Source of the DNA: Verrucomicrobiota bacterium
Lineage (GTDB): Bacteria > Verrucomicrobiota > Verrucomicrobiia > Chthoniobacterales > JAFAMB01
Direction: 5' to 3'
Assembly: GCA_019239825.1 (NCBI GenBank)
Contig: JAFAZK010000156.1
Span: forward strand, 3,080 to 67,079
DNA: 64,000 nt
Both the position numbers and the translations under genes were made by a program. Each line of letters opens with the position of its first letter. Positions within the stretch are counted from its first letter, which is position 1. The notes beneath the pieces are model-generated. The model saw only the letters and a program-made list of their open reading frames with translations. It had not been told where the DNA came from and searched no databases. This document shows positions 1 to 64,000 of this stretch, piece by piece.

Positions 1-421
1 CAGCAGCTTCAACAAAACGGCTGCCCCTCATCACTGATCGCCAGACATTAGCGGGAGTCAATGGCGCCAGAGTCTCGGTCATCCGAACTTCCAACTGAGA
101 CGCAGCCAAGCCGCGATTATCGATGCCAATAAACGTTGCTGCGGCGGTCGGCGGGGCGTTTTAGCTTCCATTCACCGTCAATCTCCAGCGCATAGCCCTA
201 GCATCCAATGCCGAGCATAATCTAACGGTTCAGCACGGCCTCGGTTTGTCCCCGATCGTGCATATGCAACGGCCTGATCTGTGGAAAAGTCGAAGGCTGC
301 GACGCCAGCTGCTTTCTGTTCAAAAGGTGCTCGATGCAGAGACCGCGACAGTTCAGCCGATACCTACTGGGCAGACCAGGTTGGGGTAGCCGCAGACCAC
401 GCGAATATCGAACGGCTGAAG

Positions 422-541
422 GGAGCCGAGGATAGGGACAGGTCAATAATCTCGCAGTTCCGGACTTAGCCATAGATTCTTTGTTAGTGGGCAGCTTGCT
501 CTCTCTGAAGAATAAATGACCTGTCCCTATCTTCGACTCTT
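422..541. repeat. MITE-like dispersed repeat, copy 1 (about 120 bp with terminal inverted repeats)
   Basis: Near-identical to 3058-3180. Ends are inverted repeats GATAGGGACAGGTCA (431-445) and TGACCTGTCCCTATC (517-531). It contains only short shadow ORFs. Confidence 0.8.
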
Positions 542-566
542 TCCGGGGATTGGCAGAGGTGCAAGA

Positions 567-1235
567 TCAAGGTGTTGTGGACGTGGTCATGATGAGAATG
601 GCCCGGAGAAATGATGTCATCTCGGTTTCAAAATCCACGAGCAGGTGGCGATGTGGCGGCTCTTCGAGCAACATTTTCGACTCTCTACGAGGAAAGCAAA
701 AGGTCCAGAGTCCCGGCACGTGCAGGAAAATATGAAGCGTTGGCTGCAACGTTTTCTCCGGCGCCGTTCCCAAAGCCGCTGCTAACGCGGTCGCAAGCCG
801 CTTGCGCCGTTCCAAGAAAACCGTTCGAAAATTCACGACTAACTCTGGCGTCAACCGCCTTTCCAGAACGGAATTCACTACTGTAATTAACTCTCCATAT
901 TCGGGCGAGGCGAGGTATGCCGCGATCAGCGCATCCGCGACTTTCGCCACGGTTCGCTTGCCCTTGAGGTTTTCTAGTTCGGTATAGATCCGTTCCTCGA
1001 ATTGCGCCGCTAGCCGTTGCAAAACGACTAGGTAGATGTGCTCCCGACTTTCGAAGTATCGATAGATGTTGGATTTCGCCAACCCAACCTCGCGCGCGAT
1101 ATCGTTGAGGCTAACGTTTTCCAACCCTCTAAGCTGAAACAAGAGTAAGGCGGCTTGCAGGATCGCCTCGCGCCGCTGCTCGATCTGGGCTGGCTGGCGG
1201 GCGCGCTGGAATTCGGGGTGGTCGCGCTTGGACAT
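567..1235 (-). CDS. TetR/AcrR family transcriptional regulator
   Basis: N-terminal HTH region ...AALLLFQLRGLENVSLNDIAREVGLAKSNIYRYFESRE... is typical of TetR. ATG at 1235; the ORF extends to a GTG at 1262. It is divergent from an SDR gene, with a palindromic operator between them. Confidence 0.9.
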   Translation of the reverse strand: MSKRDHPEFQRARQPAQIEQRREAILQAALLLFQLRGLENVSLNDIAREVGLAKSNIYRYFESREHIYLVVLQRLAAQFEERIYTELENLKGKRTVAKVADALIAAYLASPEYGELITVVNSVLERRLTPELVVNFRTVFLERRKRLATALAAALGTAPEKTLQPTLHIFLHVPGLWTFCFPRRESKMLLEEPPHRHLLVDFETEMTSFLRAILIMTTSTTP

Positions 1236-1268
1236 GGACCAGTCTCTTATATTTTGGTTCACTTGACA

Positions 1269-1305
1269 AGAGACCGTTAGTCTCTTAGTAAGAGACTAAC
1301 GGTCT
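1269..1305. promoter_or_regulatory. Putative TetR operator: two 17-bp palindromic half-sites
   Basis: AGAGACCGTTAGTCTCT (1269-1285) and AGAGACTAACGGTCTTT (1291-1305) are reverse complements of each other (16/17). Each contains an internal GAGAC...GTCTC palindrome. A TTGACA hexamer (1263-1268) abuts the site in the divergent intergenic region. Confidence 0.6.
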
Positions 1306-1310
1306 TTTAT

Positions 1311-2096
1311 ATGGGGCCCCAACAAAAGATCTTTATGACTTCTCCTTCCTCATACTTTCAAGTCGTCCTTATCACTGGCGCACTCGCGGGCATTGGCCGC
1401 GCTACTGCCTTTGCCTTCGCCCACGCTGGTGCCAAAGTCGTCATTTCTGGCCGTCGACCCGAGGCGGGGGCGAAGCTCGCTGACGAGATTCGCGCTCTCG
1501 GAACCGAAGCCGAGTTCATCCAAGCCGATGTTAGCCACGAAGACGACGTGCGCCGGCTGGTCGATGGCGTTGTGGCCCGCTTCGGGCGCCTCGACGTAGC
1601 CGTGAATAACGCCGGGTTCGAAGGTAAGCCCGGTCCCATTATGGAGCTTACACCGGAGTCATACGCGGCGGTTTTCGACACCAACGTCCTGGGCGTCCTG
1701 CTCAGCATGAAGCACGAACTCCGGGTCATGGCGGGACAAAAAAGCGGCAGCATCATTAATCTCTCCTCGACATTTGGGCGCATTGGCGGTCCTAACGTCG
1801 CACTCTACGTGGCCAGCAAGCACGCGGTCGAGGGCCTCACCAAGTCCGCTGCGCTTGAGGGTGCGCCACTCGGTATCCGGGTCAATGTTGTTGCACCCGG
1901 GCCAGTCGAGACGGGGATGCTCACGCGCTTAGCAGGCTCGGCGGCGGGCAAAGAGAAATTCGCTCAAGGCGTGCCGCTCAAGCGTCTGGGTAGGCCCGAG
2001 GAAATAGCAGCCGCGATCGTCTTCGTCGCGTCTCCGCAGGCTTCTTTTATCAGCGGCGCCTCGATCCCGGTCAATGGCGGCAAAGCCGCCCTGTAA
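1311..2096 (+). CDS. SDR family oxidoreductase (short-chain dehydrogenase/reductase)
   Basis: Rossmann motif TGALAGIGRATA, NNAG motif, and catalytic YVASKHAV (YxxxK). Alternative ATG at 1335. Confidence 0.9.
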   Translation: MGPQQKIFMTSPSSYFQVVLITGALAGIGRATAFAFAHAGAKVVISGRRPEAGAKLADEIRALGTEAEFIQADVSHEDDVRRLVDGVVARFGRLDVAVNNAGFEGKPGPIMELTPESYAAVFDTNVLGVLLSMKHELRVMAGQKSGSIINLSSTFGRIGGPNVALYVASKHAVEGLTKSAALEGAPLGIRVNVVAPGPVETGMLTRLAGSAAGKEKFAQGVPLKRLGRPEEIAAAIVFVASPQASFISGASIPVNGGKAAL

Positions 2097-2141
2097 GACA
2101 CAGTCACCTCACCTAAAAATCAAAACCGAAAGGACTCCTAT

Positions 2142-2900
2142 ATGAGTACTACGACCATTATCCAGAAACTTACCGGCAAAGTTGCCCTCGTCACAGGCGG
2201 CGCACGTGGCATCGGCGCGGCTATCGTAAAACGCCTTGCCGCAGACGGCGCCACGGTCGCCTTCACTTATAATAAATCCGCTGACGCCGCTGCGGCCATC
2301 GTTAAAGGCATCGAGAAAGCGGGTGGTCGGGGCCTGGCTCTCCAAGCCGACGCCTCGGACGCCTCCGCCGCCCAGAACGCCGTCGAGCAGACTGTCCGAG
2401 AGTTTGGGCGCCTTGACATCCTTGTAAACAACGCTGGAACCGCAATCCCGAAGGCGTTTGAGGAAGCAACGATCGAGGAACTCGACACCATCCTCAACCT
2501 CAATATCCGCGGTGTCTTTGTCACTACGCAAGCTGCCTTGAAGCACTTGGGGGCTGGTGGACGCATCATCAACATCGGCTCCGCTGTCGGTGAACGTGCT
2601 TCTGCACCCGGCTTGGCTCCTTACGCTGCGACCAAAGGAGCCGTAAAAATGTTCACGCAAGGATTAGCTCGTGAAATCGGCTCTCGGGGCATTACGGTCA
2701 ACAACGTGCAACCGGGTTCCACCGACACAGACTTAAATCCCGCTTCAGGCGACTGGGCTGTCCCACAGATCGCTAACACCGCACTCGGGCGCTACGGAAA
2801 ACCTGAGGAAATCGCCGCAATGGTCGCGTTCGTCGCCAGCCCGGAGGCCGCCTATATAACCGGCGCCAACCTGACGGTCGACGGCGGTACGAACGCGTAA
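2142..2900 (+). CDS. SDR family oxidoreductase (3-oxoacyl-ACP reductase-like)
   Basis: VTGGARGIGAAI glycine motif, NNAG, and YAATKGAV (YxxxK). 252 aa, a typical classical SDR length. Confidence 0.9.
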   Translation: MSTTTIIQKLTGKVALVTGGARGIGAAIVKRLAADGATVAFTYNKSADAAAAIVKGIEKAGGRGLALQADASDASAAQNAVEQTVREFGRLDILVNNAGTAIPKAFEEATIEELDTILNLNIRGVFVTTQAALKHLGAGGRIINIGSAVGERASAPGLAPYAATKGAVKMFTQGLAREIGSRGITVNNVQPGSTDTDLNPASGDWAVPQIANTALGRYGKPEEIAAMVAFVASPEAAYITGANLTVDGGTNA

Positions 2901-3057
2901 ACCTCGTCCGCAATCCGTAGGAGGAAAGCGACCGAGAGCTGCACCAAAATGGTGCCAGCCAGGAACTCGAACGACGAAGGCGAACCGAGGACTGACTCTC
3001 CCGACTAACCTCGCGGAGGCCAAAAATGAGACGGTCGCATGGATTTCAAGGCGTTTA

Positions 3058-3180
3058 GGAGCCGAAGATAGGGACAGGTCAATAATCTCGCAGTTCCGGA
3101 CCTAGCCATAGATTCTTTGTTAGTGGGGCAGCTTGCTCTCTCCGAAGAATAAATGACCTGTCCCTATCTTTCGACTCCTT
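3058..3180. repeat. MITE-like dispersed repeat, copy 2
   Basis: Same orientation and near-identical sequence to 422-541. TIRs at 3067-3081 and 3154-3168. Differs from copy 1 by a few substitutions and 1-nt indels. Confidence 0.8.
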
Positions 3181-3461
3181 GGAAAGACCGTGGTCGCAGC
3201 CTGGCTAATAGCCCAACGTACTACAAGAAGAACGCGAGAAAACGACCTGATCAGCTGTAGAACACACCTTTAACCTACAGGGTAAAGAGGGCGAGTAGGA
3301 AAGTGCAGGAAAACGTGTGGTGCAACTTTGTGCTTCCGTGTGCAAGATCGGGCAAAATAGTGCATTTCTGTATTCACCGGGTTGTAGGTTCGATTCCTTC
3401 ACGGTGCAGATCAAGTCTAGAAGCCGATTGGCTGGCAACGTTTGAAGCCTTAGTCACGGCA

Positions 3462-3926
3462 CTATTCGTGACGCTTCATACCAAAGGTCTTTGGGCTATG
3501 AGCTTTCAAATCGGAGTACAAATCCAAATCTCCCAAAACGGATTTGCGAACGGCTCGCGGTTGGGACTTGAGGACAGAGGAGAAGAAATCATCTCCCAAT
3601 CCGCTTAAGAGGAGCGATAGAGTATTGGCATGTTCTTCTCCTGCCTCGCCATCCATCGGCGAGAATGACATTAGAGTGGACAACGCACTCCGGTCCTTAT
3701 AGGTCGCCGCTACGACCAATGCACCATAGTCTGCCTTGTAATCCCTTCGCGCAGAGTCAGCGGCTTCAGATGTCCCGGCCGCAAGTGGTTTTCCGTAGAA
3801 ATTGCGCAGCCGTTGGAGGTCCTTTTCTCCGTATTGAAGCGGCCGGCCGAAGTCACTATCAGCAGCCGAGGCACAGCCGCTCAGAATGGCCACCCAAATA
3901 ACTAAGGGTAGGATGTAGCGCGGCAT
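3462..3926 (-). CDS. Hypothetical lipoprotein
   Basis: From the ATG at 3926 the N-terminus MPRYILPLVIWVAILSGCAS has a signal peptide plus a lipobox (LSGC). No recognisable family. The longest ORF extends to 4004. Confidence 0.55.
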   Translation of the reverse strand: MPRYILPLVIWVAILSGCASAADSDFGRPLQYGEKDLQRLRNFYGKPLAAGTSEAADSARRDYKADYGALVVAATYKDRSALSTLMSFSPMDGEAGEEHANTLSLLLSGLGDDFFSSVLKSQPRAVRKSVLGDLDLYSDLKAHSPKTFGMKRHE

Positions 3927-4136
3927 TGAGCACCCCCTTATAGAATCCCACCACGCGCTTGGCAAGTATAGTCCTTCTGACGTGCCGCGCAGGTTCCTGG
4001 CCACTGCGCGCTATAGAAAGTGTCGGGAACTGGTTCCGACACAAACGGCGGCAGCTTAAACAACTTCACTAAGGAACCACCTTAGAGATGTTTGGCCGCT
4101 TTGTCCGGACGGCAATCATTGGGATCCCTCTTTTGT

Positions 4137-4961
4137 TTAAAATTTCTCGGGAACGAAACGGTAAGGATAGTCTGGCTCGGCATATCCTTTCGCGTTTTGT
4201 CTGGGGGGAAGAGTCACCGTTGCGCGCTCTGTCTCGGTGTAGGGAATAATGCTAAGAAAGTGCGCGATGCAATTTAGTCGTGCACGCCGTTTATTGTCTG
4301 CCTTAACCACATACCACGGCGACTCGGGAGTATCCGTCGCCGCGAACATTGCGTCTCTAGCTCGCGAATAGTCATACCAGCGGCGATGCGACTCGAGATC
4401 CATCTCGCTGAGCTTCCAAAGCTTTCGCGGGTCGTTGATCCGCTCCAAGAAGCGGCGGGTCTGTTCTTCCCGACCTATTTCGAACCAGTATTTGATCAGG
4501 GTGAGTCCATCCTCAACCATATCTCGCTCCCAAGCCGGACATACCTTTAGGAATCGCTCGTATTCCGCATTCGTACAGAAACCCATCACTCTCTCCACTC
4601 CAGCCCGGTTATACCAACTGCGGTCGAACAGGACGATTTCGCCTGCCGCCGGAAAATGCTGAAAATACCTCTGAAAGTATATTTGAGTTCGCTCCCGCTC
4701 GGATGGGGCCGGTAAAGCAACCACCCGAAAAACGCGAGGGCTCACTCGCTCGGTGATGCGTTTGATGACCCCGCCTTTTCCCGCTCCATCCCGGCCCTCA
4801 AAGAGAACGACGATCCGAGCTCCGGCCTGTTTGACCCAAAACTGCAACTGGACTAGCTCCGCATGAAACTTCGCGATCTGTTCCTCATATTCCTTGCGTT
4901 TGAGCTTCGACTGAGGTTTCGAGTCGTGCACTGCAATCCTCTGCTTTTGAGTCATAGCCAT
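4137..4961 (-). CDS. ppk2: Polyphosphate kinase 2 (single-domain PPK2)
   Basis: PPK2 signature VVLFEGRDGAGKGG (Walker A-like) and FDRSWYNRAGVERVMGF. 274 aa. Confidence 0.9.
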   Translation of the reverse strand: MAMTQKQRIAVHDSKPQSKLKRKEYEEQIAKFHAELVQLQFWVKQAGARIVVLFEGRDGAGKGGVIKRITERVSPRVFRVVALPAPSERERTQIYFQRYFQHFPAAGEIVLFDRSWYNRAGVERVMGFCTNAEYERFLKVCPAWERDMVEDGLTLIKYWFEIGREEQTRRFLERINDPRKLWKLSEMDLESHRRWYDYSRARDAMFAATDTPESPWYVVKADNKRRARLNCIAHFLSIIPYTETERATVTLPPRQNAKGYAEPDYPYRFVPEKF

Positions 4962-5014
4962 TGAACCTTCTGGGTGCTTTACTTTCTAGTTTTGTTTCAC
5001 CGCTACTCCGGTAC

Positions 5015-6730
5015 TTAAGTCGGTGCTGAAGTATCAATTGGAAGCGGCCCGGTAACTCTTTGGTTAGGTAGCTCCTGTGCAACTCTGGCTATTTGGCGGG
5101 CGAGATGCCCAATCTGCTTAGATTGCTCAATCATGTCCATGGCCAGACTAAAACTCGCTACATCTTTTTTTTCCGAAAGCTCAAGCTTGGCGAAAACGCT
5201 TGCCCGAGCCAATTCCGCCAGTTCTTGGATTTGCGCCTTAGCTGCCAGCACCTTTTCTGCGTTATCCCGGTGCGCCGAATCAATGGCAGCGATCGACTGT
5301 TGCAATGTTTGAAACACTGCCTCAGTGAAGGCAGATGTGCGCTCGTCCCTCAACCTCGCCAAATCGATTCCCGCAGCCAACCTTTGACGACCTCGCGAAG
5401 CGAGATTGGTGGTGATGACGTCGCTCAGGGACTCCAGGGTGCTTGCTATTTGCGCCAGACCAATCATCTCTCGGGCTTGAATCTTAGTGTGTTCCAACTG
5501 AGACAATCTTCCGAGATAAATGAGAATAGAAGATTCGAGTCTATCTATCCGGCTGTTCCGGTTAACCAGGGCGTCCAGATCCTGTTTCCCGCCTTCGACG
5601 AACACGCTTCGGGCGCGTTGAACCATCTCCACGATAAATTGACCTAAGCGGCCTAATTCCAAGTAAACTCGTTGAACGCCCAGCGACGGCGCGGTTAATC
5701 CTGATTCGTCGAGGTAGATTGGTTCAAAATCGTCTGCGACTTTTCGGCGACGCGAAGGGACGATCATCTGGGCAATTTTGGCCACTGGTCCGGTAAACCA
5801 GATCAAGACAAACGTGGTCGCGACGCTGAAAAGAGTATGAGCGTTAGCGAGTTGCCGCGGAGTTTCCGCCGCCAAACGCGCAGCGCCCTCTAAGTCCGTT
5901 GCGCTCGGCGAAATATGCCGAACTAGCTCGGCTAACTGGGGAATAAAAAATACCCAGGCTATCACTCCAAAAACATTGAACAGCAGGTGCACGACTCCTA
6001 CCTGAAGCGCACCGGCCGATTTTCCAATCGCTGCTAACAGTGCCGTAACACAAGTGCCTACGTTTGCCCCGAAGATTAAAGCGATACCGGCTTCTAGAGG
6101 CATAAGGCCTTGACTGGCTATCGCAATCGCGATTGCGATCGTCGCTGCAGAACTTTGTACGATCGCGGTAAAAAAGGCGCCTAAAAGAATCCCCACCAAC
6201 GGATTCCGCATGTCCTGTATAACCTCGATGAACGGCTGGAAGCTCCTAAGTGGGCGGGTCCCGTCTCCCATGAATTGTATTCCAAGAAAGAGTAACCCAA
6301 AACCCAGGATCATGGTGCCAAGGTGACGAAAGGCTTCGCGGCGACCCAAGGAGCGAAGCAGGAATCCGACCGCCAGGATCACGGGCGTCGCGGCTGACAA
6401 ATTGAAGGCGATAATTTGCGCGGTAATGGTGGATCCGATATTGGCACCCATGATCAAAGGCACCGTCTGATTCAGCGTCATTAGACCGGCAGACACGAAA
6501 CCAACCATCAGGACAGTGGTGATCGTTGATGAGTTAAGGAGAGCGGTAACGAAAGCGCCCGCTAGCAGGCCGCGAAAACGACCGGCAGTAAGTTTACCCA
6601 ATGCCGTTTGCAGTCCCGGGCCAGCCACCGCTTTTAGACTAGCGGTCATTAATTCCAAGCCAAAAAGAAACAGGGCCAGCCCGCCAGCGATCAAAGCCAG
6701 CATTGGCAGCAGATCTAGCTCGTTAGACAT
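5015..6730 (-). CDS. Na/Pi cotransporter family protein with PhoU-like C-terminal region
   Basis: Duplicated GANIGSTIT / GANVGTCVT motifs in a polytopic N-terminal half, with a long helical C-terminal half as in NptA/YjbB-type proteins. 53 nt upstream of ppk2 on the same strand. Confidence 0.85.
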   Translation of the reverse strand: MSNELDLLPMLALIAGGLALFLFGLELMTASLKAVAGPGLQTALGKLTAGRFRGLLAGAFVTALLNSSTITTVLMVGFVSAGLMTLNQTVPLIMGANIGSTITAQIIAFNLSAATPVILAVGFLLRSLGRREAFRHLGTMILGFGLLFLGIQFMGDGTRPLRSFQPFIEVIQDMRNPLVGILLGAFFTAIVQSSAATIAIAIAIASQGLMPLEAGIALIFGANVGTCVTALLAAIGKSAGALQVGVVHLLFNVFGVIAWVFFIPQLAELVRHISPSATDLEGAARLAAETPRQLANAHTLFSVATTFVLIWFTGPVAKIAQMIVPSRRRKVADDFEPIYLDESGLTAPSLGVQRVYLELGRLGQFIVEMVQRARSVFVEGGKQDLDALVNRNSRIDRLESSILIYLGRLSQLEHTKIQAREMIGLAQIASTLESLSDVITTNLASRGRQRLAAGIDLARLRDERTSAFTEAVFQTLQQSIAAIDSAHRDNAEKVLAAKAQIQELAELARASVFAKLELSEKKDVASFSLAMDMIEQSKQIGHLARQIARVAQELPNQRVTGPLPIDTSAPT

Positions 6731-7022
6731 CAGGACTCGCGAAACATTGATTTCAGACCGTTGATCCTATACTGAAGTGGGCTTCCTCAGCGGCTTGAAC
6801 AGGGAGCATCGCACGACACGTTATTTGACCTTATTAATCCGCAACCCTTCCGCTATTGGACTTTAGTCACAGTTAGTCGCCCTGGTGGTCTTATCGGCGT
6901 GGGCTTCGGATGTCCCTATCAATTGCGGACAGGGAGATGGACATAGTAGGGACGAAGCCCAAATCGCGCGCGGTCGGGGGGTTTGCTAGACACCGGCAAT
7001 CAATGCTAATATTTTTGCTGTT

Positions 7023-8051
7023 GTGGCTACTCCTCCCATGGTCGTCGGCCTCGATGTTGGAGGCACCAAGACGAACGCGACTCTACTGGATTCCAAAGGG
7101 GTTTTCCTCATCAGCCGGATGGTAGAAACACCGAGCCGAGTATTGGAAGGCCCTGAAGCGGCGGTTGAAGCAATGGCTAAGGCAATTGAACTCGCCGTCG
7201 ATGGTGCGGGGGTGCATTGGGAGTCGGTGCAGGTGATTGGCCTCGATACGCCCGGGCCGGCCAGCGCTGACGGCGTCATCTCTTCCAAAGGAGGGACGAA
7301 CTTTTCCGGCAAAGAATGGTGGGGGTTCGATATCCGGGCCGCGGTTGAACTTTTTTTTAAACTACCCGTGGTTTACAACAACGACGCGAATGCCGCCGCT
7401 CTCTACGCCCATCAATGCTTCTTCGGCGGAGATTCGATGCGGCACTCGTCTGTGTCGGCAATCGTCGGTACCGGCCTCGGCGGCGGCGTTGTTGACTCCG
7501 GGCGCGTCATTCGCGGCTCTTGCGGCATGGCAGGTGAGTTGGGGCATATTCGAATTTCTCTGGAAGACTTGTTGCAGGACGATCAACCGATCCCGAAATG
7601 CAACTGTGGTCTTTACGGTGATCTGGAAAGCATAGCGTCCTTGACGGGCATTACGAACAATCTGCTCCCATATTGGTTGTCCAAATACCCAAACCACCCG
7701 TTGGCGAATTCTGAGTCGATGATCGCCGCAGGTAAAGCCGTGCGAGGCTACGCCGAGAACGGCGACGAGATGGCGCTCCGTATTTTCGAGCAACAAGCTA
7801 AGGCGATCGGGCGTCTGTTCAGCATTGCCGCCAATTTTACCGACCCTGACGCCTATTTCGTCGGAGGCGGTATCGTCGAGGCTGAACCGCATTTTCGCGA
7901 TTGGTGCATGGACATAGTTCGCGCGTCCACCGAACTGCGTGAGGAACAGCATCAGACCGTCCGGTTCGCGGTAGTTCCTGACCTCGACATGGCAGGAGCA
8001 CGTGGCTCAGCGCTGGCCGCTTTGCAAATGTTGCGAATCGCTGCAGGGTAA
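7023..8051 (+). CDS. ROK family sugar kinase (glucokinase-like)
   Basis: VVGLDVGGTKTNA phosphate-1 motif, GTGLGGG, GELGH, and a variant zinc motif CNCGLYGDLE. GTG at 7023; alternative ATG at 7038. Confidence 0.85.
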   Translation: MATPPMVVGLDVGGTKTNATLLDSKGVFLISRMVETPSRVLEGPEAAVEAMAKAIELAVDGAGVHWESVQVIGLDTPGPASADGVISSKGGTNFSGKEWWGFDIRAAVELFFKLPVVYNNDANAAALYAHQCFFGGDSMRHSSVSAIVGTGLGGGVVDSGRVIRGSCGMAGELGHIRISLEDLLQDDQPIPKCNCGLYGDLESIASLTGITNNLLPYWLSKYPNHPLANSESMIAAGKAVRGYAENGDEMALRIFEQQAKAIGRLFSIAANFTDPDAYFVGGGIVEAEPHFRDWCMDIVRASTELREEQHQTVRFAVVPDLDMAGARGSALAALQMLRIAAG

Positions 8052-8067
8052 CGCGATCGAGTTTAAA

Positions 8068-8196
8068 ATCCGCAGATTACACAGATTACCCTTGGGCTTA
8101 ATCATGTCTGCGAGCGTAAAAATGCCTGGTTAGGATTTCTTTTCGTTCTATGGCTAGGCCAAAACTCTAAAAACGAAATCTGCGTAATCTGCGGAT
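8068..8196. repeat. 129-bp element bounded by 21-bp inverted repeats
   Basis: ATCCGCAGATTACACAGATT (8068-8087) versus the reverse complement of AAATCTGCGTAATCTGCGGAT (8176-8196), about 20/21 matches. Lies between convergent genes. Confidence 0.65.
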
Positions 8197-8276
8197 ATCA
8201 ATCTCTGTAAGGCTTGTCCGAACAGACCTTCGTTACCTTCTGTAAGATATCTTCAGTCTTTGTGTCCTTTTCGGTT

Positions 8277-9767
8277 TCAGCCTAGGCGGTGGCGAATCGC
8301 GTCGCAGACACTCTCCAGTACCTTCACCCGAGCATACCGTTTGCAGTTGGATTCTACGATCGTCCAAGGTGCGTAGGGCGTACTTGTCCGATGCAACATC
8401 TCCTCTACCGCATCTCGGTATTGGTCCAGCTTTGCCCGATTTCGCCAATCCTCGTCGGTGATCTTCCACTGCTTATGCACCTCTTCCTGCCGCTCGCGAA
8501 ATCGCCGCAGCTGTTCATCGGGATCGATGTGCAACCAGAACTTCAGCAGGACCGTTCCGAAATGCACCAGCTGTTGTTCCATAGCGTTTATTTCCCGATA
8601 CGCTCGCCGCCACTGCTCCTCAGTGCAGAACCCCTCAACTCGCTCAACTAACACACGGCCGTACCATGTCCGATCGAAAATCGCGATGTGCCCAGCCTTG
8701 GGTAATTGCGCCCAGAAACGCCAAAGATAGTGGTGTGCCCTCTCGATGTCATTTGGGGCCGCGATCGGTATCACCTCGTATCCTCGTGGATCCAGGTTCT
8801 GCGTTAGCCGACGAATATTGCCCCCTTTTCCGGCCGCATCCCACCCCTCATATGCGATGATCACCGGTATTCGCTGCCGGTAGATCTGATGTTCGAGCTC
8901 GCGAAGCCCCGTCTGAGCTTCCTTCAACCGGTGAGTGTACTTTTCGTCAGTTAACGACAAAGACAGATCGACATGATCCAGCGCTGTTGTCTTGAGTGCA
9001 CAAATCGCCGGAGACGGCTCAACCGGCGGCGCCTGTGGTTCGTCGGCTTTTCGATCGGCGACGGCCACGCGGCGGTCCAGCGCATCGATCACGGTTGAGA
9101 AAACCTTCAGAGTCGCGAATCGCCGGTCGTGAGCTTCGACCACGGTCCACGGGGCGTACTCGGTATCAGTTTCGGTTAACATGTCTTCAGCAACCGCCAG
9201 GTACTCGCCATATTGCTGATTCTGCCGCAGGTCGGCTTCCGTCACTCGCCAGGCAGTCGCAGAGTTATCGCGCAGAGCGCGAAAGCGCTGTTTCTGTTCG
9301 TCCTTGGAGATGTGGAGAAAGAACTTAATAATCACTACCCCGTCGTCGGTCAGTTGCCGCTCGAATGACCGGATGTCTTCGAACGCCTGGTGGAGTTGTT
9401 TCCCTTTGAGCTGCCCTTCCATCCGGCCACTCACGACCCGGCGATTCCAGCTACGGTCGAAGATGGCCAATCGCCCCCGTGTTGGCGTGCGCTTCCAGAA
9501 CGGCCACAGGAACGGATAAAAGCTTTCTTCCTTCGTTGGCCCGCTTGCGCTGTACACGGTGAAACCCCGCGGATCGAGCGGAAGAATTAACTGATTGATT
9601 AATGTGCCCTTGCCAGAGGCACTCCAGCCCTCGAATACGATAATGACGGGGACGACCAGTCCCTTAACTTGCCGCTGCAGGTCGGCCAACTTCAGATCCG
9701 CATCCCCTTTGAGCCGCTTGTAATCAGCCTTAGCAACCTCCCGCGATAGATCGATGTTCTTGAGCAT
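8277..9767 (-). CDS. Two-domain PPK2 (polyphosphate:AMP phosphotransferase-like)
   Basis: Two tandem PPK2 domains, with FEGWSASGKGT and YEGWDAAGKGG P-loops and two FDRSW/FDRTW motifs. 496 aa, as in fused class II PPK2/PAP enzymes. Confidence 0.9.
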   Translation of the reverse strand: MLKNIDLSREVAKADYKRLKGDADLKLADLQRQVKGLVVPVIIVFEGWSASGKGTLINQLILPLDPRGFTVYSASGPTKEESFYPFLWPFWKRTPTRGRLAIFDRSWNRRVVSGRMEGQLKGKQLHQAFEDIRSFERQLTDDGVVIIKFFLHISKDEQKQRFRALRDNSATAWRVTEADLRQNQQYGEYLAVAEDMLTETDTEYAPWTVVEAHDRRFATLKVFSTVIDALDRRVAVADRKADEPQAPPVEPSPAICALKTTALDHVDLSLSLTDEKYTHRLKEAQTGLRELEHQIYRQRIPVIIAYEGWDAAGKGGNIRRLTQNLDPRGYEVIPIAAPNDIERAHHYLWRFWAQLPKAGHIAIFDRTWYGRVLVERVEGFCTEEQWRRAYREINAMEQQLVHFGTVLLKFWLHIDPDEQLRRFRERQEEVHKQWKITDEDWRNRAKLDQYRDAVEEMLHRTSTPYAPWTIVESNCKRYARVKVLESVCDAIRHRLG

Positions 9768-9809
9768 AAAGCACTGGGTTCACATCAGGCCAGAATATCA
9801 CGTCCCTCT

Positions 9810-10082
9810 TTGCCTCCACAGATAAATACAAAGCGCTACACGCAGCGTCACTTCCTGCAGAGCACCGGCATTACCTACGCCAGGTTTCAGCAAATCCAAC
9901 GAGCGCGATACGCAACAACCTTGCTTAGGGAGGGAGCGTCGATCGCTGATGTGATAGTGGGCGCGGGTTACTTTGACCAGCCCCATTTAACTCGATCGCT
10001 TAAACGCTTCATCGGCGATACCCCGTCCAATATCATTCAGGGTCGGAAACAGTTGTCGTTTTTGTACAAGACAACCTTTTGA
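9810..10082 (+). pseudogene. AraC-family HTH C-terminal fragment (probable gene remnant)
   Basis: Only the second HTH of an AraC/XylS domain is present (...IADVIVGAGYFDQPHLTRSLKRFIGDTPS...). There is no sensor domain, and about 440 bp without convincing coding follows. Confidence 0.5.
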
Positions 10083-10520
10083 GTGGAAGCAATAGTCGTC
10101 GGCCAGATGACGCGCTCAAAAGTAGCGCCGCAATAAGCGTTTAATAAACTAGCACACAGAAAAAGATCTATGGGAGCACCTGTTGTTCACTTTGAAATCA
10201 GGGGCGGCGAAGCCGTCTGATCGGATTCAATATCTCGCGAATCGATCTTGGTCTCGTCCTCCGGTGATTCGGTCGGAATCGGACCACGTCGGGGATCTAC
10301 AGCGCCGACATCTTCTTCTTCCTCAGGCCCTGGCCCATTTTTCGCATTCATACTATCCGTTCGGGAAAGCGTGGTGGTGTGGATGTTGTTATCCGATCAT
10401 GCGCCCAACCTTTCACACCGCGAGTCCAGGGGTGCCGTTTCCTCCGAACAGCCAAAGTGAATCTACAGACCAAAAACCAATCTTCGCAATTGATGCGCGG
10501 GTTGATTAGGACTTGCTAAA

Positions 10521-12158
10521 ATGGTGACGCACTGGTTCAAGAATGCGGTCATTTATTGTATCGACGTCGATACGTTTCAAGATGGTAACGGCGATGGTGT
10601 TGGCGACTTTATTGGGCTGCGCCGTCGATTAAGTTATCTTGCCGGGCTGGGGATAAGTTGTATCTGGCTACTCCCATTCTACCCGTCGCCCGGCAGGGAT
10701 AACGGTTACGATGTCACCGACTACTTAGGAGTGCATCCCGCATTGGGCGATCTAGGCGATTTTGCCGCCTTTATGGATGAGGCTAATAATCGCGGAATCC
10801 GCGTCATCATTGATCTAGTCGTTAACCACACTTCGAACGAACATCCGTGGTTTAAAGCGGCAGAGGAGGGGGACCCTAAATATCGTGACTACTATGTATG
10901 GCGGAAAGAAAAACCGCCAGACACGAGGGATCAAGTCGCGTTTCCGGGATCCCAAAGCGGGGTATGGGCCTATTCACGGAAAGCCAAGGCCTATTATTTT
11001 CATCGCTTTTACGATTATCAGCCCGACCTGAACACCGCAAACCCCGAAGTACGCGCGGAGATTAAGAAGGTCATCGGCTTCTGGCTCGCCTTAGGTGTAT
11101 CGGGTTTCCGGGTCGATGCGGCTCCTTTCGTGATTGCACACAAAGGTCCGGAAATCGAGAAGCAGCCGCACGAATCATTCGAGTTTATCAATGAGTTTCG
11201 CGAATTTCTTTCCTGGAAACGAGGAGACGCCGTATTTCTGGCTGAAGCCAATGTTCTTCCCAGTCAGATGTCGCAGTTTTTCGGCGAACGCGGAGATCGG
11301 ATGAACATGATCCTCAATTTTTTCGTGAATCCGCATCTGTTTCTCGCCCTGGCTGATGAATCACCGGAGCCGCTGATCCGGAGCTTACTCCAGGTTCCCG
11401 CTGTCCCGGAGAATTGCCAGTGGGGATATTTTCTCCGGAATCATGATGAAATTGATCTCAGCCGGTTAAGTGAAATGGAGCGGGCGCGTTGTTTTGAAGC
11501 ATTTGGTCCGGAGAAGAAAATGCAGTTGTACGACCGGGGTATCCGGCGGCGATTAGCACCAATGCTAGGTGGCGATGTGCAGAAGGAGCTGTTGGCTTTT
11601 AGTCTGATCTTCACTATTCCAGGGACCCCTATCATCTGGTATGGGGATGAAATTGGGATGGGCGACGATCTCAGATTGCTGGAGCGCGAAAGTGTCCGCA
11701 CCCCGATGCAATGGACGGCAGAAGCGAATGCGGGTTTTTCGACGGCCTCACCGAAACAGTTGCGCCGGCCGGTCATCGACTTCGGCGAATATGATTATCA
11801 TCGGGTAAATGTTCAGGCGGAGCGTCGGAACCCGCGCTCGTTATTGAATCGCCTTGAACGCATGATTCGAACGCGAAAAGAATTTCCCGAGTTTGCTTGC
11901 GGTAAATATCGTCTGCTGGAATCAGACCAACCGGCCAAGATTTTCACTCATGCCTGCGAAGATGGAGAAGGAAAAGCAGTTCTGGCAATTCACAATCTCT
12001 GTGGCGAGAGGGTTGCCGCTAAAATCCGACTTTGGAGCGACACGTTCGCTCACGCCGTGTTCCTTTTTGACGATACCGATGACGCCGAGATTATCGGCAA
12101 GGATCTGCCAATCGAACTAGAAGGTTACGGCTACAACTGGGTCCGTCTGACGGCATAA
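10521..12158 (+). CDS. GH13 alpha-amylase family protein, trehalose synthase (TreS)-like
   Basis: N-terminus WFKNAVIYCIDVDTFQDGNGDGVGDFIGL...IWLLPFYPSPGRDNGYDVTDY, DLVVNHTS, GFRVDAA, and NHDE. 545 aa. Confidence 0.8.
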   Translation: MVTHWFKNAVIYCIDVDTFQDGNGDGVGDFIGLRRRLSYLAGLGISCIWLLPFYPSPGRDNGYDVTDYLGVHPALGDLGDFAAFMDEANNRGIRVIIDLVVNHTSNEHPWFKAAEEGDPKYRDYYVWRKEKPPDTRDQVAFPGSQSGVWAYSRKAKAYYFHRFYDYQPDLNTANPEVRAEIKKVIGFWLALGVSGFRVDAAPFVIAHKGPEIEKQPHESFEFINEFREFLSWKRGDAVFLAEANVLPSQMSQFFGERGDRMNMILNFFVNPHLFLALADESPEPLIRSLLQVPAVPENCQWGYFLRNHDEIDLSRLSEMERARCFEAFGPEKKMQLYDRGIRRRLAPMLGGDVQKELLAFSLIFTIPGTPIIWYGDEIGMGDDLRLLERESVRTPMQWTAEANAGFSTASPKQLRRPVIDFGEYDYHRVNVQAERRNPRSLLNRLERMIRTRKEFPEFACGKYRLLESDQPAKIFTHACEDGEGKAVLAIHNLCGERVAAKIRLWSDTFAHAVFLFDDTDDAEIIGKDLPIELEGYGYNWVRLTA

Positions 12159-12381
12159 GCGGCCGGAGGGGTTGCGCCGATCGGTACGTGCCTGTAGGGA
12201 GCAATAACCCGGATAAGGCGAGGGGAGAGGGAGACGCGAGAAGTAAAGTTAACCGAGTGCCAACAGCTAATGCCTCGCGAAACCCAATGGGAAGACAAGT
12301 TTGCTTTCCGAGCCCGAGTTATGTATAGTGTAAGCCCTTCCCGCAGTACTTCTTCCAACACAAAAAGCGAGGCTCCCAATC

Positions 12382-12987
12382 ATGCCTACCTCATGGAAAG
12401 TTGCCGGATCTTACTTTGAAGCCTGTAATTGCGATGTTGCATGTCCCTGTGTCTTTCTGAGCCCGCCTACGAGCGGAGATTGCACTGTCTTGCTAACCTG
12501 GCACATCGACCACGGTGAGTTCGGCGGGGTCAACCTTGACGGATTCAATGCCGCACTCGCGGCCTACTCTCCTGGTCACATGCTGCAGACCAAATGGAAA
12601 GTGGCGCTTTACGTGGATGAACGGGCAAACCAGGATCAGCGAGACGCCTTGACCCAAATTTTTTCGGGCCAGGCAGGCGGGCATCTGGCGAATCTTGGGC
12701 CGCTGATCGGCGAAGTCCTAGGGGTTAAGGCAGCAGCGATTGAATATCACTCTGAAGGAAAGCGGCGCAGCATGCGTCTGGGCGACGTCGGTGAGATAGA
12801 GATTGAGGGGCTGCCTGGGCAGGATGGTGGGGACGTCACGATTGCTAACCATCCCTTCACCGCGGTTCCTGGCTTTCCCGCGGTCGTGGCCAAATCGAAA
12901 CATATGAGCTTGAGCGATTACGGCCTAAAGTGGGAGGTGTCGAACAAGAATGGATTTTTCTCGCCCTTTGCTTACCAGTCCGGATAG
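12382..12987 (+). CDS. DUF1326 domain-containing protein
   Basis: The N-terminal W.V.GSYFEACNCDVACPCVF motif is characteristic of DUF1326. About 200 aa. Confidence 0.7.
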   Translation: MPTSWKVAGSYFEACNCDVACPCVFLSPPTSGDCTVLLTWHIDHGEFGGVNLDGFNAALAAYSPGHMLQTKWKVALYVDERANQDQRDALTQIFSGQAGGHLANLGPLIGEVLGVKAAAIEYHSEGKRRSMRLGDVGEIEIEGLPGQDGGDVTIANHPFTAVPGFPAVVAKSKHMSLSDYGLKWEVSNKNGFFSPFAYQSG

Positions 12988-13162
12988 TCGGGCTTATCGT
13001 CGGAGAAGAGAGTTAACAAAGTTCCAGCAGCTAAACGTTCGCCCATTGGAATCACGGTTTGGAAGGGATGTAAGCTTGTTTCATCGAGCGGAACCACTTC
13101 GGGATTGGCCGCGCCTTACTCTGAAAAGACACCGTAGAATCTTGTTGCCTTGTGTCAGTAGG

Positions 13163-14461
13163 TCACCCGTTACCCTTTGCCGCGCGGGCGGTGCGCTGGT
13201 CCGTTATTCTCGGCAGGAACACCGTTAGGAGCCCAACCAAGGGCAAAAATGAGCAAAGCTGATAGACCTTTTCAATTCCCGTGTGATCTGCCATAGCACC
13301 TAGAATCGCTGCCGCAATTCCTCCCATTCCGAAATTGAGCCCGTAAAACAGCCCGCCAACCAGGCCGATGCGGTGCGACACCAGCTCCATGGCGTAGATC
13401 ATGATGGATGCAAAGGCGCTGGCCATGATCAGGTTGATCAGAATGGTGAGAACGCCGGTCCAGAAGAAATCTACGTGGGGCAAAAGAAGCGTGAGTGGGA
13501 GTGGACCAAGGATCGAAATCCAGATGATTCTATAGCGGCCGATCTTGTCACCGACGATACCACCGAGCAGCACTCCGGCGGCAGAGGATATGAAAAAAAT
13601 GAACAACATCAGCTGCGAAGTCGCGATCGAAACGCCGAAGCGGTCTATAAGGTAGAAGGTGTAAAACGATCGAAAGCTCTCCACATAGGCCAATTTTGAG
13701 AACATCAGGATGCCGAGAATGGCGAGGCCAAGCCATACCTCCGCCCGGGAATGCGAGCGGCGTGTGGCGAATGCTCCGGAGTGCGCGGTCGTCGCGGCCA
13801 GGAACTGCGTGCGGATGGTTGTCTGCTGCCGGGCGATTCCGATCATGAGCAAAATGGCCAAAATTGCCAACGATGCGAACCAGCTTAAGGTCGTTTGCCC
13901 CCGGGGCACAATAATGAGAGCGGCGAGCAAGGGGCTGAGCGCGCCTCCAATCTGACCCCCAACCTGAAAAATTCCCTGTGCGAGGCCTTGCTGATTCCCA
14001 GAAGCGTATCGCGCGGTTCGGGTGGCTTCAGGGTGGTAAATCGAGGAGCCGATGCCGATAAAAGCAACCGACAGCAGGATCATGAGGTAGCTCCCCGAGA
14101 AGGCGAGGCTTAACACTCCGGTCAGGGTAAAGATCATTCCGATCACAGTCGAGTAAGGCATCGGATGCTGATCAGTGTAGTGCCCGACCAGTGGTTGCAG
14201 TAATGATCCCGCGGTCTGGAACGTTAAGGTGATGATTCCGATCTGCACGAAGTCGAGGGCATACTTGTCCTTAATGATGGGATAGATGGCTGGGATCAGC
14301 GCCTGAATCAGGTCGTTTAGCAAATGCGTCGAGCCCAAGACGAGCAGCACAGCAATATATGCTTTTGGTTGGATAGCGGAGGTGGGAGAGGGATTCATTG
14401 CATCCGGGAAAGCGTCGGCACTATTGGCTAGTGAATCATAGCACGAGTGCAACGCGGTCAT
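13163..14461 (-). CDS. MFS transporter (Fsr-like)
   Basis: About 12 predicted hydrophobic segments and MFS-type loop motifs. Alternative start at 14398. Confidence 0.8.
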   Translation of the reverse strand: MTALHSCYDSLANSADAFPDAMNPSPTSAIQPKAYIAVLLVLGSTHLLNDLIQALIPAIYPIIKDKYALDFVQIGIITLTFQTAGSLLQPLVGHYTDQHPMPYSTVIGMIFTLTGVLSLAFSGSYLMILLSVAFIGIGSSIYHPEATRTARYASGNQQGLAQGIFQVGGQIGGALSPLLAALIIVPRGQTTLSWFASLAILAILLMIGIARQQTTIRTQFLAATTAHSGAFATRRSHSRAEVWLGLAILGILMFSKLAYVESFRSFYTFYLIDRFGVSIATSQLMLFIFFISSAAGVLLGGIVGDKIGRYRIIWISILGPLPLTLLLPHVDFFWTGVLTILINLIMASAFASIMIYAMELVSHRIGLVGGLFYGLNFGMGGIAAAILGAMADHTGIEKVYQLCSFLPLVGLLTVFLPRITDQRTARAAKGNG

Positions 14462-14855
14462 CAGCGGATGTCAAACAGACTCCAACGAACAGCGGTTCAA
14501 GGAGGAATTTATCGTGTACCACAGGAGCCAACGGTGTGACTGGTTCGTGGCGGGCGGCGGCGCCGAGTCCGGAGTGATGACGAATTATTCTCACTGATGG
14601 GGCAGGATTCTGGCCGGGAGATAGTGGCCGAAGCGATTTTGCGAATCCCGATAGAGCCTGGCAGCGAGCAGTAAGGCAACGAAATCCGGGACCGGACGGG
14701 TTTTCTCGTGCTGAGATTGGGCACTCGTAATTTGCTAATGCGTGGACTTTTGACCTGTTAGATACATGGCCGGGATCCTAGACGATCGGAAGGATTCCGC
14801 ATTAGGTCGATTTTTTCTGAAACCCTCGGAATAGAAATCGATTAGAATAGTCGTA

Positions 14856-15143
14856 ATGAGCGCGGGAAAACTTATGGATACTCCGACGCAGCTAGATCCG
14901 ATGGATATATTTTACGACTATTACGGCGAATACTTCTCGGGCAGGGACGTCCGATTGAACGCCCTGCAAACCCTAGCTCAGATTCACTTTTGTGCTGGCA
15001 ATCCCAAACCGCCAGATAGAATGAAGTCGATCGAGGCTCTATTCGAACTACTAGGTTCAGGCGGAACGGGTGCTAATAGAGCGGACGCGGCCAACATTTA
15101 CGACAAGCTCCGCGAAGATGCGGGTCTATACCGTCTTGAGTGA
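14856..15143 (+). CDS. Hypothetical protein (95 aa)
   Basis: Isolated ORF in an otherwise empty intergenic region. Plausible amino-acid composition, no recognisable family. Confidence 0.35.
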   Translation: MSAGKLMDTPTQLDPMDIFYDYYGEYFSGRDVRLNALQTLAQIHFCAGNPKPPDRMKSIEALFELLGSGGTGANRADAANIYDKLREDAGLYRLE

Positions 15144-15513
15144 TCCGATCTGATACGGTCATTCTCTTCGGCGGCGACCGCAGAGGGTTCATCAGGGGTC
15201 GATTGTGCGCCGTGCAATTCCTGAATCTCGTCGTTGGCCCTCGGTGACCAAGTGCAGAAGACAGAGGACTCAAGGTGAAGTTTTTGTCCGCTTTTATGGA
15301 CAGCTAGCTTATCCCGCGGCCCGGCTCAATACCGGCGGACCGTGTGGGGCCTCCGTCATGGTCGATCCCGAGAGCTACATCCGGCCGAAATGGCTAGAGG
15401 GACATATCTTAACTTTGGATAATCAGTTACAGAAAACTTGAGTTAGAATGTCTGATGCTTAGACAAACTATCCTTTTGACTTCTTGGGCAAAGCAGCATA
15501 CATACCGGTTGGT

Positions 15514-16170
15514 ATGTTGCTGACACCGAAGAAGCTGCCACGCAGGACAGCCAGGCTACGCGATCCCGAGGGCACGCGACAGCGCCTGTTGCAGGCAGCG
15601 TTTCGCGAGGTTTACCGATACGGGTTCCAGAGCGCCGCGGTTGATACTATTCTCGCCTCCACCAATGTCACCAAGGGAGCGCTCTACTACCACTTCGAGA
15701 GCAAGGAAGCTCTAGGCCACGCCATCATCGAAGAGGTCATCGCAGAAATCACCAAGGACCGGTGGTTACGTCCTCTACGACAGAGCAAAGACAAGAACCC
15801 GATTGATGCTTTGATTGGCATCGTACAGGCGATACCGGCACGGCCAAGGGATGTGAAGCGCGGTTGCCCCCTGGTCAATTTGACACAGGAAATGTCTCTG
15901 CTCGACGAACAGTTCCGGAAACGATTGGAGAGGATCTTCCAATCCTGGCAGGAGGCCATTGCCACCGTTTTGCGAGAGGGGCAGTACACGGGAACAGTCC
16001 GCCGCGACCTGGTTCCGGAAGAGACGGCGAGCTTTTTGATCGCGATGGTCGAAGGTTACGAAGTGCTGGCAAAGAACGCTCAGGACGCGAAGGTGTGGAA
16101 TATGGGGATGAAAAATATCGTGACCTGGTTGAGTTCGCTTCGAGCGCCGGGCGGTGGCAAGGGGGGCTGA
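15514..16170 (+). CDS. TetR/AcrR family transcriptional regulator
   Basis: TetR HTH region ...LLQAAFREVYRYGFQSAAVDTILASTNVTKGALYYHFESKE. ATG at 15514; the ORF is open from a TTG at 15484. Confidence 0.9.
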   Translation: MLLTPKKLPRRTARLRDPEGTRQRLLQAAFREVYRYGFQSAAVDTILASTNVTKGALYYHFESKEALGHAIIEEVIAEITKDRWLRPLRQSKDKNPIDALIGIVQAIPARPRDVKRGCPLVNLTQEMSLLDEQFRKRLERIFQSWQEAIATVLREGQYTGTVRRDLVPEETASFLIAMVEGYEVLAKNAQDAKVWNMGMKNIVTWLSSLRAPGGGKGG

Positions 16171-16264
16171 TTGCCTTGAATCCAATCTATGGTTGTACAC
16201 TCTTTCATACCAACCCGTTCGTATGTCAGAGTGCCAACATCGCATCATGAAAGGAGAACGAACA

Positions 16265-16744
16265 ATGAGACAACGAACAATAACGAAAATGGCAGTGTCC
16301 CGCGGAAATCTGTTCACAATGTTAGCGTGCGTGCTGATAAGTGCAGTAGCTCTGCCGGGACTATTGAGAGGACAAAACTCAGTGAACGAAGAGATCGTCC
16401 GTAAATGGTACGCGGCATGGGAGAACAAGGACTTGGCCACGTTTAATGCCCTGCTCGCCGACAACTTCACCTTTAGCAGCGCGGCCGGCGACGACCACAT
16501 GAGCAAAAGCAACTTCAAAACCCGATGCTGGGACACACAGGTTGATTTCATTCAACATTTCGACTTGGAGCGAATCAGCGCCGGTCCGGACGATGCTTTT
16601 GTGAAGTATCTTTGCCACACTAAGAACGGTAAAACGTTCCAGAATGTCGAGTACCTTCGAATCAAGAGCGGAAAGTTGGAATCAATCGAGTGTTATTTCG
16701 GGGCACAGTCCAGCTTCCCATCCGCAGTGAGCACTGGGCAGTAG
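16265..16744 (+). CDS. Secreted SnoaL-like / NTF2-fold protein
   Basis: AGGAG precedes the ATG at 16265. Signal peptide MRQRTITKMAVSRGNLFTMLACVLISAVALP, then a SnoaL-like core (IVRKWYAAWENKDLATFNALLADNF). Confidence 0.65.
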   Translation: MRQRTITKMAVSRGNLFTMLACVLISAVALPGLLRGQNSVNEEIVRKWYAAWENKDLATFNALLADNFTFSSAAGDDHMSKSNFKTRCWDTQVDFIQHFDLERISAGPDDAFVKYLCHTKNGKTFQNVEYLRIKSGKLESIECYFGAQSSFPSAVSTGQ

Positions 16745-16936
16745 CTCAGAAAGACGTAACTTCTTAAGATGTTCTTTGAGGGTGTTGGTCGTGACTGCGG
16801 TGTCAGTAGTGGTATTGGTTAACGAAGTCGCAGTAGGTTTGAGATCGCGGATCAGAGGATGGCGCTGAGCAAAGCCGAACTCGGTGCGTTCCTGCCGTGG
16901 GGTTGGACCATGCTGGAGCCGGTGTTAGGGTGAGCG

Positions 16937-18631
16937 ATGAGCCAAGCCAGAGCCACCTCTCACCGCCCAACCGCCTGGTGGAAAGAGGTTGTCATTTACC
17001 AGGTCTACCCACGCTCCTTTAACGATAGTAACGGCGATGGCGTCGGCGACCTGAACGGCATCACCGCCAAGCTCAACTACCTGAAGCAGCTAGGTATTGA
17101 CGTGGTGTGGCTTAGCCCACACTTCGACAGCCCGAACGCGGACAATGGCTATGACATCCGCGACTATCGTCAAGTGTTGGCTGAGTTCGGTACGATGGCC
17201 GACTTTGACCAGATGTTGGAAGCGATGCGGGCACACGGCATCGACTTGATCGTCGATTTAGTAGTCAACCATACTAGCGACGAGCACGCTTGGTTTGCGG
17301 AGAGCCGCCGCTCCCGCGACAACCCTCACCGCGACTATTACATTTGGCGGGACGGCAGCCCCGACGGTTCGCCGCCCAACAATTACCCTTCATTCTTCGG
17401 TGGCTCAGCCTGGGAGCTGGACCCGACTACCGGCCAGTATTACCTGCACTACTTCGATGTAAAGCAACCGGACCTGAACTGGGAAAACCCGAAGGTGCGG
17501 GCCGAGGTTTTCGATCTCATGCGCTTCTGGCTCGACAAAGGGGTGGCAGGCTTTCGTATGGATGTCATCCCGTTCATTTCCAAGCAGCCCGGCCTACCCG
17601 ACCTGACGCCCGATCAACTCGCTCACCCCGAGTTTGTCTATTCCAATGGCCCGCGCGTGCACCAGTACCTGCAAGATCTGCATCATGAGATCCTGAGGTC
17701 TTACAACGCGATGTCGGTGGGTGAAGCTTTCGGCGTAACCATGGAGCAGGCCCCCTTGTTTACTGACGCGCGGCGTGGTGAACTCAGTATGATCTTCCAA
17801 TTCGATGTGGTTCGACTGGACCGCCAGAACTGGCGCAAGACAGACTGGACGTTGCCGGCGCTGAAGGCTGCCTACGCCCGTATTGATCAAGCTGCGGGCC
17901 TCCACGGCTGGGCCACTAGCTATTTGTGCAACCATGATAACCCGCGCGCGGTCTCCCATTTCGGCGACGATAGTCCAGCTTGGCGGGAGCGCTCGGCGAA
18001 AGCCTTGGCCACGCTGTTGCTCACGCAGCGGGCCACGCCCTTTCTCTATCAGGGGGACGAACTTGGCATGACCAATTACCCGTTCCGGAGCGTGGAAGAT
18101 TACGATGATGTAGAAGTCCACGGCCAATGGCGGGAGCTGGTCGAGACAGGGCGCGTGCCGGCCGCGGAGTACCTGGACCACGTCCGTCAGACCAGTCGCG
18201 ACAATGCGCGTACCCCGATGCAGTGGGACTCGGGTCCACACGGCGGTTTCACCACGGGTCGACCCTGGCTGGCCGTCAACCCCAATTGCGTCGAGATCAA
18301 CGCAGCGGCGCAACTCGAGGATCCCGATTCGGTGTTTCATCATCACCGTCGCCTGATCGCGTTACGGCGCAAAACTCCCGCTCTGGTGCACGGCGCGTAC
18401 GAGGACATCGACCCAAAACACCTGCAGGTCTTTGCCTACACGCGTGCGTTGGCGGATGAGCAATACTTGGTAGTACTGAACCTTGGGGCTAGACCGCTGC
18501 AGTACGCGTTGCCAAGTGGGATAAGCATTGAGCGGGCGGTGCTTGATAACGGATCGGGCGATGGGGTAGCCGCCGGGGCCACTCTACTCAGATTAGCGCC
18601 GTGGCAGGCCACGATCTATAAGCTGGAGTAA
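16937..18631 (+). CDS. GH13 alpha-glucosidase / oligo-1,6-glucosidase family
   Basis: WWKEVVIYQVYPRSFNDSNGDGVGDLNGI, DLVVNHTSDEH, GFRMDVI, GEAF, and NHDNPR. 564 aa. Confidence 0.9.
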   Translation: MSQARATSHRPTAWWKEVVIYQVYPRSFNDSNGDGVGDLNGITAKLNYLKQLGIDVVWLSPHFDSPNADNGYDIRDYRQVLAEFGTMADFDQMLEAMRAHGIDLIVDLVVNHTSDEHAWFAESRRSRDNPHRDYYIWRDGSPDGSPPNNYPSFFGGSAWELDPTTGQYYLHYFDVKQPDLNWENPKVRAEVFDLMRFWLDKGVAGFRMDVIPFISKQPGLPDLTPDQLAHPEFVYSNGPRVHQYLQDLHHEILRSYNAMSVGEAFGVTMEQAPLFTDARRGELSMIFQFDVVRLDRQNWRKTDWTLPALKAAYARIDQAAGLHGWATSYLCNHDNPRAVSHFGDDSPAWRERSAKALATLLLTQRATPFLYQGDELGMTNYPFRSVEDYDDVEVHGQWRELVETGRVPAAEYLDHVRQTSRDNARTPMQWDSGPHGGFTTGRPWLAVNPNCVEINAAAQLEDPDSVFHHHRRLIALRRKTPALVHGAYEDIDPKHLQVFAYTRALADEQYLVVLNLGARPLQYALPSGISIERAVLDNGSGDGVAAGATLLRLAPWQATIYKLE

Positions 18632-18636
18632 TCCGT

Positions 18637-20523
18637 TTAGACCTTCAGCATCCAATTGAAACCGATGATTTGTGTGCATGGGATAAAAAAATAGTCTGGC
18701 GCATAACTCATATTCCGGGAAAGCGCTCCGAATAGCTTTCGTTGCCAAACTGGCATCTCCTTGCCTGTATACTCAACAATCATCTCACGCGGTAACACGA
18801 AAAACGTGTCGTTATTGTCAAGGACACAGCCCATCCTTTTCGAGGCCTCCATGAGAATTTTTGGAGCATCGGGGCCCTGCATGTAACCGTGATAGGAAAT
18901 GACGTGCCAGAGGGAAGGCGCGAGAGGGGCAACTTCCAGACGTTCCTCCATCTTTACGTGGCTCTCGGCGGTTCCGACAAGGCTTAACAGAATTACTTTC
19001 TCACGCAGGCATCCGCTTCGGCGCATCCACTCGAAGCACCGTGCGATGGCATAGCGTGGCTCCGGGTTTGAAGTGATAATGACGCACGTCCCTGGCACCC
19101 GTAGAATGCGAGCCGAGGAAAGCTCTGCCTGGAGCGCCTTCGTTGAGCATGGACTTGATAGCATCTGTGCTCGGATAAGGGCTCTGCCCTTGTGCCACGT
19201 CAGCATAACCGTCATGAGGATGCAGGCGATGGCTATGGGGAACCAGCCGCCCTCAGCAAATTTAACCAGCGACGAGAGAAAGAACGGTAGCTCCAAACAC
19301 AGTAGAACAGTTGTGACACTCCATCCGATCCAGGGTGGATGCCGCCAGACCCGTACTACGACAAGCCCAAAAGCGATTGACGTGATTACCATGGTTCCCG
19401 TCACCGCCAAGCCGTAAGCTGCTGCGAGATTCGCGCTGGAACGGAAGGCGACGACAAGCAAAAGGCAAGCCACTGCGAGATGCCAATTGATAACAGGCAA
19501 ATAGACTTGGCCGTGCTGCTTCCTGCTCGTGTGCTGGACGAGGAACCGGGGAAGCAAGCCCAAATCGCGGGCCTGTGTGGTCAATGAAAAGACACCTGAA
19601 ATCAGGGCCTGGGAAGCGATGATCGTCGCAAGAGTGCCCAGAATGACTAGAAGCAAGGTCGCAATTCCTTGCGGAACCATTCGAAAAAAGAGACTTCCTT
19701 CACGTGCTGTGCCAGGATGGCGGATCGCTATAGCCGCAAGCCCTAGATAATTCAAAATCAGAGACGGCAGAACGATACAGTGCCAAGCCCGAGAGACAGC
19801 ACGGCGTCCAAAGTGTCCCATATCCGCGTACAATGCCTCCACCCCGGTAACAGCCAGTACAACCCCTGCCAGCACAAAGGCCGTTCGTGGTCCTCCATGG
19901 AAAATCGCGCCAAGCGCGCGTCTAGGATCCAACGCGGCAAAGACTTCTGGCGCCTGTAGAATCTGCACCAGGCCGCCGACCCCAAGGGTGATGAACCAGA
20001 AGAGCATAATTCCGCCGAAGAATGCGCCCAAGGGCCCAGTACCGATACGCTGCACGGCAAAAAGTAGGAGAAGAATTACCAACGTAATGGGAAGTACAAA
20101 CGCGGTCAGTTGCGGAGCGAAATCTTTCAAACCTTCGACTGCACTTAGGACAGAGATAGCGGGAGTAATACAACCATCCCCGTAAATAAGTGCGGCGCCG
20201 AACATGAGTAATAGCATAAAAAAAGGCAACCGGAGTCGACGGGACGGAGGGTCTTTGCCTGCGAGAAGGGCTAACAGTGCAAAGATGCCACCTTCCCCCT
20301 TGTAGTCCGCGGACATGACGAGAAGGACATACTTGCACGTAACAATAGCAAGAAGGCTCCATAGAATAAGAGAAGCTGCATCGAGAGCAGCTTCCGGAAC
20401 GGTGTCAGGGGAAGCATTTAGCGCTGCTTGAAAAGCGTAAAGCGGACTAGTGCCTATGTCTCCAAAGACGACGCCAAGAGCCGAAACCACAAGACCCCAG
20501 CGAGGAGAGGCAGAGGTTTTCAT
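18637..20523 (-). CDS. kup: Potassium transporter Kup (KUP/HAK/KT family)
   Basis: N-terminal GVVFGDIGTSPLYAF signature and a polytopic membrane domain plus cytosolic C-terminal domain. 628 aa. Confidence 0.92.
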   Translation of the reverse strand: MKTSASPRWGLVVSALGVVFGDIGTSPLYAFQAALNASPDTVPEAALDAASLILWSLLAIVTCKYVLLVMSADYKGEGGIFALLALLAGKDPPSRRLRLPFFMLLLMFGAALIYGDGCITPAISVLSAVEGLKDFAPQLTAFVLPITLVILLLLFAVQRIGTGPLGAFFGGIMLFWFITLGVGGLVQILQAPEVFAALDPRRALGAIFHGGPRTAFVLAGVVLAVTGVEALYADMGHFGRRAVSRAWHCIVLPSLILNYLGLAAIAIRHPGTAREGSLFFRMVPQGIATLLLVILGTLATIIASQALISGVFSLTTQARDLGLLPRFLVQHTSRKQHGQVYLPVINWHLAVACLLLVVAFRSSANLAAAYGLAVTGTMVITSIAFGLVVVRVWRHPPWIGWSVTTVLLCLELPFFLSSLVKFAEGGWFPIAIACILMTVMLTWHKGRALIRAQMLSSPCSTKALQAELSSARILRVPGTCVIITSNPEPRYAIARCFEWMRRSGCLREKVILLSLVGTAESHVKMEERLEVAPLAPSLWHVISYHGYMQGPDAPKILMEASKRMGCVLDNNDTFFVLPREMIVEYTGKEMPVWQRKLFGALSRNMSYAPDYFFIPCTQIIGFNWMLKV

Positions 20524-20746
20524 CTTGCCTTTGCTATTAACCCGGACGTTGAGTTTCTTTGTTTACCAGCGCAGCGGCGAAGACTCGAGTAAAATGTGTG
20601 ATTCATCCGAAAGCAAAGATTTTACAGAGTAAAGCGGCTGTTGGTTGTAATTGTTTTAACCGTTTTTTCTGAGTATACCGTTACCGGCTCCGCATCTCCT
20701 TGTAACGAGAGCTGCAGGGTGGTCGGCCCTATGACAGTTAGGAGCC

Positions 20747-21139
20747 ATGTTGGAATTCCTAAAGACAAATATTACCAGGGACCAATCCAAGGACACTGGA
20801 ATGGCCATGACGCTCATTTTGTTGCTATTGAACCGCTGGTTCAGGCACGACGCGTGGCTCATGGGAGCTCTCGCAGCACTGGTGATTGCCATGGCAGTAC
20901 CACAGGTCTACCGGCCTTTAGCCGTGGTCTGGTTTGGCCTGTCTCATCTTATCGGGATGTTTATGTCCAGAATCGTTCTCTCCGCTGTCTTCTTTGGCGT
21001 AGTGATGCCCATCGGATTGCTACAAAGGCTTTACGGGAAAGACCCTTTGAATCTGAAGGCATTCAAGGCCGGCAGTACCTCGGTAATGAAAGAGAGAAAT
21101 CATCGCTTTGTGGCAGCAGATCTTGAAAAACCGTATTAA
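20747..21139 (+). CDS. SxtJ-like small membrane protein
   Basis: 130-aa protein with two or three hydrophobic segments, in the conserved position upstream of a DUF5989 peptide and a NodU/CmcH carbamoyltransferase. Confidence 0.6.
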   Translation: MLEFLKTNITRDQSKDTGMAMTLILLLLNRWFRHDAWLMGALAALVIAMAVPQVYRPLAVVWFGLSHLIGMFMSRIVLSAVFFGVVMPIGLLQRLYGKDPLNLKAFKAGSTSVMKERNHRFVAADLEKPY

Positions 21140-21154
21140 GCGAAAGAGCTACCC

Positions 21155-21304
21155 ATGGAATTCCTTAAGGATCTTTGGTGTTTTCTAAAAATCCGAAAGA
21201 AGTTTTGGCTCTTACCGTTAATCTTGGTTCTTCTTTTGTTCGGGGTTCTAACGGTATTTGTCGGCAGCTCGGCGATCGCGCCGTTTATTTATTCGCTGTT
21301 CTAA
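21155..21304 (+). CDS. DUF5989-like small membrane peptide (49 aa, below the ORF-track cutoff)
   Basis: Hand-translated: MEFLKDLWCFLKIRKKFWLLPLILVLLLFGVLTVFVGSSAIAPFIYSLF. It fits my memory of the DUF5989 family, which accompanies these carbamoyltransferases. Confidence 0.65.
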   Translation: MEFLKDLWCFLKIRKKFWLLPLILVLLLFGVLTVFVGSSAIAPFIYSLF

Positions 21305-21330
21305 CATGCATCAAAGTTGGGAGGCCTGGA

Positions 21331-23211
21331 GTGACAGCGACATCGACTGAAACTCGGGAAGCCGTTCTGGGGATCTCAGCCTTCTATCACGACAGCGCTG
21401 CGACCATTTTGGTTGACGGGAGGATCGTGGCCGCGGCCCAAGAAGAGCGGTTTACCAGGAAGAAACACGATTCGTCCTTTCCGATCAACGCGTGCCGATT
21501 CGTGCTCGATGAAGCAGGGATTAAGTTCGAAGATCTCCGCGCGGTCGCGTTCTACGATAAACCTTTTCTGAAGTTCGAACGCCTACTGGAGACCTATCAC
21601 GCCTTCGTTCCCAAAGGCTTTGCGAGCTTTGTTTCGGCCGTGCCTGTCTGGATCAAGGAAAAGCTCTTCATGAAACGCTCGATTTCCGGGTATCTGGCGG
21701 AACTGGGCGGCGGCACGGTGCCCATGTATTTTCCGGAACACCATCTATCCCATGCGGCGAGTGCGTTCTATCCGTCACCCTTTGCAGAAGCTGCTATCGT
21801 TACCATCGATGGTGTCGGCGAATGGGCCACAACGACGACAGGATTCGGTCAGGGGTCGGAGATATCGATTTTGAAGGAGCTGCAATTTCCCCATTCGGTC
21901 GGGTTACTCTATTCGGCATTCACTTACTACACGGGATTCGTCGTCAATAGCGGTGAATACAAACTGATGGGCTTGGCTCCGTATGGCAACCCCTCATCCG
22001 CGCGCACACTGGATTTTCGCGAAAAGATTACCACCGACCTTGTCGATATTCGCGAAGACGGTTCCATCGTGCTCAACATGGATTGGTTCGATTACGCCAC
22101 TGGATTGACGATGGTTAAAGAAGAGAAATGGCAAAAACTCTTCGGAATTCCGCGGCGAAATGCGGAGACAGAAATTACGCAGGCTTACATGGATATGGCG
22201 CTGGCCATCCAACTAGTTACGGAAGAGATCGTACTTAGGCTTGCGCGAACCGCTAAGGAGCTAACTGGAAGCAAAAATCTGGTGTTGGCCGGCGGCGTCG
22301 CGCTTAACTGTGTGGCCAACGGTAAGATTCTTAAGGCCGGGTTTTTCGATGATCTCTGGATCCAACCTGCGGCAGGCGACGCTGGTGGGGCACTGGGAGC
22401 AGCCTACGCTGTCTGGTACATCCGCGATGGCCACCAAAGGCGCATAACCCCGCGCTGCGACGCCATGAGCGGAGCCTACCTCGGGCCTGAGTTCTCCAAT
22501 AAAGATATTCGACGGACTATCGAGAAGTATGGCGCGATTGCCCGCTACGTTGATGACTTCCAGGAATTGGCCGCTGAGGTAGCCGGGAAGCTTGCCGAAG
22601 GCAGCGTGGTGGCCTGGTTTCAAGGTCGAATGGAGTTCGGACCGCGCGCGCTGGGCAATCGCAGTATCCTCGGTGATGCCAGAAACCCAGAAATGCAGAA
22701 AAAGATTAATCTCAAGATTAAGTATCGCGAGGGTTTCAGGCCATTTGCTCCATCCGTGCTGGCAGAGGACCTCGAGGAGCTCTTCGAGTTGGACCGGCAA
22801 TCGCCGTACATGTTATTGGTAACGACAATAAGGGTAGACAAACAAATTCCTGTCCCGGCAGGATTCGAAGAAAAGGGACTTTACGAACGGCTTTATTTCC
22901 CGCGATCTGACCTTCCCGCGATAACTCACATCGACTATTCGGCTCGAATTCAAAGTGTTAGTCGAGAAACCAATCCTCGGTACTGGAGATTAATCCAGGA
23001 ATTCAAGAAGCTCACTGGTTATGGCGTAATTGTGAACACCAGCTTCAATGTACGGGGTGAGCCGATAGTCTGTGGTCCCGAAGATGCGTATCGCTGCTTC
23101 ATGCGCACCGAAATTGATTACCTGGTCCTTGGTGATTATGTCCTGGATAAGAAGGATCAACCTAGAGCGATCGATGGGGAAGAACAGCCGGTACAGTTCC
23201 CGCTCGATTGA
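21331..23211 (+). CDS. Carbamoyltransferase (NodU/CmcH family)
   Basis: VLGISAFYHDSAATILVDGRIVAAAQEERFTRKKHD N-terminus and overall NodU/CmcH length. GTG at 21331 is preceded by GGGAGG (21319-21324). The longer ORF from 21175 overlaps the DUF5989 gene. Confidence 0.9.
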   Translation: MTATSTETREAVLGISAFYHDSAATILVDGRIVAAAQEERFTRKKHDSSFPINACRFVLDEAGIKFEDLRAVAFYDKPFLKFERLLETYHAFVPKGFASFVSAVPVWIKEKLFMKRSISGYLAELGGGTVPMYFPEHHLSHAASAFYPSPFAEAAIVTIDGVGEWATTTTGFGQGSEISILKELQFPHSVGLLYSAFTYYTGFVVNSGEYKLMGLAPYGNPSSARTLDFREKITTDLVDIREDGSIVLNMDWFDYATGLTMVKEEKWQKLFGIPRRNAETEITQAYMDMALAIQLVTEEIVLRLARTAKELTGSKNLVLAGGVALNCVANGKILKAGFFDDLWIQPAAGDAGGALGAAYAVWYIRDGHQRRITPRCDAMSGAYLGPEFSNKDIRRTIEKYGAIARYVDDFQELAAEVAGKLAEGSVVAWFQGRMEFGPRALGNRSILGDARNPEMQKKINLKIKYREGFRPFAPSVLAEDLEELFELDRQSPYMLLVTTIRVDKQIPVPAGFEEKGLYERLYFPRSDLPAITHIDYSARIQSVSRETNPRYWRLIQEFKKLTGYGVIVNTSFNVRGEPIVCGPEDAYRCFMRTEIDYLVLGDYVLDKKDQPRAIDGEEQPVQFPLD

Positions 23212-23244
23212 CGATCTCAAACGCAAACCCGTTCCAACCAACCG

Positions 23245-24501
23245 ATGCCTAAATCCGCTAAGTCAATGTCGGTTCTACGATTGATAGGCATTAACCTGGT
23301 GGTTTTCCTACTACTTTATGCAATCGTCGAGCTGTTATATAGTGGCTATCGCTATCTCACGGGTGGCTCACCAGATTCGTTTTCTGTTTTTGAACATCCG
23401 GGTCAGACAATCAAGTTCGATCCGGTTCGCGGCTATTATCTCACGCGAACACCGTCACGCATAGCTCGGGTAAACTTTGGGAAGATTGAGTACCAAGGGT
23501 CATATCAAGGCAACGCGCAAGGTTTTGCCGATCGCGATGATTTCAATATTAAACGGTCCTCAGCCAACGAACGTCGAATTGCGGTTTTTGGGGACTCGTT
23601 CGCGGCGGCAATTATGGAGCCTCTCAACTCGCCCAACTGGCCGGACCGGGTGGAAGATCTATGCCAGGTGAACGGAAGCAGGCGTCTGGAATTGCTCAAT
23701 TTTTCTTTGGATGGTGCTGGGCTGGCTAATTGGGCGAGCATTCTCCGCAACGTCGTCGTGAAGGATCAATACGATCTTGACGGGCTCCTCTTTGCGGTTG
23801 CTTGGGACGATCTTGATCGAACGTTTGCTTTCTTCGATCAAGTCGATTCGAATAGATTCCTGCACGCCGTAGCGCCCACCTGGGATATCGCTGCCCAGCC
23901 GAAGACTAGGGGTGAGGCGCTCGATCTTTTCGAAAAGGACCCCGATCCCGCACATCGGTATGTGTTATCAACTGAAGAGTACGACGCGTTTTTAACTGGA
24001 AACTGGAAACCCAGACAATGGTCGTTTCGACTTTCCGAGTCAGTCGCAGGAATGCTTCGCGGTGGGCCACCAAGAAGGAATCCCCGCGAAGAGTTCGAGC
24101 CCGGACAGGTCGCGCTTATAGAGCAGATCCAGCAGATTGCTAAAGAGCACTCATGGCCAATCGCGGTAGTCTATGTTCCCAATCGAGAAGAACTGCTTGG
24201 TTCGACGGGAGACCCTAACATCGAAAAATGTAGGAAGTTTTCAGAAACACTGGGCGGCACCTTCTTTGATGGGCGGGAAGCATTCCAAGGACTCAGCCAT
24301 CAGCAGATAAAGGACGACTGGTTCCCGATCGATGCCCATTGGAATCGGGGAGGGTCTGACCAGTTTGCCGGCTTTATGGTCTCCAAGATACAGGGTTGGC
24401 TCGCGGTTTCTCCGGAGAACCGAGCAAACTCTTCAACGAGCGGCGGTGAATGGGGCATAGCCTCTCGATTTGGGGCCCGGAAGATTATGGCACGCCGTTG
24501 A
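23245..24501 (+). CDS. Membrane-anchored SGNH/AlgJ-like hydrolase or O-acyltransferase
   Basis: N-terminal TM segment, a GDS block (IAVFGDSFAAA) and a C-terminal DAHW block (PIDAHWNRGG), as in SGNH/AlgX-AlgJ type proteins. Confidence 0.55.
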   Translation: MPKSAKSMSVLRLIGINLVVFLLLYAIVELLYSGYRYLTGGSPDSFSVFEHPGQTIKFDPVRGYYLTRTPSRIARVNFGKIEYQGSYQGNAQGFADRDDFNIKRSSANERRIAVFGDSFAAAIMEPLNSPNWPDRVEDLCQVNGSRRLELLNFSLDGAGLANWASILRNVVVKDQYDLDGLLFAVAWDDLDRTFAFFDQVDSNRFLHAVAPTWDIAAQPKTRGEALDLFEKDPDPAHRYVLSTEEYDAFLTGNWKPRQWSFRLSESVAGMLRGGPPRRNPREEFEPGQVALIEQIQQIAKEHSWPIAVVYVPNREELLGSTGDPNIEKCRKFSETLGGTFFDGREAFQGLSHQQIKDDWFPIDAHWNRGGSDQFAGFMVSKIQGWLAVSPENRANSSTSGGEWGIASRFGARKIMARR

Positions 24502-24584
24502 ACGGAATGGTTGACGATTTTAATCAGGAACTAGGGCAATTCCCACGTTCAGTTCTATGAACGATCAGCTTCCGCTATGCGACA

Positions 24585-25391
24585 TTACTTTTCGGACGGC
24601 GCGAGCACCACAGCGGCTTCCGTAGTTAGCATCAGGAAGGTGAAGGTCTCCTGAAAGTACAGCCTGACAGCGGTCTCGGAATGGCTCAGGTAACCGATGG
24701 AAATGTCCTGGCCGATGTGTAACGCGAAATCACCGCCGCGAGTGGTAAGTACGAAGCCTCCTTTGATGGCTGGGGCCCAAACAATCTCTCCGTCGACCAG
24801 GGGGCGGATGTGCTTCAAGACCGGATATCCGTCGTCGCTACCTCCGCCAATTGCTGTGTATGGCTCCGAGCCGAGTACGAGAGCATAGGGGCCATTGACA
24901 CCCGCGAGGCGCAATTCGCTCACGGCCTTTGCCACCGTGTCCGGATAACCCTTGATATCGGTGGGGAGGGTTAAAACCGGGTTGCTGGCGCCTTGCTGAA
25001 TACCCTGAATTTGAGCCGGCGCATAACCCTCGAAAACCGCGCCATCTTCCGCGAATGCGATTTTGCGCGCTGCGTCCTTTAATGGTGACCAGTCTGAATC
25101 GTTGGCGCCGCGTTCCACATCGTCAATAGCCGCGCGCGTGAGTTCGAACGGAACGCGGAATTCCACGATTGCCTTTACTTCGCGTTCCGCTGCTTGGATC
25201 CCATCACCCGGCGCCTCGATCTGCCGGAGGTGGCCCGTGCCCACCGCCGGGAAGTCGGAGCCTTTCGGACCCAGCACATCCACGAGGCGTCGTGCCGCCA
25301 AGTGGCGCTTAAGGGTGCGAGAGGCTTCCTCTTCGATTTGTGCCCAGGCCCCGTCCGAGATAGGGGCAAGCTCCCGATGTAGATTATTCAT
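24585..25391 (-). CDS. Family 1 encapsulin nanocompartment shell protein (linocin M18-like)
   Basis: N-terminus MNNLHRELAPISDGAWAQIEEEASRTLK and a 268-aa HK97-fold-type length. Overlaps the DyP gene by 8 nt. Confidence 0.92.
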   Translation of the reverse strand: MNNLHRELAPISDGAWAQIEEEASRTLKRHLAARRLVDVLGPKGSDFPAVGTGHLRQIEAPGDGIQAAEREVKAIVEFRVPFELTRAAIDDVERGANDSDWSPLKDAARKIAFAEDGAVFEGYAPAQIQGIQQGASNPVLTLPTDIKGYPDTVAKAVSELRLAGVNGPYALVLGSEPYTAIGGGSDDGYPVLKHIRPLVDGEIVWAPAIKGGFVLTTRGGDFALHIGQDISIGYLSHSETAVRLYFQETFTFLMLTTEAAVVLAPSEK

Positions 25392-26445
25392 GTCTTTCCT
25401 CTTTCTTCAGCGAGCCAATATTAAGTGAACCATCCGGTCGCGATGGCTGTGATTTGGAGTCGGCCTCACTCCCGTTTTCATTCGAAGTCAGGTTAGCGGT
25501 CCATGGGGCTGCTACGTCGGGCACGATGTTTTCTAAGAACGTTGCCGATGGCACAAAAAAGAGCGTGCCCGTAACCGCGCGGCTGTAGTCCAGGAGCCGG
25601 TCATAGTTCCCCGGCGGTCGACCGACAAACATGTTCACGAGCATCTGCTCGATCGTGCGTGGAGACTTAGCATAGCCGATGAAATAGGTGCCGAATTCTC
25701 CTTTGCCCACTTCGCCGAACGGCATGTTGTCACGCACGATCTCTAGCTCTTTTCCATCTTCCTCAATCGACGTCAACGCATTGTGCGCTGAGCTTGGTTT
25801 CACCGCATCGTCGAGTTCGATATCGGAGAGTTTTTTTCTACCGATAATTCTCTCTTGTTCTTCAACGGGCAGAGCGTTCCACCCCTGGAGGTCGTGAAAG
25901 TACTTCTGCACGATCACGTAGCTCCCACCAGCAAAGGCAGGATCCTCCTCGCCGATAATGGTAGCGTCGATAGCGCCTTCTTCCACCGGGTTCTCCGTCC
26001 CATCAACAAAACCGATCAAGTCGCGGTCATCGAAGTAGTTGAAGCCGTGCACCTCGTCGACCGGGGAGACTGCCCCGCTGAGCCGCGACATAATCTGGGT
26101 CGCCAGTTCGAAGCACAGGTCCATTCGTTTGGAGCGGATATGAAAGAGAATGTCGCCCGGCGTTGCGACGGCGTGGTGCCGGCCACGGATCTCACGGAAC
26201 GGGTGCAATTCTTTCGGCTTCGGTACTCCGAAGACCCGGTCCCATGCATCGGAACCAAACGCCATGACACACGACAGTTGACCTTGGAGGTCCCGGAAGC
26301 CAACGGCGCGGAGAAGAGCTGCCAGATCACCACACAGGGCCCGCACTGCGGTCTCACATTCCGGTCCCGGGTTGATGCTGACGACAAGAAAGATGGCAGC
26401 GCGCGTGAGCCCTGCGACGACGGGTTGTGGAGTAACGGATGGCAT
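25384..26445 (-). CDS. Dyp-type peroxidase, encapsulin cargo
   Basis: GFVDGTENP motif of DyP peroxidases. The C-terminal tail ...SRPDGSLNIGSLKKEERHE resembles the encapsulin cargo-loading peptide. Confidence 0.9.
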   Translation of the reverse strand: MPSVTPQPVVAGLTRAAIFLVVSINPGPECETAVRALCGDLAALLRAVGFRDLQGQLSCVMAFGSDAWDRVFGVPKPKELHPFREIRGRHHAVATPGDILFHIRSKRMDLCFELATQIMSRLSGAVSPVDEVHGFNYFDDRDLIGFVDGTENPVEEGAIDATIIGEEDPAFAGGSYVIVQKYFHDLQGWNALPVEEQERIIGRKKLSDIELDDAVKPSSAHNALTSIEEDGKELEIVRDNMPFGEVGKGEFGTYFIGYAKSPRTIEQMLVNMFVGRPPGNYDRLLDYSRAVTGTLFFVPSATFLENIVPDVAAPWTANLTSNENGSEADSKSQPSRPDGSLNIGSLKKEERHE

Positions 26446-26482
26446 GCGTTTCTCGTTGCTTGATCTACTCAGGTCTCGTTAC

Positions 26483-26677
26483 TCAATCCAGCTCTCGAAA
26501 GGCGTGACCGGTACTTTCGATGTTCCTAACAAGGTCCGCCGGTAAGTCGACGTCGTTCGCGGAGCCGTCGTATAACCATTCGTTGGCATCGGCCAAATCA
26601 GGGAGGCCGGCTCCTTTACGCACGTAGAGACCTATCGACGGCTTTTTTGGATTGATGTAAAGGTCGTATTCCTGCAT
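26483..26677 (-). CDS. Hypothetical small protein (64 aa) upstream of the DyP-encapsulin pair
   Basis: ORF 37 nt upstream of the DyP gene on the same strand. Acidic, no recognisable family. Confidence 0.45.
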   Translation of the reverse strand: MQEYDLYINPKKPSIGLYVRKGAGLPDLADANEWLYDGSANDVDLPADLVRNIESTGHAFRELD

Positions 26678-27022
26678 TGAGGTGTCTCGTTTTCAAGCTT
26701 CGACATCAGACGCTATTGCCGAAACGAACTTTTCGAGGAGGTGACACCCGCCATGATCTTCCAGGGAGCTGGTTGTCGCCAGCGGCAAAGCAACTTTTTT
26801 TTTGGGTGACCTAGAGTCTTGATCCTCGAAGGCAGCGAACCCTCTGAACGCGGGCATGGACAGATGCGTCGGCGCCTGCTGGACGACGTCACACCGCATG
26901 GGCGGGAAAACCACCGCAGATGAACGCGGATTTAAAAAGGGGCTTGCTGCGGATCAGACCAAACCTCGCTCATGCGAAAGGAACCCATTCGACGCGCCTT
27001 CAGCTTGCTCAGGGCGAGCCTT

Positions 27023-29692
27023 TCACTGCTTGCTGCTGATGGTTTTCTGATTGCTGGTTGGTGATTGCTCGCCTGCCCGCGAGACTTGCCTGAGTGGATC
27101 GATGATCTGCGCTCGAACCAGAGAGTCGGGAAAAGCGATCGTCAGCTCGACCATTGCACCTCTCGACCAGTCGCGGTCAGGTCCACCGCCGTCAAAGAGG
27201 AGGTTGCCGACCGAATAAAATACGGGATGGCCGTGAACCGATTCGTGATCGAGAAGATGGTGTGGCCCCGACCCGATGACAATGCTAGCGCCGGCATCAA
27301 TCCAATCGGCGGCTCTTTTCCGGCAAAGCGCTCGGCCAGCCTCAGCATCCCAATGGCAAAGGACGATGCAAAACTGACCGGCGCCAGACGCCTCACTGAT
27401 GTTTTGCTGGAGTATGTCTGAATCCCAAGGGCAAATCCCGCTTTCACTTGCGCTGGCAATCGGAGAACAAAAGCTTGGATCTGCGCAACCGAACACGGCC
27501 ACCCGAACTCGCTTACGCTCGAAGCGTGCCGGCGCGCAGGCAGTGGTTAGGTTCGAGCCGCCTCCAATCGGAGTTATGCCCGCCTTGTGCAAGCCTGAAA
27601 TAGTTTGCTTAAAGCCACGCGGACCAAAATCACCGGTGTGATTGTTAGCCACTAACATGCCGGAGAAACCAGCCTTAGCGATCAACGGCGCCGCTTCCAG
27701 TGGGGCCTGGAAACAGTAAGGTTTAGATTCAGGAGCAAGATTAGGAGCGCAGAGGCTGCATTCCAGATTAGCAAAGGCTAGATCTGCCCGGTGGTTAGCC
27801 TCACTGCACGGCCGCAAAACGTCTGAGCCGGCTAGAATTCTCTTTTTAATGGTTCTGCCGAGCATGACATCACCACCGAGGACCACCCGAATTGCCTGCT
27901 CCGGCCGAGGCACACTCAAGACCGAGAAGCGACGTCTGGCTTTGGTTAGTTTCGCCAAAGGCACAATCTCAGGGCGTCCCTCCAATTGGTGAACCACCAA
28001 GTCGTTCAATCCGAGCCAGCCCGGACGCTCGGTACGCCAAACCGCCGCCACATGGTTGTCAAAAATAATAACAATACCGCTTTTAAGATCATCTGTTTGA
28101 ACCGGGGTTAATTGCTCAGGATTCGTAACGGATTGGTCGAGATCGACTCTCGCCAGAAGATTGAGCCGTGGGATCAGGTGCTTAGCGTCCGACCATGGAA
28201 TCTGCCAACCACATTGGCGTAAGCCGTAGATGATAAAATTGGCACAATCTGCGCCCAGCTTGAGTTCGGGTCCGGTGGCTCCCAAACGGGCCAAGCTGCT
28301 GCCAAAAAAGAGATAAGGAAGGTTGAATTCGGAAGAGATTGCTTCTTGAAATGGTGAAGCGTCGTCGGCAACACTGATCAGTCGAACCGCCTTGGAGACG
28401 AAGACTCCTGCAGTCGTTTCAATCTGGGCAAAGACCTCGGCAACGCCATAGCCGGTTTTTGGATCGAAAGCACCGAGAAGCGATGAGCCTTGTAAGACCG
28501 ATTCATCAGACAATAACGCTGGCTCGCGATAGATCCAACGCGATGCCCGTTCCGCAAACTCGAACTCTTCAACGCTAAGGTTGTAACTGTCGGCGGTGGA
28601 ACGGAGACAATACCAGCGGATACTTTTAGTGTCCGGTGGAACCGCTGTGGCTAAGCTGAAGCTGGCTAGCTCGGCATGCTTGATCGTGACAGAAGGCGGC
28701 ACGGAGCGATTGCGAGCGCGGATCTCAGGCGCATTCGGGACCGGCACACTTAAGAATTGACGCCAACGGTCCGGCTGATCCGTTACGTTGAGCCGCTCCG
28801 CCTGACAGACCAAACAGTTCCGCGTGCTTTCACCTAGTTGTTCCAGGGAAAGTCTGGGAATGGGTTGGTTGTCCTTCCTTAACTGATTTGCCCGATTGGA
28901 GGTGTCGACGCCGGTCTTCGCGAATGGCTCGAATTCAATGTCGGCATTCGCAACTCGGCAAGAATATTCCACCGCTAAAGCCAGTAGCTGATCGGCTTGC
29001 CGGGCATCTCGCAGATAGGGAGTCGAGATTGAAAAGGTAACGGCCGCGAGATTTTTGATAGTTAACACCAGAAGGAAGATCTCTTTAAACCGCTGCTCAA
29101 GATCCGTGTCCTGAGTATTGGCAAAGAAATCGAGATCGATTGAGACAACAATCGGTTGCTCGGGTCGATCCAAGGCAGATAGTTGAACCTTTAGCCGGTT
29201 CAAATCAGTAACGCTGTAGCTATGGGATAAATTCTTTTCCAGCCGCGGACAGACTTCCTCATGGCCGTCTAAGAAAAGGCGGCATTCGTTTTCGAGATGA
29301 AAAATTTGGGCGGGCTGGAGAGTATAAGGTGGCACCCAGATAACTTGCGCCAATGGGCGTGGCATCAGCGGCTCGATCCAGTTGTAACATTGGATCTTCC
29401 CGGATTCTCGCCATCCCTGAAATAACGCCTCTTTGGTGGGCAAACCGTTGGCCGATCGGATTGCTGCCCGAATAGCATCTGAATTGAAAATCGCCGACGC
29501 ATCGGAGTGCGCATCGAACAGGAGAAACGTGTGCGGGCGATCCAGATCGAGGTGTTCAGCTAAGAAGTAAAACGAACCCGCATGAGAGTCTTCAATGTAA
29601 ATTGGTAACTCGGAGGAGCTCGCCAAGGCCTGACTGAATCCGGCGCCGGCCATGGCGGCGATCACCCAGCCACGAACTAAACGGCCGATCAT
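27023..29692 (-). CDS. Secreted multidomain protein: UPF0489/arginase-like N-domain, Cys-His peptidase-like middle region, CapA (PGA_cap) metallophosphatase-like C-domain
   Basis: Signal peptide. N-domain motifs EDSHAGSFYF, LLFDAHSDA and VSIDLDFF. Middle region GADCANFIIYGLRQCG followed by FDNHVAAVW. C-domain VVLGGDVMLGR, FANLE, ANNHTGDFG and GSGPHH, as in CapA family proteins. Confidence 0.7.
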   Translation of the reverse strand: MIGRLVRGWVIAAMAGAGFSQALASSSELPIYIEDSHAGSFYFLAEHLDLDRPHTFLLFDAHSDASAIFNSDAIRAAIRSANGLPTKEALFQGWRESGKIQCYNWIEPLMPRPLAQVIWVPPYTLQPAQIFHLENECRLFLDGHEEVCPRLEKNLSHSYSVTDLNRLKVQLSALDRPEQPIVVSIDLDFFANTQDTDLEQRFKEIFLLVLTIKNLAAVTFSISTPYLRDARQADQLLALAVEYSCRVANADIEFEPFAKTGVDTSNRANQLRKDNQPIPRLSLEQLGESTRNCLVCQAERLNVTDQPDRWRQFLSVPVPNAPEIRARNRSVPPSVTIKHAELASFSLATAVPPDTKSIRWYCLRSTADSYNLSVEEFEFAERASRWIYREPALLSDESVLQGSSLLGAFDPKTGYGVAEVFAQIETTAGVFVSKAVRLISVADDASPFQEAISSEFNLPYLFFGSSLARLGATGPELKLGADCANFIIYGLRQCGWQIPWSDAKHLIPRLNLLARVDLDQSVTNPEQLTPVQTDDLKSGIVIIFDNHVAAVWRTERPGWLGLNDLVVHQLEGRPEIVPLAKLTKARRRFSVLSVPRPEQAIRVVLGGDVMLGRTIKKRILAGSDVLRPCSEANHRADLAFANLECSLCAPNLAPESKPYCFQAPLEAAPLIAKAGFSGMLVANNHTGDFGPRGFKQTISGLHKAGITPIGGGSNLTTACAPARFERKRVRVAVFGCADPSFCSPIASASESGICPWDSDILQQNISEASGAGQFCIVLCHWDAEAGRALCRKRAADWIDAGASIVIGSGPHHLLDHESVHGHPVFYSVGNLLFDGGGPDRDWSRGAMVELTIAFPDSLVRAQIIDPLRQVSRAGEQSPTSNQKTISSKQ

Positions 29693-31023
29693 CTGGCCGG
29701 ATGGACCTCCGGCTCTTTGGTGAGATTGCGCAAAAGTCGGATTCGAGTGATGCAGGTATCCTGATACTTGGCGCCGGGGTAAACCTGGCGAATCGTTAAG
29801 CGGATAGTTCGCACCAGGTCTGTGGTTTCAGGTAGCTTAATATTGAATGGATCCATTTGATCGGGCAATTCGACCGTGACCGGGTCACCGCCGTTAACGC
29901 TGAGATCAATTTTCTTGATCCGATTATTAGCCCGAAACAGAGAGTCTGAGGTAGCCAATCCATTGGTAATTTGAAGCATGTCTAACAAAACCGGAACCGC
30001 GGCATTCAGCTCAAGCCATTCGCCTTCTCCATTCCCCGTGACTCCTTCTGCCCAGCAACTGCTTGGGTCTACATCGCCGCTAAATTTATTGACATTGCCC
30101 GGCTTGTATCTATCTCCCTTCAGGCTAGAGGAGGCGGTGGCTTTGAAGTCGGTCAATTCAAATTGCCAGCGGTCTCCCGTCGAGCTGTATCGGCCGCCTT
30201 CCACCCGGTCGGCGCCGTCGCCCTGTACAGAGGGATAAGACTTGATTTCAGGAGAGGTTTCGATGGCGATATCGTCCGAAAACGTCGGCTTGAAATCAGC
30301 GAAATCCCAAATCCAGGTATCTTTGTCTGAGCGTTGAAATCGTCCTGGCTTGCCGCCCCGGATTTTTACGTCGTCTGGATTAACCGACCTTGCTCGAACC
30401 ACGACATGGCCGTGCTTGATACGTCCAGCCCAGATCGCTGCCGTCGAGAAAAGATAAGTTAACGACTTGGGGTAAATATGCTCATCATCTGAAATGGTCT
30501 CAGTATATTCGCCATAAGGCGCCCGGTAACTAACGGTCAGTACTCGATGCTGCTTAGGAGCGAAGTCGAGCCTGAAGGTGTACCACCTGGGGATTTTGAT
30601 ATCCAGTTCCTCTTGGATTCCCTCGACCCTGGGTGCGTCGCCCCCCTTTACGCTGTAAGCGACGGGCTTGTCATCGGCCGTGATAACGAAATCGCTGAAC
30701 ACTGCGGTTTTTCCAGCATCTTGCTCATCATCCATTTCGCTTTTTAGAGCAACACACGGAAAAGCGGCCAATGTCGTCGTCGGACTTCCCGGATTAAAGA
30801 AGTCGTAGCGGACACGAACCGTCGCCGTCTGAGCAAATAGGTCGATCTTCAGATCTTCTGTCTGCATCTCCACATTTTGCAGATTCACTGGGGAAAACTT
30901 GTTACGAGCGACTTGGCCTGAGGTGGGATTGCCATGGATGTTGACTCCGGAGCCGTAGCCACCGCCGTTAGCGAGGCACAATGTAGACCAACTGGCCAGA
31001 ACCAGGATTGAGCCGACTTTCAT
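29689..31023 (-). CDS. Secreted protein with C-terminal discoidin-like (NADase-type glycan-binding-like) domain
   Basis: Signal peptide MKVGSILVLASWSTLCLA. C-terminal SSCWAEGVTGNGEGEWLEL...NNRIKKIDL...IRQVYPGAKYQDTCITRIRLL pattern. The stop overlaps the downstream start (ATGA at 29689-29692). Confidence 0.65.
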   Translation of the reverse strand: MKVGSILVLASWSTLCLANGGGYGSGVNIHGNPTSGQVARNKFSPVNLQNVEMQTEDLKIDLFAQTATVRVRYDFFNPGSPTTTLAAFPCVALKSEMDDEQDAGKTAVFSDFVITADDKPVAYSVKGGDAPRVEGIQEELDIKIPRWYTFRLDFAPKQHRVLTVSYRAPYGEYTETISDDEHIYPKSLTYLFSTAAIWAGRIKHGHVVVRARSVNPDDVKIRGGKPGRFQRSDKDTWIWDFADFKPTFSDDIAIETSPEIKSYPSVQGDGADRVEGGRYSSTGDRWQFELTDFKATASSSLKGDRYKPGNVNKFSGDVDPSSCWAEGVTGNGEGEWLELNAAVPVLLDMLQITNGLATSDSLFRANNRIKKIDLSVNGGDPVTVELPDQMDPFNIKLPETTDLVRTIRLTIRQVYPGAKYQDTCITRIRLLRNLTKEPEVHPAR

Positions 31024-31238
31024 AAAACCTCTTATTTACTAAATCGGCTCGACTAGAACAACGCTAATGAGTTAAAGTGGGAAAACCTGCCTCGTATGCC
31101 GCTCCTAACGGGTGCCAAAATCGATTCGAAATCGCAAACAGAGTAACGACCGCTCCAGGTCGGCACCGAAGAATTCGTGCAGATAAAATACCTCCGGTTT
31201 GGTGGCCTCTATAAATGAAGTAGCGTGTAGAGCGCGAT

Positions 31239-32036
31239 ATGAATCTACTCATCAAACCCAAGAAGGACTCTCAAGAAATCGTCCAGGTAACCCCCGAGTC
31301 TGCCGCATGGGGTTATGTCAGCTTTTCCGCCTACCAATTGCCGCCCGGACAAACGCTCACGCTGACAGAAGATAGCAAAGAGCTTTGTGCGATCGTCTTG
31401 ACCGGGACCGTCTCGGCTGAGGCCGGAGGTCAGAATTGGAAAGGGATCGGCGGACGTAAAAGCGTGTTTGACGATACCGCACCTTACGCGATTTACGCAC
31501 CACCGCGCACCAAGCTCACGGTCACGGCCACGACAGAGACTGAGCTGGCCATTGGCGCTGCACCTGGCAAGGGCACGCTCCCAGCTCGTCTGATTGAGCC
31601 TGCCGATATGCGTAGACTCTCACGCGGCAAGGGCACCAATGTACGCCACGTCTGCGAAATCTTGCCGGAAAGCCAACCTGCTGAATCACTCTTAATTTTC
31701 GAAGTAATAACTCCGAGCTCACACTCTTCCAGCTATCCGCCGCACAAGCACGACATCGACAATCTGCCAACCGAAAGTCTGCTTGAAGAAACTTACTACC
31801 ACCGCATCAATCCACCGCAGGGCTTCATCTTCCAGCGCGTCTATACAGACTCTCGCGACATCGATGAATCAATGGCGGTCGAAGATCGCGATGTCGTTCT
31901 TGTCCCTCGAGGCTATCATCCGGTGGTTGTTCCTCACGGTTATGAATCCTACTATCTCAATGTCATGGCGGGCCCGAAACGGATTTGGAAATTCCAGAAC
32001 GACCCGGCACATGATTGGATCGTATCAGGAAGTTAA
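31239..32036 (+). CDS. iolB: 5-deoxy-glucuronate isomerase (IolB/KduI family)
   Basis: 265-aa cupin protein with an IolB-like N-terminus, and YPPHKHD...EETYYH and GYHPVV motifs. Confidence 0.8.
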   Translation: MNLLIKPKKDSQEIVQVTPESAAWGYVSFSAYQLPPGQTLTLTEDSKELCAIVLTGTVSAEAGGQNWKGIGGRKSVFDDTAPYAIYAPPRTKLTVTATTETELAIGAAPGKGTLPARLIEPADMRRLSRGKGTNVRHVCEILPESQPAESLLIFEVITPSSHSSSYPPHKHDIDNLPTESLLEETYYHRINPPQGFIFQRVYTDSRDIDESMAVEDRDVVLVPRGYHPVVVPHGYESYYLNVMAGPKRIWKFQNDPAHDWIVSGS

Positions 32037-32157
32037 TACAGCCAGAGGAACTCCCGAAATCAATGCCGGCGGTTCGCCCCAACCTTTCTCGGGTTTCGCT
32101 GGCGAGGCTGCGGATTGGGTGCTTTTTCAGGTTCCAGGCTGCGGGCTGGGGTCTTGC

Positions 32158-32976
32158 TCACCGTTTGGATTTAGCCCGCCACCTAGCAAACCAGACTCCC
32201 CCTAACGCGAGCAATCCTGCGGCCACACACGAAAAGACGATGGTAGGATCAACGTGGCTAAGCGATTGTAGAAAAGGGCCTATTGTCGGACTGTCCAGCA
32301 GGCTCGCTTGTCGGGCCAAGGGCGGTTGGAGGTGAGCGCTTGAGCCGATCTGCTCGAAAACTCGTTGCCACGAAGCGAAATCTTCTTTAGTCGAGTAGAA
32401 GCTGAGAGTGGCTAGCCCTTTGTCGGTTGGCATCATCACGTTCATGAACTTGACGTCTCCCGTGGTTACTTCCACCCATACGGCTCCGTCTTTCCAGGCG
32501 TAGCGCCCGAGTTGGGACCCACTCTTTTCAACACTTTGTCGAATGCTTTGCTCCATCCGCTGTAGCTGCCAATCAGCCATCCGGCTGCCGTTCTTGATGG
32601 TCACTAACAGATAGGGATAAGCAAGGTTATCGCCAGCCTTCGAACTTTGAGCGCCATAGACGTGATCAACGCTCGGGCCAAGAGCTGAAACTTTTCCTCG
32701 GAGCAGGCTTGGGGAAATCTCTTGCCAAGTGGAGGGCATTCTGAGTTCTAAACCTCCGGCATTCCAAAGCCAGGATTGCTCTTGCTGGGCCGAAGCACTT
32801 GCGGTTGCCATCAGCAAAGCCCAGCTCAGCATGCGCAGCGAGGCCAGATGCTGCTTAACCGATGGACGGTGATAACTCGTCGTGCCGGTCCTGGATGAAA
32901 GCGGCGACATGGGAAGGTTGGGCCTGAATATGGGTTCGATCGAGCAAATGAGCAGGAATGTTATCAGAACGTCCAC
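32158..32976 (-). CDS. Hypothetical exported protein with C-terminal membrane anchor
   Basis: An internal ATG at 32832 gives the signal peptide MLSWALLMATASASAQQ. C-terminal TM segment IVFSCVAAGLLALGGVWFARW. The longest ORF overlaps the upstream gene by 13 nt. Confidence 0.5.
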   Translation of the reverse strand: MDVLITFLLICSIEPIFRPNLPMSPLSSRTGTTSYHRPSVKQHLASLRMLSWALLMATASASAQQEQSWLWNAGGLELRMPSTWQEISPSLLRGKVSALGPSVDHVYGAQSSKAGDNLAYPYLLVTIKNGSRMADWQLQRMEQSIRQSVEKSGSQLGRYAWKDGAVWVEVTTGDVKFMNVMMPTDKGLATLSFYSTKEDFASWQRVFEQIGSSAHLQPPLARQASLLDSPTIGPFLQSLSHVDPTIVFSCVAAGLLALGGVWFARWRAKSKR

Positions 32977-33515
32977 TCTGTCATCAGCCTTTTTCGAAGT
33001 TGCTCGATCTCAGCGACAGCTTTTCTGATTTGCGGTTCGGGCGCGTTCCGGTGTAACTCGGCCGAAAGTTTGATCAGGTCCTCGTTCATTGCAGCAACGC
33101 GGCGCCCGAGCGCCTGAGCGGTCGCCAATAACAGACTTGTGGCCCAAGCTTCTCCGTGCTGCAAAGCATCGTGTAAGGCCGAGGCTGAGATTCGCCAAAG
33201 ATGACTATCGGCGTCAGTCATTGCCGTTGCGGTTCGTGCCGTATCTGTTAGTGGGCCCATCTCGCCGAAGATGGCGCCCGCTTCGAGCTTAGCGAGTGTG
33301 CGTTCATCCTGTGTGCCTGCACCCAGTTTGATCAGGATCTTGCCGCTCAGGAGCAGGCAAATTGAATCCCCCGGATCACCTTGTCTAAACAAGATCTTTC
33401 CACTTGCCAGGCGAACCTCCTCGAGGCGAGTCGCCAAAATGTTAATCTGCTCGGCGTGGAGGGACTGAAAGCAACTGAAACGATGAGCTAGAGCGGGATC
33501 GATAGCGTTTTCCAT
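32964..33515 (-). CDS. Cyclic nucleotide-binding domain protein (no DNA-binding domain)
   Basis: cNMP-binding fold motifs ...ILFRQGDPGDSICLLLSGKILI... and FGEMGPLTDTARTATAMT. The ATG at 33515 avoids overlap with the upstream gene. Confidence 0.75.
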   Translation of the reverse strand: MENAIDPALAHRFSCFQSLHAEQINILATRLEEVRLASGKILFRQGDPGDSICLLLSGKILIKLGAGTQDERTLAKLEAGAIFGEMGPLTDTARTATAMTDADSHLWRISASALHDALQHGEAWATSLLLATAQALGRRVAAMNEDLIKLSAELHRNAPEPQIRKAVAEIEQLRKRLMTEWTF

Positions 33516-33526
33516 AAGCGTATTCG

Positions 33527-34762
33527 CTAGACACCGCGGAGCATAGCGGCTTTGGCCACGCGTCCAAGCGCTACGATGTACGCAGCCGTCCGCCAACTCA
33601 GTTTACGCGACTGCACCAGACCGCGGACTGTGGTATAAGCAGCCGTCATGATTTGGCGAAGCCGATCATTGACCTCCTTCTCAGTCCAGCGAAGGCATTG
33701 CAGGTTTTGCGTCCATTCGAAATAACTCACTGTGACACCGCCAGCATTGGCTAGGATATCCGGAATGACCGTAATGCCGCGTTGCTCTAATATTTCGTCG
33801 GCCTCCGGAGAAGTTGGGGCGTTTGCCGCTTCGACGATCACTTTAGCGCGAACTTCGCGAGCCACATCACGATTCAATACACCACCCAGCGCCGCCGGTA
33901 TCAGCACGTCCACGTCACAGGTCAGGAGTGCGTCATTGCTGATACGCGACACTCCGTCAGCTTGATAGTCTGCGAGGAGACGACGACTACGGGCGAACTC
34001 GACCAGGGCAGGAATGTCTAGACCATCTCGGTTCAAAATTCCACCAGACACATCGCTGACCGCAACCACTTTCGCCCTACGTTGGTGGGCAGAAAGGGCG
34101 GCGAACAAACCGACGTTGCCAAAACCTTGGATCGATATGGTCGCATTTTGGAGACTTTTACCGATGTCCTGAAGAAAACTCTCAGTGATACAGATAACGC
34201 CATAGCCGGTGGCGGCTTCGCGCCCTTCGCTCCCGTGGAGTTCCACCGGCTTGCCCGTGACGACCGCAGGAGAGAACCCGTGCAGCCTGGAATATTGATC
34301 CATGATCCAGGCCATCACTTGAGCATTTGTGTTCACATCAGGAGCTGGAATATCACGCTGAGGCCCGATTTCCTGGCTAATCCGTTCGATGAACTTTCGG
34401 GTGACGCGTTCCAGTTCGCCCTGCGACAGTTGTGACGGATCGCAGGCCACACCGCCTTTCGCGCCGCCAAATGGCACATTGACCACGGCAGTCTTCCAAG
34501 TCATCAGCGCCGCCAATGCCCGCACATCCTCTGGGTCCAACGCTGGATGGAAGCGCAGACCTCCTTTGGTCGGTCCTCGGGCTGAATTGTGCTGGAAACG
34601 GTAGCCACTAAACACAGCCAGTTCGCCGTTGTCCCGTTCGATGGGAACACTGACATGATGCTCGGCCTCAAGGGAGAGCAATAACTTCTCGACATGTGGC
34701 CCCAGCTTCATGATCGCGGAGGCCCTACTCAGGTAATAATTGGTGGCCTCAAACGCGTTCAT
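33527..34762 (-). CDS. Glutamate dehydrogenase (Glu/Leu/Phe/Val dehydrogenase family)
   Basis: GYRFQHNSARGPTKGGLRFHP and VPFGGAKGG catalytic-lysine motifs, and a GFGNVG Rossmann motif. ATG at 34762; the ORF is open to 34828. Confidence 0.9.
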   Translation of the reverse strand: MNAFEATNYYLSRASAIMKLGPHVEKLLLSLEAEHHVSVPIERDNGELAVFSGYRFQHNSARGPTKGGLRFHPALDPEDVRALAALMTWKTAVVNVPFGGAKGGVACDPSQLSQGELERVTRKFIERISQEIGPQRDIPAPDVNTNAQVMAWIMDQYSRLHGFSPAVVTGKPVELHGSEGREAATGYGVICITESFLQDIGKSLQNATISIQGFGNVGLFAALSAHQRRAKVVAVSDVSGGILNRDGLDIPALVEFARSRRLLADYQADGVSRISNDALLTCDVDVLIPAALGGVLNRDVAREVRAKVIVEAANAPTSPEADEILEQRGITVIPDILANAGGVTVSYFEWTQNLQCLRWTEKEVNDRLRQIMTAAYTTVRGLVQSRKLSWRTAAYIVALGRVAKAAMLRGV

Positions 34763-35168
34763 GCCGAAGCCGGAGCGAGCGCCGGTAAACGGCGGATGGG
34801 CTCGAAGGATTTTGCCAAAATTTTCCACCGTGGGTAGCGGCTCGCGGTTCTTCCTTAGCCTGGTGCTTCGGGTGAGGGAGGCGCGCTTTAGTGCAGATCA
34901 GCAAATCGTTAGTCCGCGCCTCATACATTCCGTCGCCCTCAAGGCTTTGCATCTTCTGCAGGTACGGGAACTCGTCTTCGTTCATTGATGCGGCTATTGA
35001 GAGCCTCTCGTCTAACGGCCGCATCGTATAGCGCTCTGCTACAACGAGTTCAAGCTCAAATCCGGCACAAACAGGTGTTCCCCACGCGTTGGACGGTGCT
35101 AAAAGTAAGCCGTTTCATTGTGTAGCCGTTATGGTATCAAAAAGCGACTCATTTGACAGCCTGGTTAT

Positions 35169-36524
35169 ATGGAAGACGCAGCGGGGTCAGCCTCTTTTGA
35201 AAAGCAACGGACGGAGCCTGATTGGGTCCAACATGCAATTTGGTGGCATGTTTATCCATTGGGTTTCGTGGGAGCGGAAACGGTAGCGGAGGCTAAATCG
35301 AAATCTCACCGGATCAGGCACCTTATCGATTGGCTTGATTATGTCGTGGAACTCGGTATTTCCGGGATTCTCCTTGGGCCAATCTTTTCATCTTCTACCC
35401 ACGGATATGACACGATCGACTACTTTGAGATCGATCCGAGGCTTGGTGATTGCGAGGACTTCTTGAAACTGGTGAAGGCTGCGAAAGACAGGGGACTTCG
35501 TGTCATCCTAGACGGTGTCTTTAACCATGTCGGCTCAGGGTTTCCAATCTTTCAACACGCTGTAGATGCGGGCGGAGATACACCCGAATCGAGATGGTTT
35601 CGGCGAAAACCCTCGGTAAATAACGTCGGTTTAGAAGCAGGATATGAAGATTTCGAGGGCCACCCTGATCTCATCGCTCTGAATCATGCGAATTCAGAGG
35701 TTGCCGAATTCGTAATACGGGTGATGTGCCACTGGTTAAGTACAGGGATAGACGGCTGGCGTCTCGATGCCGCTTACGCTGTGCCTACTGAATTCTGGGC
35801 CGAGGTCCTTCATCGGGTACGCGCGATTTTCCCAGAGGCCTATTTTGTTGGTGAAGTTATTCATGGTGACTACACGTCCGTGGTGAAGCGTGCAGGCCTG
35901 GATTCTGTAACCCAATATGAAGTATGGAAAGCGATCTGGAGTTCTATTAACGATCGGAATTTCTTTGAGCTGGGCTGGGCTCTGAATCGCCACAACGCGT
36001 GCCTGGAATCATTCATCCCTCTGACCTTTGTTGGCAATCATGATGTTACCAGGATAGCCAGTCAAATCCAAGACGTCCGGCACCTCGATCATGCAATGCT
36101 TATATTGCTAACGATCGGCGGAACGCCAAGCGTTTACTATGGTGACGAACAGGCTTACCGCGCAACTAAGGAACAGAGAGTCGGAGGCGACGATGCCATT
36201 AGGCCGGCATTCCCTGAAGAGGGACGTGAGGCGTTGGCTCCGGCTGGCTGGGAAATGTACCGTCTCCACCAGCAATTGATCGGTCTGCGACGTCGCAATG
36301 CGTGGCTTCACGGAGCGAAAACTCACATCATCCAGCTGGGCAATACACAGTTGGCCTACCAGTCCGTCTGGCAAAATCAGCGAATTGTCGTCGCACTCAA
36401 CCTGGACGATAAGCCTATGGCGTTTTCGTTCTCTCAGGTGAAAAACCTGCTTCTCGGAGAAGGCACCATTCAGCACGACAGTCATCTCGCTATCCCTCCG
36501 AACCGTTGGGCGGTTTTTGCCTGA
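35169..36524 (+). CDS. GH13 alpha-amylase family glycosyl hydrolase
   Basis: Conserved regions DGVFNHVG, GWRLDAAY, GEVIHGD and FVGNHD. 451 aa. Confidence 0.85.
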   Translation: MEDAAGSASFEKQRTEPDWVQHAIWWHVYPLGFVGAETVAEAKSKSHRIRHLIDWLDYVVELGISGILLGPIFSSSTHGYDTIDYFEIDPRLGDCEDFLKLVKAAKDRGLRVILDGVFNHVGSGFPIFQHAVDAGGDTPESRWFRRKPSVNNVGLEAGYEDFEGHPDLIALNHANSEVAEFVIRVMCHWLSTGIDGWRLDAAYAVPTEFWAEVLHRVRAIFPEAYFVGEVIHGDYTSVVKRAGLDSVTQYEVWKAIWSSINDRNFFELGWALNRHNACLESFIPLTFVGNHDVTRIASQIQDVRHLDHAMLILLTIGGTPSVYYGDEQAYRATKEQRVGGDDAIRPAFPEEGREALAPAGWEMYRLHQQLIGLRRRNAWLHGAKTHIIQLGNTQLAYQSVWQNQRIVVALNLDDKPMAFSFSQVKNLLLGEGTIQHDSHLAIPPNRWAVFA

Positions 36525-36849
36525 CATGACATAAATTCCAAATCCGGCACAATGGATTATTTCTGCCGGTGCAGTGGAACTACCTTCTTTGGTTCCGATA
36601 CGGAGAGAAATGACCGTCGCCCGGGGTCACGATAGAGTTCTGCATTTGGGGATGAGCTTGAAGTTCTCCCGACGTTTACCTCTTCGGCCCGAAGCGAAAC
36701 TCCTAGATTCTGGCTCCTGGCTCCTTCTATTTAAGTAGCGACACGCCGGTAGCATCTCTTCGCATTGTCATCTTAATGCGACGTGCTTGGCTCAAAGCCG
36801 TGATGCGAGCTAACCTTGCTAACCGTCCCGCCGACAATATTTTTGAGTA

Positions 36850-37398
36850 ATGCGACCCCTTCGGTATTCCATCAACGTCACCTTGGACGGGTGCTACGAT
36901 CATCGGGTAATGCTCGCGGACGAAGACTTACATCGTCACGCGGTTGAGAATCTAGCCCAGGCCGATGCGCTCCTCTTTGGCCGGGTTACCTACGAAATGA
37001 TGGAGGCAGCGTGGCGGTCACCGGCGCCGCCGGGAGCGAGGCCTGATTGGATGGAGCCTTTCGCCCGGACGATCGACGTGGCCAAGAAATACGTAGTGTC
37101 GAGCACCCTGGAGCGAGTTGATTGGAACGCCGAACTCGTGCGCGGGGATCTAGTGAAGGCTGTTCAGCAGCTCAAGCGAGAGCCGGGTAAAGGGTTGTTC
37201 GTGGGAGGCGTTAAGCTCGCGCTGGCGTTGGCGGAGCAAGGGTTGATAGATGAGTACGAGTTCGTGGTGCATCCCCGACTGCTGGGCCACGGACCGACGT
37301 TGTTCGCGGGGCTGTCGGAGGAGGTTGATTTAAGACTTGTGGGCCGGTTGGAGTTCGCCTCGGGGGCGGTCGCGATGCGGTATGAGCCGAGAAGATAG
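36850..37398 (+). CDS. Dihydrofolate reductase family protein (RibD C-terminal domain-like)
   Basis: MRPLRYSINVTLDGCYDH N-terminus and a 182-aa length, typical of the family. Confidence 0.8.
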   Translation: MRPLRYSINVTLDGCYDHRVMLADEDLHRHAVENLAQADALLFGRVTYEMMEAAWRSPAPPGARPDWMEPFARTIDVAKKYVVSSTLERVDWNAELVRGDLVKAVQQLKREPGKGLFVGGVKLALALAEQGLIDEYEFVVHPRLLGHGPTLFAGLSEEVDLRLVGRLEFASGAVAMRYEPRR

Positions 37399-37677
37399 TC
37401 ATTGGGCTGGCTGGCCCGAGCCGGCCGATTCATGGAACAACTCGGGAAGATCTAGGGGAAAATACTCCGATCCGGCGGTAGTTGAATCTTGGGCTTTCCT
37501 AAGGCGCCATTTGTAGAAGGACCATCTAACGGGAATTGAATTGGTTCGTTCTGGTCTTACCTCGGTCAAGGTGATTCTTGAGCCGTAAGGGTCCATCGTG
37601 CCTACTGTGGAGAAGCAATAGCCTGTGTTCAATCCAGCGAACGCCAATATAGAACGAATCCCATCTCTTATCGAATT

Positions 37678-38436
37678 ATGAGTTATTCTAACCTCACACT
37701 ACTTGATGGTCGAATTGCCATTGTCACTGGAGGGGCAAGAGGAATCGGACTGGAAACTGCGAAGGCCTTCAAAGACAACGGCGCCACCGTGGTCACCGTC
37801 GATATCAATCGGGAAACCGGAATAAAGGCCGCGCTGGAGTTAGGAATCGATTTCATTCAGGCTGACCTGACGCAGTCAAGCCAAGTTAGAGAGCTGGCGG
37901 CCGAGGTCCGCTCAAAACATGGACGGATCGATATCGCATTCAACAACGCCGGGATTGCCGTGAGCCTAGACTCTGAAAGCTGCTCCGATGAAGATTGGCA
38001 CAGAGTCATTAACATCAATTTGCACGCGGTATTTTATTGTTGCCGGGAGTTCGGCAAGGTGATGCTTGAACAGGGGAAGGGGAGTATTATCAACACTGCT
38101 TCGATGTCAGGCGTAATCTCGAATGCGCCGCAACCGCAAGCTGCCTATAACGTATCAAAAGCAGGAGTGATCATGTTGACAAAGTCGTTGGCCGGCGAAT
38201 GGGCTAAGCGTGGCGTTCGCGTGAATAGTATCTCGCCCGGCTATGTAGGCACAGACATGACTAAGCCGGGAATGTTAAACCCCGACTGGTACCCAACCTG
38301 GATGCAATTCACGCCCATGGGCCGTGTCGGTGAACCGTGGGAGATTGCTCCGGCCGTAGTCTTTTTAGCCTCGGACGCCAGCAGTTATTGCACGGGCAGC
38401 AACTTGGTTATGGACGGCGGTTATACGGCATGGTGA
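37678..38436 (+). CDS. SDR family oxidoreductase
   Basis: VTGGARGIGLET, NNAG and YNVSKAGV motifs. Confidence 0.9.
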   Translation: MSYSNLTLLDGRIAIVTGGARGIGLETAKAFKDNGATVVTVDINRETGIKAALELGIDFIQADLTQSSQVRELAAEVRSKHGRIDIAFNNAGIAVSLDSESCSDEDWHRVININLHAVFYCCREFGKVMLEQGKGSIINTASMSGVISNAPQPQAAYNVSKAGVIMLTKSLAGEWAKRGVRVNSISPGYVGTDMTKPGMLNPDWYPTWMQFTPMGRVGEPWEIAPAVVFLASDASSYCTGSNLVMDGGYTAW

Positions 38437-38467
38437 TGTATATCCAGCTTCCGAATCCATCGATTAA

Positions 38468-39226
38468 ATGAGCGAAAGCCACCATAGCAACAACCGCATG
38501 AAAGGATTGGAAAAAGGCCCTATTCTCGTGACCGGGGCGAGCGGCGGCATAGGCGCCGCCACGGTGAGACAACTCGTGACCGCAGGCGCAGAAGTCGTCG
38601 CCAGCGGCCGCAATTTGGAGCAACTCAAATCGCTGTCCCACGCCACGGGCTGCCGCACGCTGCCATTCGACCTGACCTCGGAGGATAGCGTTCGCGAGGC
38701 CCTGGAGAATCTCGATGTCTACGGGGTGGTAAACTGTGGAGGCTTCGGCGGCGAAATCGCCACACCGATGGACACGGACATCTCCGTTTTCGACAAGGTA
38801 ATCTCTATCAACGCACGTGGTGCGCTTCTCGTGACAAAATATACGTCGATTTCGATGATCCGATTGGGGAAGGGGGGCGCAATCGTCAACGTGTCCAGCC
38901 AAGCATCTCTCGTCGCGCTTCATGGACATATCTCCTACGGCTCTTCGAAAGCAGCGCTGGATAACATTACGCGGGTTTCTGCCCTCGAACTTGGCCGATA
39001 TGGAATACGGGTGAACAGCGTCAACCCGACCGTCGTCATGACGGAAATGTCTGCGTTCTATTGGGGACGTCCGGAAATCGGCGATCCGTTCCTGGCCAGC
39101 ATGCCTCTTGGGAGGTGGGCCACGGAAGATGAGATCGCGGCCCCGATCGTGTTCCTGCTGAGCGATGGCGCTTCGATGATCACCGGCGTCAGTCTGCCCA
39201 TCGACGGTGGATTCACGGCGGCGTGA
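38468..39226 (+). CDS. SDR family oxidoreductase (carbonyl/xylulose reductase-like)
   Basis: VTGASGGIGAAT and YGSSKAAL motifs. Alternative ATG at 38498. Confidence 0.88.
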   Translation: MSESHHSNNRMKGLEKGPILVTGASGGIGAATVRQLVTAGAEVVASGRNLEQLKSLSHATGCRTLPFDLTSEDSVREALENLDVYGVVNCGGFGGEIATPMDTDISVFDKVISINARGALLVTKYTSISMIRLGKGGAIVNVSSQASLVALHGHISYGSSKAALDNITRVSALELGRYGIRVNSVNPTVVMTEMSAFYWGRPEIGDPFLASMPLGRWATEDEIAAPIVFLLSDGASMITGVSLPIDGGFTAA

Positions 39227-39253
39227 GCTAAAGCATAGCAGACAGCTCGCCGC

Positions 39254-39430
39254 TCAAACAATTTGATGAGATCCCAAGGGCCCGAAGGACGAGCCGATCA
39301 TTCCAGTCAGCCAATAAAAACTGATGCCGGCCAGCAACTGGTCGAGCGTAAATACGGTTTCGAGATTGCCGGGCGGATTCGTATCCTGCTTAGCCAGATA
39401 AACGGAAGATCGGTTTCCGGCCTGAGCAGA
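39254..39430 (-). pseudogene. Possible remnant of an epoxide hydrolase-type alpha/beta hydrolase
   Basis: Start-less 58-codon open frame reading ...DTNPPGNLETVFTLDQLLAGISFYWLTGMIGSSFGPL.... It resembles the conserved C-terminal segment of bacterial epoxide hydrolases as I remember them. Confidence 0.3.
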
Positions 39431-39502
39431 TCACGCCGGTACGCTGCTACCACAGCGTGATGCCGACGCTCCGGTTGCAGCCATTACCTGTAATAACTTT
39501 TC

Positions 39503-39889
39503 CTAGATCTGAGCTTCGATAGCTGCCTTATCGATCACCGACCAAACGCGCCGAATTTGTTCCCGCTCAAATTCGTAGAATACGTTCTCGGTAAAGGAAA
39601 CTCTCTTCCCGTTTACATCGAGGCCAAGGAACTTTTGCCTCGGTGAACAGTCGAAGGTGAGCCGGCTGGCTACATAAGACGAATCAGCAACTAACAGTTG
39701 AATATTGAAATGAAGATCGGGGATTTCAGAAAAGTCCTTCTCCAGCAGGCGGCGATAACCTGCTAACCCGATCTGCTGAGCGTTGTATTGGACTTGACTA
39801 TGTACGAACTGGTTCAGCCTCGGTAAGTCTCGCTCATTGAGACAATCGATATAGTCTCGATAAATGGCGGACAGCTCGGTTTTAATCAT
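39503..39889 (-). CDS. Ester cyclase / SnoaL-like polyketide cyclase family protein
   Basis: 128 aa. LSAIYRDYIDCLNERDLPRLNQFV pattern. Divergent from an HxlR regulator. Confidence 0.75.
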   Translation of the reverse strand: MIKTELSAIYRDYIDCLNERDLPRLNQFVHSQVQYNAQQIGLAGYRRLLEKDFSEIPDLHFNIQLLVADSSYVASRLTFDCSPRQKFLGLDVNGKRVSFTENVFYEFEREQIRRVWSVIDKAAIEAQI

Positions 39890-40001
39890 GGTATCTGCTC
39901 CTCTACATTTTCGGTATGGTCACGATAGCCTGATAGGCCGGCATGGATTGCCTTGATGAAGACACTACGCCTAACATTTATCATGACAAGTAGACACTGT
40001 T

Positions 40002-40379
40002 TTGGTAGATACTATCAAAACAGGAAGTAAAGAGTTCTTGCGCGCGAAATCATCAAATTGGAAAACGGGCTGCTCTGTGGAAGCTGCGCTCTCGGTCATC
40101 GGGGGGATCTGGAAGCCCGTCATTCTGTTTCATCTATTGGAGCGCAAGATGCGCTTCGGAGAGCTCTCACGTTTGGTTCCCAATGCCACCCAAAGGATGC
40201 TGACTCTTCAGCTGAGAGAGCTGGAAGCAGATAAAGTGATCACTCGCCAGGTGTATCGTGAAGTTCCACCACGGGTAGAATATTCTCTGACTGAACTTGG
40301 TAAGACGCTGGAGCCGGTGCTTCTGAGCTTAAGAGACTGGGGCGATAAATATAAGTTCCGGAAAAATACCCGCGAATAG
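40002..40379 (+). CDS. HxlR family transcriptional regulator
   Basis: CSVEAALSVIGGIWKPVILFHLL...RFGEL...I...MLTLQLRELEADKVITR...PPRVEYSLTELG is canonical HxlR. TTG start at 40002. Confidence 0.88.
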   Translation: MVDTIKTGSKEFLRAKSSNWKTGCSVEAALSVIGGIWKPVILFHLLERKMRFGELSRLVPNATQRMLTLQLRELEADKVITRQVYREVPPRVEYSLTELGKTLEPVLLSLRDWGDKYKFRKNTRE

Positions 40380-40658
40380 GACCGCCGCTTCAGCTTACTT
40401 TCGCGGCCGCACTCAGGACGCTTTTAAATTGCCAAAAGGCGATCTCACGATTGGGTCGAGTCTCTGCGGCCTGATTTTGATGATTTCGTGTAAACCATGG
40501 CGGGACGTAATCGGTAAAATCTAACCGATGCCGAGGCTACTATCGTTATGATGGTGGGATCTATCGCCAGCGGTACTAACGTAATGGGCGCTCACACTAT
40601 TATTAGCTGAGATGATTGATTACGTTGACGTTGCTCCATCCATAAGCCATTCATAAAT

Positions 40659-41168
40659 ATGAGACCCGCACTTTATGCAAGCTGTGCAATAGGGTTGTTA
40701 GTCGGTGGCCTGGGTTGCGCCACCCAAGGCACTGGCGGGGGTGGGGCTGTCGCCAGCGCCGTAGTGACGGTTCAGTATACTAATCCACAGAGCTTCACGG
40801 ATTTCCGTGTTCAAGGTCGCGATGTCCAGTACTCTACGTCGACCTTCACCGGGGAGGTCACGCGGACGCTGGAACCAGTGATGGCAAGTCAATTTCCCGG
40901 GTATAGGCTTACCCTGCAATTTACTAACATCGATCTGGCGGGGCAGCGCACCACGGGTCCCAGATCCGTGAGGGTGGTTCGCACGCGTCACCCTGCGCGC
41001 CTCTCCTTTAATTATGTGTTACAGGATAAATCGGGAAAGGCAGCAGCGAGCGGCTCGCGAACACTCGTTCAAACGTCAACGGCCCGCGGTCCCAGTGCTT
41101 CTGGCACGGTAGGTGCGGAAACCCAAATGTTGCAAAGGTGGTTACGCGGACTTTCGGTGACCCGATGA
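40659..41168 (+). CDS. Lipoprotein, paralogue A (possibly DUF3016-like)
   Basis: Lipobox LGC. Clear similarity to 43692-44213 (shared blocks FTDFR..GRD, PVMA..FPG..L.L.. and LSFNYVLQ/LAFNYVLQ). Confidence 0.65.
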   Translation: MRPALYASCAIGLLVGGLGCATQGTGGGGAVASAVVTVQYTNPQSFTDFRVQGRDVQYSTSTFTGEVTRTLEPVMASQFPGYRLTLQFTNIDLAGQRTTGPRSVRVVRTRHPARLSFNYVLQDKSGKAAASGSRTLVQTSTARGPSASGTVGAETQMLQRWLRGLSVTR

Positions 41169-41431
41169 AGGAGAAGGCTCGTTAAGTGAGCCTGCTGCTT
41201 CAAGGTCAGGCAAATGGTCGAGCGCAGTTTTGACACTATTAGGCTTCCTTTACTCCTTTGAAGGGCTAGAGAGCGCTCTTCTCGCCTAACGGACGAGGCG
41301 ATGGCGAAACTGCGGCTCGGCTGTGGAGCGTAGCGGACGGAACTCTCGGGTAACTTCCGATTGCCCCTTCGGCGGTGATGTTTGCCGCCACGGCGATCGT
41401 TAGATGATCACGGCTTTATGAGCGCCCAGTT

Positions 41432-43066
41432 ATGACTGAATCGTCAACCTGGACTGCGTTAGGAAACGTTGCGTTCAGAAGGCTCTGGCTTGCAAACCTG
41501 CTCTCCGGCGCCGCGGTTGCGGCGCACGGCACAGCGGCCTTTTGGGTTTTGGACTCTCTGGGTAAATCAGACTCGACGCTGCTTCTTTCGCTGATGGCAA
41601 CACTTTCGTCGCTACCTTTTTCTCTGTTCACGCTACCGGCTGGCGCTATGGCCGATCTGGTAGACCGGAAGTGGATGTTATGCGGAGTAAGCATCTGGCA
41701 AGCCGCCATCGCGATTGGGTTGGCGGTTCTGGGAGTTATGCACCTGCTGAGTCCTTACATTGTTCTGGCCAGCGCTTTCCTCTTCGGAGCCGGTTTTGCG
41801 TTTGGGTCGCCGGCCTCCGCAGCGGTTATCGCAGAAATGGTTCCGGCGAAAGACTTGCCCGGTGCGAATAATCTCGGAGGGCTGCAGATGAATATCAGCG
41901 GCATTGTTGGACCTGCCCTCGGCGGAATTTTGATTGGGCTGATTGGAGCAAACTCGATCTTCGCGTTGAACGGGATGGCTTTCCTTTTGGTTTTAGCGGC
42001 GATCCTGTGGTGGAAACGACCGAGGCCGCAATCGCACCTTCCACTCGAAAGCTTTTTTGAGTCGTTCACCACGGCGATTCGCTATGTGCGGTATACCCCA
42101 GGAATCAGGATCATTCTGGCACGGAACGCGTTATTCTCATTCTTCATTTCTATTATCTCGGCATTGATGCCGGTTGTGGGTCTGGAGGAGTTACATCTCG
42201 AGCCTGCCAGTCTGGGATTTTTGTTCACGAGCATGGCAATCGGCTCGGTCATCTCTTCCATTTTCATTATTCCATGGGCACGCTCCCGTTATTCACCCCA
42301 AAGGGTAACGACCTATGCAGATTCTGCTCTAGTTTTGATTTGCCTGCTGATGGCAATTATTCGCTGGTCGAAGATGTTCCTGGTGATCGCGGCACTGGCT
42401 GGTGTCGGATGGACCCTAGCATCAACGGAGCTCTGGATAGCAGGTCAGCGCGCCATGCCTGACTGGGCCCGTGGGCGCATGAACGCGACGATCATTATGG
42501 TCTCTCAAGGAGCAACCGCGCTGGGGAGTGCAGTCTGGGGAACCGCAGCTGCTAACTTCGGATTAGTTTCTCCTTTTCTGGCAGCAGCTGGTCTCTCAGT
42601 AATCGCCATGATCGTCACTCGCCTCCCTGCCTTTCGATTATCGATCGACTTCACGCAAGACTTGAATCTCGAATCCGCGCCGGTATCGATATTTTCCAAT
42701 AATCCGGCTCGAGTGTTTGGACCGGAGGAGGGTCCGCTTTCCATTTTAACAGAGTTTCAGGTCGACGCGGATCGTCGAGATGATTTTTTCGATCTGACGA
42801 GCAAAGTTCGGCTGATCTACCTGCGGAACGGCGCCTATAGTTGGCATTTAAAAGGCGATTTAGCCCAACCGAATCACTTCGAGATGGAAGTTATTGTCCC
42901 ATCTTGGACTCAGCATCTCCGCCAGCGCGAGCGCATGACTAAGGACGAAATGGAAATAATTCATGAACTCTATAGTCTGCATCGCGGCCCGGATGCACCG
43001 GAGGAATCGACCTCCCTTCATCTGGACAAGGAGGTTTTAGCCCGCAAGCCGCGATCTAGCGATTGA
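41432..43066 (+). CDS. MFS transporter (EntS/MFS_3-like) with soluble C-terminal extension
   Basis: N-terminus FRRLWLANLLSGAAVAAHGTAAFW and about 12 hydrophobic segments. 544 aa. Confidence 0.85.
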   Translation: MTESSTWTALGNVAFRRLWLANLLSGAAVAAHGTAAFWVLDSLGKSDSTLLLSLMATLSSLPFSLFTLPAGAMADLVDRKWMLCGVSIWQAAIAIGLAVLGVMHLLSPYIVLASAFLFGAGFAFGSPASAAVIAEMVPAKDLPGANNLGGLQMNISGIVGPALGGILIGLIGANSIFALNGMAFLLVLAAILWWKRPRPQSHLPLESFFESFTTAIRYVRYTPGIRIILARNALFSFFISIISALMPVVGLEELHLEPASLGFLFTSMAIGSVISSIFIIPWARSRYSPQRVTTYADSALVLICLLMAIIRWSKMFLVIAALAGVGWTLASTELWIAGQRAMPDWARGRMNATIIMVSQGATALGSAVWGTAAANFGLVSPFLAAAGLSVIAMIVTRLPAFRLSIDFTQDLNLESAPVSIFSNNPARVFGPEEGPLSILTEFQVDADRRDDFFDLTSKVRLIYLRNGAYSWHLKGDLAQPNHFEMEVIVPSWTQHLRQRERMTKDEMEIIHELYSLHRGPDAPEESTSLHLDKEVLARKPRSSD

Positions 43067-43156
43067 GGCCGCCGGATCGCCTCCAACTTGCGACGTCAAC
43101 AGCAAATCATCCTTGCCCGCCGAGCACCAAACCGTTACAAGACGTGAAGGACGTCA

Positions 43157-43681
43157 ATGCACACCAAAGACAGGGGTTGGCTAATCACCGGGGCCATTCT
43201 CTCCTTAATCGTGGGCTTTCTAGCTTTGAGCTCCCCGATTCTTTTTTCGTTTTTGATCGTGCGGCTGCTCGGGGTATTTGCCCTGGTGAGCGGCATCATC
43301 TCCTTATTGATTGCTATTTTCGGCAAAGATATCGCTGCTCGCGGGCTCAATGCTGTCTTTGCCCTGATTCGCATCGTCGCAGGCTTGGTTTTACTCTATT
43401 GTATCCCGTCGGGTTTGCGCATCCTTACCCTGGTCTTTGGAGCGTTTTTAATGGTTGAAGGCGTTTCGGCTATATTCGGCGCGTTCAAAATCCGGCGGCA
43501 AGCTGGCTGGCTTCTCCTGTTGCTCAACGGCATAGTCACGCTGGCGCTCGGCCTGATGGTCTACGCCCACTGGCCCACGGGTGCTGTCTGGATACTAGGT
43601 CTCTTTTTCGGTATCAGCTTAATTTGCCACGGTTTTGCACTGTTGGTGCTTGGTATCTCGGGTTCCAAAACGATCGGTTGA
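43157..43681 (+). CDS. HdeD family acid-resistance membrane protein (DUF308 repeats)
   Basis: GWLITGAILSLIVGFLAL and repeated DUF308-type helices. 174 aa. Confidence 0.75.
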   Translation: MHTKDRGWLITGAILSLIVGFLALSSPILFSFLIVRLLGVFALVSGIISLLIAIFGKDIAARGLNAVFALIRIVAGLVLLYCIPSGLRILTLVFGAFLMVEGVSAIFGAFKIRRQAGWLLLLLNGIVTLALGLMVYAHWPTGAVWILGLFFGISLICHGFALLVLGISGSKTIG

Positions 43682-43691
43682 GCATGCGGTT

Positions 43692-44213
43692 ATGAAACTA
43701 AGACTTTACGCAATCTGCGGGCTCGGAATTCTCATGGGGACTTTTGGGTGTGCTACTAGAAGCGAGCAGCCCGTCTCGAACGCTGCCCCGTCCGCGCCGG
43801 CCGTGGTCAGAATTGATTTTGTTAATCCGGGAGGATTTACCGACTTTCGCATCAACGGTAGAGACGCCCAGCGTTCATCGCCGATCTTTACTCGAGACGT
43901 GAGCAGCGCCCTCAGACCTGTGATGGCCAGACGATTTCCCGGCCATACGCTCAACTTGCGATATACCGACATCAATCTGTCCGGCCGTACTACATCCGGG
44001 TCCCCAGGGGTGAAGGTGGTTCCGACTCGTGGGGGGCGTTCTTGGCTCGCGTTCAACTATGTGCTGCAGAATCCATCCGGTCGGACAATAGCCAGTGGTT
44101 CACGAAGACTCGTTGCCAGAGAGCCTGTGTCGCCGTCCCAGAATCGTGCTCGTCCGGTGCAGATAGAAGCCGACTTGATGCGAACTTGGCTGCAAGGACT
44201 CAGAGTTCCCTAA
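43692..44213 (+). CDS. Lipoprotein, paralogue B (possibly DUF3016-like)
   Basis: ATG at 43692 gives MKLRLYAICGLGILMGTFGC (lipobox). Homologous to 40659-41168. Confidence 0.65.
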   Translation: MKLRLYAICGLGILMGTFGCATRSEQPVSNAAPSAPAVVRIDFVNPGGFTDFRINGRDAQRSSPIFTRDVSSALRPVMARRFPGHTLNLRYTDINLSGRTTSGSPGVKVVPTRGGRSWLAFNYVLQNPSGRTIASGSRRLVAREPVSPSQNRARPVQIEADLMRTWLQGLRVP

Positions 44214-44284
44214 TGAACGGCTAACCAGAAGTTTTCAGTTTAGAATGCGGACTCTCCGGATCCCCTTGGTAAGCCGACAGGCTC

Positions 44285-44797
44285 CTAGGTTTTCCTCCGC
44301 CAGATCCGACGCACGGCTGGGTGCGGCGGCTCTCCTTCGACTTTCAACGTCTGAGTTAGAACGAGTGTATTTCCGCCATCGGCCAGTGTGCGAGTAATGG
44401 TAAGTTCAGCATTCTTGTTATCCCTAGTCCGAAACGCACTGATCGAGATCAGCTCTTTGCCGTGATTTGACCAGACGTTTCGAATTGTGTAGGACCCCGT
44501 TCTCTTCTCGGTCTTCGTCTCTGTGGCACCGTCCAACCGCAGCTGTTCAGTCCGAGAAAAGAAGGGTCCTCGGGTAGTGATCGTCAGAAGGTTCTTAGAC
44601 TGGCGATACGTAGATTCAAGCTTCGTTGAACCTGCAAATATCAGCTCCAAAGCGGAAGCTCCCATACGCTTGAGTATTGCATCGGGGGAGTCCGATGTTT
44701 TGAGGTCGAGTACCCAGGTACCGCTGAAATCGACCAAGGCCAGACCGAATACACTCAAGCCGAGTAAAGTTATGAATGTTGCCAGGAACAGGCGCAT
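44285..44797 (-). CDS. Hypothetical secreted protein
   Basis: Signal peptide MRLFLATFITLLGLSVFGLA, with beta-rich composition after it. No family recognised. Confidence 0.55.
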   Translation of the reverse strand: MRLFLATFITLLGLSVFGLALVDFSGTWVLDLKTSDSPDAILKRMGASALELIFAGSTKLESTYRQSKNLLTITTRGPFFSRTEQLRLDGATETKTEKRTGSYTIRNVWSNHGKELISISAFRTRDNKNAELTITRTLADGGNTLVLTQTLKVEGEPPHPAVRRIWRRKT

Positions 44798-45043
44798 GAC
44801 TGCAAACGTTTCGATTGGGCTACTTCACTTGGCGCCGACGCATTCGCCAGAGCTCGAAATCAGTTACTTTGTGCTCCGTCCGCTTCTCCGCAATTCTCAG
44901 CCCCACCGATTGGATAAATGACAGTCTTGCACTCTGGTGTAGGAGGTACCCGGAGCGATTCAGCTGCAACGGCTTGAAAAGCAAAACTCGTTGCTCGGGA
45001 CGGGCGGAGATTCTCGAGGAGGTCCGCTTTGAGACTCCTATGG

Positions 45044-45556
45044 CTACACGGCTTTGCTCAGCGCAGCCTTTAACCTGGCTTCGTCTTCGTTAGAGAGTGA
45101 AGTTTTTAGCACGCGGGGCTTGTAGGGCTCAATCTCGGCCAACACCTTGTCTTCGGTCACGTTTTTGACCAGGACAAAGAGCGCCGAAGAATTCACGGGA
45201 ATCGTCTCACCGAGTTTCTTCACAAAATCATCATTGATTCCATAGTCCGTAAGGGAGCCTGACAACGCCCCGGCGCCAGCCCCGGCGGCCGCGCCGATTA
45301 CCATGCCGGCGAGTGGATTTAGAAAAAGAATGCCCACCAGCGCACCCCACAAAGCTCCCATGCTACCGCCGCGTGCGGCCCCGAGCGCCGTCAGATTGAC
45401 GGCCTGCTTGATATGAACTTTGCCATCTTTATCACGCTCGACCACGCAGGCATCTTCCAAGTCGATCAAATTCTCCTTTTGCAGCGAGCGGACTTTATTC
45501 AAAACCTCATCGGCCGTGTGAATGCCGTCAAAATCAAGTACAATCAGGGTGCTCAT
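45044..45556 (-). CDS. DUF1269 domain membrane protein
   Basis: MSTLIVLDFDGIHTADEVLNKVRSLQKENLIDLEDACVVERDKDGKVHIKQ followed by a Gly-rich membrane segment, as in DUF1269 proteins. Confidence 0.75.
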   Translation of the reverse strand: MSTLIVLDFDGIHTADEVLNKVRSLQKENLIDLEDACVVERDKDGKVHIKQAVNLTALGAARGGSMGALWGALVGILFLNPLAGMVIGAAAGAGAGALSGSLTDYGINDDFVKKLGETIPVNSSALFVLVKNVTEDKVLAEIEPYKPRVLKTSLSNEDEARLKAALSKAV

Positions 45557-46052
45557 CGATTTCTCCTCACTTCAATCTCACAATCACGATGCGTCGCCCG
45601 CCAATGCGCAGAATGAGCCATTGCTGGTCCTTGCGAAAGGCAATTAGGGTACGACGCAACGCTGCTCAAGACCTGTCCTCGCACGCTACGCCTGATTAGC
45701 TCGTACCGGGGGGGAAGGGCAGGAGCAACGCAAAAGCTAAAATTGGAGGGGGGCTCCGTCAAGGTCTTACGCGATGTTTATGATAGGAAGTCCTCGGTAA
45801 TCCAGCCTCAAGATGGGTCGCAGTGCCATGCGCGTCAGCTTAGCTTGACCAAGGGGTGTGCGGCTGCTTGGTAGCGGCGACTATCCAATGAGGCCGAACG
45901 GCGGGCTTTAAATCGTGATCGTATCGAAGCCGAAGGCGTGGCGGCTACCGGGGGGCTCGTGGCATCTCCTGTTAGGTAGACGCCGGCGGGTCGCGGCGTC
46001 CCGAGTCCAGAATTCATTTGATCTTTCATGGCGATGCGATGAAGGCTTCCGC

Positions 46053-47063
46053 ATGGAGACCCGGAAACCGATTGTCGGGGTCTTTGATACTAAGCCCTAC
46101 GACCGCGACTACCTTACCCGTGCCGTGGGATCGGGAGAAGTGGCTTGGCACTTTCACGACTTCCGGTTGGAGCCCGAAACCGCTCTCGCCGCGAAAGGGG
46201 CACAGGCCGTGTGCGTGTTTGTCAACGATGTTGTGAATCGCGAGGTCGTCGAAGGCCTAGCCGCCTCGGGCGTCGGCTTAGTTGCGCTACGTTGTGCGGG
46301 ATTCAACAACGTGGATCTAACTGCTGTTAAGGAACTGGGCCTCGTCGTGACACGTGTACCGAGCTATTCCCCGCATGCCGTTGCCGAGCATGCCATCGCG
46401 CTCATTCTAGCGTTGAACCGTAAGATTTATCGCGCTTTTAACCGAGTCAGGGAGCTTAACTTTTCCCTGAACGGATTAGTGGGTTTCGACCTATACGGAA
46501 AGACGGCTGGTATTGTCGGTACCGGCAAAACGGGTCGAATCGTCGGTGAAATACTGCGCGGATTTCAAATGCGGGTGCTCGCTTCCGACCCTTATCCGAA
46601 CCAAGAATGGGCTGCTAAAAACGGGATTACATATGTGGAAATGAGTACTCTGGTGAAAGAGAGTGACCTGATTTCCCTGCATGCGCCTTTGACGCCCCAG
46701 ACCGATCGTATCATCAATGCCGAGACCTTGGCCCAGATGAAACCCGGAGTCATTCTCGTCAATGTTAGCCGCGGTCGCCTTGTTCATACCAAGGCCCTGA
46801 TCAAAGCTTTGAAGAGCGGCCACGTCGGCGGCGTTGCGCTGGATGTCTACGAGGAGGAAGAAGGCGTATTCTTTGAAGATCTCTCGTTGGAGATCTTGCA
46901 TGACGACGAACTGGCACGGCTGCTGACGTTTCCCAATGTGCTAGTGACCGCTCACCAGGCCTTTTTCACGCGCGAAGCGCTGAGCGAAATTGCCCGTGTC
47001 ACCGTCGAGAATGTTCGACGATTTGCCGGTAAGGAGGCTTTGCTCGAAGGGACGGTTCTGTAG
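46053..47063 (+). CDS. ldhA: D-lactate dehydrogenase / D-isomer-specific 2-hydroxyacid dehydrogenase
   Basis: VFDTKPYDRDYL N-terminus, GIVGTGKTGR NAD motif, and catalytic-region motifs (VSRG, HQAFFT). ATG at 46053; the upstream part of the long ORF looks non-coding. Confidence 0.85.
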   Translation: METRKPIVGVFDTKPYDRDYLTRAVGSGEVAWHFHDFRLEPETALAAKGAQAVCVFVNDVVNREVVEGLAASGVGLVALRCAGFNNVDLTAVKELGLVVTRVPSYSPHAVAEHAIALILALNRKIYRAFNRVRELNFSLNGLVGFDLYGKTAGIVGTGKTGRIVGEILRGFQMRVLASDPYPNQEWAAKNGITYVEMSTLVKESDLISLHAPLTPQTDRIINAETLAQMKPGVILVNVSRGRLVHTKALIKALKSGHVGGVALDVYEEEEGVFFEDLSLEILHDDELARLLTFPNVLVTAHQAFFTREALSEIARVTVENVRRFAGKEALLEGTVL

Positions 47064-47317
47064 CTTCGACTAGGGGTGGCAGCGTTTTCTGCCTGGCAGG
47101 GAACTTGCCTCCCGTAGTTGATGTGCACGTCAGGCGCACTCGGACTGATTTCCGAGTCTTTTGCATTTCTCAACTGAATCTTGTACATTTGGCCACCACG
47201 ATCGGCATCGTGCTCGTGGCCACCCCCCCGTTCCCGGATCAAAAGTGTTAGCAACAATGACGTGGGATACGTCTTGGGTGGATGAGTTCTCAAACGCTTG
47301 GGTAAAGGCTTCCGGAT

Positions 47318-49813
47318 ATGAAAGATTCCGCGCTCAACTCGACTGACTTACCGAGTTTCAGCGGAACGCGCACCGGCCTGGCTGTAGAAGAAATCAAGCA
47401 GTCATTTCTGGACAATCTCTTCTATGGCATGGGACGGGTGCCGTCCGTTGCGACCCGCAATGACCTCTACACCGCGCTGGCGTTGGCCGTCCGTGACCGG
47501 CTGTTCCGCTACGGCGTGCACACGGTGGAAACCCACGAAGAACAACAGGCCAGAAGGGTCGCCTACCTCTCTGCGGAATATCTGCCGGGGCCTCATCTTG
47601 GGCTCAATCTGATCAACCTCGGTATCACCGAGCAAGCTCGGCAAGCGCTGTCCCAATTGGGATATGCTCTGGACGACTTGGTCGAGCAGGAAAGAGAGCC
47701 CGGTCTAGGCAATGGGGGACTTGGCCGGCTCGCGGCTTGTTACCTGGATTCGTTAGCTTCGCTACAGGTTCCGGCCATCGGTTATGGCATTCGGTACGAA
47801 TTTGGGATCTTCGAGCAGGCGATCATCGATGGTTGGCAAGTTGAAAGGACCGACAAATGGCTGCGATACGGTAATCCCTGGGAAGTCGTTCGTCCCGAAA
47901 TCTATTATGAGGTAAAATTTGGGGGACACACTGAGCACTGGACGGACGATAAGGGCCATCACCGGGTGAGGTGGGCCCCGGATAATGTCGTCAAAGGGGA
48001 AGCATACGACACACCAGTCCTTGGTTACCGGGTCGGAACGTCGAATTTGCTTCGGCTGTGGAAGGCTGAGGCGGTCGAGTCTTTCGATTTTGCCGCTTAT
48101 AACCAGGGCAATTATTATCGGGCGGTCGATGAGAAAATGAGTTCCGAGAACATCACAAAAGTCCTTTATCCGAACGATGAACTAGTCCAGGGAAAAATCC
48201 TGCGGCTTCAGCAACAATTCTTCTTTGTCTCATGCTCTCTGCAGGATTTGCTCCGCGTTCACCAGATACGTGGTGGCAGGCCGGAAAACTTTCACGAAAA
48301 AAACGCGGTTCAGTTAAATGACACGCACCCTGCTGTCGCCGTTGCCGAGCTCATGCGTTTGCTGGTCGATGAACACGAGCTTGATTGGGACACCGCTTGG
48401 CAGGTGACGAGCCAGGCGATCGCTTATACCAATCATACGTTACTCCCCGAAGCTTTGGAGAAGTGGTCGGTGGAAATTTTTGGTCGCTTGCTGCCCCGCC
48501 ACCTCGAGATCGTCTACGAGATCAATCGTCGGTTCCTCGACGAAGTACGAGCGAAGTTCCCTGGCGATAACGAACGGCTCGCGCGGATGTCACTTATCGA
48601 TGAGAGCGGTTCGCGCTTTGTCCGAATGGCAAACCTCGCAACCGTAGCCAGTTATCGAGTCAACGGCGTCGCTCAGCTCCACTCGGATTTGCTTAAGAAG
48701 ACGGTCCTCGCGGATTTTGCGGCGCTCTGGCCGGAGAAATTCTGCAATGTCACAAACGGGGTTAACCCGCGTCGCTTCGTCGCCCTGAGTAATCCGGCGT
48801 TAACCAAACTGATTACTGAACGGATCGGGGATGGTTGGTTATACGAATTGAGCGAATTGCGAAAATTAGAAGCTATCGCCACCGACCCAGGTTTCCAGAG
48901 CCGCTGGCGTGAAGTTAAGCTGGAGAACAAACAAAAGTTGGCTCAGCTGATCGAGGCCGGAGCAGGGATCCAGGTAAATCCGCAGACGATCTTTGATATC
49001 CTGGTCAAGCGCATCCACGAGTACAAACGTCAGCACCTCTTTGTGCTGTACATTCTCACACTCTATTTGCGCCTGAAGCACGATCCGCAAGCAGATTTTC
49101 CTGGCCGCACGTTCGTGATCGGGGGCAAGGCGGCGCCTGGATATTTCATGGCAAAGCTGATTATTAAGCTGATTAACGCCGTTTCCATCTTTATCGAAAA
49201 CGATCCCGGCGTTCGCGATCGCCTCAAGCTAGTTTTCTTTCCCGGTTTCAATGTTAAATCAGCGCAGCACATTTACCCAGCCGCTAATGTTTCCGAACAG
49301 ATCTCCACTGCAGGTAAAGAGGCATCGGGTACCGGCAACATGAAGTTCGCGTTGAACGGTGCGCTGACCGTCGGAACGCTTGACGGTGCTAACATCGAAA
49401 TCCGGGAGGAGGCGGGCGAGGATAACTTTTTCCTCTTCGGACTGACGGTAGAGCAGGTGACGGAGCTGAGATCGCGCGGCTACCGGCCACGCGACCATTA
49501 CGAGCAAAACTCGATGTTACGCGAGGTACTGGATTTAATTGGCTCGGGAGCACTTAGTAATGGCGACAAGGAGCTTTTCCGGCCTGTCGTCGATAACCTT
49601 CTATTGTACGATCCATTCTTTCTGCTGGCCGATTACCAATCCTACGTCGATTGCCAGAACCAGGTTAGCGCGCTGTGGGCTGACCAAGCAGAATGGACTC
49701 GTAAATCAATCCTCAATGTGGCGCGAATGGGCAAGTTTTCCGCTGACCGGTCGATCGATGACTACTGTGATCGAATCTGGAAGGTCAAATCTGTCCACGT
49801 CCACGTCGGGTGA
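47318..49813 (+). CDS. glgP: Glycogen/alpha-glucan phosphorylase
   Basis: EASGTGNMKFALNGALTVGTLDGANIE pyridoxal-phosphate site and GNGGLGRLAAC. 831 aa. Confidence 0.95.
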   Translation: MKDSALNSTDLPSFSGTRTGLAVEEIKQSFLDNLFYGMGRVPSVATRNDLYTALALAVRDRLFRYGVHTVETHEEQQARRVAYLSAEYLPGPHLGLNLINLGITEQARQALSQLGYALDDLVEQEREPGLGNGGLGRLAACYLDSLASLQVPAIGYGIRYEFGIFEQAIIDGWQVERTDKWLRYGNPWEVVRPEIYYEVKFGGHTEHWTDDKGHHRVRWAPDNVVKGEAYDTPVLGYRVGTSNLLRLWKAEAVESFDFAAYNQGNYYRAVDEKMSSENITKVLYPNDELVQGKILRLQQQFFFVSCSLQDLLRVHQIRGGRPENFHEKNAVQLNDTHPAVAVAELMRLLVDEHELDWDTAWQVTSQAIAYTNHTLLPEALEKWSVEIFGRLLPRHLEIVYEINRRFLDEVRAKFPGDNERLARMSLIDESGSRFVRMANLATVASYRVNGVAQLHSDLLKKTVLADFAALWPEKFCNVTNGVNPRRFVALSNPALTKLITERIGDGWLYELSELRKLEAIATDPGFQSRWREVKLENKQKLAQLIEAGAGIQVNPQTIFDILVKRIHEYKRQHLFVLYILTLYLRLKHDPQADFPGRTFVIGGKAAPGYFMAKLIIKLINAVSIFIENDPGVRDRLKLVFFPGFNVKSAQHIYPAANVSEQISTAGKEASGTGNMKFALNGALTVGTLDGANIEIREEAGEDNFFLFGLTVEQVTELRSRGYRPRDHYEQNSMLREVLDLIGSGALSNGDKELFRPVVDNLLLYDPFFLLADYQSYVDCQNQVSALWADQAEWTRKSILNVARMGKFSADRSIDDYCDRIWKVKSVHVHVG

Positions 49814-49865
49814 GTGACAACGCGCTCAAGCGCCTAAGTCCAGCTTACCAGGAGATAACAGCTAA

Positions 49866-51995
49866 ATGTTAACGCGTGTCTGGCCCGGCAGTCCTTATCC
49901 GTTAGGTGCGACCTGGGACGGTAGCGGAGTCAACTTTGCTTTGTTCTCCGAAAACGCTACGCACGTGGAGCTTTGCCTCTTTGACTCAGCGGAAGCGCGA
50001 GTCGAATCGGCTCGGATCAACGTGCCCTCGATCACGAACCAGGTTTGGCATTGCTATTTGCCGGACGCCAAGCCCGGCCAATTGTACGGATATCGTGTCC
50101 ATGGACCTGACGCGGCACACGAAGGGCGCCGGTTCAATCCCCACAAGATTTTGCTCGATCCCTACGCGAAGGGTATTGGCCGGGACCTGCATTGGGACGA
50201 TGCCGTGTATGGGTACCCGCGTGGCGCAGAAAACGCCATGGGCTTCGACGCGAGGGACAGTGCTTTCTTTGCTCCTCTGGCCTGCGTCATTGAGCCGGCA
50301 TTCACCTGGGGCGATGATCGCCCTCTACGAATACCATGGTATGAGACCGTGGTTTATGAGACACACGTGAGGGGGTTTACGAAGCGACACCCGGATGTGC
50401 CAGAAGAGCTGCGCGGCACTTATGCCGGGCTTGCCTCGCCGGCGGCTATTCAGTATTTGCACGACTTGGGTGTCACGGCTGTCGAGCTGCTACCCATCCA
50501 TCATCATGTCGACGAGCACTTTCTGGTTGAGAGAGGCTTGGTTAATTATTGGGGATACAATACGCTCAGCTATTTCGCACCCGATCCGGAATATGCGGCT
50601 GGCGGCCCACAGGGTGCCGCACAGGAGTTTAAGTCGATGGTGCGCACTCTCCACGCCGAAGGCTTCGAGGTTATTCTCGATGTCGTCTATAACCACACCG
50701 CCGAGGCGGACCACCGCGGTCCGACACTGTCCATGCGCGGTATCGACAATGCAGCCTATTATCATCTGGCCGAAGATCGCCGGCAGTATGTCGATTTTAC
50801 CGGCTGTGGCAACACGCTCAATGTAGGCAACCCGCACGTTCTTCAGCTCATTATGGATAGCCTGCGCTATTGGCTGCAGGAGATGCATGTCGACGGATTC
50901 CGATTTGACCTCGCCAGTGCCTTGGCTCGTGAATGTTGGAAGGCAGATCGCTTAACCGCGTTTTTCGACGTCATCCACCAGGATCCAGTCGTCTCGCAAA
51001 CCAAGTTGATGGCCGAGCCTTGGGATCTGGGCCCCGGCGGCTATCAGGTCGGCAATTTCCCGGTGTTGTGGACCGAGTGGAATGGCAAATACCGCGATTG
51101 TGTCCGGCGTTTTTGGAAGGGCGATGGGGGCACGATTGGAGAACTGGCTAGCCGATTGTCCGGGAGCAGCGATCTCTACGCGCATAACGGACGCCGTCCC
51201 AGCGCGAGTTTAAATTTCGTAACTTGCCATGACGGATTCACTCTGCGCGATCTGGTTAGTTACGAGCAGAAACACAACGAAGCGAACGGCGAAGAAAACC
51301 GCGATGGCAACAACAACAACATGAGTTGGAATTGTGGTGTCGAAGGGCCAACCAGCGATCAGGCAATAAACCGCCTACGCGCGCAGCAACAGCGAAATTT
51401 TCTGGCGACACTTTTTCTCTCTCAAGGAGTACCTATGCTCCTGGCCGGCGATGAACTCGGGCACACGCAAGAGGGCAACAACAACTGCTACTGCCAGGAT
51501 TCTCCGTTATCGTGGATCAACTGGGAGCTTTCAGAAGAGCAGCGTGAATTGCTTGCTTTTGTCCGCCGGCTGCTCCGATTGCGCCGAGAAAATCCGGTCT
51601 TTCGGCGGCGGGACTTCTTCCAGGGCCGTCCGATTCATGGTCTTGAGGTAAAGGATATCTATTGGCTTACGCCCGGCGGGACAGAAATGGCAGATTCTGA
51701 CTGGAACGCGGGACATGCCCTGTGTGTTGGGATGGGCCTGATGGGAGACCAGATCGACGAAACAGACGAGCACGGCCGGCGCATCATTGGCGACTCTTTC
51801 CTAATTCTCTTTAACGCGGATCATCAGGCTGTCCGGTTCCGTGTGGGTGGGCGCGCACATGGCCACAATTGGGAACTCCTGGTTGACACCTCAAGCCCTG
51901 AGATCAAGAGCCGATGCCTGGATTGTCTGGACGAGTACTTGCTGCAAGGCCACACGCTCGCCGCCCTGCGGGATCTTCCGCGAAGCTCAAAGTGA
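49866..51995 (+). CDS. glgX: Glycogen debranching enzyme
   Basis: VWPGSPYPLGATWDGSGVNFALFS N-terminus, and the GH13 regions DVVYNHT, GFRFDLA and EPWD. 709 aa. Confidence 0.93.
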   Translation: MLTRVWPGSPYPLGATWDGSGVNFALFSENATHVELCLFDSAEARVESARINVPSITNQVWHCYLPDAKPGQLYGYRVHGPDAAHEGRRFNPHKILLDPYAKGIGRDLHWDDAVYGYPRGAENAMGFDARDSAFFAPLACVIEPAFTWGDDRPLRIPWYETVVYETHVRGFTKRHPDVPEELRGTYAGLASPAAIQYLHDLGVTAVELLPIHHHVDEHFLVERGLVNYWGYNTLSYFAPDPEYAAGGPQGAAQEFKSMVRTLHAEGFEVILDVVYNHTAEADHRGPTLSMRGIDNAAYYHLAEDRRQYVDFTGCGNTLNVGNPHVLQLIMDSLRYWLQEMHVDGFRFDLASALARECWKADRLTAFFDVIHQDPVVSQTKLMAEPWDLGPGGYQVGNFPVLWTEWNGKYRDCVRRFWKGDGGTIGELASRLSGSSDLYAHNGRRPSASLNFVTCHDGFTLRDLVSYEQKHNEANGEENRDGNNNNMSWNCGVEGPTSDQAINRLRAQQQRNFLATLFLSQGVPMLLAGDELGHTQEGNNNCYCQDSPLSWINWELSEEQRELLAFVRRLLRLRRENPVFRRRDFFQGRPIHGLEVKDIYWLTPGGTEMADSDWNAGHALCVGMGLMGDQIDETDEHGRRIIGDSFLILFNADHQAVRFRVGGRAHGHNWELLVDTSSPEIKSRCLDCLDEYLLQGHTLAALRDLPRSSK

Positions 51996-52064
51996 CACTC
52001 TTCTTTTCTCCATAGTCTGCGCAATCTGCGGTTCTCCCTTCCGCTTTGGGATAAAATCAAGCAC

Positions 52065-53327
52065 ATGAACATTACCTCCCTCGGCCAAGCACGATTCCCC
52101 TCACCAGTGGGGCATTCAGTCAGTGACCAGGCGCGAATTCCTGCCGATATCGTACGTGATCCGGCTGCACCGACGCGGGACGAGGTGGTGTTTGAGCTTG
52201 CCGGACCTCGCGCGAAGTTGTTTTTCGAACCCGCGCGGACACGCGCCGGTATCGTAACCTGCGGTGGCTTGTGCCCAGGCCTGAACAATGTAATCCGCGC
52301 ACTTTTTTTCGAGCTGCACCACACCCACGGAGTGATGGAAGTCCTGGGGTTTCGAGGCGGCTATCAAGGACTCGTTCCTGCGCCCGGTTTCGAGCCGGTA
52401 GCGTTGACACCGAGCTTTGTTGACCAAATTCACCACCATGGCGGAACCATCCTGGGCACCTCACGGGGACCCGTCGACATGGCTGCCGCAGTGGACAACT
52501 TGATCCGGCGTGACGTGCATATCTTGTTCACTGTGGGTGGCGACGGCACCCAACGTGGCGGCAACGAGCTCTTTCAGCAGGCCCGGAGCCGTGGCCACGC
52601 CCTTTCGGTGGTGGGCATCCCCAAAACGATAGACAACGACGTAGCCTTTGTCGCGCGCACTTTCGGTTACCTCACCGCGGTCGAGGAAGCGGTGAAGATC
52701 CTCGACGGTGCGCACACCGAAGCGCGCAGCGTCCACAACGGCCTGGCTTTGGTAAAGCTCATGGGCCGGCATGCTGGCTTTATCGCGGCCGGCGCCACGG
52801 TAGCAAACCATGACGTGAATTTCACCCTGATCCCTGAAGTACCGTTCAAGCTGGAGGGTAAAAACGGATTCCTCACTGCGCTGAAGGATCGGATTCAAAA
52901 GCGCCGGCACGCTGTGGTTGTGGTTGCCGAAGGAGCCGGGCAGGACTTGTTCGAGGAATCGTCAATGAACCGGGACGCATCCGGCAATATTAAGCTGAAA
53001 GACATTGGCGTATTTCTGCGCGAACGAATCGAGTCGTACTTTAAGGAAGCGAACATCCCGATTGCCATGCGTTATTTCGACCCGAGCTATTCGATCCGGA
53101 GCAGCCCGGCCAATGCTGCTGATTCGATTCTATGCGATCTTTATGCACGCAACGCGGTGCATGCTGCCATGGCCGGCAAGACCGGCTTGGTCATTGGATA
53201 CCTCCACGATTCATTCATTCATATCCCGATCGAAATGCTGGTCCGGGAGAAGAAACAAATCGATCCCGATAGCGTTTGGTGGACCGCTGTATTGGCGGCG
53301 ACCGGCCAAGCAGCCCGGTTCGAATAA
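52065..53327 (+). CDS. pfk: 6-phosphofructokinase (long, about 420-aa type)
   Basis: GIVTCGGLCPGLNNVIR, TVGGDGTQRGG, GIPKTIDNDV and MGRHAGFIA motifs. Confidence 0.88.
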   Translation: MNITSLGQARFPSPVGHSVSDQARIPADIVRDPAAPTRDEVVFELAGPRAKLFFEPARTRAGIVTCGGLCPGLNNVIRALFFELHHTHGVMEVLGFRGGYQGLVPAPGFEPVALTPSFVDQIHHHGGTILGTSRGPVDMAAAVDNLIRRDVHILFTVGGDGTQRGGNELFQQARSRGHALSVVGIPKTIDNDVAFVARTFGYLTAVEEAVKILDGAHTEARSVHNGLALVKLMGRHAGFIAAGATVANHDVNFTLIPEVPFKLEGKNGFLTALKDRIQKRRHAVVVVAEGAGQDLFEESSMNRDASGNIKLKDIGVFLRERIESYFKEANIPIAMRYFDPSYSIRSSPANAADSILCDLYARNAVHAAMAGKTGLVIGYLHDSFIHIPIEMLVREKKQIDPDSVWWTAVLAATGQAARFE

Positions 53328-53337
53328 ATCATTTGTT

Positions 53338-53991
53338 ATGCCCATTCTGATTTCCGATTTCGACGGCACCATCACGCGGTATGATTTCTTTGACCGGGTC
53401 CGCCAGCGTTGGCCATATTCCCCGCAAGACGACCCCTGGGAAAAATTTGTCTCCGGCGAGAAAACCCATTTTCAAGCGCTGGCAGAAATCTTTGCATCCA
53501 TCCGAACTACCGAAGCGGATCTGCTGGGACTGGCAGATTCGACCGAGCTGGACCCGAGTTTTGCGAAATCGGTTCGGGCTTTGCAAGATCACGGTTGGGA
53601 AGTTGCGATCGCTTCCGCCGGATGCGGTTGGTATATTGATGTCTTACTTAAGAAAGCTGGAGTCTCTGTTTCAGTACACGCCAACCCGGGCACATTCGAT
53701 CCGAAACGCGGCCTGCTAATGTCGCTCCCGGAACATTCCCCTTTCTTCAGCTCCAGTAAGGGAGTAAACAAGGTGGCGATCGTTCAGGAAGCGCTTCAGC
53801 AGTCGGATCGCGTGGCTTTCGCAGGGGATGGCCGACCGGATCTCAGGCCTGCGCTGCTCGTGCCCCCGCCGTCGCGGTTTGCACGGGGATGGCTGGCTGA
53901 AGCGTTAAGCGAACGTGGTGAGAAATTCCATCCATTTGAACGCTGGTCAGAGATTGCGGACCAGCTTCTGAAAGTGAGCAGTAAGCAGTAA
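53338..53991 (+). CDS. HAD-IB family phosphatase (MtnX/PSPase-like)
   Basis: MPILISDFDGTIT (DxDxT) N-terminus and GDGRPD motif IV. The ATG lies 10 nt after the pfk stop. Confidence 0.75.
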   Translation: MPILISDFDGTITRYDFFDRVRQRWPYSPQDDPWEKFVSGEKTHFQALAEIFASIRTTEADLLGLADSTELDPSFAKSVRALQDHGWEVAIASAGCGWYIDVLLKKAGVSVSVHANPGTFDPKRGLLMSLPEHSPFFSSSKGVNKVAIVQEALQQSDRVAFAGDGRPDLRPALLVPPPSRFARGWLAEALSERGEKFHPFERWSEIADQLLKVSSKQ

Positions 53992-54043
53992 ACGGTAAGC
54001 ACTAGTCTGTGTTCGCCGACTGAAATCCGCGCTGGTTACTGAC

Positions 54044-54101
54044 CTACTGCTCACTGCTCACCGCTTACTGCTCACCGCTTACTGCTCACCGCTTACTGCT
54101 C
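54044..54101. repeat. 14-bp tandem repeat (CTGCTCACCGCTTA), three perfect units plus partial units
   Basis: Perfect units at 54054-54067, 54068-54081 and 54082-54095, with partial copies on both sides. Lies between convergent genes. Complementary to 53974-53986. Confidence 0.85.
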
Positions 54102-54106
54102 GGCCA

Positions 54107-55741
54107 TCATGACACGACAAGCCACACCGCGGCTAACGCTGCCAGAATGATTCCGTAAACCAAGGTCGGGATGAAGGTTTTCTTAAGAATGGCACCCTCC
54201 TCGTTTTTCAAGCCTAAGACCGCGCAGACCGCAACGATGTTATGAATGGCAACCATGTTGCCCATGGCGGCTCCGACGGTTTGCAGGGCTAACATCGTCG
54301 TTGAGGGTAGCGCGAGATCCTGGGCGATCCTCAGCTGAATCGGTCCGAAGGTGAGATTCGATATAGTGTTTGAACCCGAGAAGAAACTGCCCAGAGCGCC
54401 CAGAAAACCAGCGAAATAGATCCACAGATCGCCGGTCCCGCCGGCGAGCCCATCTCCGAGTATCCTGGTGGATGCCCGGGCTCCGTCGATAGTGAGCAAC
54501 TGGACAAAGATCAGCGCCCCAAAAAGCGCGATCACCGGTTTCCAGATGCGTGCAAGGGTTTCCTTTAGGACTTCCAGGAAAACACTCAGCGGCCGGCGAT
54601 AAAGGATAAGCGCCAGCCCAGCAGAGACGATGAATGGAAAAATGAACGGGACGTAGAGGAGCGCGTACGACCAGTGAAGGTCTTCTCCGAGAATTGCCTG
54701 CAACCGAAAGACGAGAGAAGGACTGAGGGAGAATACCCCTAGCGGACCAAGCCGGACTGACACCCATGCCACCTCAGAATTCAGGAGCTGTCGCAGCCCG
54801 AAAAACGGGATTCGGGTGAGGAGCAAAATTCCGACTACTGCCAGCAAGGGAGTTAGTGCCCGCAAAATTTCACCAGGAGGTAATGCATTCGTTTCTGAAG
54901 GTTGCTGACTCGCTGATCGAGAGTTTGGAGCTACCGCATCCGTAGCGCTCGCTTCTTTCTTCGCCAGGCCGACGCCGGATCGCGCCAGAAAAATCGTTGT
55001 TAGCAAACCGACCATGCCGCCTGCCACGGATGGAAACTCATAATTGAAAGCTGCTACCGCAACCATCGGTAGCACGCTGGCTAAGACGGCAAGTTCAACG
55101 AAAAGCAGGTTGCGACGAATCTCTTTCCAATCGACGACAAAGCGCAGCGCGATGACCGGGATCACCAATGCGGCGACAGCATGCATCAAAGCGGCTTTGA
55201 GACCGATCTCGAGCAGCTGTGATTCCGCCAATCCGAGGGCACCAAAGCCGAACCAGGTTGGTGTGCCGACGGCTCCAAATGAAGTCGGCACCGCATTCAT
55301 GATGATACAGAGAACGGCAACGCGCAGCGGCGGAAATCCGAGTCCGACCAGGATTGGAGCGGCTAATGCAGCGGGAGTGCCGAAGCCGCTGGCTCCCTCG
55401 ATTAAAAAGATGAACGACCAGCCAACAATCATCAATTGTGCAACTGGATTCGCCGAAACACCGTCGAGCCACAGGCTTAGCGTTCCCATGGCACCCGAGC
55501 GTTCCAGCGCTACAAAGAAAAGGATGGCGCCAAACACAATCGAAATCGGCGTCAGCGCTTGCAGTAGCCCATTCACCACCGCTGCGTGCGCCAGGCTTGA
55601 GTTCGTTTTGAAGTACAAGATCCGGACGAGGTAGGTCAGCACACCCGCCAGGGCAAACGCAACCGTTGACGGTAGCCCGTTCTTCTTCGTCATGACGAAG
55701 ATCAGAACTGCAATTGGAACGGCGGCAAAAAAGAGGTCCAT
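54107..55741 (-). CDS. L-lactate permease (LctP family)
   Basis: 544-aa polytopic protein with an LctP-type N-terminus MDLFFAAVPIAVLIFVMTKK and conserved Gly-rich helices. Confidence 0.85.
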   Translation of the reverse strand: MDLFFAAVPIAVLIFVMTKKNGLPSTVAFALAGVLTYLVRILYFKTNSSLAHAAVVNGLLQALTPISIVFGAILFFVALERSGAMGTLSLWLDGVSANPVAQLMIVGWSFIFLIEGASGFGTPAALAAPILVGLGFPPLRVAVLCIIMNAVPTSFGAVGTPTWFGFGALGLAESQLLEIGLKAALMHAVAALVIPVIALRFVVDWKEIRRNLLFVELAVLASVLPMVAVAAFNYEFPSVAGGMVGLLTTIFLARSGVGLAKKEASATDAVAPNSRSASQQPSETNALPPGEILRALTPLLAVVGILLLTRIPFFGLRQLLNSEVAWVSVRLGPLGVFSLSPSLVFRLQAILGEDLHWSYALLYVPFIFPFIVSAGLALILYRRPLSVFLEVLKETLARIWKPVIALFGALIFVQLLTIDGARASTRILGDGLAGGTGDLWIYFAGFLGALGSFFSGSNTISNLTFGPIQLRIAQDLALPSTTMLALQTVGAAMGNMVAIHNIVAVCAVLGLKNEEGAILKKTFIPTLVYGIILAALAAVWLVVS

Positions 55742-56187
55742 GGGTTAGCGGGGTGAAAGTAGCTTAGGCGCCTGGCGGGAGTGTTGGAGTAGTGGAGTGT
55801 TGAAGAATGCGATCACGAGGCACGTCAGGACCTTGCGCCACAGGTGACTCAAACTACTAAACTGTCACTTGCCAGGAAAGGTAATCATGTGGTGGTGTGC
55901 ACACCCAGTCCCACGGCTCGGCGCGTGCTTCGGCCTCGCAGACAGAATAGCGCCGACAAACGAATCTCTTCGGTTAACGATCTCAGCTCTTTCGGGAGCC
56001 TCGCCCTATCATCACTCCAAGCGAGGATGCCTATTTCAGCTACCGATCAGAGATGCTAATGTGTTAGACATTTTTCCTAACCCGTTCCCCTGCGCGCCTA
56101 ACAATTTGAGCTGCAATTGGAGCTTTACTAACAATGCGGGATAGAAGCGCTGCAGGTGAAGCGCAAGCCGGAAAAATCAGGAGAGTC

Positions 56188-58938
56188 ATGACTCAACCTT
56201 CGAGTACTTCGGTAGAACTCGCTGGGAACACTGTCCCAGTTCTAGCGGTCAGCGACCCGTTCGCCTTACAGGCTGATGATGTCCTGAACACTTTGCGGAG
56301 CAATCGCGACGGCCTCTCCGGTGCGGAGGCTGCCGATCGGCTTAAGGCCACCGGCCCTAACCGGCTTCCAGCGCCTCGGAAAGAAGGGCCGTTCAAACGG
56401 TTCTTTAAGCACTTTAATGACATTCTCATTTATATTCTTCTGGTTGCCGGCGTGGCGAAGGGATTTCTCGGAAAATGGGTGGATGCCTGCGTAATTATCG
56501 CTGTAGCGGTAATCAACGCCACTGTCGGTTTCATCCAGGAAGGCAAGGCTGAAGAGGCCCTCGAGGGCATCCGTAAGATGCTCTCGCTACGTGCGCATAC
56601 GCGCAGGGAGGGTGAGTGGATCGAACTTGATGGGGCCGATCTCGTGCCAGGCGATATTGTGCGACTTCGCTCGGGCGACCGGGTACCGGCCGACGTTCGG
56701 CTGATCGAGGCGACTAACCTGCGCATCGAGGAATCTGCCCTTACTGGAGAGTCCGTGCCGACGGATAAGAGCCCTGAGCCCGTGGACGCCAAAGCCGGGA
56801 TCGGTGACCGGCGCTGCATGGCCTATTCCGGAACACTTGTAGCCGCCGGGCGTGGTACGGGCGTCGTTACCGCAACCGGGGCCGCTACCGAGTTGGGTCA
56901 GATCAGCCGGATGATGGGCGAAGTGGAAAGCCTGGCGACACCGCTGACCCGGCAGATGACTGCTTTCGGTAAGCGCTTGTCCTTCGTTATCATCGGGATG
57001 GCCGCAGTGATGTTTGTGATAGGCTGGTTGCTTTACGGCTTTGGCCTTAATGAGCTTTTCTCGGCCGCCATCGGTTTTGCCGTTGCCGCGATACCTGAAG
57101 GGTTACCCGCGATCATGACGATAACCCTGGCGATCGGCGTGCACCGCATGGTCCAGCGTAACGCCATCACGCGGAAGCTCACGGCGGTGGAAACGCTTGG
57201 CTCTGTAACAACCATCTGTTCGGACAAGACCGGTACGTTGACTCGTAATGAAATGACCGTGCGGCATCTGGTCACCAGAGCCGGACAATACGATGTGGAG
57301 GGGATCGGTTATTCTCCAGAGGGCCGAATCTTGCGCGACGGGCAAGAAGCTTCGCTGGCTGCGAATCCAGATCTGCAAGCGTTAATCGAGGTTATGGCCG
57401 TTTGCAACGATTCAGAGATCGCCCAGGAGGATGGTCACTGGAAAGTGATTGGGGAACCGACCGAAGGCGCTCTGCGCACACTTGGGCGGAAAGTAAACTT
57501 TCAGCGAAAAGACCACCAACGGCTGGCGGTTGTTCCCTTTGAGTCGGAAAACAAGTTCATGGCCACGCTCGATCGGGTACCCGGAAATGATCTGCGTATT
57601 TTGCTCAAGGGAGCGCCTGACCGGTTGCTGAGCCGGTGCGCTGAGGAGCGCGCCGCGAACGGTGAGACGCAACCGCTTGACCGGGAGTTCTGGGAGAACC
57701 AGATCGACGGTCTTGGCAGTCAGGGTCTGCGTGTCCTGGCCGCCGCCAATCGTGAGGTCAAGGAGGATAAGAGCGATCTGACCATAGAAGATCTAGACAA
57801 GGATTTGGTCTTTCTCGGGCTGGTCGGCATTATCGACCCTCCGCGTCCGGAAGCGATCGAGGCGATCGCGGCCTGCAAACAGGCGGGCATTCGAGTCAAG
57901 ATGATCACGGGCGATCACGCCGGCACTGCGACTGCCATTGGCTGGGAGATGGGTATTACGGAAAACCCCAAGGCAATCACTGGTGCTGAACTCGAGGCGG
58001 CCTCGGACGAGGACCTGCGCCAAATCGTTCCAGACACCGATATTTTCGCCCGGACCAGCCCCGAACATAAGCTGCGACTGGTTCAGGCGTTACAGGCCAA
58101 CAACGAGGTTGTGGCCATGACCGGCGATGGCATGAATGACGCGCCGGCTCTTAAGCGCGCTGACGTTGGTGTTGCCATGGGCATTAAAGGCACTGAGGCA
58201 ACCAAAGAGGCGGCCGACATCGTCCTGGCCGATGACAATTTTGCCTCGATTGAGCGCGCCGTGGAAGAGGGCCGCACTATCTACGACAATCTGCAGAAGG
58301 CGATCCTTTTTATCTTGCCAACCAATGGCGCGCAGGCGCTCGTGATCCTGGTTGCGGTGCTTTTGGGATTGGATCTGCCCCTAGCGCCCGTGCAAATTCT
58401 GTGGGCCAACATGGTTACCGCGGTAACCCTATCCCTGGCGCTGGCTTACGAACCCGCTGAACCGGAATTAATGCGACGCCCGCCGCGCAGGCCGGGCGCG
58501 CCGATTCTGGGAGAATTTGCTCTTTGGCGGATTGCTTTTGTCTCGGTATTGATCGGCGGCGCGACACTCACCGTTTTTCGGTTCGAAGAGCACCGCGGTG
58601 ACTCGACCGCAGTGGCCCAAACAATGGCAGTGAATACTCTGGTGCTTGGCCAGCTGTTTTATTTGTTCAATGCCAGGTTCATTCGCGAATCGAGCTTGCG
58701 GTTCGGTTTGCTGTTCACCAACCGGGTGGTTTGGATTTCTATCGGCGTGCTGATTGTACTGCAACTGTTGTTCGTTTATGTGCCATTGCTGAACCTGTTG
58801 TTTTACTCCGCTCCGATCAGCGCCCGTGACTGGTTTTTACCGATCGGCATTGGTGTTTTTATTTTCCTGGCAGTCGAGGCCGAGAAAGCGGTGATCCGGA
58901 AATTGAATCCGGACAGGTCCGGGCCACGACTTGGGTAG
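56188..58938 (+). CDS. Cation-transporting P-type ATPase (type II, Ca/Mg/Na-like)
   Basis: [10 protein letters not shown] phosphorylation site, TGES, MITGDH and [22 protein letters not shown]. The ATG at 56188 is preceded by AGGAGAG. Confidence 0.92.
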
Positions 58939-59044
58939 AGCGAAGCTTCCTAAGCCTGAGCGACAAGATGTCGCCGGTGCCTTGGGACTCATTTGTTTGT
59001 GCGACGAATCGCCTTATTAATTTTCAATTCAGAAAATTCTCAAA

Positions 59045-60451
59045 TTAAAAGGCTAAGAGCTCCAGACGCTGGTTCGCTTTTGGTTGCCGCGCCGACGGGC
59101 CGGTAACCAGCAGCACCTGCTGGCAACGCAGGCCCAGTGCCGAGAGCAGACCCCTCGTATACTCGCGCCAATCGACAGGTTCCTCGGCCAGATCCACCGG
59201 GTGCACTCCGTAAGAGAAAGCCAACCCTTGCAGGGCGGAAGGTTCACGGCCTGCCGCTATTATCCAGACCGGTGCTCTCCAACGTGCCACAGCCCGCGCT
59301 GTAGTCCCCCCAAGGCTGGGCACCAACACCGCGTCACAGGGCGCGACCTCCAGGGCACGTTCAACCAGCATTGCTTTTGGGTTGACCACGAGATCACCCA
59401 TCTCCCGCTGGAATGCCAACGACGAACGTGGCCGGTGCGTCTCCGTGAACGCGGCTATCTTCGCCAGCATCGTTACAGATTCATGCGGAAACTTACCCGT
59501 TGCCGATTCGCCGGACAGCATGACACAATCCGTTCCATCCAAAATCGCATTCGCCACATCGGTAGCCTCAGCCCGAGTTGGCAACCGACTCGAAGTCATA
59601 GACTCCAGCATCTGAGTGGCGGTAATGACCGGTTTGCCGGCCGCATTCGCTTTAGCGATCAGCTGCTTTTGCAGAATCGCTATCTCCTCAATCGGCACCT
59701 CCACACCAAGATCTCCACGCGCAATCATAATACCGTCGGCAGCCCGTAAAATTTCTTCGAAACGCTGGACGGATTCGTAACGTTCAATCTTGGCAATGAG
59801 GAATGGGCTTTTGTTGAGGGCGGCAGCTGCGTTTCGCACCGCCTCGATATCGGCGCTGCTTTCGACGAACGACTGGCCGACGGCATCGACCCCGCAGCCC
59901 AGAGCAAACTCAAGACATTTGCGGTCGTGATTTGTAAAGGCGGAGATGCCGAGATTTATGCGCGGAAGATTCAAGCCCTTGCGCGAACGAAGCTCGCCGC
60001 CGACAGCGACCGTGCAGTGGACCTCATTACCTTCCACCCGATCGACGAGAAGCTGGACTAATCCATCGTTCAAAAACAGGCGATCGCCAGGCTTCACCAC
60101 GCGGGGAAGCGGCTCGAAACTCATCGACACCCGTCGAGCGTTGCCGGTGACCGGTTCGCAGGTCAGGGTAAAGCAATCACCAGACGTGAGGTGGATCGGA
60201 TCGGGCTCGATGGTTCCCACTCTCATTTTTGGCCCTGGGAGGTCGGCCATGATCGCGACCCGGCGCCCTGTGGTCTTAGCAGCGGTACGGATACGGGTGA
60301 CCACCTCCGCATGCTGGTCGAAAGTCCCATGCGAAAAGTTCAGTCGCGCGATATTCATGCCAGCACGGATAAGGCTTTCCAGCATTTCCTGCGAGTTCGA
60401 CGCCGGACCGATCGTCGCCACGATTTTCGTTTTGTGGTTAGGTAATGTCAT
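59045..60451 (-). CDS. pyk: Pyruvate kinase
   Basis: KTKIVATIGPAS...MNIARLNFSHG, MIARGDLGVE and MLSGESA motifs. 468 aa. Confidence 0.95.
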   Translation of the reverse strand: MTLPNHKTKIVATIGPASNSQEMLESLIRAGMNIARLNFSHGTFDQHAEVVTRIRTAAKTTGRRVAIMADLPGPKMRVGTIEPDPIHLTSGDCFTLTCEPVTGNARRVSMSFEPLPRVVKPGDRLFLNDGLVQLLVDRVEGNEVHCTVAVGGELRSRKGLNLPRINLGISAFTNHDRKCLEFALGCGVDAVGQSFVESSADIEAVRNAAAALNKSPFLIAKIERYESVQRFEEILRAADGIMIARGDLGVEVPIEEIAILQKQLIAKANAAGKPVITATQMLESMTSSRLPTRAEATDVANAILDGTDCVMLSGESATGKFPHESVTMLAKIAAFTETHRPRSSLAFQREMGDLVVNPKAMLVERALEVAPCDAVLVPSLGGTTARAVARWRAPVWIIAAGREPSALQGLAFSYGVHPVDLAEEPVDWREYTRGLLSALGLRCQQVLLVTGPSARQPKANQRLELLAF

Positions 60452-60840
60452 AGCCGTCTTCGCGCGTGCAACTCTAACAATAACATCACGCCTAGCTCGG
60501 CGCTCGTGATTACTCTCGCTCCAATAGACGCGCGCATCCGAAGTGCGTCAGTCGCTAACATCCTCATTGATCAAGCTGAAGACTAATCAACCAAGGCGAT
60601 CATGGAGTTTTTTGGACCCGGGTGAGGAAGCGGCTTGGCAAAATAACGTGCAAAAGACGTGAGAGCTAGCTGCAAGACAATCCCTCAACCTGTGAGCAAA
60701 GCTAACCAAGAAAACGTGGAACATCCCCGACGGTTAAGCATAGATCTAGAAACGCGGCACAAAAACAATCCTATGAGAAGTGTTTATTTGTGCTTGCTAG
60801 TCGGCTAGGGGTGTCGTTTATTAGCCGACCCCTAACTGTT

Positions 60841-61353
60841 ATGAACAGAAGAGCAGTAGTTCTAGCGGGGTTAGCGAGCCTCGCCGCGGCAGTTGCGGCT
60901 CCCCCTGTTGTACAATCGCAGACGTCCGACGAAACCGAGATTCCTGAGTTAGAACCCCTTCGCGCGCTGCTCAAAGCGCTCGATGTGGCCTTTAGCAATC
61001 AGGACCTCGCTGGAGTCATGGCTACGCTGTCCGATAATGCGGCAATCATGGGCAGCGGTCCCGGAGAAATCTGGTCTGGTACTGATGAAATCAAAGCGGC
61101 GTATCAACACTTTTTTGAGGGATTCGATAGTGGGCAACAAAGTTTTGATTACGAATTCAGTCTCGGCAAAATTGGAGCAGACTCCGGTTGGATGATGACT
61201 TCCGGAAACGTCAGCGGGACGAAGGATGGAAAAGAATTCACTTTTCCAGTTAACATCTCGCTAGTTGCCACCAAGGATGGAGGGAAGTGGCTGATCGCAG
61301 CGATGCATTTTTCGACCCTGACGGGCGACACTGAGGAGAGGGAGGAAGACTAA
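60841..61353 (+). CDS. Secreted NTF2-fold protein (SnoaL/DUF4440-like)
   Basis: ATG at 60841 gives the signal peptide MNRRAVVLAGLASLAAAVAAPPVVQS, followed by an NTF2-like core. 16 nt upstream of the repeat peptide gene. Confidence 0.65.
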   Translation: MNRRAVVLAGLASLAAAVAAPPVVQSQTSDETEIPELEPLRALLKALDVAFSNQDLAGVMATLSDNAAIMGSGPGEIWSGTDEIKAAYQHFFEGFDSGQQSFDYEFSLGKIGADSGWMMTSGNVSGTKDGKEFTFPVNISLVATKDGGKWLIAAMHFSTLTGDTEEREED

Positions 61354-61369
61354 CCTCGCTTCTATATTT

Positions 61370-61648
61370 ATGGATAATGAACCATCCTCTCAGTTAGATA
61401 GCTCCAAGCAGGAACAGGATTCGGTGAATAGGCGTCTGTTTCTGCGGAGTGTCGGGAAATGGTCGGCTGCAGCGATTGCTGCGGTTGGCTTGTGCGGTGC
61501 CTGGTTGGCAACTGAGTCTAAGGCCGGCGTTTGGATCAACCGCTGGGGACCGCGTCGTCGTGGCCGGTGGATCAATCGTTGGGGCCCGCGCGGCCGATGG
61601 ATCAATCGCTGGGGGCCTCGTCGCGGTGGGTGGGTGAATTGGTGGTAA
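61370..61648 (+). CDS. Trp/Arg-rich repeat peptide with twin-arginine-type signal (candidate RiPP precursor)
   Basis: MDNEPSSQLDSSKQEQDSVNRRLFLRSVGKWSAAAIAAVGLCGAWLATESKA, then GVWINRWGPRRRGRWINRWGPRGRWINRWGPRRGGWVNWW. Differences between repeat cores are all synonymous. Sits directly upstream of a radical SAM/SPASM gene pair. Confidence 0.7.
   Translation: MDNEPSSQLDSSKQEQDSVNRRLFLRSVGKWSAAAIAAVGLCGAWLATESKAGVWINRWGPRRRGRWINRWGPRGRWINRWGPRRGGWVNWW
61532..61630 (+). repeat. Three in-frame tandem coding repeats (36, 30 and 33 nt), each encoding WINRWGPR plus an Arg/Gly spacer
   Basis: Units at 61532-61567, 61568-61597 and 61598-61630, followed by a degenerate WVNWW tail (61631-61645). Confidence 0.9.
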
Positions 61649-61795
61649 CGGACGCAGCCCGGCGAAGCCGTAACGAAAAATCAAGCGCTGTAAACGGCGT
61701 ACCGGTGTCTGGGTGTATCGCCGTAAACCGAGCTTAATTTCCCTCTAGGATTTTCGCAAAAATCGAAGATTTGCGGACAGAGGAGGAGTGGATCT

Positions 61796-62668
61796 ATGCG
61801 CGTGTCTGAGGAAGCTTACCCTTCTTTGAGGATTATGCCTTCTGCGCTGGCAGAAACACAAGAGGAGTTGCCCTTCGTCGTTATCGTTCGGAATCGAGCC
61901 GAATTTTTTCGCTGGTTACGGAAGCCACCTCGCGCTTTGAGGTGGCTTCAGGTGGAAGGAATGTTGGCGGACTCCGAAGCTTGGGCGGAGGCGGCCCACA
62001 ACGCTTCTCACGTTCCTTTGGATGTGATGCTTTTCGATCCGGCTTCAGAATTTTCCGATCTTTACAGATTGGTAGATGTATGTGCAGCTCGGGAAGTCCG
62101 GGTGACCGTGCCCGCCGCGCCAGGTTTAGCGAAAGTGGTCAGGCTGGCGGCGGCCCTGCGACTCCCGATTCGGGTGTTGCCGGGGCAGCCGGCAGCTGAG
62201 GCGCTGGAAGAGCTGCACGACGCTCTGGAGTTCTATCTTCACGAGCCGATGGTTGAAACCCCCGTGGAGTTCTTTCACTCCTTGCTCGCAGCCATGTCCG
62301 GCGGCGATGCGAACTCGCTGTGGATGATACTCGAGGAGGACGCGGAGGCTTTCCAGCTTTTTGATGCCGACGGGCAGCCAAGATTGCCACGAGCAGCCGA
62401 TTCAGACAAGGTCATGACGGCTAGCGCGGCATTTGTTGAGACTCATCTGAACCGTCTGATAGCGGAAGGCGCCGAATGCGCCACATGTCCATGGCAACAG
62501 CAATGCCGAGGATATTTCAAATGGCCCGATCCCCTTTACTCGTGTGAGGGTATTAAGCAGCTCTTTTCCAGTATTCAGGTGGCCGGGAACGAGATTAGGA
62601 AAGAATTGGCCGATATCGCCACAGCGGATGCGGAAAGTATCTCAAGTCCCGGAGGGGATGCCATATGA
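61796..62668 (+). CDS. Hypothetical protein with C-terminal four-Cys cluster (partner of the rSAM enzyme)
   Basis: A strong AGGAGG (61781-61786) precedes the ATG. 290 aa with no CxxxCxxC motif. C-terminal CATCPWQQQCRGYFKWPDPLYSC (C-x2-C-x5-C-x12-C). The stop overlaps the downstream start (ATGA). Confidence 0.7.
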   Translation: MRVSEEAYPSLRIMPSALAETQEELPFVVIVRNRAEFFRWLRKPPRALRWLQVEGMLADSEAWAEAAHNASHVPLDVMLFDPASEFSDLYRLVDVCAAREVRVTVPAAPGLAKVVRLAAALRLPIRVLPGQPAAEALEELHDALEFYLHEPMVETPVEFFHSLLAAMSGGDANSLWMILEEDAEAFQLFDADGQPRLPRAADSDKVMTASAAFVETHLNRLIAEGAECATCPWQQQCRGYFKWPDPLYSCEGIKQLFSSIQVAGNEIRKELADIATADAESISSPGGDAI

Positions 62669-63879
62669 GCGAACGAGTCTTCAGCGTTATTCTTCTTCCT
62701 ACTTCGGACTGCAATGTAGCCTGTGACTACTGTTTTGAACACAAAGAACCGCATCGGCTTTCGCCAGCCTTGCTCCCGTTGCTGACGAAGCGCTTGCTCG
62801 ATCATCTTGAGAACGAAGACATAGAAGAATGCGAAATCTATTGGCAGGGCGGAGAGGCTATGGTCATGGGTCCCGCTTGGTTCGAGAATGCCGGCGAGGT
62901 AATGAACCGCGCAGCGGCCCAGCGAGGACGGCAGTTTGTACACTACTTACAAACCAATCTGATCGGTTACTCACAAGCTTGGAATGGCGTGATTCACAAA
63001 ATGTTCGACGGTTCGCTGGGGACCTCGATGGACTACCCGAATCTGTACCGGAAACTTTTCAAAGGCGGGGCCGCGGCATACACCGAACTCTGGACCAGGA
63101 AACTTCGTGAGGCGAAAGCTGCGGGCATTGGAGTGGGCGTGATCGCCGTGCTGCATCAAGGGAGTCTCGAAGCCGGTCCGGAAAGGTTCTATCGATATTT
63201 TACGGGGGACCTCGGGCTAACCGACTTCCAGGTTAACACGCCGTTTCCGGGTGGTCCCGCAAAGGAGGTTGAGGGCGGTTTCCAGCTGGATTCTAGCGAA
63301 TTAGCTGACTTTATGGTTGGGCTCTTCGATATCTGGATGGCCGAAGGGTACTCGTCCGGGGTGTCGGTGGGTCCATTTGATGCCTTGATTGATCACTTCA
63401 CCGGCAAACAAGCGCGCTTACCCTGTATCTGGAAAGAGAACTGCTCCAACCAGTTCATCTCGGTTGACGCAAAAGGGACAGTCGCTCAATGCGACTGCTG
63501 GGTTACCAGTTACCCGGAGTATTTCTTCGGAAATATTTTCCAGGACGCCGACCTGACGCGAATGCTTAAAACAAGTCGGGCACGGCGCGATTTTGTCGAA
63601 CGCCCGAAGCGTCTAGTTGAGGATGAAGATTGCCTTTCCTGCCGCTACCTTTCGATCTGCCATGGCGGGTGCCCGGTGCGGACCTACAGCGCCCTAGGTA
63701 CAATGATGGCAAAGGATCCCTATTGCGAAGTTTACAAGGCGGTTTTCGCCTGCGCCGAAACGCATGCCCGCGAGATTCTGCGCGCTCGTGCCGCCCCGAT
63801 CGTAGCGCCTAGACAGCGTCATGAAGTAGTCTTGAACCATGGCCCTCGACAAACTGAGCGGACGGCATCGGGATCATAA
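62665..63879 (+). CDS. Radical SAM/SPASM domain protein (anSME-like peptide-modifying maturase candidate)
   Basis: CNVACDYC (CxxxCxxC) at residues 16-23, WQGGEAM SAM-binding GGE motif, and a C-terminal SPASM signature CLSCRYLSICHGGC (C-x2-C-x5-C-x3-C) with upstream auxiliary cysteines. Confidence 0.88.
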   Translation: MSERVFSVILLPTSDCNVACDYCFEHKEPHRLSPALLPLLTKRLLDHLENEDIEECEIYWQGGEAMVMGPAWFENAGEVMNRAAAQRGRQFVHYLQTNLIGYSQAWNGVIHKMFDGSLGTSMDYPNLYRKLFKGGAAAYTELWTRKLREAKAAGIGVGVIAVLHQGSLEAGPERFYRYFTGDLGLTDFQVNTPFPGGPAKEVEGGFQLDSSELADFMVGLFDIWMAEGYSSGVSVGPFDALIDHFTGKQARLPCIWKENCSNQFISVDAKGTVAQCDCWVTSYPEYFFGNIFQDADLTRMLKTSRARRDFVERPKRLVEDEDCLSCRYLSICHGGCPVRTYSALGTMMAKDPYCEVYKAVFACAETHAREILRARAAPIVAPRQRHEVVLNHGPRQTERTASGS

Positions 63880-64000
63880 GCAAAGTGAGCAACTGGATGT
63901 CGCGCCTGCCAATACTTCGGGCGGGCGATCACACGTGCAAAGCGGGCCTATAAAGCCGTGAAGAGCAAAGCGGTGAGCAGTGTGCGTCCAGCGTTTGCAC

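Follow-up and report, generated by a model that had tools for sequence, protein, structure and literature searches.

Organisation of the locus

The window, which is the whole 64,000-nucleotide stretch of Verrucomicrobiota DNA that was analysed, carries a cassette of four co-directional open reading frames on the + strand (60841-61353, 61370-61648, 61796-62668 and 62665-63879). A sequence-only reading had described these as a candidate RiPP operon, and re-reading of the sequence found all four frames at the positions that it gave, together with the 16-nt gap between the first gene and the peptide gene, the 147-nt spacer that follows the peptide gene and contains AGGAGG at 61781-61786, the ATGA overlap at 62665-62668 of the partner stop codon with the radical SAM (rSAM) start codon, and the 121 nt left in the window after the rSAM stop codon. 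On sequence grounds, the partner and rSAM genes are translationally coupled. The longest frame of gene 1 begins with GTG at 60790; its homologues and the NCBI record begin at the ATG at 60841. The suggestion that the cluster might run on past position 64000 was not borne out: the rSAM gene is the last of the cassette, and the next gene 3' of it, which encodes a STAS domain, is conserved in the closest relatives only. The features of the locus are as follows.

60841-61353, + strand: SnoaL/NTF2-like protein, 170 aa, with an N-terminal signal peptide, the first cassette gene (Pfam matches; homologues)
61370-61648, + strand: precursor peptide, 92 aa, with a polar N-region, a Tat-type signal as leader and a 40-residue Trp/Arg-rich core (open reading frame; 82 unique homologues with the same layout)
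61427-61465, + strand: twin-arginine motif N20-R-R-L-F-L-R-S27, then the family-invariant K30-W31-S32 (peptide-family alignment)
61466-61525, + strand: h-region A33-L46 and c-region ending S50-K51-A52, with a predicted signal peptidase I site before G53 (small-x-small pattern)
61526-61645, + strand: core peptide GVWINRWGPRRRGRWINRWGPRGRWINRWGPRRGGWVNWW (sequence reading; peptide-family alignment; DNA tandem repeat)
61532-61540, 61568-61576, 61598-61606 and 61631-61639, + strand: four W-x-N motifs in the core (sequence reading)
61781-61786, + strand: Shine-Dalgarno sequence AGGAGG, 9 nt 5' of the partner start codon (read from the sequence)
61796-62668, + strand: partner protein, 290 aa, with a predicted degenerate rSAM/SPASM fold that lacks the radical SAM cluster motif (hhalign, AlphaFold2, Foldseek)
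62477-62545, + strand: four-cysteine site C228-x2-C231-x5-C237...C250 and GYFKWP motif (invariant in three partner alignments)
62665-63879, + strand: rSAM/SPASM maturase, 404 aa (motif, profile searches, structure alignment)
62710-62733, + strand: CX3CX2C cluster motif C16, C20, C23 (SDCNVACDYCF; invariant in the rSAM alignment)
63424-63726, + strand: SPASM region with auxiliary-cluster cysteines C254, C260, C276, C278, C323, C326, C332, C336 and C354 (invariant in the rSAM alignment; alignment with the Aux I and Aux II ligands of anSME)

Distribution of the cassette

The four-gene arrangement is shared by more than 80 independent loci spread across several phyla and is therefore not a matter of chance. 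With the rSAM enzyme as the sole query, 39 metagenome loci were found (49-94% identity, each with 1.8 kb or more of upstream sequence). A Trp-x-Asn repeat peptide is present in 38 of them, the gene for the exported SnoaL-like protein likewise in 38, and the partner gene in 36. These homologues were picked without reference to the peptide, and the possibility that they normally lack an adjacent repeat peptide, which the sequence-only reading had named as fatal to itself, is contradicted by the 38 of 39; this co-occurrence supports the RiPP-operon reading, for which a chemistry can be proposed. The partner gene is absent from the three other loci and from L100, all of which still have peptide and SnoaL-like genes, and so the partner is either not universally required or encoded elsewhere. 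Gene order is the same in partner-seeded genomes of at least six phyla, and the hosts of the cassette are Verrucomicrobiota, Acidobacteriota, Proteobacteria, Nitrospirales, Armatimonadota and Hydrogenedentes. The cassette is widespread in soil bacteria and unstudied; the 92-aa peptide is annotated in the public record as a hypothetical protein.

In three Pyrinomonadaceae loci, the partner and a short peptide occur with no rSAM gene beside them. These loci, and the fact that modification of the peptide is itself something we infer, would suit a reading that makes the peptide a Gly/Trp-rich envelope protein, exported by Tat unmodified, and gives the rSAM enzyme and the partner some other substrate. 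The peptide in the rSAM-less loci is, however, truncated or frameshifted, down to one or two motifs, and the near-obligate linkage of the genes, their translational coupling and an invariant W-x-N periodicity that resembles known rSAM substrates all argue against this reading, which is considered very improbable.

Repeats and core of the precursor peptide

The repeats first noticed in the peptide hold at the DNA level too, where Tandem Repeats Finder reports a repeat at 61532-61626 (period ~30, 2.9 copies, 80% matches). W55/N57, W67/N69, W77/N79 and W88/N90 are invariant or near-invariant in the peptide-family alignment. Across the 82 unique homologues, W-x-N occurs 3-13 times per peptide, with I or V at X2 in 86% of motifs, an essentially invariant Asn at position 3, and R or G at X4 in 89% (Arg in 65%; G, S or K in roughly one in three). 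WIN, WGP and WVN had been put forward as crosslink triplets; W-x-N is indeed conserved family-wide, but the conserved unit across the 82 peptides is W-[I/V]-N-[R/G] only, and WGP is the weaker candidate because it is specific to the clade of the window. G, R, W and N make up the cores, in which acidic residues are nearly absent, and the core of the window peptide has a charge of +11 and nine Trp in 40 residues.

The peptide had also not been recognised as a member of a described family. No member reaches the cut-off of TIGR04260 (GrrA/OscA1), and the profile search gave no match of the window peptide to it, but the core has some familiar features: this profile matches 16 of 33 peptides of the family at E <= 1, in the repeat region only and all below threshold (best E 9.8e-6, 26.1 bits against a cut-off of 31). 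With four W-[I/V]-N motifs, the window peptide shows the aromatic-X2-X3 motifs adjoining an rSAM/SPASM gene that characterise triceptide precursors.

Leader and export signal

The leader has the layout of a Tat substrate, which consists of an S/T-R-R-x-F-L-K-like motif, an h-region and an A-x-A site, here represented by N-R-R-L-F-L-R-S, A33-L46 and S-K-A before G53. R21, R22, F24, L25, W31 and S32 are invariant in the peptide-family alignment, for which the search pattern demanded RR and F and left L, W and S free. Small-x-small residues (mostly xA-G) lie immediately N-terminal to the first W-x-N throughout the family, and signal peptidase I may cleave before G53. Tat HMMs overall match 10-13 of 33 peptide members; TIGR01409 (TAT_signal) matches 10 of the 33, with a best E of 5e-4 and one member at 15.2 bits against a cut-off of 16.7, and the window peptide reaches no Tat HMM threshold, its single match being formate_TAT at E 0.035. 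The earlier suggestion that the peptide carries its own export signal agrees with this Tat-type layout and with the invariance of RRxFL in the family. The leader thus appears to double as a Tat-type signal, and export may be Tat-dependent; such a leader, ending in an A-x-A site, would account for the lack of a dedicated protease or exporter gene. Macrocycles are poor Sec substrates, according to the bufferin paper (PMC11626156). A full-text literature search found no paper uniting an rSAM RiPP precursor peptide with twin-arginine export.

The radical SAM/SPASM enzyme

The fourth gene encodes an rSAM/SPASM protein, as had been proposed: it has both CX3CX2C and the seven-cysteine SPASM motif, and its SPASM domain matches TIGR04085 at 56 bits against a cut-off of 27. 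The protein aligns full-length to anSME (PDB 4K36/4K37; E 4e-22) with all auxiliary-cluster cysteines in place, carries the full three-cluster cysteine set, and has the triceptide synthase ChlB as a solved sequence relative (E 2e-11). Identity is 75-94% across Verrucomicrobiota and 43-59% in other phyla. At E <= 0.1, none of the four proteins gave a PqqD/RRE match, and the rSAM enzyme lacks an N-terminal RRE: its CX3CX2C, which begins at residue 16, leaves no space for one, and PqqD is not matched.

Profile searches covering GRRM, XyeB, DarE, anSME and FxsB place the enzyme in none of these subfamilies. Its top NCBIfam match is anSME TIGR03942 (142.5 bits, cut-off 349), followed by DynA (137 bits), DarW (122) and DarE (106), with cut-offs of 450-650; GrrM/OscB, XyeB, FxsB, YhhB and AmcB give 80, 48, 58, 72 and 55 bits, respectively (cut-offs 310-450, that of GrrM/OscB being 310), and QhpD gives 50 bits. 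The below-cut-off 3-CyFE scores hold for nine diverse rSAM members too. By these searches, the enzyme belongs to no curated family.

The best NCBIfam match and the closest solved structure are both anSME, as would be expected if the enzyme were a true sulfatase maturase that sits beside the peptide incidentally. Its score lies far under the TIGR03942 cut-off of 349 bits, however, no sulfatase was found among the recurrent neighbour families of ~130 loci, and the peptide adjoins in 38 of 39 independent loci. An anSME identity is scarcely credible and is effectively refuted by the neighbourhood analysis.

Because the enzyme fails all curated cyclophane-synthase models and scores higher with anSME, DynA and DarW, its reaction could differ from that of a cyclophane synthase. 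The same cassette and substrate might serve other rSAM chemistry, such as a Trp-Arg link, a C-O or C-N crosslink in the style of DarE/DynA, hydroxylation or epimerisation. Scores nearer to anSME, DynA, DarW and DarE than to triceptide synthases are consistent with this, as is the variation of DarE-type outcomes with substrate; the Arg found at X4 in 65% of motifs would suit a Trp-Arg link, and WprB shows that such crosslinks exist (PMC11851443). It is nevertheless the Asn at position 3 that is essentially invariant, whereas roughly one motif in three has G, S or K at position 4, and the documented outcome of OscB, XncB and DynA is a bond from Trp to Asn C-beta: OscB joins Trp C7 to Asn or Asp C-beta, XncB joins Trp C6 to Asn or Arg C-beta, and DynA joins Trp C6 to Asn C-beta (PMC11002830). 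Chemistry of another kind is therefore considered rather unlikely.

The 290-aa partner protein

The third gene had been described as a Cys-cluster partner, and its invariant cysteine site is present, but comparison by hhalign and Foldseek shows that it is better read as a degenerate rSAM/SPASM paralogue. Profile searches gave no Pfam or NCBIfam family match, and none to PqqD/RRE or TIGR04347. Against the neighbouring rSAM family, hhalign gives E 1.8e-4 at a probability of 35-48%. The AlphaFold2 model (pLDDT 89.7) predicts a TIM barrel plus half-SPASM, and its top two Foldseek PDB matches are anSMEcpe 4K39 and 4K37 (E 2e-4, TM 0.56). Taken alone, these hhalign and Foldseek values make for a weak homology to the rSAM enzyme. 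The four invariant cysteines align to rSAM C323/C326/C332/C354, equivalent to the anSME Aux II ligands C317/C320/C326/C348. CX3CX2C and the Aux I ligands are missing and exactly the four Aux II cysteine positions are kept, so that 61796-62668 lacks the combination of CX3CX2C and full SPASM cysteine set that defines the radical SAM/SPASM proteins. By its sequence and modelled fold, the partner is a degenerate relative and not a functional member of these proteins, and it probably retains one Aux II-type Fe-S or metal site.

Clustering of the partner family at 50% identity (E <= 1e-10) yields 330 clusters. In the distant relatives P0354, P0370, P0415 and P0329, the partner-type region is joined to a Radical_SAM domain, and one locus, L029, has an in-frame partner-rSAM fusion that is possibly an assembly indel. 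Partner-type modules also occur fused to other rSAM and methyltransferase enzymes.

The exported SnoaL-like protein

A match to SnoaL_3 (E 2e-13; also DUF4440) and a signal peptide, present in all homologues, bear out the description of protein 1 as a secreted NTF2-like protein. The mature protein has a net charge of -13 and conserved polar residues at D48, E76, E83, D96 and H156. Its charge is opposite to that of the core, with rho -0.63 over 76 loci, although this anticorrelation is gone outside the Verrucomicrobiota-type clade and the dereplicated rho is -0.54 (p 0.07, n 12).

The gamma subunit of quinohemoprotein amine dehydrogenase is matured by the rSAM enzyme QhpD, and the peptide could likewise serve the SnoaL-like protein as a small crosslinked subunit or as a partner that bears a cofactor. 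Linkage of the SnoaL-like gene equals that of the peptide (38 of 39 loci), both proteins are predicted to be exported and have complementary charges, the conserved polar residues would fit, and the QhpD profile scores 50 bits on the rSAM enzyme. Variable numbers of repeats (3-13) and low-complexity Gly-rich linkers, however, are more typical of a repeat RiPP than of a fixed subunit of an enzyme, and no redox or quinone-forming genes were found as conserved neighbours. A subunit role is considered improbable.

Proposed pathway

The reading favoured here, with some reserve, is a self-contained four-gene RiPP cassette in which the rSAM enzyme staples W-x-N, its dead paralogue helps, and Tat exports the product. 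The 92-aa precursor would be synthesised in the cytoplasm, where the rSAM/SPASM enzyme would modify each of the four W-[I/V]-N motifs. The likeliest reaction would be abstraction of an Asn C-beta hydrogen and bonding of that carbon to the Trp indole, giving one three-residue cyclophane per motif at -2 Da each, or about -8 Da in total; OscB and XncB carry out this chemistry on Trp-x-Asn. The partner, as a catalytically dead rSAM/SPASM paralogue that would not cleave SAM, may dock on the rSAM enzyme, grip the leader (K-W-S beside the twin arginines), present the repeats and delay export until modification is finished. The stapled peptide would then leave via the general Tat pathway and be freed when signal peptidase I cuts at the A-x-A site that immediately precedes the first repeat; with its own Tat signal and this mode of release, it would need no dedicated protease or transporter. 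In the periplasm, the cationic Trp-rich product would meet the acidic SnoaL-like protein and would likely be bound, carried or neutralised. It is suggested only tentatively that the partner acts on the leader as a Tat-proofreading-like chaperone, releasing it after full stapling, and that the acidic NTF2-fold protein receives the exported product.

Comparison with known systems

The cassette resembles the cyanobacterial GRRM triceptide system (GrrA/OscA1 and GrrM/OscB; TIGR04260 and TIGR04261) in its short precursor, C-terminal Gly-rich aromatic-x-Asn array and adjoining rSAM/SPASM gene. It differs in that its rSAM enzyme (80 bits against the GrrM/OscB cut-off of 310) is nearer to anSME and DynA, its leader is Tat-type with TIGR04260 matches spanning profile positions 61-118 only, it adds a pseudo-rSAM partner and an exported SnoaL-like protein, and its hosts are mainly Verrucomicrobiota and Acidobacteriota. 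DynA, DarW and DarE are the next-best HMM matches to the enzyme after anSME, and DynA makes a Trp-Asn C-beta bond. Dynobactin and darobactin precursors, however, have a single short core, whereas the cassette peptide is repeated and unrelated; the Asn of dynobactin is at i+3 and that of the cassette motif at i+2, and the cassette lacks a darBCD-type ABC exporter. anSMEcpe (PDB 4K36-4K39) is the closest solved structure to the rSAM enzyme, which shares its three-cluster cysteine pattern, and to the predicted fold of the partner, but no sulfatase gene adjoins the cassette, and the radical SAM and Aux I ligands are missing from the partner.

Bufferins/oxazolins also have a leader that is a general-secretion signal, with housekeeping export and leader removal and an accessory protein that helps the modifying enzyme (PMC11626156), but their export pathway is Sec, not Tat, their modifying enzyme is an MNIO, not an rSAM enzyme, and they form Cys-derived heterocycles in place of aromatic crosslinks. 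RRE/PqqD domains, WprC, which is needed for WprB activity, and the TIGR04347 pseudo-SAM/SPASM proteins are, like the partner, non-catalytic accessories beside or fused to an active enzyme. The partner differs from RRE/PqqD in being a predicted 290-aa TIM-barrel-plus-half-SPASM protein rather than a small winged helix, and has no sequence match to PqqD/RRE or TIGR04347.

Significance

The cassette represents an abundant, untouched family in hard-to-culture soil phyla, and its predicted products are very cationic and Trp-rich. Darobactin and dynobactin are rSAM-stapled Trp peptides and leads against Gram-negative bacteria. The biosynthetic logic is compact, with no protease or transporter of its own, and may be a case of a RiPP leader doubling as a Tat signal. 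The dead-enzyme partner domain, which recurs in fusions with other tailoring enzymes, is a possible new handle for genome mining. If the tentative chaperone role of the partner and the receiving role of the NTF2-fold protein were true, the cassette would reveal a new logic for RiPP leader recognition, export and self-protection, and the partner would define a 'pseudo-rSAM' recognition module open to reuse, one that also occurs in fusions with other rSAM enzymes and with methyltransferases.

Organization of the cassette

Four co-directional genes appear in the ORF list at the end of the window, on a contig from a Verrucomicrobiota MAG, and the public records (MBV9875668-71) name their products 'NTF2 family protein', 'hypothetical', 'hypothetical' and 'radical SAM protein'.

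Genes of the cassette (window positions)
60841-61353, + strand, exported SnoaL/NTF2-like protein (SnoaL-like)
61370-61648, + strand, precursor peptide
61796-62668, + strand, 290-aa partner protein
62665-63879, + strand, 404-aa radical SAM/SPASM enzyme (rSAM)

Profile searches place the first product among SnoaL_3/NTF2-like proteins (E = 2e-13) and the fourth among radical SAM/SPASM proteins, with CX3CX2C at C16/C20/C23, and return no match for the peptide or the partner. The ATG at 60841 is the start used in homologues and in the NCBI record, the longest ORF of the first gene reaching upstream to 60790. The tight packing described in the sequence-only reading was read again in the sequence and is correct in each detail: gaps of 16 nt and 147 nt, an AGGAGG at 61781-61786, an ATGA stop/start overlap at 62665-62668, and 121 nt from the rSAM stop to the end of the window. 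The spacer between peptide and partner (61649-61795) is 147 nt in the window, 97 nt in the related locus L003 and ~16 nt in most homologues. The possibility that the spacer serves as an attenuator or RNA element was tested and rejected (RNA fold z-score 0.41, no Rfam match); it is an insertion particular to this lineage, in which no structure could be detected. Scans for promoters and terminators did not exceed the shuffled expectation.

The precursor peptide has the sequence MDNEPSSQLDSSKQEQDSVNRRLFLRSVGKWSAAAIAAVGLCGAWLATESKAGVWINRWGPRRRGRWINRWGPRGRWINRWGPRRGGWVNWW, and its gene contains a DNA repeat at 61532-61626 (period ~30, 2.9 copies). This GC-rich repeat DNA is open in several frames and antisense (61390-61684, - strand; 61449-61737, + strand, other frames). 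Some partner homologues (P0015, P0079, P0092, P0115 and P0302) are annotated in public gene calls with false N-terminal extensions ('GSTDGVL...') that come from the peptide repeats in a wrong frame, and the true precursor gene can be masked in public records of this kind.

Conservation and extent of the cassette

Searching 185,579 species genomes with the 290-aa partner yielded 51 loci, mostly from Verrucomicrobiota, the others being from Methylococcaceae, Accumulibacter, Nitrospirales, Pyrinomonadaceae and other Acidobacteriota, Armatimonadota, and Hydrogenedentes. A second, independent search with the rSAM alone against metagenome contigs yielded 80 loci of 49-94% identity. Linkage was counted in loci with the rSAM present and at least 1.8 kb of upstream sequence, the peptide being recognized by its repeated Trp-x-Asn (W-x-N) motif.

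Linkage of the cassette genes (loci counted; W-x-N peptide; SnoaL-like; partner; all three)
rSAM-seeded metagenomes: 39; 38; 38; 36; 36
Partner-seeded genomes: 41; 39; 37; 41; 37

The arrangement of a short repeat peptide upstream of an rSAM/SPASM enzyme had been proposed to represent a RiPP system. Given that a W-x-N peptide adjoins the rSAM in 38 of the 39 rSAM-seeded loci and that no recurrent neighbour family reads as a sulfatase, the RiPP reading stands; the finding is real, and its interpretation is supported by comparative genomics. Three loci from Pyrinomonadaceae MAGs (L042, L043 and L049, ~5370-6700) keep the partner and lack the rSAM gene, a PP2C phosphatase gene lying next, and in their peptides truncation or a frameshift leaves one or two W-x-N motifs. 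They have the look of cassettes in decay, which fits a peptide that is maintained only where the rSAM is present.

The suggestion that the cluster may continue past the window was not borne out. On the same contig extended beyond position 64000 (L001), the rSAM is followed after ~90 nt, on the same strand, by a gene for a 377-aa STAS-domain protein (L001 11309-12442), shared with no other loci than L002 and L005, the closest relatives. Neighbour clustering over the 51 genome loci revealed no further widely shared gene. Other recurrent neighbours, namely an RND pump, a PP2C phosphatase, a histidine kinase and a glycosidase, are lineage-specific and, together with the STAS gene, were rejected as cassette members on that ground. 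The STAS gene is therefore probably outside the cassette, which comprises four genes and ends at 63879.

Precursor peptides and their export

The peptide family comprises 82 unique peptides with a single common layout. A polar, acidic N-region precedes an invariant RRxFL, four variable residues and a (G)K-W-S element in which W and S are invariant; the pattern used to search for the peptides did not require the leader L, W or S. An Ala-rich hydrophobic stretch follows, and the signal ends in a small-x-small site (xA-G) abutting the first repeat. Across the 82 peptides, the core holds between 3 and 13 W-x-N motifs (mean 5.7), at a spacing of 6-13 residues; in the window peptide they are W55-N57, W67-N69, W77-N79 and W88-N90, and the mature N-terminus is predicted to be G53. 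The second motif position (X2) is filled by I or V in 86% of cases and the fourth (X4) by R in 65% and by G in 24%, and W is preceded by G, S or A. The core consists mostly of G (34%), R (16%), W (15%) and N (12%), and acidic residues are practically absent. Of the aromatic-X-X triplets put forward as crosslink targets, W-x-N (WIN, WVN) is conserved family-wide, whereas WGP belongs to the clade of the window alone, where R-W-G-P-R-R stands in place of Gly linkers. As this second Trp is clade-specific, W-x-N is the conserved candidate target. In an HMM scan of 33 diverse members, TIGR04260 ('GrrA/OscA1 family cyclophane-containing rSAM-modified RiPP') matched 16, over the repeat part only and below threshold, the best score being 26 bits (cut-off 31).

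By sequence the leader qualifies as a Tat signal, and Tat-signal models give sub-threshold matches in 10-13 of the 33 members (best E = 5e-4). As had been noted, no dedicated protease or ABC exporter is present and the peptide carries its own export signal; the absence of both is explained by a leader of predicted Tat type that ends in a signal-peptidase-type site right before the core. RiPP precursors with a signal peptide have been described as rare, and the bufferin study argues that macrocycles make poor Sec substrates (PMC11626156), which would make Tat a sensible route for a peptide that is stapled before export. A full-text search for literature joining RiPP, radical SAM, twin-arginine and precursor peptide found no paper.

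The rSAM enzyme and its predicted chemistry

Profile searches with the window rSAM and nine members spanning the family reached no curated NCBIfam family. The subfamilies suggested for the enzyme (GRRM, XyeB, DarE, FxsB and the anaerobic sulfatase-maturating enzymes, anSME) were each searched, and the rSAM falls under the cut-off for all of them.

Scores of the window rSAM against NCBIfam models (bits; cut-off)
anSME: 142; 349
DynA: 137; 450
DarW: 122; 650
DarE: 106; 650
GrrM/OscB: 80; 310
YhhB: 72; 445
FxsB: 58; 370
XyeB: 48; 450

The rSAM is thus in no curated family, and the same enzyme cluster may stand unnamed in a published sequence similarity network. Comparison with solved structures matched the rSAM to anSME (E = 4e-22) and to the triceptide synthase ChlB (E = 2e-11), and all of its auxiliary-cluster cysteines align. 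The enzyme leaves no space for an RRE at its N-terminus, and profile searches detected PqqD in none of the cassette proteins. Published chemistry on Trp and Asn includes OscB, which joins Trp C7 to the C-beta of Asn or Asp, XncB, which joins Trp C6 to the C-beta of Asn or Arg, and DynA, which joins Trp C6 to an Asn C-beta (PMC11002830). Because of these precedents, the simplest prediction, by analogy, is one Trp-to-Asn C-beta cyclophane per W-x-N motif, which would change the mass by -2 Da each, or ~8 Da over the window peptide.

A probable degenerate rSAM/SPASM protein as partner

Among the cassette components, the partner stands out as the most unusual. In profile-profile comparison with the rSAM family, partner residues 89-270 are colinear with rSAM residues 175-374 (E = 1.8e-4 and 4e-4, probability 35-48%). 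Its only invariant cysteines, C228, C231, C237 and C250, align to rSAM C323, C326, C332 and C354, which in turn correspond to anSME C317, C320, C326 and C348, the four ligands of auxiliary cluster Aux II in anSMEcpe (PMC5715301). W243 occupies the position of an Aux I ligand, and the other Aux I cysteines and the CX3CX2C motif are absent. A first AlphaFold model from a shallow alignment (pLDDT 59) gave only generic TIM-barrel matches and was replaced by an AlphaFold2 model built on 51 aligned sequences from two clades (pLDDT 89.7, pTM 0.86). Among 350,542 PDB chains, its two best matches are anSMEcpe 4K39 and 4K37 (E = 2-3e-4, probability 1.00; TM 0.52-0.56 over the whole length). The partner profile found nothing significant among PDB sequences, with anSME third (E = 4) over the CX2CX5C stretch only. 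Because profile alignment, cysteine mapping and predicted fold agree, none being overwhelming alone, the partner is probably a dead rSAM/SPASM paralogue that retains an Aux II-like site. The protein earlier described as a Cys-cluster partner is thus read as a probable degenerate rSAM/SPASM paralogue.

The partner family comprises 475 clusters at 50% identity, 330 of them at E <= 1e-10. Four distant relatives (P0354, P0370, P0415 and P0329) are fused to Pfam Radical_SAM, which is C-terminal in three and N-terminal in one, and two others (P0350 and P0381) are fused to DUF483 and a methyltransferase, suggesting that the partner fold is a module which can be redeployed in other tailoring enzymes. 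At L029 (5716-7962), one uninterrupted frame covers both partner and rSAM (junction ...DLASQEARFRT / MSNRVFSVILLPT...), the result either of a natural fusion or of an assembly indel in that MAG. Recurrence of a predicted non-catalytic module beside, or in fusion with, varied tailoring enzymes is the behaviour of a domain for substrate recognition or scaffolding. Since the rSAM lacks an RRE and the leader K-W-S is invariant though unneeded by Tat, it is tentatively proposed that the partner may bind the leader of the precursor. An essential role is argued against by three loci with SnoaL-like, peptide and rSAM genes and no partner (L075 3023-5062, L100 164-1462 and L133 2968-5278), which span at least two lineages (rSAM identity to the window 84-86% and 51%).

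The SnoaL-like protein

The SnoaL-like gene is linked as tightly as the peptide gene, and its product always has a signal peptide. In the window, the mature protein (60841-61353) has a net charge of -13 and the core (61526-61645) of +11, and the two charges are anticorrelated over 76 loci (rho -0.63), a hint that the SnoaL-like protein binds, carries or neutralises the product. By clade, the anticorrelation is rho -0.76 in Verrucomicrobiota-type loci and absent in the others (rho -0.17), and dereplication to 12 leaves rho -0.54 (p 0.07); charge complementarity was downgraded as evidence of binding after these analyses. Alternatively, the protein may have a tailoring role or form part of an enzyme-subunit arrangement.

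Relationship to known systems

In kind, the cassette is an rSAM/SPASM repeat-peptide system whose substrate is closest to the GrrA/OscA triceptides. It differs from known systems in its distinct enzyme clade, in a leader that reads as a Tat-type signal, and in the addition of both a predicted dead-rSAM partner and an exported NTF2-fold companion.

What the first reader, a model, noticed from the sequence alone, without database searches (positions are those of the whole stretch)
61370..61648. Repeat peptide combines a twin-arginine-type signal with a 40-residue core of 9 Trp and 11 Arg and no acidic residues
The N-terminal half has an acidic/polar n-region, the motif SVNRRLFLRS (close to the Tat consensus S/T-R-R-x-F-L-K), a hydrophobic h-region and a possible cleavage site SKA/GV. 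The predicted mature part is GVWINRWGPRRRGRWINRWGPRGRWINRWGPRRGGWVNWW. By my count it has 9 Trp, 11 Arg and no Asp or Glu, the composition of Trp/Arg-rich membrane-active antimicrobial peptides. Tat export carries substrates folded in the cytoplasm. That would fit a peptide crosslinked by a cytoplasmic Fe-S enzyme before export. A leader that is an export signal rather than a classical RiPP leader is unusual.
Basis: partly seen in the sequence, partly recalled or inferred. Interest (0 to 1): 0.85.

Follow-up and report, generated by a model that had tools for sequence, protein, structure and literature searches.

The report
Tat-signal peptide precursor for radical-SAM crosslinking
This small gene is real and belongs to a large, unnamed family of soil-bacterial peptides that combine a twin-arginine-type export signal with repeated Trp-x-Asn units. 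The gene usually sits next to a radical-SAM enzyme, so the peptide is probably crosslinked inside the cell and then exported, a design not yet described for this enzyme class.

Summary
ORF 61370..61648 encodes 92 aa, and its last 40 residues hold 9 Trp, 11 Arg and no Asp/Glu. It is a real gene: dN/dS is 0.09-0.25, and a profile search found 234 clusters of relatives, mostly in Verrucomicrobiota.

Across 229 distinct members the leader is almost invariant:
- an acidic n-region;
- R-R-x-F-L (R 94/96 %, F 92 %, L 97 %) at a fixed distance from G-K-W-S;
- about 19 uncharged Ala/Gly-rich residues;
- an AxA-type cleavage site in 225 of 229.

Tat-signal models are the only models that recur on the leaders. 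Some members pass the curated TIGR01409 cut-off, but the window's copy does not.

The conserved core unit is G-W-[IV]-N-R, not Arg richness. This is the Trp-x-Asn motif that known radical-SAM cyclophane synthases crosslink.

About 34 of 55 loci keep the same four genes in order: an exported NTF2-like protein, the peptide, an orphan 290-aa protein, and an rSAM/SPASM enzyme. That enzyme falls below every curated family cut-off.

Best reading: a Tat-type signal serves as the leader of a triceptide-like RiPP. This is a new variant of a known kind. The chemistry, the export route and the function are inferred. The antimicrobial reading is untested.

The parts
60841..61353 (+). Exported NTF2/SnoaL-like protein. 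The likely start is the ATG giving MNRRAVVLAGLASLAAAVAAPP...; the mechanical ORF starts at GTG 60790. It is the constant upstream partner of the peptide gene.
   Evidence: Pfam SnoaL_3 2.8e-13 and DUF4440. The closest solved structure is a 'ketosteroid isomerase-like protein', 3d9r, E 0.0016. Orthologues lie 13-24 nt upstream of the peptide gene in most loci, including loci without an rSAM. All carry an N-terminal signal peptide (MNRREAI..AxA; MTRKEAI..; MKKQ.. in Gammaproteobacteria), so the twin Arg is not conserved there.
61370..61648 (+). Precursor peptide gene, 92 aa plus stop.
   Evidence: dN/dS 0.09-0.25. The gene is called in the ENA and NCBI assemblies.
61370..61429 (+). Acidic n-region, residues 1-20 (MDNEPSSQLDSSKQEQDSVN).
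   Evidence: The N-terminus MNxEPS is conserved, which supports the ATG start. In the family the n-region has a median length of 20 aa and a median net charge of -4; it is negative in 96 % of members.
61430..61465 (+). Twin-arginine motif plus family-specific extension, residues 21-32 (RRLFLRSVGKWS).
   Evidence: R 94 %, R 96 %, F 92 %, L 97 %, G 82 %, K 89 % at fixed spacing in 229 distinct members.
61460..61525 (+). h-region (WSAAAIAAVGLCGAWLAT) and c-region (ESKA). Predicted signal-peptidase I site after Ala52, between 61525 and 61526.
   Evidence: The uncharged run has a median of 19 residues. Composition is Ala 30 %, Gly 15 %, Leu 6 %. Small residues occupy -3/-1 in 225 of 229 members. 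Three relatives have a lipobox-like LTSC instead.
61526..61645 (+). Predicted core, residues 53-92. Four W-[IV]-N units at 61532-61540, 61568-61576, 61598-61606 and 61631-61639, separated by GPRR(R)G(R) linkers, ending WVNWW.
   Evidence: W and N of each unit are invariant in alignment A1. Family-wide, the unit is G/S/A-W-[IV]-N-[RG], and 76 % of all Trp lie in WxN.
61796..62668 (+). Orphan 290-aa partner protein ('p290'). Its stop overlaps the rSAM start (ATGA).
   Evidence: No Pfam or NCBIfam family. 763 homologues. Present with the rSAM in about 34 of 55 loci. AF2 predicts an N-terminal beta/alpha repeat region (pLDDT 85-90 for residues 30-120) and a low-confidence C-terminus. Four invariant Cys (C228, C231, C237, C250) align with the CxxCx5C...C of the rSAM's SPASM domain (hhalign E 0.013, probability only 3.4 %).
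62665..63879 (+). Radical SAM/SPASM enzyme, 404 aa. CNVACDYC at residues 16-23 (62710-62733). No signal peptide.
   Evidence: TIGR04085 SPASM domain 56 bits, above its cut-off of 27. Best full-length models are anSME 142.5, DynA 136.8, DarW 122.3, DarE 105.7 and GrrM/OscB 80.5 bits, all below cut-off. PDB: anSME 4k36 at 4e-22, triceptide synthase ChlB 9gm3 at 2e-11. 1059 homologues, named only 'radical SAM protein' or 'SPASM domain-containing protein'.

Best explanation
The ORF encodes the precursor of a ribosomally made, radical-SAM-modified repeat peptide whose 'leader' is a twin-arginine (Tat)-type signal peptide.

Proposed sequence of events:
(1) The 92-aa precursor is made in the cytoplasm.
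(2) The cytoplasmic rSAM/SPASM enzyme (62665..63879), probably together with the orphan 290-aa protein translationally coupled to it, modifies each G-W-[IV]-N-R unit. The most likely product is a three-residue cyclophane: a C-C bond from the Trp indole to the beta-carbon of the Asn two residues on, as OscB, XncB and DynA do.
(3) The extended, strongly conserved signal (RRxFL...GKWS) serves both as the recognition handle and as the export signal. Because Tat export is post-translational, modification can finish first.
(4) The small, hydrophilic, cationic cargo crosses the inner membrane, and signal peptidase I cuts after SKA.
(5) In the periplasm the roughly 40-residue product meets the co-encoded exported NTF2-like protein, which may act as binding partner, carrier or immunity factor. 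In many relatives a dedicated RND/MFP pump lies next to the module and could carry the product across the outer membrane.

Shown here: the gene is real, the family architecture, the gene linkage, and Tat-like sequence features. Inferred: the crosslink type, Tat dependence, cleavage, and the roles of p290, the NTF2-like protein and the RND pump. The biological function is unknown and antimicrobial activity is only one possibility.
For: - Real gene and large family.
- Leader conservation: R-R-x-F-L and G-K-W-S are nearly invariant at fixed spacing in 229 members. The uncharged h-region has a median of 19 residues and is Ala/Gly-rich and Leu-poor. An AxA-type site is present in 225 of 229.
- Of all NCBIfam and Pfam models, only Tat-signal models recur on 45 diverse leaders: TIGR02811 in 19, TIGR01409 in 14, PF10518 in 13. 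P0260, P0303, P0277 and P0209 pass the TIGR01409 cut-off.
- Three relatives swap the AxA site for a lipobox-like LTSC, as expected of a true export signal.
- The co-encoded NTF2-like partner is itself exported, but its twin Arg is not conserved. The RR conservation is therefore specific to the peptide.
- Linkage to the rSAM holds in about 34 of 55 loci in Verrucomicrobiota, Burkholderiales and Gammaproteobacteria, in more than one gene order (L046 has the rSAM upstream).
- The rSAM has a full SPASM domain and no signal peptide. Its nearest characterised relatives are anSME, DynA, DarE, OscB and ChlB.
- OscB and XncB crosslink Trp to Asn C-beta in W-x-N (PMC11002830). The repeat region weakly matches the GrrA/OscA1 model.
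- Tat tolerates small, unstructured, hydrophilic cargo of up to about 100-120 aa (PMC6708511).
- Tat signals can double as chaperone-binding sites (PMC3712460, title and abstract).
Against: - The window's own leader does not reach the curated cut-offs of TIGR01409 or PF10518 (PF10518 6.9 vs 22.7 bits).
- No SignalP, TatP or PRED-TAT run was possible.
- The presence of tatABC in these genomes was not checked.
- The strongly acidic n-region (net about -4) and the invariant GKWS are not typical of Tat signals. They could mean the segment is mainly an enzyme-recognition leader.
- The rSAM scores below the cut-off of every cyclophane-forming family, and its best hit is the sulfatase maturase, so the chemistry is argued by analogy only.
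- About 17 loci have the NTF2-like gene and the peptide without an rSAM within 8 kb. Modification may therefore not be obligatory, or it may work in trans.
- No protease or transporter lies in the window's own cluster.
- The p290 model is of low confidence (pLDDT 60), and its SPASM-like similarity is statistically weak.
Confidence: 0.55

Rival explanations
1. The export signal is real but uses Sec, or it is an uncleaved signal anchor. The twin arginine with F-L is conserved because the maturase or p290 recognises it, not because of the Tat translocase. The peptide would then resemble the bufferin precursors, which carry Sec signals.
For: The window's leader misses the Tat HMM cut-offs. The h-region's best 12-residue window (Kyte-Doolittle 2.0-2.1) is hydrophobic enough for Sec. 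The precedents for signal-bearing RiPPs are all Sec or SPII (PMC12452194, PMC13056109). The invariant GKWS goes beyond what Tat needs.
Against: RR is kept in 94-96 % of 229 members, with F-L at +3/+4. That is the Tat consensus and is not needed for Sec. The co-encoded Sec-like partner protein does not conserve RR. Tat models are the only recurrent hits, and some members pass the curated cut-off. The h-region is Ala/Gly-rich and Leu-poor, and a basic residue is often present in the c-region (121 of 229).
Confidence: 0.2
2. The N-terminal half is a conventional RiPP leader that stays cytoplasmic. It is bound by the maturase and removed by a protease, and the product leaves through a transporter such as the RND pump. 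The Tat resemblance is coincidental.
For: The leader is conserved far beyond a normal signal peptide. The acidic n-region is leader-like. RND/MFP genes are adjacent in many loci.
Against: A 19-residue uncharged stretch followed by AxA, lipobox variants, and an exported partner protein encoded 16 nt upstream all point to membrane targeting. No leader protease or ABC/peptidase-type exporter is conserved in the cluster. RND pumps take substrates from the periplasm or inner-membrane outer leaflet, not from the cytoplasm (general knowledge of AcrB-type pumps).
Confidence: 0.08
3. The peptide is an unmodified exported Gly/Trp/Arg-rich repeat protein that works with the NTF2-like protein. The neighbouring rSAM and p290 act on something else.
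For: About 17 loci carry only the NTF2-like gene and the peptide. The rSAM's best model is the sulfatase maturase.
Against: The rSAM is adjacent in about 34 of 55 loci across phyla and in different gene orders, including a minimal rSAM-plus-peptide pair in L046. Many rSAM-less loci are extra copies in genomes that also hold a full cluster. There is no sulfatase nearby and no Cys/Ser-x-Pro-x-Arg motif in the core. The invariant W-x-N is a known rSAM crosslinking motif.
Confidence: 0.07
4. One reading: the mature product is a Trp/Arg-rich, membrane-active antimicrobial peptide.
For: The window's core has 9 W, 11 R and no acidic residue. Family cores have a median net charge of +7. A possible immunity-like partner and efflux pumps lie nearby.
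Against: Arg-rich linkers occur in only 44 of 215 cores; most are poly-Gly. There is no amphipathic or hydrophobic segment. Multiple paralogous copies per genome and near-universal pairing with a periplasmic NTF2-like protein fit a periplasmic or envelope role equally well. No activity data exist.
Confidence: 0.2

Closest known systems
Triceptides of the GrrA/OscA1 - GrrM/OscB type (TIGR04260 / TIGR04261; three-residue cyclophane-forming rSAM enzymes)
   Same: A Gly-rich precursor with many repeats of Trp-x-Asn, next to an rSAM/SPASM maturase. OscB links Trp-C7 to Asn/Asp C-beta (PMC11002830). The repeat region gives weak hits to TIGR04260.
   Different: The leader is unrelated: TIGR04260 matches only profile positions 63-118, and here the leader is a Tat-type signal. 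The precursor and the maturase both score below the curated cut-offs (at most 28.9 vs 31 bits; 80.5 vs 310 bits). The extra conserved genes (p290, the exported NTF2-like protein) have no named family in NCBIfam or Pfam. The host range is Verrucomicrobiota rather than Cyanobacteria.
Dynobactin and darobactin maturases DynA / DarE / DarW
   Same: These are the second- to fourth-best models for the rSAM (136.8, 122.3 and 105.7 bits). To my recollection, not checked here, dynobactin's first ring is also a Trp-to-Asn(i+2) C-C bond. The producers are diderm bacteria.
   Different: Scores are far below the cut-offs (450-650). Those precursors have a single short core with a classical leader and an ABC-type exporter. 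Here there are 4-10 tandem units and an export-signal leader.
Signal-peptide-bearing RiPP precursors: bufferins, oxazolins, chryseobasin-like DAG-RiPPs
   Same: The precursor carries a general-secretion signal in place of, or as part of, the leader. A cytoplasmic enzyme must act before export, and a partner protein is suspected of masking the signal (PMC12452194, PMC13056109).
   Different: Those use Sec or lipoprotein (SPII) signals and MNIO (DUF692) enzymes acting on Cys. Here the signal is Tat-type and the enzyme is an rSAM/SPASM acting, presumably, on Trp/Asn.
Anaerobic sulfatase-maturating enzyme (anSME) and its exported sulfatase substrates
   Same: Best HMM and best PDB relative of the rSAM. 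An rSAM/SPASM enzyme that modifies a signal-bearing polypeptide in the cytoplasm before export (general knowledge of anSME biology).
   Different: 142.5 bits vs a 349 cut-off. There is no sulfatase and no Cys/Ser-x-Pro-x-Arg target. The substrate is a small repeat peptide.
Tat substrates with signal-binding chaperones (TorA/TorD, DmsA/DmsD, NapA/NapD)
   Same: A twin-arginine signal whose sequence does double duty as the binding site for a cytoplasmic maturation factor that delays export (PMC3712460).
   Different: Those cargos are large cofactor enzymes and the chaperones belong to known families. Here the cargo is a 40-residue peptide, and the candidate signal-binding factor (p290) is an orphan with a degenerate SPASM-like Cys motif. 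This role is purely inferred.

Membership tests
Twin-arginine (Tat) signal peptides | Z-R-R-x-Phi-Phi motif near the N-terminus (consensus S/T-R-R-x-F-L-K) | tested here: met
   N-R-R-L-F-L-R at residues 20-26. R 94 %, R 96 %, F 92 %, L 97 % in 229 relatives.
Twin-arginine (Tat) signal peptides | Moderately hydrophobic uncharged h-region followed by a c-region with small residues at -3/-1 | tested here: met
   WSAAAIAAVGLCGAWLAT (18 uncharged residues), then E-S-K-A|G. In the family the median run is 19 residues, with Ala 30 %, Gly 15 %, Leu 6 %. An AxA-type site is present in 225 of 229.
Twin-arginine (Tat) signal peptides | Score above the curated cut-off of TIGR01409 (16.7 bits) or PF10518 (22.7 bits) | tested here: inconclusive
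   The window's leader gives no TIGR01409 hit and PF10518 6.9 bits. Relatives P0260 (22.9), P0209 (20.4), P0303 (19.3) and P0277 (18.2) pass TIGR01409. 14 of 45 leaders hit it at E <= 10.
Twin-arginine (Tat) signal peptides | Export depends on TatABC and on the RR pair | not testable with these tools
   Needs reporter fusions in tat/sec mutants. The presence of tatC in the host genomes was not checked.
Triceptides, GrrA/OscA1 precursors (TIGR04260) | Repeated aromatic-x-X (here Trp-x-Asn) units in a Gly-rich C-terminal half | tested here: met
   Four W-[IV]-N units in the window. Median of 5 per core in 215 relatives.
Triceptides, GrrA/OscA1 precursors (TIGR04260) | Full-length match to the family model at or above 31 bits | tested here: not met
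   No hit at E <= 1 for the window. The best relative, P0065, scores 28.9 bits. All matches cover only profile positions 63-118, the repeats.
Triceptide maturases (GrrM/OscB TIGR04261; also XyeB, FxsB, YhhB, AmcB) | Score above the curated family cut-off | tested here: not met
   80.5 vs 310; 47.9 vs 450; 57.6 vs 370; 71.7 vs 445; 54.9 vs 425. The generic SPASM domain TIGR04085 is met (56.3 vs 27).
Triceptides | C(sp2)-C(sp3) bond from the aromatic ring to C-beta of residue i+2 | not testable with these tools
   Needs MS/NMR of the co-expressed product.
Darobactin / dynobactin systems | DarE or DynA equivalog score; single short core with a classical leader | tested here: not met
   DynA 136.8 vs 450; DarE 105.7 vs 650. 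The core is a four-fold repeat with a signal-type leader.
Anaerobic sulfatase maturase system | TIGR03942 score of at least 349; sulfatase substrate with Cys/Ser-x-Pro-x-Arg | tested here: not met
   142.5 bits. There is no Cys or Ser in the core. No sulfatase gene lies within 10 kb.
MNIO-modified signal-peptide RiPPs (bufferins and relatives) | MNIO (DUF692) enzyme and Cys-containing core | tested here: not met
   None of the four cluster proteins is an MNIO enzyme, and no DUF692 appears among the Pfam hits on record for the called genes within 10 kb. The core has no Cys. Only the principle of an export signal on the precursor is shared.
Trp/Arg-rich cationic antimicrobial peptides | Demonstrated membrane-active antimicrobial activity | not testable with these tools
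   Only the composition is shared. Arg-rich linkers occur in only 44 of 215 family cores.

The most novel reading that the evidence does not exclude
This would be a RiPP class in which a Tat signal peptide is itself the leader. The orphan 290-aa protein, a degenerate rSAM/SPASM relative that keeps only one cluster-type Cys set, holds the twin-arginine signal in the way a redox-enzyme maturation chaperone does. It releases the signal to the Tat translocase only after the radical-SAM enzyme has installed a Trp-Asn cyclophane in every repeat. In the periplasm an NTF2-like protein receives the product, and a dedicated RND pump exports it across the outer membrane. That would be a complete two-step secretion route for a crosslinked peptide.
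Probability: 0.25. Interest if true: 0.8.

Novelty: new variant of a known kind. Interest (0 to 1): 0.64.

Why it matters
RiPP precursors normally carry a dedicated leader that is cut off by a pathway protease, and the product leaves through a pathway transporter. Using a general export signal as the leader was recognised only recently, and only for MNIO enzymes with Sec or lipoprotein signals.

A Tat-type signal on a radical-SAM substrate would extend that logic in two ways. It would reach a second major enzyme class. It would also involve the one export pathway that is strictly post-translational and already known to be gated by signal-binding chaperones. This makes a general question directly testable: how does a cell stop a signal-bearing peptide from leaving before it is modified?

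In practical terms, the family is large (hundreds of sequence clusters, all annotated 'hypothetical') and common in soil Verrucomicrobiota. It occurs in cultured strains (Chthoniobacter flavus Ellin428, Verrucomicrobium sp. BvORR034). It comes with two uncharacterised partner proteins. It is therefore a tractable source of new poly-cyclophane peptides and possibly of a new rSAM accessory protein.

Tried and rejected
- Internal GTG start at residue 18, which would give a short canonical n-region. Rejected, because the N-terminus MNxEPS... is conserved across the family.
- Terminator or attenuator after the peptide gene. Nothing convincing: the fold z-score is +0.41, and no terminator-like site lies between 61649 and 61795.
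- p290 as a known family. There are no Pfam, NCBIfam or PDB sequence hits. The fold search gave only weak TIM-barrel-like matches (best E 3.8e-3, TM 0.27-0.36; anSME at rank 26). This suggests, but does not establish, an rSAM-like half-barrel.
- Apparent p290-rSAM fusion ORFs in L052 and L053. These are artefacts of long open frames in GC-rich DNA; the genes are separate and overlap slightly.
- Defence-system models (PADLOC). Only generic rSAM (viperin) noise.
- Search for other Tat-like N-termini in the window. Only the peptide and its NTF2-like neighbour match a crude RR pattern.
- Ten mid-sized window ORFs were scanned for TatC. None matched.
- Literature searches combining twin-arginine, RiPP, radical SAM, cyclophane and Verrucomicrobia returned no description of this family. 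The Nat. Chem. 2020 triceptide paper and the Haft & Basu 2011 paper are not held, so the leaders of GrrA/OscA and of TIGR04117 could not be read directly.
- The RND group next to L001, L008, L013 and L018 is unrelated (22 % identity) to the main co-occurring subfamily and is treated as coincidental.
Full report
THE OBSERVATION

Residues 53-92 (GVWINRWGPRRRGRWINRWGPRGRWINRWGPRRGGWVNWW) contain 9 Trp, 11 Arg, 8 Gly and 4 Asn, and no Asp, Glu or Lys. There are four W-[IV]-N units, which appear at DNA level as a 30-nt tandem array at 61532..61626.

The gene is real. Against five orthologues the frame shows dN/dS of 0.09-0.25. The same 92-aa protein is deposited as MBV9875669.1, 'hypothetical protein', from a Verrucomicrobia MAG, and it is called in an ENA assembly of the same contig. 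The antisense ORFs across the repeat are by-products of its GC-rich codons.

THE FAMILY

A word-indexed search found 69 relatives. A scan of one genome per species found 53 loci. These are mostly Verrucomicrobiota (Chthoniobacterales, Terrimicrobiaceae), with a few Gammaproteobacteria (Candidatus Contendobacter) and one Burkholderiales. They include the cultured strains Chthoniobacter flavus Ellin428 and Verrucomicrobium sp. BvORR034, plus a MAG assigned to Prosthecobacter debontii. An exhaustive profile search of 1.84 billion representatives found 234 clusters at E <= 1e-3. All named members are 'hypothetical protein'.

THE LEADER

In 229 distinct members, aligned on the W of G-K-W-S, the upstream positions are:
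- R 94 % (K 3 %), R 96 %, x, F 92 %, L 97 %;
- then [RQ]-[SG]-[LMI]-G (82 %)-K (89 %)-W-S-[GA]-A-[AV]-I.

Before the twin arginine lies an n-region with a median length of 20 residues. It is acidic: median net charge -4, negative in 96 % of members. The N-terminus (M-N-x-E-P-S) is conserved, which supports the ATG at 61370 over an internal GTG.

After the Lys comes an uncharged run with a median of 19 residues. It is Ala 30 %, Gly 15 % and Leu only 6 %. Next comes a (A/P)-P-E-x-x-A-G segment that offers small residues at -3/-1 in 225 of 229 members. In the window this is S-K-A|G.

Three relatives (L019, L021, L025) have a lipobox-like L-T-S-C in place of this site. That swap makes sense only if the segment is a genuine export signal.

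When 45 diverse leaders were scanned alone against NCBIfam and Pfam, the only recurrent matches were Tat-signal models:
- TIGR02811 in 19;
- TIGR01409 in 14;
- PF10518 in 13;
- the Rieske Tat-signal model in 4.

Four of ten further relatives pass the curated TIGR01409 cut-off of 16.7 bits, scoring 18.2-22.9. The window's own leader does not reach it. For this particular copy the Tat assignment therefore rests on the family pattern, not on a model score.

The NTF2-like protein encoded just upstream also has a signal peptide, but its twin Arg is not conserved (MNRREAI..., MTRKEAI..., and MKKQ... in Gammaproteobacteria). The RR conservation is therefore specific to the peptide. It is not a habit of these genomes.

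THE CORE

Arg richness is not the conserved feature. Over 215 cores the composition is Gly 34 %, Arg 16 %, Trp 14 %, Asn 12 %, Lys 0.1 % and Asp+Glu 0.3 %. The unit is [G/S/A]-W-[I 44 % / V 34 %]-N-[R 66 % / G 23 %], with a median of five units per core, and 76 % of all Trp lie in W-x-N. Only 44 of 215 cores have at least 25 % Arg; the window belongs to this sub-clade with GPRR(R)G linkers. Most others have poly-Gly linkers.

W-x-N is the motif that the cyclophane-forming rSAM enzymes OscB and XncB crosslink, joining the Trp ring to Asn C-beta (PMC11002830). To my recollection, not checked here, the first ring of dynobactin is made the same way.

The repeat region weakly matches the GrrA/OscA1 precursor model TIGR04260. 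The match covers only profile positions 63-118 and always scores below the 31-bit cut-off; the best is 28.9. The leader is unrelated to that family.

GENE NEIGHBOURHOOD

The order NTF2/SnoaL-like, peptide, 290-aa protein, rSAM/SPASM is kept in about 34 of 55 loci. The NTF2-like gene ends 13-24 nt before the peptide gene (16 nt in the window). The stop of the 290-aa gene overlaps the rSAM start.

About 17 loci have only the NTF2-like gene and the peptide. Many of these are extra copies in genomes that also hold a full cluster, for example L006 with L020, and L012 with L032 and L037. A Contendobacter locus (L046) has a minimal arrangement: the rSAM (52 % identity) lies directly upstream of a peptide with W-[Y/G/H]-N-[R/G] repeats, with no 290-aa or NTF2-like gene.

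The rSAM has the CxxxCxxC motif, a full SPASM domain and no signal peptide. Its best models are anSME (142.5 bits), DynA (136.8), DarW (122.3), DarE (105.7) and GrrM/OscB (80.5), all far below their cut-offs. The nearest solved structures are anSME (4e-22) and the triceptide synthase ChlB (2e-11). Its 1059 relatives carry only generic names.

The 290-aa protein has 763 relatives and no family in Pfam, NCBIfam or the PDB. An AF2 model (mean pLDDT 60) shows a confident beta/alpha repeat region at residues 30-120 and a poorly defined C-terminus. Fold matches are weak and TIM-barrel-like, with anSME at rank 26. Its four invariant Cys (C228, C231, C237, C250) align with the CxxCx5C...C of the rSAM's SPASM domain (hhalign E 0.013, probability only 3.4 %). 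From my recollection of the anSME structure, these are the auxiliary-cluster-II ligands. This is suggestive, not proven.

One RND/MFP pump subfamily lies next to the module in 11 loci. Its members share 43-51 % identity across Verrucomicrobiota and Gammaproteobacteria. It occurs in three different arrangements: divergent upstream, directly downstream on the same strand, and a few genes downstream. The window's own cluster has no such pump within 10 kb.

MECHANISM PROPOSED

The precursor is made in the cytoplasm. The rSAM, probably with the 290-aa protein, crosslinks each G-W-[IV]-N-R unit, most likely as a Trp-to-Asn(i+2) cyclophane. The extended signal acts both as the recognition handle and as the export signal.

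Tat export is post-translational, and it tolerates small, unstructured, hydrophilic cargo of up to 100-120 residues (PMC6708511). A 40-residue Gly/Arg/Trp core is therefore a plausible cargo. Tat signals are also known to double as binding sites for maturation chaperones that delay export (PMC3712460, title and abstract). That gives a rationale for the unusually conserved leader and a candidate role for the 290-aa protein.

After cleavage at SKA|G, the product would meet the exported NTF2-like protein. In many relatives it could then be taken across the outer membrane by the RND pump.

Established here: the gene, the family architecture, the linkage, and the Tat-like sequence features. Inferred: the bond type, Tat dependence, the cleavage site, and every accessory role. 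My confidences for the separate steps:
- real gene: 0.97
- rSAM substrate: 0.85
- export signal: 0.85
- Tat rather than Sec: 0.7
- Trp-Asn cyclophane: 0.5
- antimicrobial function: 0.2

COMPARISON WITH KNOWN SYSTEMS

It works most like a triceptide of the GrrA/OscA-OscB kind. It fails the membership tests for that family, for both precursor and maturase, and likewise for the DarE/DynA and anSME families.

The use of a general export signal on a RiPP precursor has precedents only among MNIO-modified peptides with Sec or lipoprotein signals. [quoted passage not shown] Full-text searches combining twin-arginine with RiPP, radical SAM, SPASM, cyclophane or Verrucomicrobia found no description of this family. 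Two key subscription papers could not be read, so prior mention cannot be fully excluded.

VERDICT

The Tat-type signal and the link to the Fe-S enzyme hold up at family level. The 'Trp/Arg antimicrobial peptide' reading is a property of one sub-clade and is untested. The more telling features are the invariant W-x-N units, the exported NTF2-like partner and the orphan 290-aa protein.

I rate it a new variant of a known kind. The kind is rSAM-crosslinked repeat peptides. What is new is the Tat-type signal as leader and the new accessory proteins. The family is large, unannotated and experimentally accessible.

Noticed in passing
window 61796..62668 (+): The orphan 290-aa protein has no Pfam, NCBIfam or PDB relative but 763 homologues. 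Its four invariant Cys (CxxCx5C...C) align with part of the SPASM domain of the adjacent rSAM. This suggests a degenerate rSAM/SPASM paralogue lacking the SAM cluster.
   Followed up: partly
window 60841..61353 (+); loci L001-L055: An exported NTF2/SnoaL-like protein is encoded 13-24 nt upstream of the peptide gene in most loci, even where no rSAM is nearby. It is the peptide's tightest genomic partner, and its role is unknown.
   Followed up: partly
L002, L026, L030, L031, L033, L034, L038, L041, L043, L047, L051: One RND/MFP efflux subfamily lies next to the module in three different gene arrangements. Its members share 43-51 % identity across Verrucomicrobiota and Gammaproteobacteria. It is a possible outer-membrane export or self-protection step. 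It is absent from the window's own cluster.
   Followed up: partly
L019 1160..1471, L021 8001..8312, L025 8001..8312: Three family members replace the AxA cleavage region with a lipobox-like L-T-S-C directly before the first W-I-N-R unit. These may be lipoprotein versions of the peptide.
   Followed up: no
L046 2452..4232: A Contendobacter locus has a minimal arrangement: the rSAM lies immediately upstream of a 157-aa peptide with W-[Y/G/H]-N-[R/G] repeats and the same RRQFL..GKWS leader, with no 290-aa or NTF2-like gene.
   Followed up: partly
leaders in alignment A4: Seven of 45 leaders weakly match the N-terminal half of TIGR04117 (Cys-Xaa-Xaa-Xaa repeat radical SAM target protein; best E 0.011). 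That older rSAM-target family may therefore carry a similar signal-like leader.
   Followed up: no
family cores (215 sequences): The basic residues are almost exclusively Arg (16 %), with Lys at 0.1 %. Acidic residues are nearly absent in the core, while the n-region of the leader is strongly acidic (median net charge -4). This may be charge balancing of the precursor.
   Followed up: no
window 61505..61525: The window's peptide lacks the conserved Ala-Pro of the c-region (LAT--ESKA versus LATAPESKA in the closest relatives). The 92-aa forms recur in several metagenomes, so this is a natural variant, not an assembly error.
   Followed up: partly
window 24585..26445 (-): An encapsulin shell protein (Linocin_M18, E 1e-94) at 24585..25391 overlaps by 8 nt the end of a 353-aa ORF at 25384..26445 on the same strand. 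That ORF is a likely cargo protein and was not examined.
   Followed up: no
window 61394..61684 (-) and 61390..61605 (-): Long antisense ORFs (96 and 71 aa) run across the peptide gene. They are side-effects of the GC-rich repeat, and the sense frame is the one under purifying selection.
   Followed up: yes
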